NCBI GenBank assembly: GCA_031441465.1
Contig: JANOEP010000055.1
Location: 1-31,655, forward strand
Reading direction: 5' to 3'
DNA: 31,655 nucleotides
Source of the DNA: a bacterium
Lineage (GTDB): Bacteria > Krumholzibacteriota > Krumholzibacteriia > LZORAL124-64-63
Positions 1 through 31,655 of this stretch are shown one piece after another (positions within the stretch are counted from its first letter, which is position 1; each line of letters begins with the position of its first letter). The notes under the pieces were generated by a model that saw nothing but the letters and a program-made list of their open reading frames with translations, ran no database searches and was not told the origin of the DNA. The translations under genes were made by a program, and so were the position numbers.

Positions 1-304
1 CCAGGAAGTCGAAGGCCCCCTCGCGCGTGGCCTCCACGGCGGTGGCGATCGAGCCGTGACCGGAGATCATCACCACCGGCAGCTGCGGATCGCGCGCGCG
101 CAGGCGGCGCAGCGTCTCCAGACCGTCGATGCCGGGCAGGCGCACGTCCAGCACGACCAGATCCACGCGCTCGCGCCCGCAGAAGGCCAGGGCGTCCTCG
201 CCCGTGCCCGCCTCCTCCGTGACGAAGCCCTCGGTGCGCAGGACCATGCCGAAGGTGCGCCGGATGTTGGGCTCGTCGTCGACGATCAGGATGCGCGGCT
301 TCAT
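1..304 (-). CDS. NtrX/NtrC-type response regulator, N-terminal receiver domain (runs off the window edge)
   Basis: Not in the ORF track. Manual translation from ATG at 304 gives MKPRILIVDDEPNIRRTFGMVL...DLVVLDVRLPGIDGLE...VVMISGHGSIATAVEATREGAFDFL. ATGA overlap with the kinase stop codon (301-304). Confidence 0.93.
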   Translation of the reverse strand, partial: MKPRILIVDDEPNIRRTFGMVLRTEGFVTEEAGTGEDALAFCGRERVDLVVLDVRLPGIDGLETLRRLRARDPQLPVVMISGHGSIATAVEATREGAFDFL

Positions 305-1716
305 CGGACCTCCCCCGTGACGGTGGGCAGCAGGACGGTGACGGTGGTGCCGCGGCCGGGCTTCGAGTCCAGGAAGATGCGCCCGTCGTGGCCGTCGACC
401 ACGCCGCGCACGATCGCCAGGCCGAGGCCCATGCCGCCGCGGGTCGAGAAGTCGGGGTCGAACACGCGCTCGAGGTTTTCCGGCGGGATGCCGTCGCCCT
501 CGTCGGCGACTGCCACCACCAGGGCGTTGTCGGCGTGCGCGGCCTGCAACTGCACGCGCTCGGGCCGGCCGGCGCGGGTGCAGGCGCCCAGCCCGTTGTC
601 GATCAGGTTGATCAGGGCGCGGCGCAGGGCCTCGGCGTCGAAGCGGCCGGGCAGCGGCCCGGCGGGCATCTCGACCCGAAGGCGCTCGCCGTACAGGCGG
701 GCCAGGTCCTCGATCAGCGGGCGCAGGTCGTCGTCGCGCGGTTCCGGCGCGGGCAGGCGCGCGAAGTCCGCGAACGAAGCGACCAGCTTGCGCAGCCCCT
801 CGACCTCCTCGCGCACGATCGTCTCGCAATCGGCCAGGACCGCGGCGTGTTCGAGGTCGCCGCCGCGGTAGCTGCCGCGCGCCTCCTGCACCGCCAACAG
901 GATGGGCGTCAGCGGGTTCTTGATTTCGTGGGCCAGGATGCGGGACATGCCGCGCCAGGCGGCCAGCTTCTCGAGGCGGGCCAGCTCGTGCCGCTGGGCG
1001 CCCAACCGCTCGGCCATGCCGTTGAAGGCGCGCACCAGGGCGCCGACCTCGCCGGGCCCGTCGGCGACGACGCGGGCTCCGAGGTCGCCGGCGGCCAGCC
1101 GGTCGGCGGTGCGGGCGGTCGCGTGCAGCGGCCCCACGACGCCGCGCGCCAGCAGGGCGGCCAGGCCCAGCGCCGCCAGCAGCAGCGCCGCGTAGATCAG
1201 CAGGAAGGGCGTGACGTAGCCGCGCAGGATCGCGCCGCGGTCCAGGCGCAGGGCCGCGGCCGTGGCCAGGGCGTCGGACAGGCGGCCGGCGCGCTCGGAG
1301 AGGCCCGCGGGCAGGGGTTGCAGGACGACCAGCCCGCCGCCGGGTGCGTCCGCGAGGCGCAGCACGAGCCAGTCCCCGACCGGTTGCGGGCGGGCGTCGG
1401 CGCGGCGCGCGGTTTCCAGGAGATCCTCCGGCAGCACGGCCCGCGGCAGCGGCCGGCCCTCGGCGTCCAGGACCACGACGCCGGACGTGCCGCCGTCGAC
1501 CAGCGCGTCGGCCTGGCGGGACAGCGCGTCGCGGCGCGCGGCCAGGGCCAGGCGCGACTCCTCCATACCCGCCTCAAGACCGTCGACCAGGTGACGCCCC
1601 AGCGAAGCGTCCCGGCTGCGCTGCAGCAGATCGCGCACCAGCAGCGCGGCCGGCACCGCCGGCACCAGCGCGGCCAGCAGGATGGCCGCGAACAGGCGTG
1701 TCCTAATCCCGTGCAT
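301..1716 (-). CDS. Membrane sensor histidine kinase (HAMP + HisKA + HATPase), NtrY-like
   Basis: Two TM segments, HAMP (GEVGALVRAFNGMAERL), H-box WRGMSRILAHEIKNPLTPI typical of NtrY, N-box NLIDNG, G-boxes DEGDGI and GMGLGLAIV. Confidence 0.92.
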   Translation of the reverse strand: MHGIRTRLFAAILLAALVPAVPAALLVRDLLQRSRDASLGRHLVDGLEAGMEESRLALAARRDALSRQADALVDGGTSGVVVLDAEGRPLPRAVLPEDLLETARRADARPQPVGDWLVLRLADAPGGGLVVLQPLPAGLSERAGRLSDALATAAALRLDRGAILRGYVTPFLLIYAALLLAALGLAALLARGVVGPLHATARTADRLAAGDLGARVVADGPGEVGALVRAFNGMAERLGAQRHELARLEKLAAWRGMSRILAHEIKNPLTPILLAVQEARGSYRGGDLEHAAVLADCETIVREEVEGLRKLVASFADFARLPAPEPRDDDLRPLIEDLARLYGERLRVEMPAGPLPGRFDAEALRRALINLIDNGLGACTRAGRPERVQLQAAHADNALVVAVADEGDGIPPENLERVFDPDFSTRGGMGLGLAIVRGVVDGHDGRIFLDSKPGRGTTVTVLLPTVTGEVR

Positions 1717-2344
1717 GTGGCAGCTCCCCGGGCGAAAACGGCGGCGAGTCGGCCGTCGCCGCGTCGCCGGCGCGCCCGCCGCCGCGGTAGAAGAAACGGA
1801 TCAGCTTGCCCAGACCCAGCGAAACTTCCTGCCCGTCCGGACCGGAGACCACCTCGCCCAGGCGTTCGCGCTCGCTCGGCGCGATCGCGTGCAGGCGCAG
1901 CGCGGCGCGCAGGCGCAGTGGACCGGACGAGGCCAGCGCGGCCAGCGGCGCGACCGGCAGCCACGGCGTGCGGTCGAGCCAGGCCTGCAGCGCCGCGTCG
2001 TCGGGCAGGCGCGTCGCGGCCCGGTCGCCTTGCGCGATGCTGAAGACCTCGTCCCACAGATCGTAATCCAGGCGTAAGCGCAGCACGCGGCCGTCTATCG
2101 CGCGCCCCCGGGCGTCGAGCACCTCGAGCTGCAAGTCCACGGCCGAGGACAGGCCGCTGCGCAGCGTCGAGAGGATCTCCGCGCCGGGCAGCCCCGCGGT
2201 GCGCAGGCGGCAGACCAGCAGCGAGTCGGTGCGCGCGGGCTCGACGGCGAGGATGCGCGGCGCCTGCGCGCGCGCGGACCCGCCGTTGCACAGCGCGAGC
2301 AGCAGCACGAGCGCCGCCGCCGGCCGGATGCCCCGCGCGCGCAT
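1703..2344 (-). CDS. Exported DUF4390-like protein
   Basis: Real start is ATG at 2344 (TGATG overlap with the upstream stop). Signal-peptide-like MRARGIRPAAALVLLLALC...AQA. The LRSGL...LRLDYDLWDEVF pattern and the position upstream of ntrY/ntrX-like genes fit DUF4390. Confidence 0.7.
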   Translation of the reverse strand: MRARGIRPAAALVLLLALCNGGSARAQAPRILAVEPARTDSLLVCRLRTAGLPGAEILSTLRSGLSSAVDLQLEVLDARGRAIDGRVLRLRLDYDLWDEVFSIAQGDRAATRLPDDAALQAWLDRTPWLPVAPLAALASSGPLRLRAALRLHAIAPSERERLGEVVSGPDGQEVSLGLGKLIRFFYRGGGRAGDAATADSPPFSPGELPHARD

Positions 2345-3711
2345 CAGAAGGTCCAGCCCAGGGCGGCGTGCGCGTGCCAGGACTCGTCCGCGGGCGCTCC
2401 GGTCAGCGGCGCGGCGACGTCGAAGCCCAGGCGCACGTCGGTCATCAGGTGCCAGCGCAGGCCCCAGCCGATGCTCGCCGCCATGTCGCCGGCGACCGCA
2501 GCGCCGGGTCCGCCGCCGCGGCCCGCGTCGACGAAGAGCGCGCCGGCCAAGCCGCGTCCGGTGGCGCCGCCGACCAGCGCCGCGCGGTACTCCAGCGACG
2601 CCAGCCAGGACCAGGTGCCGCCGCCGGGCGCGCTGAGCGACTGGCTCGGCACGCCGCGCACCGCGTACAGCCCGCCCAGGTAGAGGCGGTCGTAGAAGGG
2701 GGCGTCGCGGCCGACGGTCGCCAGCAGGGTGCGGCCGGCCAGCACGCCGCCGCCGAGCGGGCGGTACAGGCGCAGGTCCGCAGTCGCAGCGTCGAAACCG
2801 CCGCCGCCGTCGTGCTCCGCCGTGCGCTGCAGGCGCAACCGGCCCCACACGCCGCGTGCCGCCGTGCCGGCCCGCAGGCCGGTGCGGGTGTCCAGCACCA
2901 GGTCGGCGCGCAGGACCGTGCGCTCACGCCGGCCCACGCCCGCCGCCACCGTCGCCGGCAAGTCGGCGAACGCGACCTCGTCGCCCTTCGCCACGCCCGC
3001 GGTCTCGTCGTCATGCCAGACCTCGCCGGTGGAATCGGCCTCCGCTCCTTCGATGCGCAGCGCCGTCTCGAAGCTCCAGTCGCGGCCCAAGCGGCGGCCC
3101 AGCATCAGTCCCAGCGCCTGGCGCTCAACGCGGTGGGCGTACTCGACGCCGCCGTCGAAGTAGACGCGGTCGGTCGAGAGCGACGACAGGTCGACGCCCC
3201 AGCGCCAGCGGTCGTCCGGCGCGGCGCCCTCGCGGTAGTGGGCCACGAGGCCGACGTGGCGGTAACCCAGGCGCACCTGCACGGCAGCCTCTTCGCCGCG
3301 GCCCAGCGCGTTGTCCAGGGAGAGCTCGACCGGGATCAGGTACCAGCCGTCGAGGTCGGAGCGGCCGGTGCCGAACCGGAGGTCGGGTCCGCGCTCGACC
3401 ACGTCGAGCACCAGCACCACGGCCCCGCGCTGGTCGCCGGGACGGGTGTGGAAGGCGACGTTCGTGAACAACTCGCGGCGGCGCAGATCCTCCACCGCGT
3501 CGGTCAGCAGCGCGCCGTCGACCGGCTGGCCGGGGTGCAGGCCGAGCTGGCGTTCGACGACGGCGGACGAGGTGCGGCCGTTGCCGTGGACCTCGATGGC
3601 TTGCAGGGTGAGGCCGCCGTCGGCGGCCACCACCGAAGACGCCCAGCAGAGCAGGGCCAGGCACAGGGCCGAGCCCATGGGTGGGGCGAATCGTCGCGTC
3701 GTCCGGGTCAT
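2344..3711 (-). CDS. Omp85/BamA-TamA family outer membrane protein with a single POTRA domain
   Basis: Signal peptide, POTRA (IEVHGNGRTSSAVVERQL...LFTNV...LVLDVVER), loop-6 motif LGGLYAVRG, FVDAG, and terminal aromatic (LGWTF). RBS GGAGGG upstream. Confidence 0.85.
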   Translation of the reverse strand: MTRTTRRFAPPMGSALCLALLCWASSVVAADGGLTLQAIEVHGNGRTSSAVVERQLGLHPGQPVDGALLTDAVEDLRRRELFTNVAFHTRPGDQRGAVVLVLDVVERGPDLRFGTGRSDLDGWYLIPVELSLDNALGRGEEAAVQVRLGYRHVGLVAHYREGAAPDDRWRWGVDLSSLSTDRVYFDGGVEYAHRVERQALGLMLGRRLGRDWSFETALRIEGAEADSTGEVWHDDETAGVAKGDEVAFADLPATVAAGVGRRERTVLRADLVLDTRTGLRAGTAARGVWGRLRLQRTAEHDGGGGFDAATADLRLYRPLGGGVLAGRTLLATVGRDAPFYDRLYLGGLYAVRGVPSQSLSAPGGGTWSWLASLEYRAALVGGATGRGLAGALFVDAGRGGGPGAAVAGDMAASIGWGLRWHLMTDVRLGFDVAAPLTGAPADESWHAHAALGWTF

Positions 3712-3743
3712 GAGTCCCTCCGCTCAAGATGATCCGGGGGCAA

Positions 3744-3759
3744 CGCAAGCATCATACCT
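3744..3759 (-). promoter_or_regulatory. Candidate sigma54 (-24/-12) promoter of the Omp85-DUF4390-kinase-regulator operon
   Basis: Minus strand reads AGGTATGATGCTTGCG, i.e. GG-N10-GC with TTGC, about 33 bp upstream of the ATG. An AT-rich, IHF-like tract (CATCAAGTTATGA, minus strand) lies just upstream. Confidence 0.45.
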
Positions 3760-3894
3760 GGAAAGCCGGTAGATTCCAACCAGGCGCCATGATCATAACT
3801 TGATGTATTATATAATGTTACCAATTAATGACGGGATGTCCGCCCGGTTACCGACGTCGGGGTGTGAAATTCCGATACAGCAATCCGTCACAGA

Positions 3895-4248
3895 TCAATC
3901 AACAGCCTCGAAGTCATCCAGCAGCGATTTGCACTCCTGGCGGAGGATCGGAACATCTCGATCCGCGATCGCCCACACGATCGAGTCGACGACGTTGGGA
4001 TACTCATGCGTCAACTGGTTCCTGAAATCGATGATCCGTCGTGCGTGGCCGATCTCATCAAACAGCCCGGGGTCCCTGTGCGACAGTGCTGAAATCGCTT
4101 CACCGATGATGATGAACTCACGCTCTACCGATGAACGAACGAGCCGGTTGCCCAAATAGGACTCGAGATCCAGACCCGAAATGGCTGCTGTGATCGCCTC
4201 GCAGGCATCGATGATATCCGCCAGGTACGCGCGCGCATCACGCGGCAT
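3895..4248 (-). CDS. HepT-like (DUF86) HEPN ribonuclease toxin
   Basis: HEPN R-x4-H motif FRNQLTHEY; VEREFIIIGEA; overlaps the upstream MNT gene. Confidence 0.92.
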   Translation of the reverse strand: MPRDARAYLADIIDACEAITAAISGLDLESYLGNRLVRSSVEREFIIIGEAISALSHRDPGLFDEIGHARRIIDFRNQLTHEYPNVVDSIVWAIADRDVPILRQECKSLLDDFEAVD

Positions 4249-4546
4249 AGAATTCCTGTTTCGTTCGTTCGATATCCGCCGCGATGAACCGGTTCTTCAC
4301 GGCTCCCGCCACCACCAGATCGATCTCGAATCCAAGCAGGGTGCGGATTTCGCTCAGAAGTCCGAAATAGGCGTCAGCCAGTTCATAGGGATCCATCGGT
4401 CGGAATTCGACGAGTAAATCGAGGTCGCTCTGTGCGGGTCGAAAATCGTCACGGAGGGCAGAGCCGAAGACATCGAGGCGCGACACGCCGAAGCGGTTGC
4501 ACAGTTCGAAGAGTGCCGTGCGTTTCTTTTCGAGCAGATGAACCAT
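4238..4546 (-). CDS. MntA-like minimal nucleotidyltransferase antitoxin
   Basis: FGSALRDDFRPAQSDLDLLVEF (GS-x10-DxD). ATG at 4546 with RBS GGAGG. Confidence 0.92.
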   Translation of the reverse strand: MVHLLEKKRTALFELCNRFGVSRLDVFGSALRDDFRPAQSDLDLLVEFRPMDPYELADAYFGLLSEIRTLLGFEIDLVVAGAVKNRFIAADIERTKQEFYAA

Positions 4547-4563
4547 GATACGCCTCCAGCACA

Positions 4564-4592
4564 ATTGTACCCGCACCCGTCACAATGCGCAA
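4564..4592 (-). promoter_or_regulatory. Candidate sigma70 promoter of the TA operon
   Basis: Minus strand TTGCGC-17 nt-TACAAT immediately upstream of the antitoxin RBS. Confidence 0.55.
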
Positions 4593-4630
4593 CTACGGGC
4601 AAATCGTCTTAAATAGCAGACGATCCGGGT

Positions 4631-5599
4631 TCAGATGACATCCAACCGCTCCCCCCGCCGCAGCCGCCCCCGCAACTCCATCAGCCGCGCGTCCAGCGCC
4701 CGCAGCTCCACGAGGTTGGCGCGCTCGGCGTCGCTGGGCTCGACCACGGCGCGCATGGCGCCGCCGCCGATGATCACGCGGCGGTCGCCCATCAGGGCGA
4801 GGATCGGGTCGTGGGTGGCCATGAGCACGATCTTGTCCTGGCCGACGAGCACTTCGAGGGCCTTGCGGCGGTCGATGCCCGCGTTCTCGATCTCGTCGAT
4901 CAGCACCACCGGCGAGTGCGATAGCACGGCCGTGTCGGCGATCATCAGCGCGCGGGACTGGCCGCCCGAGAGGCTGGTGACCGGGGTGTCCAGCGCGAAG
5001 GGCTCGCCCGCCAGCGCGTTGGCCTCCCGCCAGATGCGGTCCACCTTGGCGGGGATGTCGTCGGCGCGGCGGCTCTCGGCGTGCAGGGCCAGGAAGTCGC
5101 CCACGCCCATGTCGATGACGAAGTTCATGTTCTGGCTGAGCTGGGCGACGAGCTTGCGGTCGCCGCCGGCGCGCCAGCGCTCGTCCCCCTCGCGGCCGTC
5201 GACCAGGACGTGCCGGCCGGTCGGCGTGTCGCCGCGGGCCACCCACTCGATGTCCGCGAGCAGGCGGCTCTTGCCCGAGCCGGTCGGCCCCACGATGCAG
5301 ACGACGTCGCCCTTGCTCACGACGAGTTCGCGCACCGGTTCCGGCTCGCCGCGCTTGTCGCGGCCGCCGAGGATCGTGATCGCGCCGACGGTCTCCTCCT
5401 CGCCGGACAGGAAGGACTCCATCTCGGTCAGGAAGACCGCGAGGTCCGCCAGCAGCGCCTCGCCGCAGCAGTCGGCCAGCGGCACCGCGGGCGCCTCGGG
5501 CAGCTCCACGCCGCGCTCGCCCAGGAAACCCTCGGCGTAGGGCCACTGCGCGCGCAGGCTGCCCGTGGTCAAGCCGCGCAGCAGGTCGAGGTGGACCAT
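4631..5599 (-). CDS. ABC-type ATPase with an N-terminal extension; no permease nearby
   Basis: Walker A GPTGSGKS, signature LSGGQ, Walker B VLIDEIE, H-loop THD. Start overlaps the GTPase stop (ATG 5599 or GTG 5602). Confidence 0.88.
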   Translation of the reverse strand: MVHLDLLRGLTTGSLRAQWPYAEGFLGERGVELPEAPAVPLADCCGEALLADLAVFLTEMESFLSGEEETVGAITILGGRDKRGEPEPVRELVVSKGDVVCIVGPTGSGKSRLLADIEWVARGDTPTGRHVLVDGREGDERWRAGGDRKLVAQLSQNMNFVIDMGVGDFLALHAESRRADDIPAKVDRIWREANALAGEPFALDTPVTSLSGGQSRALMIADTAVLSHSPVVLIDEIENAGIDRRKALEVLVGQDKIVLMATHDPILALMGDRRVIIGGGAMRAVVEPSDAERANLVELRALDARLMELRGRLRRGERLDVI

Positions 5600-6372
5600 C
5601 ACGCCCCCTCCCCGCCGCTCAGCGGCGCGCCGCGCTGGCGCTCGGCGTCGACTTCGAGGTTCGCGGCGGCGGCGCCGAGGTCGATCTTGCGCACGTTGCC
5701 GAGCTGGTACTGCGCACCGATGCGCGTCTCGCCCAAGCAGTAGCTGCACAGCGCCGCGGGCATGCTGAAGCGCAGGCGGCGGCCCTCGACGGTGTCCACT
5801 TCCTGCCCCTCGCGCCACAGCGAGGCGAACTCGAAGCTGCCCTGGCCGGTGACGCCGTTGACGTTTAGGATGCGCGCCTTGGGGTTGACGCGCCGCACGC
5901 GGGCGGCGAAGACCTCGCGCTCTGCCTGGCTGACCACGTCCCCCTTGGTGATCACCACGATGTCGGCGGACTTGAGCATCGGGCCGATCTTCTGCGGCGT
6001 GTCGATGCCCGAAAGGTTGTCGATGACGCAGACCGCCAGCACGTCGCGGATGTAGGGCGAGCAGCGGTTGCACAGGCCGGCGCTCTCGCTCACCAGCACG
6101 TCCAGCCCCTCGCCGCGGCCCCACTGCACACACTCCTCGACGTTGCTGACGAAGTAGTGGTCCGGGCAGAGCGCGCCGGACAGGCCCTTGCGCACCGGCA
6201 GGCCGTGGCGCGCGTAGGTCTCGTCGTCCTGGGTGCTGAGGCAGTCGAACTTCACCACGCCCACGCGCAGGCCGGGTCCGTGCGGGCCGTCCTGGCGCAC
6301 GTGGGCGATGGTCTTGAGGATCACCGCCGTCTTGCCCGACGACGGCGGCCCACTCACGGTCACGAACCTCAT
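5599..6372 (-). CDS. HypB/UreG/CobW-like (G3E) metal-binding GTPase
   Basis: ATG 6372 in an ATGA overlap. GPPSSGKT, LCPDH, ESAGLCNRC, G4 TKGD, C-terminal CSYC. Confidence 0.88.
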   Translation of the reverse strand: MRFVTVSGPPSSGKTAVILKTIAHVRQDGPHGPGLRVGVVKFDCLSTQDDETYARHGLPVRKGLSGALCPDHYFVSNVEECVQWGRGEGLDVLVSESAGLCNRCSPYIRDVLAVCVIDNLSGIDTPQKIGPMLKSADIVVITKGDVVSQAEREVFAARVRRVNPKARILNVNGVTGQGSFEFASLWREGQEVDTVEGRRLRFSMPAALCSYCLGETRIGAQYQLGNVRKIDLGAAAANLEVDAERQRGAPLSGGEGA

Positions 6373-7622
6373 GCCGCGCCTCCGGTCTCGCCGCGGAACA
6401 GGGCGGTCAGCCGCGGGATCAGCTCGCCGAGATCGTACTCGCGGATCGTGTCCCAGCCCAGCCACTGCCAGGTGGCGCCGGCCGGCAGCTCGTTGGTCAC
6501 CTCGGGCAGCAGCGACGGGAACAGCCCGCGGTGGCTGAGGATCTCGCCAGTCGCCCGCGAGAAGAAGAAGTCGGCCAGGTCGCGCGCCGCCGGCGGCGCG
6601 TCGCGGCGCTCGAGCAGGAAGATCGGGCTGATCACCGCGCCGTCGCTGGGCCACACCACCTCGACGCCGGGGTTCAGACGGGCCATGCGCGAGAAGAAAT
6701 AGGGGATGACCGACACCAGCGGCGCCTCGCCGCGGCCCGCCTTGAAGCGGCCGGCGGCCTGGCTCGGGTGCTGCGAGCGCAGCAGGCTGCGCGCCAGGGC
6801 GCGCACCCCCTCGTCGCCGTGACGCTTCCACGTCGTCAGCAGGATGCCGTTGAAGAGATCGAAGTCGCCCACCGGCAGCGCCACGCGCCGCTCCAGGCGC
6901 GGCGAGAGCACGTCCGCCCAGGAGCGCGGGATCTCCTCGCCCTCGGCCAGCTGCGCCTTGTCGACCAGGAACACCGCCGCCACCACGGCGATCATCGCGT
7001 AGTGGCCGTCGGGGTCCTTCAGGTCCAGGCCGGCGAAGTCGGCGTTCACCTGCTGCGGCGAACGGTCGACGAACACGCCCCGGTCCTTGAAGCGGGCCAG
7101 GTTGCGGCGGTCGAAGAAGGCCTCGAAACCGGCCGAGACGAAGACGTGCGGCAGGTCGTCCTCGCCGTGCAGGTTGGCCATCTCCCGTTGCACGGCGTCC
7201 ATGCCGATGCTCGCGGCGGCCAGGCGATGCCCGACGGTCACGCCGTGCTTGCGCTCGACCTCGAGGCGGGCGAGGTCGAAGGCCTCCAGCAGCGGCAGGC
7301 GCACCGGGCAGGGCACCAGGCCGGCCACGCGCACGTCGCCCGAGTCGGGGAAGATGCGGCCGTCGTCGGCGGACTGCAGGGTCAAATCCACGCTCTGCCG
7401 CTCGGCCGTGACCACGCCGCCGAGGGTGGCCAGGAGCGCCGCGAGGTCCTTGCCGCGCATCTGCGCGGCCTGCGACAACGTCACCATCTTGCCGTGGGAG
7501 GCGCGGCGGGCCGGGTCGGCGACATGGCTGAAACCCTGGTCCACCAGGACCGGGATCGTCTCGGGGTAACGCTCGGTGACCTCGAAGAGGGTCATTTCCG
7601 GGGTGATCTGGATGGGGGGCAC
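6369..7622 (-). CDS. DUF1858-like domain fused to a periplasmic-binding-fold protein, no signal peptide
   Basis: GTG at 7622 with RBS AGGAGG (alternative ATG at 7655). N-terminus ITPEMTLFEVTERYPETIPVLVDQGF is DUF1858-like; PCPVR motif; PRSWADVL and VVWPSDGA are typical of Fe3+/polyamine-type solute-binding proteins. Confidence 0.8.
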   Translation of the reverse strand: MPPIQITPEMTLFEVTERYPETIPVLVDQGFSHVADPARRASHGKMVTLSQAAQMRGKDLAALLATLGGVVTAERQSVDLTLQSADDGRIFPDSGDVRVAGLVPCPVRLPLLEAFDLARLEVERKHGVTVGHRLAAASIGMDAVQREMANLHGEDDLPHVFVSAGFEAFFDRRNLARFKDRGVFVDRSPQQVNADFAGLDLKDPDGHYAMIAVVAAVFLVDKAQLAEGEEIPRSWADVLSPRLERRVALPVGDFDLFNGILLTTWKRHGDEGVRALARSLLRSQHPSQAAGRFKAGRGEAPLVSVIPYFFSRMARLNPGVEVVWPSDGAVISPIFLLERRDAPPAARDLADFFFSRATGEILSHRGLFPSLLPEVTNELPAGATWQWLGWDTIREYDLGELIPRLTALFRGETGGAA

Positions 7623-7642
7623 GGGAGCCTCCTGGTTGGGGC

Positions 7643-7668
7643 TATTCAATACCATGTGGTATAGAATA
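7643..7668. promoter_or_regulatory. 26-bp palindromic operator candidate
   Basis: TATTC-A-ATACCA-TG-TGGTAT-A-GAATA, AT-rich in a very GC-rich background, about 20 bp upstream of the GTG at 7622. Confidence 0.7.
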
Positions 7669-7748
7669 TCGCTCCTCGCCCGCCGCCCCGCAAGTCGCTA
7701 TATTCGCCCCGCCCGAACGACCTCAGCCCCCATCCCGGGAGGACCTCC

Positions 7749-9824
<2,076 letters not shown>

Positions 9825-9851
9825 GTCCCGATCCGGCGTCTCGAGGACGAG

Positions 9852-9883
9852 AGAACCCCGGGCCGCAAGGTCCGGGGTTCTTT
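9852..9883 (+). terminator. Intrinsic terminator
   Basis: 13-bp stem AGAACCCCGGGCC / GGTCCGGGGTTCT (one G-U pair), GCAA loop, short T tail, 27 bp after the stop. Confidence 0.8.
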
Positions 9884-10090
9884 GTGGAGGCGTCCGTCAG
9901 CGGGCGCCGGCGGGGTTCACCACGACAGTGCACTGCCGCCGCAGCGTCAAGAAGGTCCGATCCTTGCGGGGATCCCCGTCGACCGGTCCCGCGAGCGGGG
10001 CGCCGGCTTCCCGGGGTTTCCCGGGACGAACCGACGGTTCCCCGCTGCGGCGCAGATGACCGAGTCCTTCCCCGAGCGGGAGGTGCCAAC

Positions 10091-10714
10091 ATGCAAGCAC
10101 GGATGATGAGAACATTGCTGATCGCCCTGCTGGCGACCGCAGCCGGGACCGCCATCGGCTGCCCCTCGTCCCTCGACGTGACGGCCAACGGGGGCAAGGC
10201 CTGGCTCGGGATGAGCGCCGGCGGCTTCATCGCCGGCGAAGGGCAGAGCTTTCACAACGACTGCGATGGGGCTCTCTTCAGCGTGGCCTTCCAGCTGGTG
10301 CTGGACGGGGTGACCGCCGGCGGCGTGCCGCCGCTGGGCGCCGGCGACACCGTCTACGCCCAGGTGCGCACCCTGGGCGGCGCCGTGCTGGCGACCCGGT
10401 CGCGGGTGCTGGACTTCTCGACCGGCACGCGTTGGGTCGTCTTCGATTTCACGACGCCGACGCTGAACCTGCCGGCGGGCGACTTTCTGGTGGTCTGCTA
10501 CACGGCTTCGGTCAGGCAGGGCCGGGTGGCCTACTTCCAGAACGGGGACGCGTACGGCCCGGGCGTGCGCTACATCTCCGAGACGGGGGAATTCGGCCCC
10601 TGGACCGCGTTGGCGCCCGCGTCCGGCGACCTCGCGATCATGCTGACGCTGGAGGGCGACGTGGTGGCTGCGGAGCGCGCGACGTGGGGCGCCGTGAAGG
10701 CCGCCTACAGGTAG
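10091..10714 (+). CDS. Secreted hypothetical protein with C-terminal TWGxxKxxYR motif
   Basis: ATG at 10091 with RBS GGGAGG. Signal peptide MRTLLIALLATAAGTAIG, beta-rich body, ends VVAAERATWGAVKAAYR. Confidence 0.8.
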   Translation: MQARMMRTLLIALLATAAGTAIGCPSSLDVTANGGKAWLGMSAGGFIAGEGQSFHNDCDGALFSVAFQLVLDGVTAGGVPPLGAGDTVYAQVRTLGGAVLATRSRVLDFSTGTRWVVFDFTTPTLNLPAGDFLVVCYTASVRQGRVAYFQNGDAYGPGVRYISETGEFGPWTALAPASGDLAIMLTLEGDVVAAERATWGAVKAAYR

Positions 10715-10720
10715 CGCCCG

Positions 10721-11806
10721 TCAGGCCCCGGCCACCGGCGGGGCACGGTCCGCCGCGAAGACGCGCAAGCGCCGCGGCGTGACGTGGACCTCGGAACCGG
10801 CCGCCAACCCGAGCTGCTCCAGGGTTTCCTGGGGCAGCTCCGCGTTCAGCAGCGCGCCGTCGGCCGTCTGCAGCTCCAGCCGCACGACCGGCCCCGCGCT
10901 CTGCACCCGCTTCACGACCGCCCGGATGGCCGCCTGCGTCGGCGGCGTCAGCGACACCTCCCACTCGTGCGGTCGCACGAACACCCGCGCCGGCCCGTCC
11001 TGACGGCCGAGGTCGCCGGCGTCCAGCTCGACGTCCGCGAACGCGACGCGGCCCGCGTCCACCCGGCCGTGGAACTGGTTCACCTCGCCCAGGAAGCGCA
11101 TGACGAATTCCGTGGCGGGGTGGTGGAAGACCTCGTCGGGCGTCCCCTCCTGCTCGATGCGCCCCTCGTTCATCACCACGACCCGGTCGGCGACCTCGAG
11201 CGCCTCGTCCTGGTCGTGGGTGACGAAGACGCTGGTCACGTGCAGCTTGTCGTGGAGGCGACGCAGCCAGACGCGCAGCTCCTTGCGCACCTTCGCGTCC
11301 AGGGCGCCGAAGGGCTCGTCCAGCAGCAGGACCTGCGGTTCGACCGCCAGGGCGCGCGCCAGGGCCACGCGCTGGCGCTGGCCGCCGGAGAGCTGGCCCG
11401 GGTAGCGGTCGGCCAGCGTGTCGAGCTGCACCATCCGCAGCAGGTCGCCGACCCGCGCGCGGATCTCCGCCTTGTCCGGCCGCTCCCGCCGCGGGCGCAC
11501 CTGCAGGCCGAAGGCCACGTTGTCGAACACGGTGAGGTGGCGGAACAGGGCGTAGTGCTGGAACACGAAGCCCACGCCGCGGCGCCGCACCGCCCGCTCC
11601 GCCACGTCGGCGTCGTTGAACAGGACCTGGCCGCTGCCGCGGTCCGCCTGCTCCAGGCCGGCGATGATGCGCAGCAGCGTGGTCTTGCCCGAGCCCGACG
11701 GGCCGAGCAGGGCCATCAACCGGCCGGTGGGCACCGTCAGGCTGACATCGTCGAGGGCGCGGAAGGCGCCGAAGGACTTGGTGATGTGCCGGGCCTCGAT
11801 GCTCAT
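10721..11806 (-). CDS. cysA: Sulfate/thiosulfate ABC transporter ATP-binding protein
   Basis: [48 protein letters not shown]-terminal TOBE-like region. Confidence 0.96.
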
Positions 11807-12699
11807 GGCGCCTCACGGGGCTGGAGTTCTGCGGCGACCTCGGCCGTCGAGGCGCCGGCCCGCCTCTCGACCACCGCTTTCGCGACCAGGGTCGCGAGCG
11901 CCAGCATCGCCAGCAGCGAGGCCACGGCGAACGCGGCGACGTAGTTGTACTCGTTGTACAGGATCTCGACCTGCAGCGGCAAGGTCGCGGTCTTGCCGCG
12001 GATGTGGCCGCTGACCACCGACACGGCGCCGAACTCGCCCATGGCGCGGGCGTTGCAGAGGATCACGCCGTACAGCAGCGCCCACCGCACGTTCGGCAGG
12101 GTGACGCGCCGGAAGGTCTGCCAGCCGCTCGCGCCGAGCGTCATCGCCGCCTGCTCCTCCTCGGTGCCCTGCTCCTCCATCAGCGGGATCAGCTCGCGGG
12201 CGACGAAGGGGAAGGTCACGAAGATCGTCGCCAGCACGATGCCGGGCACCGCGAAGATCACCTGCAGGTCGTGGGCGACCAGCCAGGGACCGAACACGCC
12301 GTTGGCGCCGTAGATCATGATGTAGACCAGGCCGCTGACGACCGGCGAGACGGCGTACGGCAGGTCGATCAGGGTGATGAGCAGCCGCTTGCCGGGGAAG
12401 GCGAACTTGGCGATCGCCCAGGAGGCGGACAGGCCGAAGAAGATGTTCACGGGCACCGCGATCGCGGCGACCAGCAGGGTCAGCCGGATCGCCGCCTGCG
12501 CCTCGGCGTCGCGGAAGCTGGCGAGGTAGGCGCCGAGGCCCTGCCGCAGCGCCTCGGCGAAAACCGAGATCAGGGGCAGCACCAGCACGCACCCCAGCAC
12601 CAGCAGCGTGGCGGCGATCAGCAGGCGGCGCACCGGCGCGGGTTCCCCCACGCCCGGACGGGGCCTCGTCGTCGTGTGCCGCTTGCCGCCGTCGGCCAT
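11803..12699 (-). CDS. cysW: Sulfate ABC transporter permease CysW
   Basis: [49 protein letters not shown]. Confidence 0.96.
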
Positions 12700-12700
12700 C

Positions 12701-13543
12701 TCAGTTCCCCTCGCGGTAGCGGCCCGTCCAGCCCTGCAGCAGGTTGACCGCCAGCAGGATCACGAACGACAGCACCAGCATGACGGCCCCGATCGCGGTC
12801 GCGCCGGCGTAGTCGTACTGCTCGAGCTTCGCGACGATCAGCAGCGGCACGATCTCGGTCTTGTTGGGCATGTTGCCCGAGATGAACACGACCGACCCGT
12901 ACTCCCCGACCGCGCGGGCGAAGGCCAGCGTGGTGCCGGTCAGCAGGGCCGGCAGGACGGTCGGCACGATGACCCTGCTCAGGATCTGCAGCCGCCCCGC
13001 CCCCAGGACCGCCGCGGCTTCCTCGACTTCGGCGTCGAGGTCCATCAGCGCCGGCTGCAGCGTGCGCACGACGAAGGGCAGCCCGATGAACACCAGCGCG
13101 ACCGTCACGCCCAGCGGCGTGAACGCCACCGGCAGGCCCAGCGGCACGAGCAGGCGGCCGACCCAGCCCTGGGGCGCGAACAGGGCCGTCAGGGCGATGC
13201 CCGAGACGGCCGTCGGCAGGGCGAAGGGCAGGTCGACCAGGGCGTCGATCACCCGCTTGCCGGGGAATTCGTAGCGCACCAGGGTCCAGGCGACGAGAAA
13301 ACCGATGACCGCGTTGATCGCCGCCGCGATCAGCGACGCCCCGAAGCTGAGCCGGAACGCGGCCAGCACCCGGGGCGTGGTGACCGTCTCCCACACTCCG
13401 CCGAAACCCAGCCCGGCCGAGCGCACGAACAGGCCCGCCAGCGGGATCACGACGACCACGCTGACCATGAACACGGTGATCCCGAGCGTCGGGCCGAACC
13501 CGGGCAGCACGCCGACGCGGCGCCTGGTTCGGCCCGCCTTCAC
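12701..13543 (-). CDS. cysT: Sulfate ABC transporter permease CysT
   Basis: VLPGFG, DALVDLPFALPTAVSGIAL, FARAVGEYGSVVFISGNMP. Confidence 0.96.
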   Translation of the reverse strand: MKAGRTRRRVGVLPGFGPTLGITVFMVSVVVVIPLAGLFVRSAGLGFGGVWETVTTPRVLAAFRLSFGASLIAAAINAVIGFLVAWTLVRYEFPGKRVIDALVDLPFALPTAVSGIALTALFAPQGWVGRLLVPLGLPVAFTPLGVTVALVFIGLPFVVRTLQPALMDLDAEVEEAAAVLGAGRLQILSRVIVPTVLPALLTGTTLAFARAVGEYGSVVFISGNMPNKTEIVPLLIVAKLEQYDYAGATAIGAVMLVLSFVILLAVNLLQGWTGRYREGN

Positions 13544-13562
13544 GCCGGCTCCGACTGCGGGC

Positions 13563-14642
13563 TCACTGGCCGCCCGCCGTGATCTGGTCGAAGACGCCGC
13601 CGTCGTCGAAGTGGCGCCGCTGCGCCTGCTGCCAACCGCCGAAGACCTCGTCGACGGTGACCAGGGTCAGGGCGGGGAAACGGGCCAAGTCCGCCGGATC
13701 CGCGTGCTCGGGCGACACGGGCCGGTAGTAGTGGCGGGCCACGAGGCGCTGGCCCTGCGGCGAGTAGAGGAATTCCAGGTACGCCTGCGCGACCTCGAGC
13801 GTCCCGTGCTCGCGGGCCCAGTGGTCCACGACCGTCACCGGCGGTTCGGCGAGGATGCTGACCGTGGGCACGACGATCTCGAACTCGCCGACGCCCAGCT
13901 CGGTGACGGCCAGGAAGGCCTCGTTCTCCCAGGCCAGCAGCACGTCGCCGATCCCGTTGCGGGCGAAGGTGTTGGTCGAGCCGCGGGCGCCGGAGTCGAG
14001 CACCGGCACGCGCTTGAACAGTTCGGTCACGAAGGCCCGCGCCGCCGCTTCGGCCGCCTTGACCTCGGCGGCGGCCGCCGGGTCGTGCAGCTTGGCCAGG
14101 TCGCCGAGTTCGCGGCGCAGGACGTGGGACCAGGCTGCCAGGTAGTTCCAGCGCGCGCCGCCGGAAGTCTTCGGGTTCGGCGTCACGATCGCGACGCCCG
14201 GCTTCAACAGGTCGTCCCAGTCGCGGATGTGCTTGGGATTACCCTTGCGCACCAGGAAGACGATCGTCGAGGTGTAGGGAGAGGAGTTGTGCGGCAGGCG
14301 CTGCTGCCAGTCCGCGGGCAGGTAGCTGGTGTGCTTCGCGATCGCGTCGATGTCGTAGGCCAGGGCGAGGGTGACGACGTCGGCCTGCAGGCCGTCGATC
14401 ACCGCACGGGCCTGCTTCCCGGCCCCGCCGTGGGACTGGTGCACGGTCACGGCCTGCCCGGTCTTGGCGAGCCAGTGCGCGGCGAAGGCCTCGTTGACAT
14501 CGCGGTAGAGTTCGCGCGTGGGATCGTAGGAGACGTTCAGCAGCTCGACCGATTTCGGGGTTGCGCGGGCCGCGCCAGAAAGAGCGACCGCCAGGGCGGC
14601 CAGCACGAGCAAGGCGACAACGGCCAGGATCCGGATCTTCAT
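13563..14642 (-). CDS. sbp: Sulfate-binding periplasmic protein
   Basis: Signal peptide from ATG 14642 (RBS GGAGGG). [43 protein letters not shown]. Confidence 0.95.
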
Positions 14643-14787
14643 GGCAACACCCTCCGGGTCGAAGATCATCGATTAACACATCGGGCACGAGCACATCAAC
14701 AATAATCGTTCTCAAACCATCTTGGATGTTAATTTATTGTTATTCAACACGATAGGCCAAGAGCCCCGCACGGCCGACCCGATTCCT

Positions 14788-14820
14788 TCAAATATCATGG
14801 AACTTTTCCTTTATATTTGA
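14788..14820. promoter_or_regulatory. Dyad-symmetric site in the sbp/regulator divergent region
   Basis: TCAAATAT-cat-GGAA-ctt-TTCC-ttt-ATATTTGA. A second inverted repeat, AACAATAA (14698-14705) / TTATTGTT (14734-14741), lies nearby. Confidence 0.55.
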
Positions 14821-14861
14821 CGGGACCCCGACATATGATCTGGGACCCGGGAGGCAACACG

Positions 14862-16453
<1,592 letters not shown>

Positions 16454-16457
<4 letters not shown>

Positions 16458-17230
16458 CGGACCTCAAGGACACCTGCGTGATGGTCACCGGCGCCAGCTC
16501 CGGCATCGGCGAGGCCTGCGCCCGCGCGTTCTCGCGCGAAGGGGCGCGCCTGATCCTGGTCGCGCGCCGTCGCGATCGCCTCGAGGCGCTCGCCGCCGAA
16601 CTCGTTTCCGAATACGGCGCCCCGTCGCTGACGGTCGAACTCGACGTGCGCGACCGCGACGCCGTGAACGCCGCCGTGTCGGCGCTGCCCGCGCCGTGGC
16701 GCGAGGTCGACGTGCTGGTCAACAACGCCGGCCTGAGCCGCGGTCTCGACCCGCTGCACCAGGGCGACCACACGGACTGGGAAGAGATGATCGACACCAA
16801 CGTCAAGGGCCTGCTGTGGGTGTCGCGGGCGGTGCTGCCGGGCATGGCGGCCCGCGACCGCGGCCACGTGGTGAACATCGGCTCGATCGCCGGCCACGAG
16901 GTCTACCCCAACGGCAACGTCTACTGCGCGACGAAGTCGGCGGTGGCGGCTCTCGGGCACGGGATGCGGATCGACCTGAAGGGGACGCGCGTGCGCGTCA
17001 GCAACGTGGATCCCGGGATGGTGGAATCGGAGTTCAGCCTCGTGCGCTTTCACGGGGACGAAGAGCGGGCCGCCAAGGTCTACCGCAGCTTCCCGCCGCT
17101 GCAGCCCGGCGACGTGGCCGACGCGGTGCTCTACTGCGTGACGCGGCCGCCGCACGTGAACGTCTCGGAACTCGTGCTGTGGCCCACGGACCAGAAGACG
17201 GCGACGATCAACCACCCACGCGGACTTTGA
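16454..17230 (+). CDS. YdfG-like NAD(P)-dependent short-chain dehydrogenase
   Basis: TGASSGIG, NNAG, YCATK. GTGA overlap with the regulator stop. Confidence 0.92.
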
Positions 17231-17819
17231 CCGTGAGCGCCGCGTCGATGGCTTCGCGCAGCTCCGGCGCATCCGGCGCCGTGCGCGGCCCGAAGCGGGC
17301 GATCACGCGGCCGTCGCGGCCGACCAGGTACTTGGTGAAGTTCCAGGTGGGTTCTTCCAGGCCGCCCGCGGTCAGGAAGCGGTACAGGTCGCACTTGCCG
17401 TCGCCCTTGACCGCCACCTTCTCGAACAGCGGGAAGGTCACCTGGTATTTCGTGTCGCAGAAGGCGCGGATCTCCTCGGGCGTGCCCGGCTCCTGACCCA
17501 TGAAGTCGTTGCTCGGGAAACCGAGGACGGCGAAGCCGGCCCCGGCCAACTCGCGGTGCAGCTTCTCGAGTCCCTCGTACTGCGGGGTGAGCCCGCACTT
17601 GCTGGCCGTGTTGACCACCAGGGTGACCCGGCCCTTCCAGGCGGACAGGGTCGTCGGTTCGCCCGCCAGCGTGCGGGTCGTCAGGTCGTAGAACGAACCC
17701 GTGTCGGCGCCGGCCTCGGCCTGCTGGACGCCGGCCGCCGTGGCGGATCGCAGAAGCAGCGCGGTGGCCAGGCCGACGGCGGCCGCCAAGGCGAGCAGGA
17801 CGAGCAGCAGAGCTTTCAA
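17208..17819 (-). CDS. Glutathione peroxidase family protein (Cys type) with N-terminal signal or anchor
   Basis: TTG at 17819 with RBS GGAGG 8 nt upstream. VNTASKCGLTPQY, GFPSNDF-QEPG, WNFTKYLV. Its 3' end overlaps the convergent SDR by 23 bp. Confidence 0.92.
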   Translation of the reverse strand: MKALLLVLLALAAAVGLATALLLRSATAAGVQQAEAGADTGSFYDLTTRTLAGEPTTLSAWKGRVTLVVNTASKCGLTPQYEGLEKLHRELAGAGFAVLGFPSNDFMGQEPGTPEEIRAFCDTKYQVTFPLFEKVAVKGDGKCDLYRFLTAGGLEEPTWNFTKYLVGRDGRVIARFGPRTAPDAPELREAIDAALTVKVRVGG

Positions 17820-17930
17820 GTCCGGGACCTCCGGGGTTGTCGGGATCGCCTGCGGAACCCACAGGATACCTACCGATCGGCGCCACGGCCATCCGGCCGG
17901 CCCGCGCCGCGTCGCCACGTCGCGGTCGCC

Positions 17931-20129
17931 CTACATGGCGGGTCCGACCTCCAGCACCTCCCAGTGCCGGCGCTCGCTCTCCTCGCCGTATTCCACCTGG
18001 TCGCCGACCCGGGCGCCCATGAACGCCATCGCCAGCGGCGCGCGGTAGGACAGGATGCCCGACTCGGGCAGGGAGTCCCACACGCCCAGGAAGCTGTAGG
18101 TCTCCTCGGTGCCGTTCAAAAGGTCGCGCACGCGCACGCGGGTGCCGACGTTGACGAAGGCCGAGCGCACCATCTCGTCGGTGATGATCTTGGCGCGGGC
18201 CAGCTCGTTCTCCAGACGCGTGGCGCGGCTGGTGATCTGGTCGCGCTTCTCCAGAGCCGCGGTGTACTCCGCGTTCTCGCTCAGGTCGCCGTGGCTCGCG
18301 GCCTCGCCGATCTGGCGGGCGACGGCCGGCAGGTCGACCTGGACCAGCTCGTCCAGCGCCGCCTGACGGTGCTGCAGACCCGACATCGTCGTGTAGTAGA
18401 CGTCCTCTTCCCAGGGCCGCGACATCTCGGCGAAGACCTCGGGGTGGGCGGTGCGCAGCCAGCCCAGCAGGCTGGTGCGGGTGCTGGCGCGGATGCCGCC
18501 GTTGCGCTCGATGCGCTCCTTGAGGACGCGCGCCTCGTCCGGACTGGTGGTCGACAGGTAGATGCGGATCGGCTCGCCGTCGTGCAGCTCGAGCCCCTCC
18601 TGCCCCTGCTCCAGCACGCGGCGCAGACGCTTGTCGTCCGACAGGGCGGTCATGCGGCCGGTCGCGTCCATCAGGTCCAGCAGGGCGTTCATCAGGCGAC
18701 CCACGCCCAGGCCCTTCATCGCGGCCAGCGACTGCCCGGTCTTGGAATCCGCGAACCTGGTCCGCCACAGCCAACCGAGCACCTCCGGCGACGCGGTCGG
18801 GTGGGCCAGCACGCTCTCGAGGGCCGAGACCAGGACGGGCTCCTGGCCGGCGGCGAGCAGCTCGCGCGCCATCATGTCGGCGGTCATCCGCCCGGTGCGG
18901 GGCAGCACCCGCCCCCAGAAGACGGTCCACTGCTCGGCCGGCAGGATCTTGCGCACGAAGGCCAGCACCAGCTGGAGCAGCCGGTCGCCCAGGTGCGAGG
19001 GCAGCACGGCGGGCTCGTGGATCCGCTTGATCACCTGCGCGGCGGCCCGCGGGTTCACGTCCACGACGTCGCCGCCCAGCTCGACCGCCTCGGCGTGGAG
19101 GGCCAGGCAGGCCAGCGTCAACGCGGCGTCCTTCTCCAGCAGCGGTCCGGCCAGGCGCGCGGCGGCGTTGCCCAGCTCCCCGACCATCTCGCGCGAGACG
19201 GACTTGTCGCGGCGGGCCTCGCCGAGCCTCTCCAGGATGAACTGCAGCCGGGGCGCGGGCTCGGTCAGCCCACGCAACTGCTCGCGCACGCGATCTTCGT
19301 AGGAACTCTCCTGGCGCAGCAGGTGGAAGGTCGGCTGGCCGGTGCCGGTCATCTCGATGCGGGTGGAGGTCTTCAGGACCAGACGGGCCTTCTTCCACCA
19401 GCCCGTCCAGCCGTCCTCGCCGTGGAGCGCGACGTAGTGGGTGCGCAGCTCCCGGTGGGCGAGGGTCCGGTCGCGGGTCGAGGACAGCGCCATGACGACG
19501 AAGGATTCGGGGTCGCCGGCGGCCATCTGCCGCAGCTCGTCGGGCCGGTAGAGCAGCAGGGACGGGAAGTGGTCCGGCGGCAGGACGATCACCTCGGCGA
19601 CACGAGCCCGCTCCAGGACCTCACGCCGCCCGCTGAACGAGACAGTCAGCCGGGTGTGCTCCGCGTCGACCTCTTCGACCATGCCGGGTTCGAGGTGCGA
19701 GCGGTCGCTCAGGAACGAGCCGGGGCGCAGCTGCAGGAAACGGTCCAGCACGGCCAGTCCTTCGGTCAGGGGAATTCCTTCGGCCAGCAGGCGCGACGTC
19801 AGCGTGCCCGCATGCTCGTAATCGGTGTGGAACGAGGGCATCAGCTGCCGCAGCTCGCGCCGCAGCACGGTCGATGCCGGCAGCAGGACGGTGGCCTGAC
19901 GGGCGACGTCGAGCCGGGCGCGACGGCCGCCACGCTGTTCGAAGACATGCAGCAACCCCTGGAGCATGGTGTCGGCCCGCTCCTCCTCGCCCAAGCGCCG
20001 CACCTGCGCGGCCACCCGCAGCAACTCCTCGACCTCGGCTTCGGGCTCATCGAGCGCCTCGCTCCACAGCACCTCGAGGTCGGTGAACTGACGCGAGTTG
20101 GCCAGCTTCTTCAGCTTGATCAGATTCAT
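17931..20129 (-). CDS. greA: GreA/GreB elongation factor with long N-terminal extension
   Basis: C-terminal AASHGDLSENAEYTAA, VGTRV, ILSYRAPLAMAFMG. About 570 aa of N-terminal extension; ATG at 20129. Confidence 0.88.
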   Translation of the reverse strand: MNLIKLKKLANSRQFTDLEVLWSEALDEPEAEVEELLRVAAQVRRLGEEERADTMLQGLLHVFEQRGGRRARLDVARQATVLLPASTVLRRELRQLMPSFHTDYEHAGTLTSRLLAEGIPLTEGLAVLDRFLQLRPGSFLSDRSHLEPGMVEEVDAEHTRLTVSFSGRREVLERARVAEVIVLPPDHFPSLLLYRPDELRQMAAGDPESFVVMALSSTRDRTLAHRELRTHYVALHGEDGWTGWWKKARLVLKTSTRIEMTGTGQPTFHLLRQESSYEDRVREQLRGLTEPAPRLQFILERLGEARRDKSVSREMVGELGNAAARLAGPLLEKDAALTLACLALHAEAVELGGDVVDVNPRAAAQVIKRIHEPAVLPSHLGDRLLQLVLAFVRKILPAEQWTVFWGRVLPRTGRMTADMMARELLAAGQEPVLVSALESVLAHPTASPEVLGWLWRTRFADSKTGQSLAAMKGLGVGRLMNALLDLMDATGRMTALSDDKRLRRVLEQGQEGLELHDGEPIRIYLSTTSPDEARVLKERIERNGGIRASTRTSLLGWLRTAHPEVFAEMSRPWEEDVYYTTMSGLQHRQAALDELVQVDLPAVARQIGEAASHGDLSENAEYTAALEKRDQITSRATRLENELARAKIITDEMVRSAFVNVGTRVRVRDLLNGTEETYSFLGVWDSLPESGILSYRAPLAMAFMGARVGDQVEYGEESERRHWEVLEVGPAM

Positions 20130-20294
20130 GGCGTCCCCGTCTCCGGCGAGCGGACAAAAAATCACCCGCCGTTGTATTGCAGCGGCCGGGCTCGCGCGGT
20201 GTTTTTGAGGTTAACTGTCGGTCTTCAAGATAGCAGATTTAAACGGTTGTGCCGTCGAAAATGTGTCCGGCCCGCTTGATGCCCCGGTCCGAGC

Positions 20295-21395
20295 ATGCAC
20301 ACCATCGATTCGGGCTTCGTCCCGCCTCACTGCCCCAACCCTAACTGCCGCCATCACAGGCAGTTGACGCCCGGCTGGCGCTTCAAGCGCATCGGCTACT
20401 ACCGGCGACACCTCAGCCCGCACCGTATCCAGCGGTTCCTATGCCTCCATTGCCGCCGCTCCTTCAGCACCCAGACCTTTGCCACCTCCTACTGGCTCAA
20501 GCGACCCGACATCCTCCCACAGCTGCTGACCAAGACCACCGGCTGCATGGCCAACCGACAGATCGCCAGGGACCTGCGCGTTGCGCCTTCGACCATCGAC
20601 CGCCAGCTCAGCCGGCTCGGCCGTCACTGCCTGCTCTTCCACACCGAGCGAATGCAGTCTGCCAGGCCGGCCAACCAGTTCGTCATCGACGGCTTCGTCA
20701 CCTTCGAGCAATCCCAGTACTGGCCTTTCCACCACCACCTGGCCGTGGAGAAGGACACCGACTTCCTGGTCTACTTCACCGACAGCGAATTGCGCCGCAG
20801 CGGCCGCATGACCAAGGCGCAGAAGCGCAAGCGCAAGCGATTGGAGGACCTGCACGGTCGTCCCGACCCGAAGGCCGTCTACAAGGACGTGAAGCATCTG
20901 CTGGAAGTGGTCGCCGGCGGGCAGCGGCGGGTGACCGTGCTGAGCGACGACCACCGGGACTACCCTAGAGCGCTAAAGAGGTTGCCTTGCGAGTCGACCC
21001 ACCTGGTGACCTCGAGTCAGGAACGGCGGGACGTGGGCAATCCATTGTTCCCGATCAACTTGGCGGATCTGTTGATCCGCCACAGCAGCTCGAACCACAA
21101 GCGCGAGACGATCGCGTGGTCAAAGCGTCGTCAGTCGAGTGCGGAGCGATTGGCGGTGTTCCTGGTGTGGCGGAACTACATGAAGGGACGGCGGGAGAAG
21201 GAGCGGGGCAGCCAGACGCCGGCTCAGGCGCGCGGGATGTTCGACAGCCGGCTCGAAGTGCGGGATCTGCTGGAGCGGCGATTGTTCGTGAGCCGAAGCA
21301 AGTTACCGGCGCGGTGGGCTGAATACTACTGGCGCACGGTCTGCACGCGGGTGTTGCCGCGGCAGCGGCGGCATGAGTTGAGCTACGCGGTGTGA
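20295..21395 (+). CDS. Putative transposase (Zn ribbon + HTH + RNase H-like domain), IS1-like
   Basis: CPNPNC...QRFLCLHCRRSFS, HTH NRQIARDLRVAPSTIDRQL, FVIDGF, LSDDHRDY, INLADLLIRH...RETIAWSK. Confidence 0.8.
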   Translation: MHTIDSGFVPPHCPNPNCRHHRQLTPGWRFKRIGYYRRHLSPHRIQRFLCLHCRRSFSTQTFATSYWLKRPDILPQLLTKTTGCMANRQIARDLRVAPSTIDRQLSRLGRHCLLFHTERMQSARPANQFVIDGFVTFEQSQYWPFHHHLAVEKDTDFLVYFTDSELRRSGRMTKAQKRKRKRLEDLHGRPDPKAVYKDVKHLLEVVAGGQRRVTVLSDDHRDYPRALKRLPCESTHLVTSSQERRDVGNPLFPINLADLLIRHSSSNHKRETIAWSKRRQSSAERLAVFLVWRNYMKGRREKERGSQTPAQARGMFDSRLEVRDLLERRLFVSRSKLPARWAEYYWRTVCTRVLPRQRRHELSYAV

Positions 21396-21403
21396 GGTGA
21401 TGT

Positions 21404-21440
21404 AACAAAAGCCGGCCGCGTCAACCTGTGGCGCGGCCGG
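21404..21440 (-). terminator. Terminator-like hairpin inside the IS right end, facing incoming minus-strand transcription
   Basis: Minus strand CCGGCCGCGCCA-CAGGT-TGACGCGGCCGG followed by CTTTTGTT. Confidence 0.6.
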
Positions 21441-21464
21441 ACACAATTTCGACGGCACAACCAA

Positions 21465-22097
21465 TTATTTGAGCATAGTCATTTTCCAGGTTGAGGTGCG
21501 GCCCCCACAAACCAACCGCAAAATATAATGCCCCGAAGAAAGCAAGTTCCCCGCGTCATCACGGCCATCCCAGACCGCGGTGTGCCAGCCCGGGGTCGCC
21601 GCGGGCTGGAAGCTGCGGACGCGCTGGCCCTGGACATCGAAGAGTTCCAAGGCGATCCGCTGGTCCTGGACACCCTCGGGGATGCCGTAGCGGATGGTCG
21701 TCTCGGGATTGAATGGGTTCGGGTAGTTGGGGCGGAAGGCGGCGTTCAGTGGGGGGCCGTCGTCTTCGGGCTGCAGTTCCGGCAGGTAGACGACGTCCGA
21801 GGGGGGGCTCATCGAGCCGTCGCGGTCGAGCGCGTCGACGCCCTGGACCAGGACGCGGTACTCCACGCCGACGACGGCTTCCAGCGTCCAGACCGTGTCC
21901 TGCGCGGTCGCCTCAAGGCGGGGCACGCCGCCGTCGCGGGAGACCCAGACGTTGTAGCTCACGGCCTCGGTGCCTTGGCTCGGGGCGGACCAGTGGAACG
22001 GGATCGGCACCACTTGCCCCGCCGCCATCGCCGGCAGCGCGAGGATCAGCAGCGCGATCAGACCGGTTGTCGTCCCATGCAGCCGGTGTTTCAGCAA
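21465..22097 (-). CDS. Secreted FN3-like protein with C-terminal FlgD-Ig (T9SS-CTD-like) domain
   Basis: TTG at 22097 after GGAGAGGG. Signal peptide, FN3-like WSAP..SYNVW..YRVLVQGVD, and NYPNPFNPETTIRY...WDGRDDAG...SGHYILRL. Confidence 0.82.
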   Translation of the reverse strand: MLKHRLHGTTTGLIALLILALPAMAAGQVVPIPFHWSAPSQGTEAVSYNVWVSRDGGVPRLEATAQDTVWTLEAVVGVEYRVLVQGVDALDRDGSMSPPSDVVYLPELQPEDDGPPLNAAFRPNYPNPFNPETTIRYGIPEGVQDQRIALELFDVQGQRVRSFQPAATPGWHTAVWDGRDDAGNLLSSGHYILRLVCGGRTSTWKMTMLK

Positions 22098-22163
22098 GTC
22101 GCCCTCTCCAGGAATGACCGTTTCCGGGCCGAGATCCATGGCCTCCGCTGACGCGATCGGAAA

Positions 22164-22179
22164 AGCAACTACGGTGCCA
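22164..22179 (-). promoter_or_regulatory. Sigma54 promoter (-24/-12), with an upstream IHF-like site at 22212-22224
   Basis: Minus strand TGGCACCGTAGTTGCT matches TGGCAC-N5-TTGCW. GATCAATATTTTA matches WATCAANNNNTTR except at the first base. Confidence 0.82.
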
Positions 22180-22639
22180 CCCAAGCCGGACCCTTGGTCA
22201 AAATCCGGTAAGATCAATATTTTACAATCAGTTGGGAGATTCGACCGGGTCGGTGCCGACACGGCGGGAACCTCCTGTTCGCCGCATTCTCGGGTGCCGG
22301 ATATCCCGGCGGTCTTGCTCCGTCGGTGCAACTATGGGAATCTGGGGCCGCGTGTCAATGATCAGATGGTGAGAATCGATGTTTCCCGGAAGTTCCCATC
22401 GCCGTGCATGGTGACCCGTGGTGCCCCGGGCGACCCGCGACTTACCCGCCATCAGGCCCGGCTGGCGCCGATTGCGGTGCGGTATTCCCCCGCCGGGACG
22501 GGCGCGCATCCTGCATGGCACATCTGCATAATCATGTGATCGCCGTGAGTCTGTCCGCCACACCTCGAAGAGTTATCCACCGGATTCTGCGGTCGCGGAT
22601 CCTCAGGAGTCCCGCGGCGCTGAACGCGAGATCTCGTGC

Positions 22640-23569
22640 TCAATGAGGACCGTGATCGATCTCAACGGGCGCCGCGGCGCCTTCGTCCAAGGCGGCGAAG
22701 CGACGACGGTCGCGGCGGCGACGGGCAGCGATGCCCACGCCCGCGATCACGGCGATCAGCACGAAAAAGGTCGGCCAGCGGGTCGCGGCGACGAGCCAGC
22801 CGAAGCGCACGCGCACAGAAGCGGCGAAGCGCTCGCGGAAGGCGGCGGGCTCGGCGCCGGTCACCTGGCGCATCGCCTCGCGGAAGTCGCCTTCGCGGCG
22901 CGCGGCGTCGACCAGGCGCGGCACGACGTCGCGACCGTGCCAGGCTCGCAGGGACTGCACGGCCAGCAGGCCGGTGCGGTAGGCCTGATCGGCGCGTCCG
23001 GCGTCGACGGGAAAACCGGTCTCGAGGTTCGACAGGTCCGGGACGTGCCCGTCGAGGATCAACGACACGGTGTCGCGGAAGCGCCACTCCCCCGACAGGT
23101 CCTGGGCCAGCCCTTCGTGGAACCAGGCCGGCACGCCCGTCACGCCGGGCAAGGCCTGGTGCAGCAGGCAGTGGACCGCCTCGTGGACCGTCACGTGGGC
23201 TGCGGTGCGGCCGCCGCCGAGCGAGCGCTCGACGTCGACCCAGGCCCGGTCGTCGGCGGCCAGGCCCACGCCCCAGTCGGCGATGCGGTCGCGGTGCAGG
23301 GCGCGGAAGCCGGCGGTGGTCATCAGGCGGATCTCGAAGCGCGGGCGTGCGCCGTCGATGGGCCAGACCTCGGCGATCATGGCGGGCCAGGCGCTAGCCA
23401 GCGCTTCACGGCAGGCGAGCGCGACGCCGGGGTCCACGCCCGGATCGGCGACAACGCCCACGCACGCGTCGAGCCGGGGTGCGGCGGCAGGCGCCGTGGC
23501 TGCGCAGGCCGCCGTCACGAACGCCGCGACGAGCAGCGCCGGCAGCCGTGATCCGTATCTCCTGCGCAT
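22640..23569 (-). CDS. Peptidase MA-like zinc metalloprotease, exported, with C-terminal TM anchor
   Basis: Signal peptide, HEAVH plus WFHEGLA (gluzincin pattern), C-terminal hydrophobic helix followed by RRRRDRRR. Confidence 0.85.
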   Translation of the reverse strand: MRRRYGSRLPALLVAAFVTAACAATAPAAAPRLDACVGVVADPGVDPGVALACREALASAWPAMIAEVWPIDGARPRFEIRLMTTAGFRALHRDRIADWGVGLAADDRAWVDVERSLGGGRTAAHVTVHEAVHCLLHQALPGVTGVPAWFHEGLAQDLSGEWRFRDTVSLILDGHVPDLSNLETGFPVDAGRADQAYRTGLLAVQSLRAWHGRDVVPRLVDAARREGDFREAMRQVTGAEPAAFRERFAASVRVRFGWLVAATRWPTFFVLIAVIAGVGIAARRRRDRRRFAALDEGAAAPVEIDHGPH

Positions 23570-23667
23570 CCTCGTCCCCGATCCGATCGGCGTTGACAGT
23601 TCCGGCTACTGCGACCAATCATGCTGCCAACGGCCACCGGCCGCAACTGCTGGGAGGTCGACGCGCC

Positions 23668-24408
23668 GTGACGACCGCCGGACCCGTCCTCGCGCGGCTA
23701 CGCGAGCGCCTGACTCCGACCACGCGGGTGGCCGTGCTCAGCGGCGCGGGCATCTCCGCGGCCAGCGGCGTGCCGACGTTCCGCGGCGGGCCGGACAGCC
23801 TCTGGGAGAACGTGCGGCCGCAGGACCTGGCCACGCCGGAGGCGTTTCGCCGGGATCCCGACCAGGTGTGGCGCTGGTACGACTGGCGACGCGGCCTGGT
23901 CGCCGCCTGCAGCCCGAACCCGGGGCACGAGGCGCTGGTCCGGCTGGCGGAGCTGACCGCGGACGTGACCGTCCTGACGCAGAACGTCGACGGGCTGCAC
24001 CAGCGTGCGGGCAGCCGCCGGGTGGTCGAGTACCACGGGTCGCTGTGGACCGTGCGCTGCACGGCCTGCGGCCGCGAGACGCGCGACGAGCGCGTGCCGC
24101 TGCCGATGCCGCCGCGCTGCGGCGACTGCGGCGGGCTGCTGCGTCCGGGCGTGGTGTGGTTCGGCGAGATGATCGACCCGCAGGTGCAGCGCGCCGCGGC
24201 CGACGCCGCCGCGGGCTGCGACCTTTTTCTGGTGGTCGGCACCTCGGGCGTCGTGCACCCGGCAGCCGGGCTGGCGGGGATCGCCAAGCGGGCCGGCGCC
24301 TTTGTGGTGGAGTTCAACCTGGAACCCGGCGGCCTCGGCGGCTGGGTCGACGATTTCGTGCCGGGCGGCGCCGAAGCGACGCTGCCGTTACTGCTGCCTG
24401 CGAGGTGA
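23668..24408 (+). CDS. cobB: NAD-dependent protein deacylase (sirtuin)
   Basis: GTG at 23668 with RBS GGGAGG. GAGISAASGVPTFRG, TQNVDGLH, HGS, two CxxC, LRPGVVWFGE, GTS. Confidence 0.93.
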   Translation: MTTAGPVLARLRERLTPTTRVAVLSGAGISAASGVPTFRGGPDSLWENVRPQDLATPEAFRRDPDQVWRWYDWRRGLVAACSPNPGHEALVRLAELTADVTVLTQNVDGLHQRAGSRRVVEYHGSLWTVRCTACGRETRDERVPLPMPPRCGDCGGLLRPGVVWFGEMIDPQVQRAAADAAAGCDLFLVVGTSGVVHPAAGLAGIAKRAGAFVVEFNLEPGGLGGWVDDFVPGGAEATLPLLLPAR

Positions 24409-24410
24409 AC

Positions 24411-25673
24411 GTGCCGCGCCCGACCCTGCTGCTGATCAACAAGTTCTACCACGACGTGGGGCCCGCCGGCGGCGTCGGGCGCTACCTGGTGCAGCAGGAG
24501 CAGGACCTGCGCGCGCGCGGCTGGGACGTGGTGCCCTTCGCGATGAAGGACGAGCACGCGCGGCCTTCGCCGTGGGACCGCTTCTTCGTGAAGGCGCGGG
24601 ACTACAGCCGTCCCCGCTGGGACGGCGGCGACGCCTTGTCGCTGATCTGGAACCGCGAGGCGGCGAACCGGCTCGACGCGCTGCTGCGCGAGGTGAAGCC
24701 CGACGTGGCGCACCTGCACAACATCTACCACCACCTGAGCCCGTCGATCCTGCCGGTGCTGCGCCGCCACGGGATCCCCGCGGTCATGACGCTGCACGAC
24801 CTGCGCCTGCTCTGCCCGGCCATCCACATGCTGCGCCGGGGCGAGGTGTGCGAGCGCTGTCGCGGCGACCGTTTCCACCAGGCGGTCCTGGGGCGTTGCG
24901 TCAAGGACTCGCGGGCGGCCTCGCTGCTGGCGGCCGTCGAGACGGCCCACCACACCACGCGCCGCCTCTACCGCCGGACGGTCAGCCGTTTCCTGTGCCC
25001 GAGCGCCTTCTACGCCCGCAAGTTCGCCGAGTGGGGGTGGCCCGCCGACCGCCTGACCCACCTGCCGAACTTCGTGGATCTCGACGCCTGGCGGCCGAGC
25101 GGCGCGCCGACGGGCGACGGGTACCTGTACTTCGGCCGTCTGTCGCAGGAGAAGGGCCTCACGACCCTGCTGCAGGCCCACGAGCTGTGGGCCCGTCACG
25201 CCGGCGCCACGGGCGCCCCGCCGGTGCCGCAGCTGCGGTTGGCCGGGAGCGGCCCCCAGGATGCGGAACTGCGCACCCTGGCGGGCGGTCTCACGGCCGG
25301 ACGCGTCGAATTCCTGGGACCGCTGACACCGGACCGCCTCCGCGAAGAATTGGCCCGCGCACGGTTCACGGTGCTGCCGTCGCAGTGGTACGAGAACGGG
25401 CCGCTGGCACTGCTGGAATCGCTGGCGGCCGGGGTGCCGGTCGTCGGCGCGGACATCGGCGGCATCCCCGAACACCTGCGCGACGGCGTCGACGGCGTGC
25501 TGTTCGCGCCTGGGGATCCGGCGGCCCTGGCCGCGGCCCTGGCGCGCGCCGACGCGCTGCCGCCCTGCTCACGCGACGAGGCGCGCCGCACCGCTGAGCA
25601 GCGGTACGCGCGCGCCTCGCACATGGATCGTCTCGAAGCCCTGCTGCGCGAGGCGGCGGCACTCCGCGCTTAG
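24411..25673 (+). CDS. GT4 family glycosyltransferase with Cys-rich insert
   Basis: HLHNIYHHLSPS, TLHD..LLCP...CERC, FGRLSQEKG, PSQWYENGPLALLES. Start is GTG 24411 or GTG 24405. Confidence 0.9.
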   Translation: MPRPTLLLINKFYHDVGPAGGVGRYLVQQEQDLRARGWDVVPFAMKDEHARPSPWDRFFVKARDYSRPRWDGGDALSLIWNREAANRLDALLREVKPDVAHLHNIYHHLSPSILPVLRRHGIPAVMTLHDLRLLCPAIHMLRRGEVCERCRGDRFHQAVLGRCVKDSRAASLLAAVETAHHTTRRLYRRTVSRFLCPSAFYARKFAEWGWPADRLTHLPNFVDLDAWRPSGAPTGDGYLYFGRLSQEKGLTTLLQAHELWARHAGATGAPPVPQLRLAGSGPQDAELRTLAGGLTAGRVEFLGPLTPDRLREELARARFTVLPSQWYENGPLALLESLAAGVPVVGADIGGIPEHLRDGVDGVLFAPGDPAALAAALARADALPPCSRDEARRTAEQRYARASHMDRLEALLREAAALRA

Positions 25674-25699
25674 CAGCCTTCCCCGCTTAAAAACCGAAC

Positions 25700-28600
25700 T
25701 CAATCCTCCAGACGGATCGGGATCTCCAGCACCAGGCGGCCTTCGCGGTCGCCCGGCGTGCGGTCGTCCAGGTTCGTGTCCAGGAAACGCACGGCGCCGA
25801 AGGGATGCAGGTCCTGGGGCGGCGCGGGCCAACCGCCCTCGAAGGCCACCTTCAGTTCTGCCGGCACGCCGCAGTACAAGCGCAACGGGCCGTCGCCCTC
25901 GGCGCGGTCGACCTTGCCCGCCGACGGGGCGGCGAACAGGTAGCGCTCTTCGGCCGTGAAGCCCCACTTCTCACTGTCCTTCTTCAGGGCGAAGGCGGCG
26001 ACCACCTGCAGGGTGTACTTGCCGCCGTCGCTGCCGGCGGGCAGGGCCACCGACGCTTCGGCCGCCAGGCCGGTGAAGGAACCGGCGGTCACGGCCGCGC
26101 CCTCGGCGTCCAGGATGTTCACGGCGCAGTCGGTCAGCAGGTTGGCCGTGGCCTCGTCCATCGTCAGGCGGAACTCCGCGCGCGGCGTGGTCGCGTCGAG
26201 CGCGAACTCGTGGGTCCAGGTGTCGTCCTTCTCGACCTCGACCACGTGCTCGCGGCGGAAGCCGTCGAGCTGCGCCTTGGCGGCGCCCTTGAACACGCCC
26301 GGGAAGCTGCGCGTCACCACGAGGTCCGACTCGGCGGACTTGCCGGCGCCCTTGCTCGCCAGGGTGGCGAGCGTGGGGGGATCCGCCTGGTAGCCGTCGA
26401 ACGAGACCGACAGGCGGTAGTCGGTGTCGGCCAGGTTGCCGATCGCCGCCGACACGTTCAGCTCCCAGATGCCGGGCCGCAGGTCGGGCGGCAGGATCGT
26501 CGTGTCGACGACGGGGCTGGTCTCGGGACGGGCGTAGCCGGCCCAGCCGCCCCGCACCACGCCCTCGGGATCGCAGATCTCCAGCGCGGCGCCGGCGCCC
26601 TTGGCCGCGCCGAGCTGGCGGCTGACCTCGAGGCGGCAGCGCATCGCGGTCGCGCCAGCCGGCGGCTGCACGTAATGGCGACGGTTGGACGAAGCCTGCA
26701 GGCCCGTGCCGGTGAAGGTCGTCGCGTAGCCGTCCTGCGGGCCGACCGCGACGCCGGACACGACGGTGTTCCAGAGGTCGAACTCGCGGGCCGGCGCGCC
26801 GGAGAGGTCGCCGCCGTCGAGCGTCGCGATCACGCGCGCGCTGACGACGCCCTCGGCGGGCAGCTTGCGCGCGTCGTAGGCGACGTCGACGTCCATCGCC
26901 ACGTCGCCGCGCACGTAGCGCTTCTGGGAGATCACCTGCAGCCAGGGCGCCTCGCTGCGGAAGGTGAAGGAGCGGAAGAAGGCGTCCTTCTCGTCGGGGC
27001 CGAGGTCGGGGTGGAAGACCGGCTTCACCGAGAAGGTCACGCGCTCGGGCGCGACCGGCGCGCCGCCGGGGGTGCGCCAGTACGCGGCCGTGGACTTGCC
27101 GTCGGACTGGAACGGGCAGTCCACGGAGATCCTCCAGTCGAGCACCTGGTGGGCCGACTTGCTGCGGGCCAGCGGGCGCAGCACGTCCCACGCGCCCTGG
27201 ATGTCGACCAGGCCGCCGCCCTGCTCGAACAGGGCCAGGCCGGGCACCGGCTTCGCGCCGGCGATCAGGGACCGCTTCAGCATACCCCAGTGGACCTCAA
27301 GGTCCTCCTGCCCGGCCGCGCTCAGCAGGCAGGCGACCGCGCCCGCGGTCTGCGGCGAAGCCATGCTGGTGCCGTTGAAGCGGGCGCTGCCGTCGACGTA
27401 GCCCGGGACGGTCGACAGCGCGGAGCCGGGCGCCACGACGTCGGGCTTGGGCGTCTCGCCGCCGCGGCTGGAGAACGCGAACAGGGTCGCGCGCGGCAAG
27501 CGGGCCTGGTAGAGGTCCTCGCCGCTGGCGCGCGACAGGTAGGCGCCCGAGGCGATCAGGCTCTGGCTGGTCGCCGGGATGCCGGCGGTGGAGAGGCCGG
27601 GACCTTCGTTGCCGTTGCTGGTGCAGACGGTGAACTCGGGGTGCTCGGCCAGCAGGTCGTCGAGCCAGGCGCCGATGGCGTCGTCGCCCTCCTCGACCGA
27701 GTTGATGCCGAAGCTCATGTTGACCACGACCGGCAGGCCGTAGCGTTCCCCGAAGTCGACGGCGTGCTCGAAGGCCTTCTTCATCGTCTCGGTGCGCGTC
27801 GCCCCGCCGGACAGGCGGTTGTCGCCGATCTTGCAGGAGATCAGCCAGGCGCCGGGCGCGGCGCCGTGCAGGCCGGGCTGGCCGCCGACCTCGCAGCCGG
27901 CGGCGATGCCGGCGCAGTGGGAGCCGTGGGAGCCGGAGTCGTGGTGGAAGGAGACGGTCGGCGCCTCGGGGGCGCCCAGCCAGTCCTCGTTGGCGGTCAC
28001 GTTCACCGACCAGGCCATGAGCGTGCGGCTGTCCGGCGCGTCGGGGCCGCGCAGACCGAACAGGTCCCAGTCGAGGCGGAAGTCGCGCAGGGGGCGCTCG
28101 TCGTCGAGGCGGCCGTCGCCGTCGGTGTCCACGACCACGAGCCAGACCCGCGCGCCCTCGCGCTCGGCGGCGACCGCCGCGGCGGCCGTCTCGTTCAAGC
28201 CGGCCAGCAGGTCCAGGCCGCGGCCGGCGCCCAGGGCCGCCTCGACCGCGGCGCGCGGCGCCGTGTAGACCAGGAACGCGAAGCGGTCGGTGCGATCGCC
28301 GTCGTCGTTGGTGTCCTGGAGGTCGTCGACGTTCTGGAACCGGGGCTCGTCCAGCACGCCCATCCAGACCGGGAAGGCCTTGTCGTCCGAGGGCGGCGGC
28401 ACCGCCAGGGCGGCCGCCCCCTCGAGGCGCGGGCCGTCGGGATGGACAAAGGCGTCGTCCTCCATCTCGACCGCGACGACCTCCCACTCGCCCTCGTCGG
28501 TGAAGTCGCGGGCGTCCAGCAGCTTCTGGCCGCCGGTCGAGGTCGCGGTCAGGCCCGGGGCGTAGCCGTCGACCCCGGTGTCGAGGATCGCGATGACGAC

Positions 28601-28777
28601 GCCGCGGCCGTCCCAGGTCGGATGGGCGGCGCGCCAGGCCACGGCGCCGATGTCGTCCGACGGCAGGTAGGGCCAGGGGTCGCGCGGCCGCTCCGCCGCG
28701 ACGGACGCCGCCGCCGCCAGGGCGAAGATCGCCAGCATGACGATCGGAATGCTCCGGCTCGCCGACGTTGCCTTCAT
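25700..28777 (-). CDS. Secreted S8 subtilase, tripeptidyl-peptidase-II-like
   Basis: ATG at 28777 with RBS GGAGG. Signal peptide; triad AILDTGVD, HGSHCAG, NGTSMASP; long D-H insert; KIGDNRLS. Confidence 0.9.
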   Translation of the reverse strand: MKATSASRSIPIVMLAIFALAAAASVAAERPRDPWPYLPSDDIGAVAWRAAHPTWDGRGVVIAILDTGVDGYAPGLTATSTGGQKLLDARDFTDEGEWEVVAVEMEDDAFVHPDGPRLEGAAALAVPPPSDDKAFPVWMGVLDEPRFQNVDDLQDTNDDGDRTDRFAFLVYTAPRAAVEAALGAGRGLDLLAGLNETAAAAVAAEREGARVWLVVVDTDGDGRLDDERPLRDFRLDWDLFGLRGPDAPDSRTLMAWSVNVTANEDWLGAPEAPTVSFHHDSGSHGSHCAGIAAGCEVGGQPGLHGAAPGAWLISCKIGDNRLSGGATRTETMKKAFEHAVDFGERYGLPVVVNMSFGINSVEEGDDAIGAWLDDLLAEHPEFTVCTSNGNEGPGLSTAGIPATSQSLIASGAYLSRASGEDLYQARLPRATLFAFSSRGGETPKPDVVAPGSALSTVPGYVDGSARFNGTSMASPQTAGAVACLLSAAGQEDLEVHWGMLKRSLIAGAKPVPGLALFEQGGGLVDIQGAWDVLRPLARSKSAHQVLDWRISVDCPFQSDGKSTAAYWRTPGGAPVAPERVTFSVKPVFHPDLGPDEKDAFFRSFTFRSEAPWLQVISQKRYVRGDVAMDVDVAYDARKLPAEGVVSARVIATLDGGDLSGAPAREFDLWNTVVSGVAVGPQDGYATTFTGTGLQASSNRRHYVQPPAGATAMRCRLEVSRQLGAAKGAGAALEICDPEGVVRGGWAGYARPETSPVVDTTILPPDLRPGIWELNVSAAIGNLADTDYRLSVSFDGYQADPPTLATLASKGAGKSAESDLVVTRSFPGVFKGAAKAQLDGFRREHVVEVEKDDTWTHEFALDATTPRAEFRLTMDEATANLLTDCAVNILDAEGAAVTAGSFTGLAAEASVALPAGSDGGKYTLQVVAAFALKKDSEKWGFTAEERYLFAAPSAGKVDRAEGDGPLRLYCGVPAELKVAFEGGWPAPPQDLHPFGAVRFLDTNLDDRTPGDREGRLVLEIPIRLED

Positions 28778-28815
28778 CACGGAACCTCCAGAAAAAACGT
28801 GGACTTTCGAGGATC

Positions 28816-28867
28816 TTGCCATCGAGGGCGGGGCGCCTATTATAGGGAGGCCGCGAGTTCCCCACAA
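28816..28867. promoter_or_regulatory. Candidate bidirectional sigma70 promoter with overlapping -10 boxes
   Basis: Plus strand TTGCCA-16-TATTAT (28816-28843); minus strand TTGTGG-17-TATAAT (28867-28839). Confidence 0.55.
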
Positions 28868-28960
28868 GACGGAACCGGCCCCGATTTCCCGGTGTACGAC
28901 CCTGGATGCCGCCGCGGACCGGCCATGCATCCGCAGCAGCAGCCCCCGAAAGGAAACCCC

Positions 28961-30148
28961 ATGCACGACTTCGACAAGATGGGCATGCACACCAAGGTGG
29001 TCCACGCCGGCCAGCGGCCCGACCCCGAGACCGGGGCCGTGTCGATCCCGATCTACCAGTCGTCCACCTTCCGCTTCCGCGACGCCGACGAGGGCGCCGA
29101 CCGCTTCGCCGGCCGCGACCCGGGCCACATCTACACGCGCCTCGGCAACCCGACCACCGACCACCTCGAGGAGGCGATCGCCCTGATGGAGGGCGGCTGC
29201 GGCGCGCTGGGCGCGGCCTCGGGCATGGCCGCGGTCAACACCGTCTACTTCACGCTGCTGGGCCAGGGCGCGCACGTCGTGGCGACCGAATCGCTGTACG
29301 GCCCGTCGCGCATGGTGCTGGAGACCGAGTACAAGCGCTACGGCGTGAGCGCGACCTTCGTCGACTCGTCCGACGCCCGCAACGTGGCCGCGGCGATGCG
29401 CCCCGAGACGAAGCTGGTCTACATCGAGACACCCTCGAACCCCACGCTCAAGCTGACCGACATCCGTGCCTGCGCCGAGATCGCGCACGCGGGCGGCGCC
29501 CTGCTGTGCGTGGACAACACGTTCTGCTCGCCCCTGCTGCAGCGGCCGCTGGAGATGGGCGCGGACATCGTCCTGCACTCGATGACCAAGTTCATCAACG
29601 GACACACCGACGTGGTGGCGGGCATCGTCACCGCCCGCGACCCCGCACTGTTCAAGCGGCTGGCCAAGGTCCACAAGAACATGGGCGGCACCATGGACCC
29701 CCACCAGTCGTGGCTGGTGCTGCGCGGCCTGCGCACGCTGGCCCTGCGCATGGAGAAGGCCCAGGCCAACTCGCTGATCCTGGCGCCCTTCCTGGAGAAC
29801 CACCCGAAGGTCGCCTGGGTGCGCTACCCCGGCCTGGAGAGCCACCCCCAGCACGCCCTGGCCGAATCGCAGATGGACGGTCCCGGCGCGGTCATCTCCT
29901 TCGGCGTGCGCGGCGGCCTGGAGGCCGGCAAGACGGTCATCAACAACGTGCGGATCCCGACCCTGGCGGTGAGCCTGGGCGGCATCGAGTCCCTGATCGA
30001 GCACCCGGCCTCGATGACCCACGCGGGGATCCCTCAGGCCGAGCGCAAAGCGGCCGATATCACGGACGATCTGGTGCGACTGGCCGTCGGCTGCGAGGAC
30101 GCGGCCGACCTGCAGGCCGACCTGGAGCGTGCCCTGGACATGATCTAG
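28961..30148 (+). CDS. PLP-dependent Cys/Met metabolism enzyme (methionine gamma-lyase / cystathionine gamma-lyase/synthase family)
   Basis: ATG at 28961 with RBS AAAGGA. PIYQSSTF, YTRLGNPT, SGMAA, DNTF, HSMTKFINGH (PLP Lys), AVSLGG. Confidence 0.93.
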   Translation: MHDFDKMGMHTKVVHAGQRPDPETGAVSIPIYQSSTFRFRDADEGADRFAGRDPGHIYTRLGNPTTDHLEEAIALMEGGCGALGAASGMAAVNTVYFTLLGQGAHVVATESLYGPSRMVLETEYKRYGVSATFVDSSDARNVAAAMRPETKLVYIETPSNPTLKLTDIRACAEIAHAGGALLCVDNTFCSPLLQRPLEMGADIVLHSMTKFINGHTDVVAGIVTARDPALFKRLAKVHKNMGGTMDPHQSWLVLRGLRTLALRMEKAQANSLILAPFLENHPKVAWVRYPGLESHPQHALAESQMDGPGAVISFGVRGGLEAGKTVINNVRIPTLAVSLGGIESLIEHPASMTHAGIPQAERKAADITDDLVRLAVGCEDAADLQADLERALDMI

Positions 30149-30150
30149 CA

Positions 30151-30190
30151 CCGCGGCCGGGGGGGGGCCTGCCCTCCCCCGTCGCCGCGG
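30151..30190. other. GC-rich intergenic hairpin without U tract
   Basis: CCGCGGC...G9-CCTG-CCCTCCCCC...GCCGCGG between the lyase stop and the next ATG. Confidence 0.5.
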
Positions 30191-30207
30191 CCGGGAAAGC
30201 GGGTCGG

Positions 30208-31518
30208 ATGTACGAACGCTGGGTCGACGCCACGCACCTCTCGGCCCGCGACGACGGCGACTCCTGGGCCGTGGACTACGCCGCTCACCCCCTGCTCGAC
30301 CCGGCCTTCACCCAGCGCCCCTCGCGCGTCGGCCGCTTCTTCCACGAGATGTCCCGGCGCATCGAGCACGACGACGCGGCCTACCGCGACGAGATCCACC
30401 GCCTGCTGAACCCGCCCGGCACGCCGCTCGACGGCGGGTACGGGGCCGCCGACCTGATGCGGTCGATGACCGAGGCCGACGCGTACCTGCGCGACCTCGT
30501 GGCCCTGTTGCCGGCCCCGTCGCAGGCCCACGTGCGCCCACAGGCCACCGTGACCGCCTGCAACGACCTGCGCACGCTGATGTCGCTGCTGTTCAGCCGC
30601 GAGGACCCGCGCATCCGCTTCGAGTCGCAGCGCAAGCTCTACCTGGCGAAGCTCCTGCTGGACATCGACCACTCGCGCCACATCCAGATGGGGCCGCGGC
30701 ACAAGGCCTACATCGAGCGCCTGCTGCGCGAGGGGCTGTGGAAGCGCACCGTGGACACCAACACGGTGGAGATCGGCTACGAACTGGGGCCCGACGGGGA
30801 GACGATCCGCTACAACCTGCGCCCCCACCCCGGCCAGGAGCGCTGGCAGTTCCGCTCGCTGTTCCTGGAGAGGGAGGCGGCCGGCCGCCGCATCGCGCTG
30901 GACGTGCTCTACTACAACTGCCGCTTCAAGCGCATGGTGACCCCGATCTCCTACGAGATCGTCGACGGCAGCCACCGCGTCATCGAGCGCCGCCGCTGGG
31001 ACGCCAAGGACCAGGACAGCAGCGGCTCGATCCTCTCGAAGATGATCCGCAAGGGGATCAACGACCCCGACGCGATCACCGATTTACTCGGCGCGATGTT
31101 CATCGTCCACGACGAGGACGCGGTGGTCGAGCTGCTGACGCTGCTCAACGACGTCCTGGGCAACCCCGTCTCGTGGCGCAACATCACCGACACGATCGGC
31201 TTCGCCGGCGACCACCGCCGCCTGAACCGCCACAGCGGCCACGGCTACAAGGTCTACAAGGGGGATCTCGACGTCCTGCATCCCAACGACGAGCCCGGCC
31301 TGCCGCCGTACCGGTTCCCGGTGGAGATCCAGATCTACACGCTCGAGGGGTTCCTGCGCACCGTCCACGGGGCCCACGACGCCAACCACCTGGCCCTGAA
31401 GCTGCGCCAGTTCCTGCACGGGCTGGTGCCCTACGCGTTCCCGCGGGCCGTCTACGGCGACCAGTGGCTGCACCTGAACGGGACGAACGGGCACGGGCCC
31501 AAGACTTCCGGGCTCTAG
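30208..31518 (+). CDS. Divergent RelA/SpoT-synthetase-like nucleotidyltransferase (TIGR04552-like by resemblance)
   Basis: ATG at 30208. C-terminal half has SILSKMIRK, ITDLLGAMFIV, GYKVYK, VEIQIYT, ANH in the order of RelA/SpoT synthetase motifs. Confidence 0.7.
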   Translation: MYERWVDATHLSARDDGDSWAVDYAAHPLLDPAFTQRPSRVGRFFHEMSRRIEHDDAAYRDEIHRLLNPPGTPLDGGYGAADLMRSMTEADAYLRDLVALLPAPSQAHVRPQATVTACNDLRTLMSLLFSREDPRIRFESQRKLYLAKLLLDIDHSRHIQMGPRHKAYIERLLREGLWKRTVDTNTVEIGYELGPDGETIRYNLRPHPGQERWQFRSLFLEREAAGRRIALDVLYYNCRFKRMVTPISYEIVDGSHRVIERRRWDAKDQDSSGSILSKMIRKGINDPDAITDLLGAMFIVHDEDAVVELLTLLNDVLGNPVSWRNITDTIGFAGDHRRLNRHSGHGYKVYKGDLDVLHPNDEPGLPPYRFPVEIQIYTLEGFLRTVHGAHDANHLALKLRQFLHGLVPYAFPRAVYGDQWLHLNGTNGHGPKTSGL

Positions 31519-31655
31519 TGTCCTGTCCCAAGATTAACTATACTATATAGCGCCCCTGTTGTAGACTTCTCCCGAGGTCTTCCACAGGAGGTGCGATTAT
31601 GCCACGCGGTCGATCCGTAACACCCATCGTTCTGTCGGCCGACGAGCGTGAAGCG
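31518..31655 (+). mobile_element. Left end of an IS630-family element (partial)
   Basis: CTA^GTGTCCTGTCCCAAGATT end after a TA, an abrupt GC drop, and a transposase start downstream. Confidence 0.75.
31599..31655 (+). CDS. IS630-family transposase, N-terminus (truncated by the window)
   Basis: RBS AGGAGG. MPRGRSVTPIVLSADEREA resembles the IS630 N-terminal pattern GR....LxLSxxER. Confidence 0.7.
   Translation, partial: MPRGRSVTPIVLSADEREA

Follow-up and report, generated by a model that had tools for sequence, protein, structure and literature searches.

The window, by which is meant the whole 31,655-nt stretch of DNA that was analysed, carries three consecutive minus-strand genes for a binding-protein-fold protein (gene 1), a G3E GTPase (gene 2) and an ABC ATPase (gene 3), preceded by a palindromic operator. 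The features of the locus are:

7665..7693, minus strand: predicted promoter, assigned from conservation, with -35 TTGCGG at 7688-7693, a 17-nt spacer and -10 GATATT at 7665-7670
7643..7668, no strand: palindromic operator of 12-2-12 form with one mismatch, core ATACCA-N2-TGGTAT, overlapping the transcription start
6369..7622, minus strand: gene 1, cytoplasmic binding-protein-fold protein (GC3 0.95; Pfam DUF1858 and SBP_bac_6)
7434..7607, minus strand: DUF1858 helical N-domain of gene 1 (residues 17-74 of the 428-aa reading; profile match to PDB 2fi0)
6438..7334, minus strand: two-lobed periplasmic-binding-protein fold of gene 1 (PF13343; model strands from residue 108)
5599..6372, minus strand: gene 2, Cys-rich G3E GTPase, 257 aa (PF02492)
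4631..5599, minus strand: gene 3, soluble ABC ATPase, 322 aa (PF00005)
5390..5599, minus strand: helical N-terminal extension of the ATPase, about 70 residues (model helices at residues 4-65, pLDDT >90)

GC3 frame analysis gives values of 0.95-0.98 for the three frames. The genes are coupled, as had been proposed in an earlier sequence-only reading of this DNA: ATGA at 6369-6372 overlaps the gene 1 stop with the GTPase start, and GTGATG at 5597-5602 overlaps the GTPase stop with the ATPase start. The flanking genes, a divergent S9 peptidase upstream and a nucleotidyltransferase gene downstream, are indeed unrelated to the trio. A sulfate-type importer with two permeases also lies near the trio in the window, with two unrelated genes between.

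The longest ORF of gene 1 spans 6369-7655 and begins at ATG 7655 (the 428-aa reading). The true start is likely to be GTG 7622, giving 417 aa; an AGGAGG lies 5 nt before this codon, relatives of gene 1 have about 415 aa, and ATG 7655 falls within the operator. The DUF1858-like N-domain noticed earlier is confirmed by a PF08984 match of 57.8 bits (cut-off 32.2) over residues 17-74. Such a domain is a point of likeness to RIC/YtfE (ScdA), since RIC proteins carry a related N-domain. Gene 1 differs from these in having no hemerythrin domain, and its DUF1858 domain contains no cysteine and hence no CxxC. The related model TIGR03980, which adds the CxxC redox pair and is named 'hybrid cluster protein-associated redox disulfide domain' in NCBIfam, reaches only 19 bits where 44.95 is required.

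The remainder of gene 1 matches SBP_bac_6 (PF13343) with 215.9 bits over residues 166-406, and its AF2 model has a pLDDT of 86. The best Foldseek matches are the ferric-binding proteins FbpA, FutA and AfuA (E 9e-14 to 1e-10, target TM-scores 0.55-0.68, identity 13-17%), which share the two-lobed class II fold and the SBP_bac_6 family. The iron site of FbpA and FutA is Tyr-rich, with a Tyr pair plus His/Glu or a further Tyr, and the gene 1 cleft has a conserved Cys and His; the comparison with these proteins was made at the level of fold and sequence conservation. Gene 1 also differs from these proteins in having no export signal, no permease and an added DUF1858 domain. The PCPVR motif is found at residues 115-119, as read before, and its Cys116 is conserved in 133 of 138 relatives, while His296 is conserved in 137. 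The triad Asp264/Asp266/Asn269, which marks the main subtype, is kept in 125 of the 138. With 42-92% identity across phyla, gene 1 is far more conserved than typical binding proteins.

The absence of a signal peptide or lipobox was borne out across the family by a simple hydropathy test (not SignalP), in which the 138 relatives have a median of 0.85 for the peak 12-residue hydropathy near the N-terminus (first 40 residues), versus 2.2-3.3 in four exported proteins of the window. Neither a lipobox nor a twin-arginine motif occurs in any of the 138, Gram-positive-type loci included. Only one 19-residue stretch of gene 1, residues 219-237, reaches a hydropathy of 1.69, and this is a buried beta-strand in the model, in keeping with the view that none of the three proteins has a TM helix. 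The trio was also expected to lie in databases under generic names, and public entries do call gene 1 an 'ABC transporter substrate-binding protein' or an 'Fe3+' or 'spermidine/putrescine' binding protein.

The GTPase matches the cobW/HypB/UreG family (PF02492) with 44.9 bits (cut-off 20.7) and is 64-80% identical to its relatives in other phyla. The three cysteine motifs reported for it can be read directly: LCPDH at residues 68-72, CNRC at 101-104 within ESAGLCNRC, and CSYC at 209-212 near the C-terminus. The P-loop GPPSSGKT and the motifs SESAG and TKGD are invariant among relatives, as are the extra cysteines of CNRC and CSYC. The CPDH site, placed between the two Walker motifs (A and B), does not vary among 19 relatives, and in a profile alignment Cys69-Pro-Asp-His72 aligns with the Cys-Pro-His of H. 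pylori UreG (4hi0). HypB proper and UreG proper were rejected as identities for this protein, with TIGR00073 (HypB) at 50.1 against an equivalog cut-off of 121.2 and TIGR00101 (UreG) at 25.7 against 204.2.

The ATPase has an ABC_tran (PF00005) match of 47.5 bits (cut-off 25) starting at residue 92, and GTG 5602 is a possible alternative start. Its motifs are intact, as had been noted (Walker A GPTGSGKS, Q-loop LSQNMNF, signature LSGGQ, Walker B LIDEIE, H-loop ATHD), and the nucleotide-binding motifs are invariant in 18 aligned relatives. None of the NCBIfam transporter families passes its own cut-off on this protein, and the AF2 model (pLDDT 88) gives a generic match to nucleotide-binding-domain folds. 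The extra N-terminal residues form a helical domain of about 70 residues with a weak likeness to DUF1858 (hhalign probability 17%). SufC of the SufBCD Fe-S assembly system and PhnK of the C-P lyase are soluble ABC ATPases that power cytoplasmic complexes, and the trio ATPase resembles SufC, SmsC and PhnK/PhnL in its ABC domain, intact motifs, soluble partners and absence of a membrane domain. There is no special likeness to any of these, the Foldseek ranking being generic, with SmsC2 of M. jannaschii at rank 15 among the structural matches. The partners differ, and the trio ATPase has its own helical N-domain.

The trio is widespread, and its gene order holds in 76 of the 80 related loci from genomes, the remaining four being cut off by contig ends; it is therefore not a chance arrangement. 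Spacing is tight: 62 of 77 loci have -4 to +14 nt between the binding-protein gene and the GTPase gene, and in 45 of 73 the GTPase gene runs into the ATPase gene. Among 89 longer relatives, single-chain fusions of the GTPase with the ABC ATPase (cobW + ABC_tran) make up 85, one of them from Clostridium beijerinckii, and at least two proteins (P0124, P0145) are binding-protein-GTPase fusions; these fusions tie the three proteins together. The N-terminal extension of the ATPase is absent from the GTPase-ATPase fusions, and one of them (P0214) has a short linker in its place. An ABC permease adjoins the trio in none of 74 complete loci; the multi-helix genes that do adjoin it, three in all, encode an SSF symporter in one case and a Fer4_5 membrane ferredoxin in two. 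Because the order is conserved, the permease is absent and the genes fuse, it is well supported that the trio is a soluble three-protein NTPase module and not a transporter, as the sequence-only reading had suspected of a set of genes named for transport. That reading knew of no functional characterisation of such trios, and the literature searched likewise yielded no experimental work on the module, no studied protein of the family and no described G3E system paired with an ABC ATPase and a binding-protein fold.

The neighbourhoods of the module in other phyla often relate to nitric oxide. Genes for hcp, a flavodiiron protein, a Crp/Fnr regulator or a DUF1858 protein occur in the flanks of 38 of 161 loci, and hcp adjoins the module in 29. 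Four loci (L113, L137, L138, L142) have the order trio-Crp/Fnr-hcp on one strand, and in L099 the module lies beside a DUF1858 protein and a hemerythrin protein. All 31 hcp- or flavodiiron-context copies of gene 1 have the Asp264/Asp266/Asn269 triad, as does the window copy. Of 41 Desulfuromonadota-type loci, 36 have a TTGAC-N4-GTCAA-type site roughly 70 nt upstream (background rate 0.014 per 350 nt). This site matches the HcpR motif given for Desulfuromonas and Geobacter in PMC1274295. HcpR/FNR-type sites were seen in only 1 of 35 window-clade loci and are rare in the metagenome set (4 of 58), and no hcp was found in the window's genome (completeness 96.8%). Neither these recurring NO-defence contexts nor the molybdate/nitrogenase contexts described below were foreseen by the sequence-only reading.

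The operator of the window links the trio to nitrite respiration within one genus, on which this link rests. At up to one mismatch the operator core has two sites in the 3.49-Mb genome, one before the trio operon and one before nrfHA. The bare 12-base core with one mismatch is expected about 0.5 times per genome by chance, as estimated from base composition, and the argument is carried instead by promoter position and by the 12 nt adjoining the core on the -10 side, 11 of which are identical between the trio and nrfH-nrfA sites. The operator before the trio is conserved in three of four other genomes of the genus, and a related operator precedes nrfH in at least two. The exact promoter-operator pattern has no real site in 56 genomes of the family's other genera; three other matches to it all lie inside coding sequence. 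Since a strict consensus scan found no promoter-like site upstream of the trio, the promoter elements were assigned from conservation, the layout cTTGC...GATATT/TAAATT being present in most loci of the window clade. Across the family neither enzyme tracks with the trio: NrfA occurs in 7 of 31 genomes with it versus 8 of 30 without, and Hcp in 3 of 31 versus 6 of 30.

With a probability of about 0.5, the trio is a nitrite/NO-induced chaperone for metal or Fe-S centres, a soluble module of two nucleotide switches and a ligand holder. The cleft of gene 1, with its near-universal Cys and His and its acidic residues, would hold a metal ion, with iron the likeliest, or else a small metal-sulfur fragment. 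The HypB/UreG-like GTPase would take or deliver the metal at a Cys/His site formed by two paired copies, and the permease-less ABC ATPase may be an ATP-driven clamp by which the GTPase copies and the holder are joined and separated. The module would thereby provide metal to, or put it back into, cytoplasmic metal or Fe-S centres damaged by nitrite-derived NO. The repressor-type operator is common to the trio and nrfHA, and the module would therefore switch on with nitrite respiration; NrfA itself is not a possible client because it is periplasmic. We infer the ligand, the order of events and the client enzymes, of which ligand and clients are guesses. The earlier suggestion of metal, Fe-S or sulfur handling thus stands in part: the metal side is plausible from the UreG CPH alignment and the ferric-binding fold, and the expected co-occurrence with sulfur genes was not seen beyond the one sulfate importer near the trio in the window.

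A different metal is suggested by molybdate-transport or nitrogenase genes, which occur in the flanks of 17 of 161 loci. Gene 1 could hold molybdate, tungstate or a thio-derivative on its cysteine in the cytoplasm, and the NTPases could hand it over to Moco or FeMo-cofactor synthesis. In L081 and L084, whose identity to the fusion of C. beijerinckii is 81-82%, the module lies between mop-modCBA and nifH-nifI1-nifI2-nifD and beside an HTH_17 + PBP_like regulator; the same regulator type accompanies FecCD-type importers in L092 and L107. Loci L094 and L086 have nifV, nifX-like, nifE/N-like and AnfO-like genes, ModABC lies 3-4 kb away in six loci of the window's own clade, and the window's genome encodes a molybdopterin oxidoreductase. 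However, an Asp/Cys/His-rich cleft suits cations better than oxyanions, and the window copy of gene 1 has the triad that clostridial and Fec-context copies often lack (9 of 15 Mo/nif loci and 3 of 9 Fec loci retain it). Since the triad is often missing there and kept in the window and the hcp/flavodiiron copies, the Mo-linked copies may be a sister subtype. Moreover, the importer neighbouring the trio in the window is of sulfate type and not ModABC, the window's genome yielded no nitrogenase, neither the window nor nine loci examined yielded a riboswitch of any kind, and the operator is common to nrfHA, which is not a molybdoenzyme. Molybdenum or tungsten handling is thus rather unlikely for the window's trio.

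Nickel is less probable still. HypB and UreG are the best family matches of the GTPase, which shares their superfamily and has a CPH-like motif, and it could act like them in a second nickel-insertion system for some nickel enzyme. HypA binds nickel at an N-terminal MHE, and in 54 of 161 loci the ATPase is followed by a fourth protein of 80 aa that starts MH[D/Q/E]GC and has a CxxC...CxxC zinc ribbon. HypA (PF01155) is the commonest Pfam match of this protein (17 of 18 members), always below threshold with a best E of 2.2e-4. The window's genome has two [NiFe]-hydrogenase large-subunit loci, but this HypA-like partner was not found there, and the place expected of a regular HypB is taken by another G3E paralogue, which lies on contig C39 at about 12 kb from a hydrogenase gene. 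The trio GTPase falls far short of both equivalog cut-offs, and unlike HypB and UreG it has the extra invariant cysteines and has an ABC ATPase and a binding-protein fold as constant partners, often in one chain with it. Hydrogenase, urease and CO-dehydrogenase genes are absent from the recurrent flank clusters and from nine fully annotated metagenome loci. Least credible of all is an ordinary ABC importer whose permease is encoded at another locus, or an accessory part that energises or regulates an importer nearby, even though all public names make gene 1 a transporter binding protein, an ABC permease gene occurs somewhere in the flanks of 24 of 161 loci, and the module lies on the same strand as a FecCD-type importer in L092 and L107. 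Of those 24 nearby importers, 22 bring an ATPase of their own and 20 an exported binding protein, and the sequence-only reading thus passes the check it had set itself, by which homologous loci with a routine permease would have refuted it. The trio's binding protein cannot be exported, as no relative has a signal, and the ATPase-GTPase fusion has no counterpart in importers.

Within the preferred reading of a nitrite/NO-induced chaperone, a bolder and tentative proposal is a double-switch class of metallochaperones, in which an ABC ATPase dimer would clamp a G3E GTPase dimer and the cytoplasmic binding protein would serve as a reservoir of metal or metal-sulfur units. Such a system might rebuild or load iron-based centres destroyed by NO. 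Its clients could be the hybrid cluster of Hcp, other Fe-S enzymes and, in clostridia, nitrogenase cofactors, and if so the anaerobic nitrosative-stress response would gain in this module a widespread component that has so far been missing from it. Contigs from four RNA libraries, 85-99% alike to the window, cover most of the operon and give a weak hint of its expression; a single one of 1,556 nt spans 5328-6880 and crosses both gene junctions.

The three genes occupy successive reverse-strand frames with a GC3 of 0.95-0.98 over 4631-7655 in a position-specific GC analysis. Long ORFs alone say little in the window, because its G+C content is 72%.

6369-7622, reverse strand: gene 1, binding protein (longest ORF 7655-6369, 428 aa); Pfam DUF1858, 57.8 bits, and SBP_bac_6, 215.9 bits
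5599-6372, reverse strand: gene 2, G3E GTPase; Pfam cobW/HypB/UreG, 44.9 bits
4631-5599, reverse strand: gene 3, ABC ATPase; Pfam ABC_tran from residue 92 onward, 47.5 bits

The likely start of gene 1 is the GTG at 7622, with AGGAGG 5 nt before it, and its relatives are about 415 aa long; the alternative ATG at 7655 falls within a palindromic operator. The sequence-only reading had described the genes as translationally coupled, and stop-start overlaps are present at both junctions (ATGA at 6369-6372 between genes 1 and 2, GTGATG at 5597-5602 between genes 2 and 3). The DUF1858-like N-domain that it saw on the binding protein is borne out by the Pfam match, and the motifs PCPVR, LCPDH, CNRC and CSYC, together with intact ATPase motifs, can all be read in the three proteins. 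A hydropathy test agrees that none of the three has a signal peptide or a transmembrane helix, the sole hydrophobic stretch of the gene 1 protein being a buried strand in its structural model. The flanking genes, a divergent S9 peptidase gene and a nucleotidyltransferase gene, are unrelated to the trio, as had been claimed, and a sulfate-type importer lies 3 kb further on. The nearest NCBIfam families of gene 2 are HypB (50.1 bits, cut-off 121.2) and UreG (25.7 bits, cut-off 204.2), and it falls far under both cut-offs; gene 3 is under the cut-off of every NCBIfam transporter family.

A word-indexed protein search gave 415 relatives of gene 1; of the 120 best, 119 have both DUF1858 and SBP_bac_6. 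When one genome per species was scanned, 272 loci emerged, and 581 relatives lie on metagenome contigs. Genome-locus statistics rest on the best 80 of the 272 loci; the trio is complete and in unchanged order in 76 of these, and the remaining four reach a contig edge. The gap between genes 1 and 2 is -4 to +14 nt in 62/77 loci, and genes 2 and 3 overlap in 45/73. The most conserved part is the GTPase, with 64-80% identity between phyla where gene 1 has 42-69%. Among genomes sampled in the family of the window, about half (31/61) carry the trio. The GTPase was found in 29 of 151 sampled genomes of the phylum, all in that family and with one copy each, suggesting that the trio is an accessory cassette that spreads horizontally. 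Culturable carriers are Clostridium beijerinckii, Trichlorobacter thiogenes, Desulfuromusa kysingii and Pelovirga terrestris, and a literature search found no published study of the trio.

In 74 complete loci, the window and 73 others, no ABC permease gene adjoins the trio. A same-strand adjacent gene with at least four predicted helices occurs in only three of them, and encodes a sodium:solute symporter in one and Fer4_5 membrane ferredoxins in two. Neighbours were examined more widely in 161 loci of the window clade, the Desulfuromonadota/Myxococcota type and metagenomes, by clustering of the flanking genes and by tblastn searches using representative neighbours, with Pfam checks. An ABC permease gene lies anywhere in the 7-8 kb flanks of 24/161 loci, of which at least 22 have a separate ABC ATPase (a lower bound of 21 by the gene caller, plus one in L092 added by hand) and 20 a separate exported binding protein. 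Homologous loci thus do not routinely include a permease, since none is adjacent and the nearby importers are mostly equipped with their own parts. The trio is therefore no transporter but a soluble module of three proteins, in which a UreG/HypB-like GTPase is combined with an ABC ATPase and with a binding-protein fold that stays in the cytoplasm. The suspicion of misannotation was justified, as public databases give the gene 1 relatives generic transporter names only. The module is common and has no name of its own, and working it out would mend a systematic annotation error.

Among solved folds, those nearest to the AlphaFold model of gene 1 (pLDDT 86) belong to FbpA, FutA and AfuA, periplasmic ferric-binding proteins with which it shares 13-17% identity, and PDB sequence searches found no close solved relative for any of the proteins. 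The conserved motifs of gene 1 sit at strand ends and helix starts in the secondary-structure string of the model. Of 138 relatives, 133 retain Cys116, 137 retain His296 and 125 the Asp264/Asp266/Asn269 triad. In gene 2, Cys69-Pro-Asp-His72 falls on the Cys-Pro-His metal motif of Helicobacter pylori UreG in a profile alignment. The extra N-terminal residues noticed on the ATPase form a confident helical N-domain (residues 4-65) in its model (pLDDT 88), ahead of a generic nucleotide-binding domain whose ABC_tran match begins at residue 92. This extension aligns in register with the DUF1858 part of gene 1 at an hhalign probability of only 17%, and a Pfam scan of 18 ATPase N-extensions gave no DUF1858 match. 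In a three-chain prediction of the binding protein, the ATPase and the GTPase, with the last as scored partner, a control in which another chain stood in for chain 1 reached almost the same score.

Gene fusions are the strongest evidence in this analysis that the three proteins act jointly. In 85 of 89 longer relatives, GTPase and ABC ATPase form a single chain of about 505-630 aa; such fusions come from C. beijerinckii, C. saccharoperbutylacetonicum, Anaerocolumna, Lachnospiraceae and Puniceicoccales. The C. beijerinckii fusion has a short linker where the ATPase has its helical N-extension. In the proteins P0124 and P0145 the GTPase is fused with the binding-protein fold, and P0208 is probably a fusion of the same kind; P0210 has the GTPase domain alone in the precomputed domain list.

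The GTPase-ATPase pair also stands beside FecCD-type importers in L107 (8726-10720) and L102 (3188-4384), accompanied by genes for DUF364/DUF4213 ('putative heavy-metal chelation'), DUF2478 or NTPase_1, and SAM-methyltransferase proteins. No gene 1 relative was found in L107, so the NTPase pair may work with other adaptors.

A fourth gene, of 80 aa, follows the ATPase gene in 54/161 loci, with 39/43 of the Desulfuromonadota/Myxococcota type, 15/80 from metagenomes and 0/38 in the window clade; no copy turned up in the window's genome. The product begins MH[D/Q/E]GC and continues with CxxC...CxxC...CH. Its most frequent Pfam match is HypA (17 of 18 members, every one under the cut-off).

Two themes recur among the neighbours, nitric-oxide defence and molybdate/nitrogenase. 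For the first, hcp (encoding the hybrid cluster protein) flanks 29 of the 161 loci, a flavodiiron protein gene 5 and a Crp/Fnr regulator gene 8, and the union of nitric-oxide-related neighbours covers 38. The trio, a Crp/Fnr gene and hcp follow each other on one strand in L113, L137, L138 and L142. In L099 the trio is followed by genes for a DUF1858 protein, a DUF438-hemerythrin-PAS protein, a ferredoxin and a flavodiiron protein. The Desulfuromonadota-type loci have a TTGAC-N4-(G/A)TCAA palindrome about 70 nt before gene 1 in 36/41 cases, against a background of 0.014 per 350 nt. A palindrome of this type is the HcpR motif of Desulfuromonas and Geobacter in PMC1274295, which also places ndh, nrfHA and nar in the HcpR regulon. 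The divergent neighbour of the trio in Trichlorobacter thiogenes (L071) is an NDH-2 gene, in agreement with the ndh member of that regulon. Expression of the module is confidently predicted to be wired to nitrite- or nitric-oxide-responsive control in several phyla. NapH-like membrane polyferredoxins (Fer4_5) directly adjoin the module in the Myxococcota-type loci L038, L039 and L043.

The window clade has an HcpR-type site in only 1/35 loci. Its loci instead have cTTGC at -35 and GATATT or TAAATT at -10, with a palindrome following, and in the window's genome the palindrome core at one mismatch or fewer has two sites in 3.49 Mb, one in the window and one at 38149 of contig C64.

7643-7668: operator before the trio, a 12-2-12 repeat with core ATACCA-N2-TGGTAT
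C64:36155-38170 (locus L179, 1656-3670): nrfH-nrfA, genes for a NapC/NirT-family protein and cytochrome c552 (ammonifying nitrite reductase), directly after the C64:38149 site

The C64 site has the same promoter layout, and 11 of the 12 nt next to it on the -10 side are identical. Three of the four other genomes of the genus have the trio operator; the contig of the fourth breaks off within the operon. Before nrfH, genomes G117 and G081 have a related operator and G137 a weaker one, and none was seen in the stretch examined from G131. Since the trio and nrfHA have this operator in common, a single repressor appears to control both the module and the ammonifying nitrite reductase in the genus, which would tie the window's copy to the physiology of the hcp-linked copies. 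NsrR sites (Streptomyces coelicolor NsrR, PMC4432287) are 11-1-11 and so differ in spacing from this 12-2-12 repeat. A family-wide search with the exact promoter-operator pattern confined real sites to the genus of the window; the three matches from other genera all fall within coding regions.

One sub-clade has a second operator type in place of ATACCA-N2-TGGTAT, suggesting that the regulator changed while the module was conserved. Its elements are TAAATTGGAYAAAAGGATC, then a T-run and GTTGATAA, some 60-110 nt ahead of gene 1 (L017, L020-L022, L026, L028 and L030). No riboswitch or RNA leader was found with Rfam at the gathering threshold in nine of the 80 metagenome loci and the whole window. 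A strict sigma-70 scan of 4100-7900 gave no promoter-like site, and a terminator scan of the same stretch gave a single terminator-like site (4162-4180) that is no better than in shuffled sequence. RNA contigs from four environmental libraries, 85-99% alike, cover 24-28 of the 30 operon bins, and one of 1,556 nt covers 5328-6880, across both gene junctions. They are a weak hint of operon expression, as they come from relatives, may derive from DNA in the RNA libraries, and a contig is not a transcript.

The best guess is that the gene 1 protein holds a metal, probably iron, or an Fe-S fragment; the GTPase would be a GTP-driven inserter serving this holder, and the ABC ATPase would act as an ATP-driven dimeriser that clamps the GTPase. 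The main rival is a role in molybdenum or tungsten handling. Molybdate/nitrogenase neighbourhoods make up 17/161 loci. In the C. beijerinckii-like L081 and L084, the fused module has mop-modCBA on one side and nifH-nifI1-nifI2-nifD on the other, and stands beside an HTH_17 and PBP_like regulator; L094 and L086 have nifV, a nifX-like gene, nifE/N-like genes and AnfO-like genes, and modABC is 3-4 kb off in six window-clade loci. FecCD-type importers accompany 11/80 metagenome loci. The Asp264/Asp266/Asn269 triad is kept in 31/31 hcp- or flavodiiron-linked copies, in 9/15 of the molybdate/nitrogenase group and in 3/9 of the Fec group, and the window copy keeps it. Given this uneven retention, binding-protein subtypes with different ligands may exist, and the molybdenum/tungsten role may belong to a sister subtype.

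The window's genome encodes a molybdopterin oxidoreductase and two [NiFe]-hydrogenase loci, with a further G3E paralogue near one of them; no nitrogenase was found in it, nor a Prismane-family gene (the genome is 96.8% complete). This gene content leaves every candidate metal in play. Within the window's family, NrfA-grade matches occur in 7/31 genomes with the trio vs 8/30 without it, and Hcp in 3/31 vs 6/30. As neither enzyme tracks the trio, the module is not dependent on either of them. Working out the module could explain how hybrid-cluster, Fe-S or molybdenum enzymes are supplied in anaerobes under nitrite or nitric-oxide stress.

G3E GTPases are the known nucleotide-driven metal inserters, and to our knowledge only four kinds have been worked out (HypB, UreG, MeaB and CobW/ZNG1). 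The module GTPase is a fifth and very strongly conserved kind, partnered by an ABC ATPase and by a binding-protein fold confined to the cytoplasm. Working out the module would also show a new use of ABC ATPases.

Several other features of the window lie around the trio.

3895-4248, reverse strand: 117-aa ORF, overlapping the next
4238-4576, reverse strand: nucleotidyltransferase (NTP_transf_2) ORF
10721-14669, reverse strand: complete sulfate-type ABC importer (exported SBP_bac_11 protein, two BPD_transp_1 permeases, CysA-like ATPase with TOBE domains)
17931-20165, reverse strand: 744-aa protein; last ~150 residues are GreA/GreB N- and C-domains, the ~590 before them have no Pfam match
20295-21395, forward strand: 366-aa Cys/His-rich ORF with no Pfam match, in a GC dip of 0.63

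The first two ORFs fall in a lower-GC patch (3800-4600, 0.62-0.67 vs 0.72 overall) between an Omp85 gene and the ATPase gene, and look like an inserted, putative MNT/HepT-type toxin-antitoxin pair. The sulfate-type importer is placed relative to the trio much as modABC is in related loci. The 744-aa protein is an unusually long relative of the Gre factors. A strong change in GC skew at 20-22 kb surrounds the 366-aa ORF, which may be a mobile-element gene in this compositionally odd stretch.
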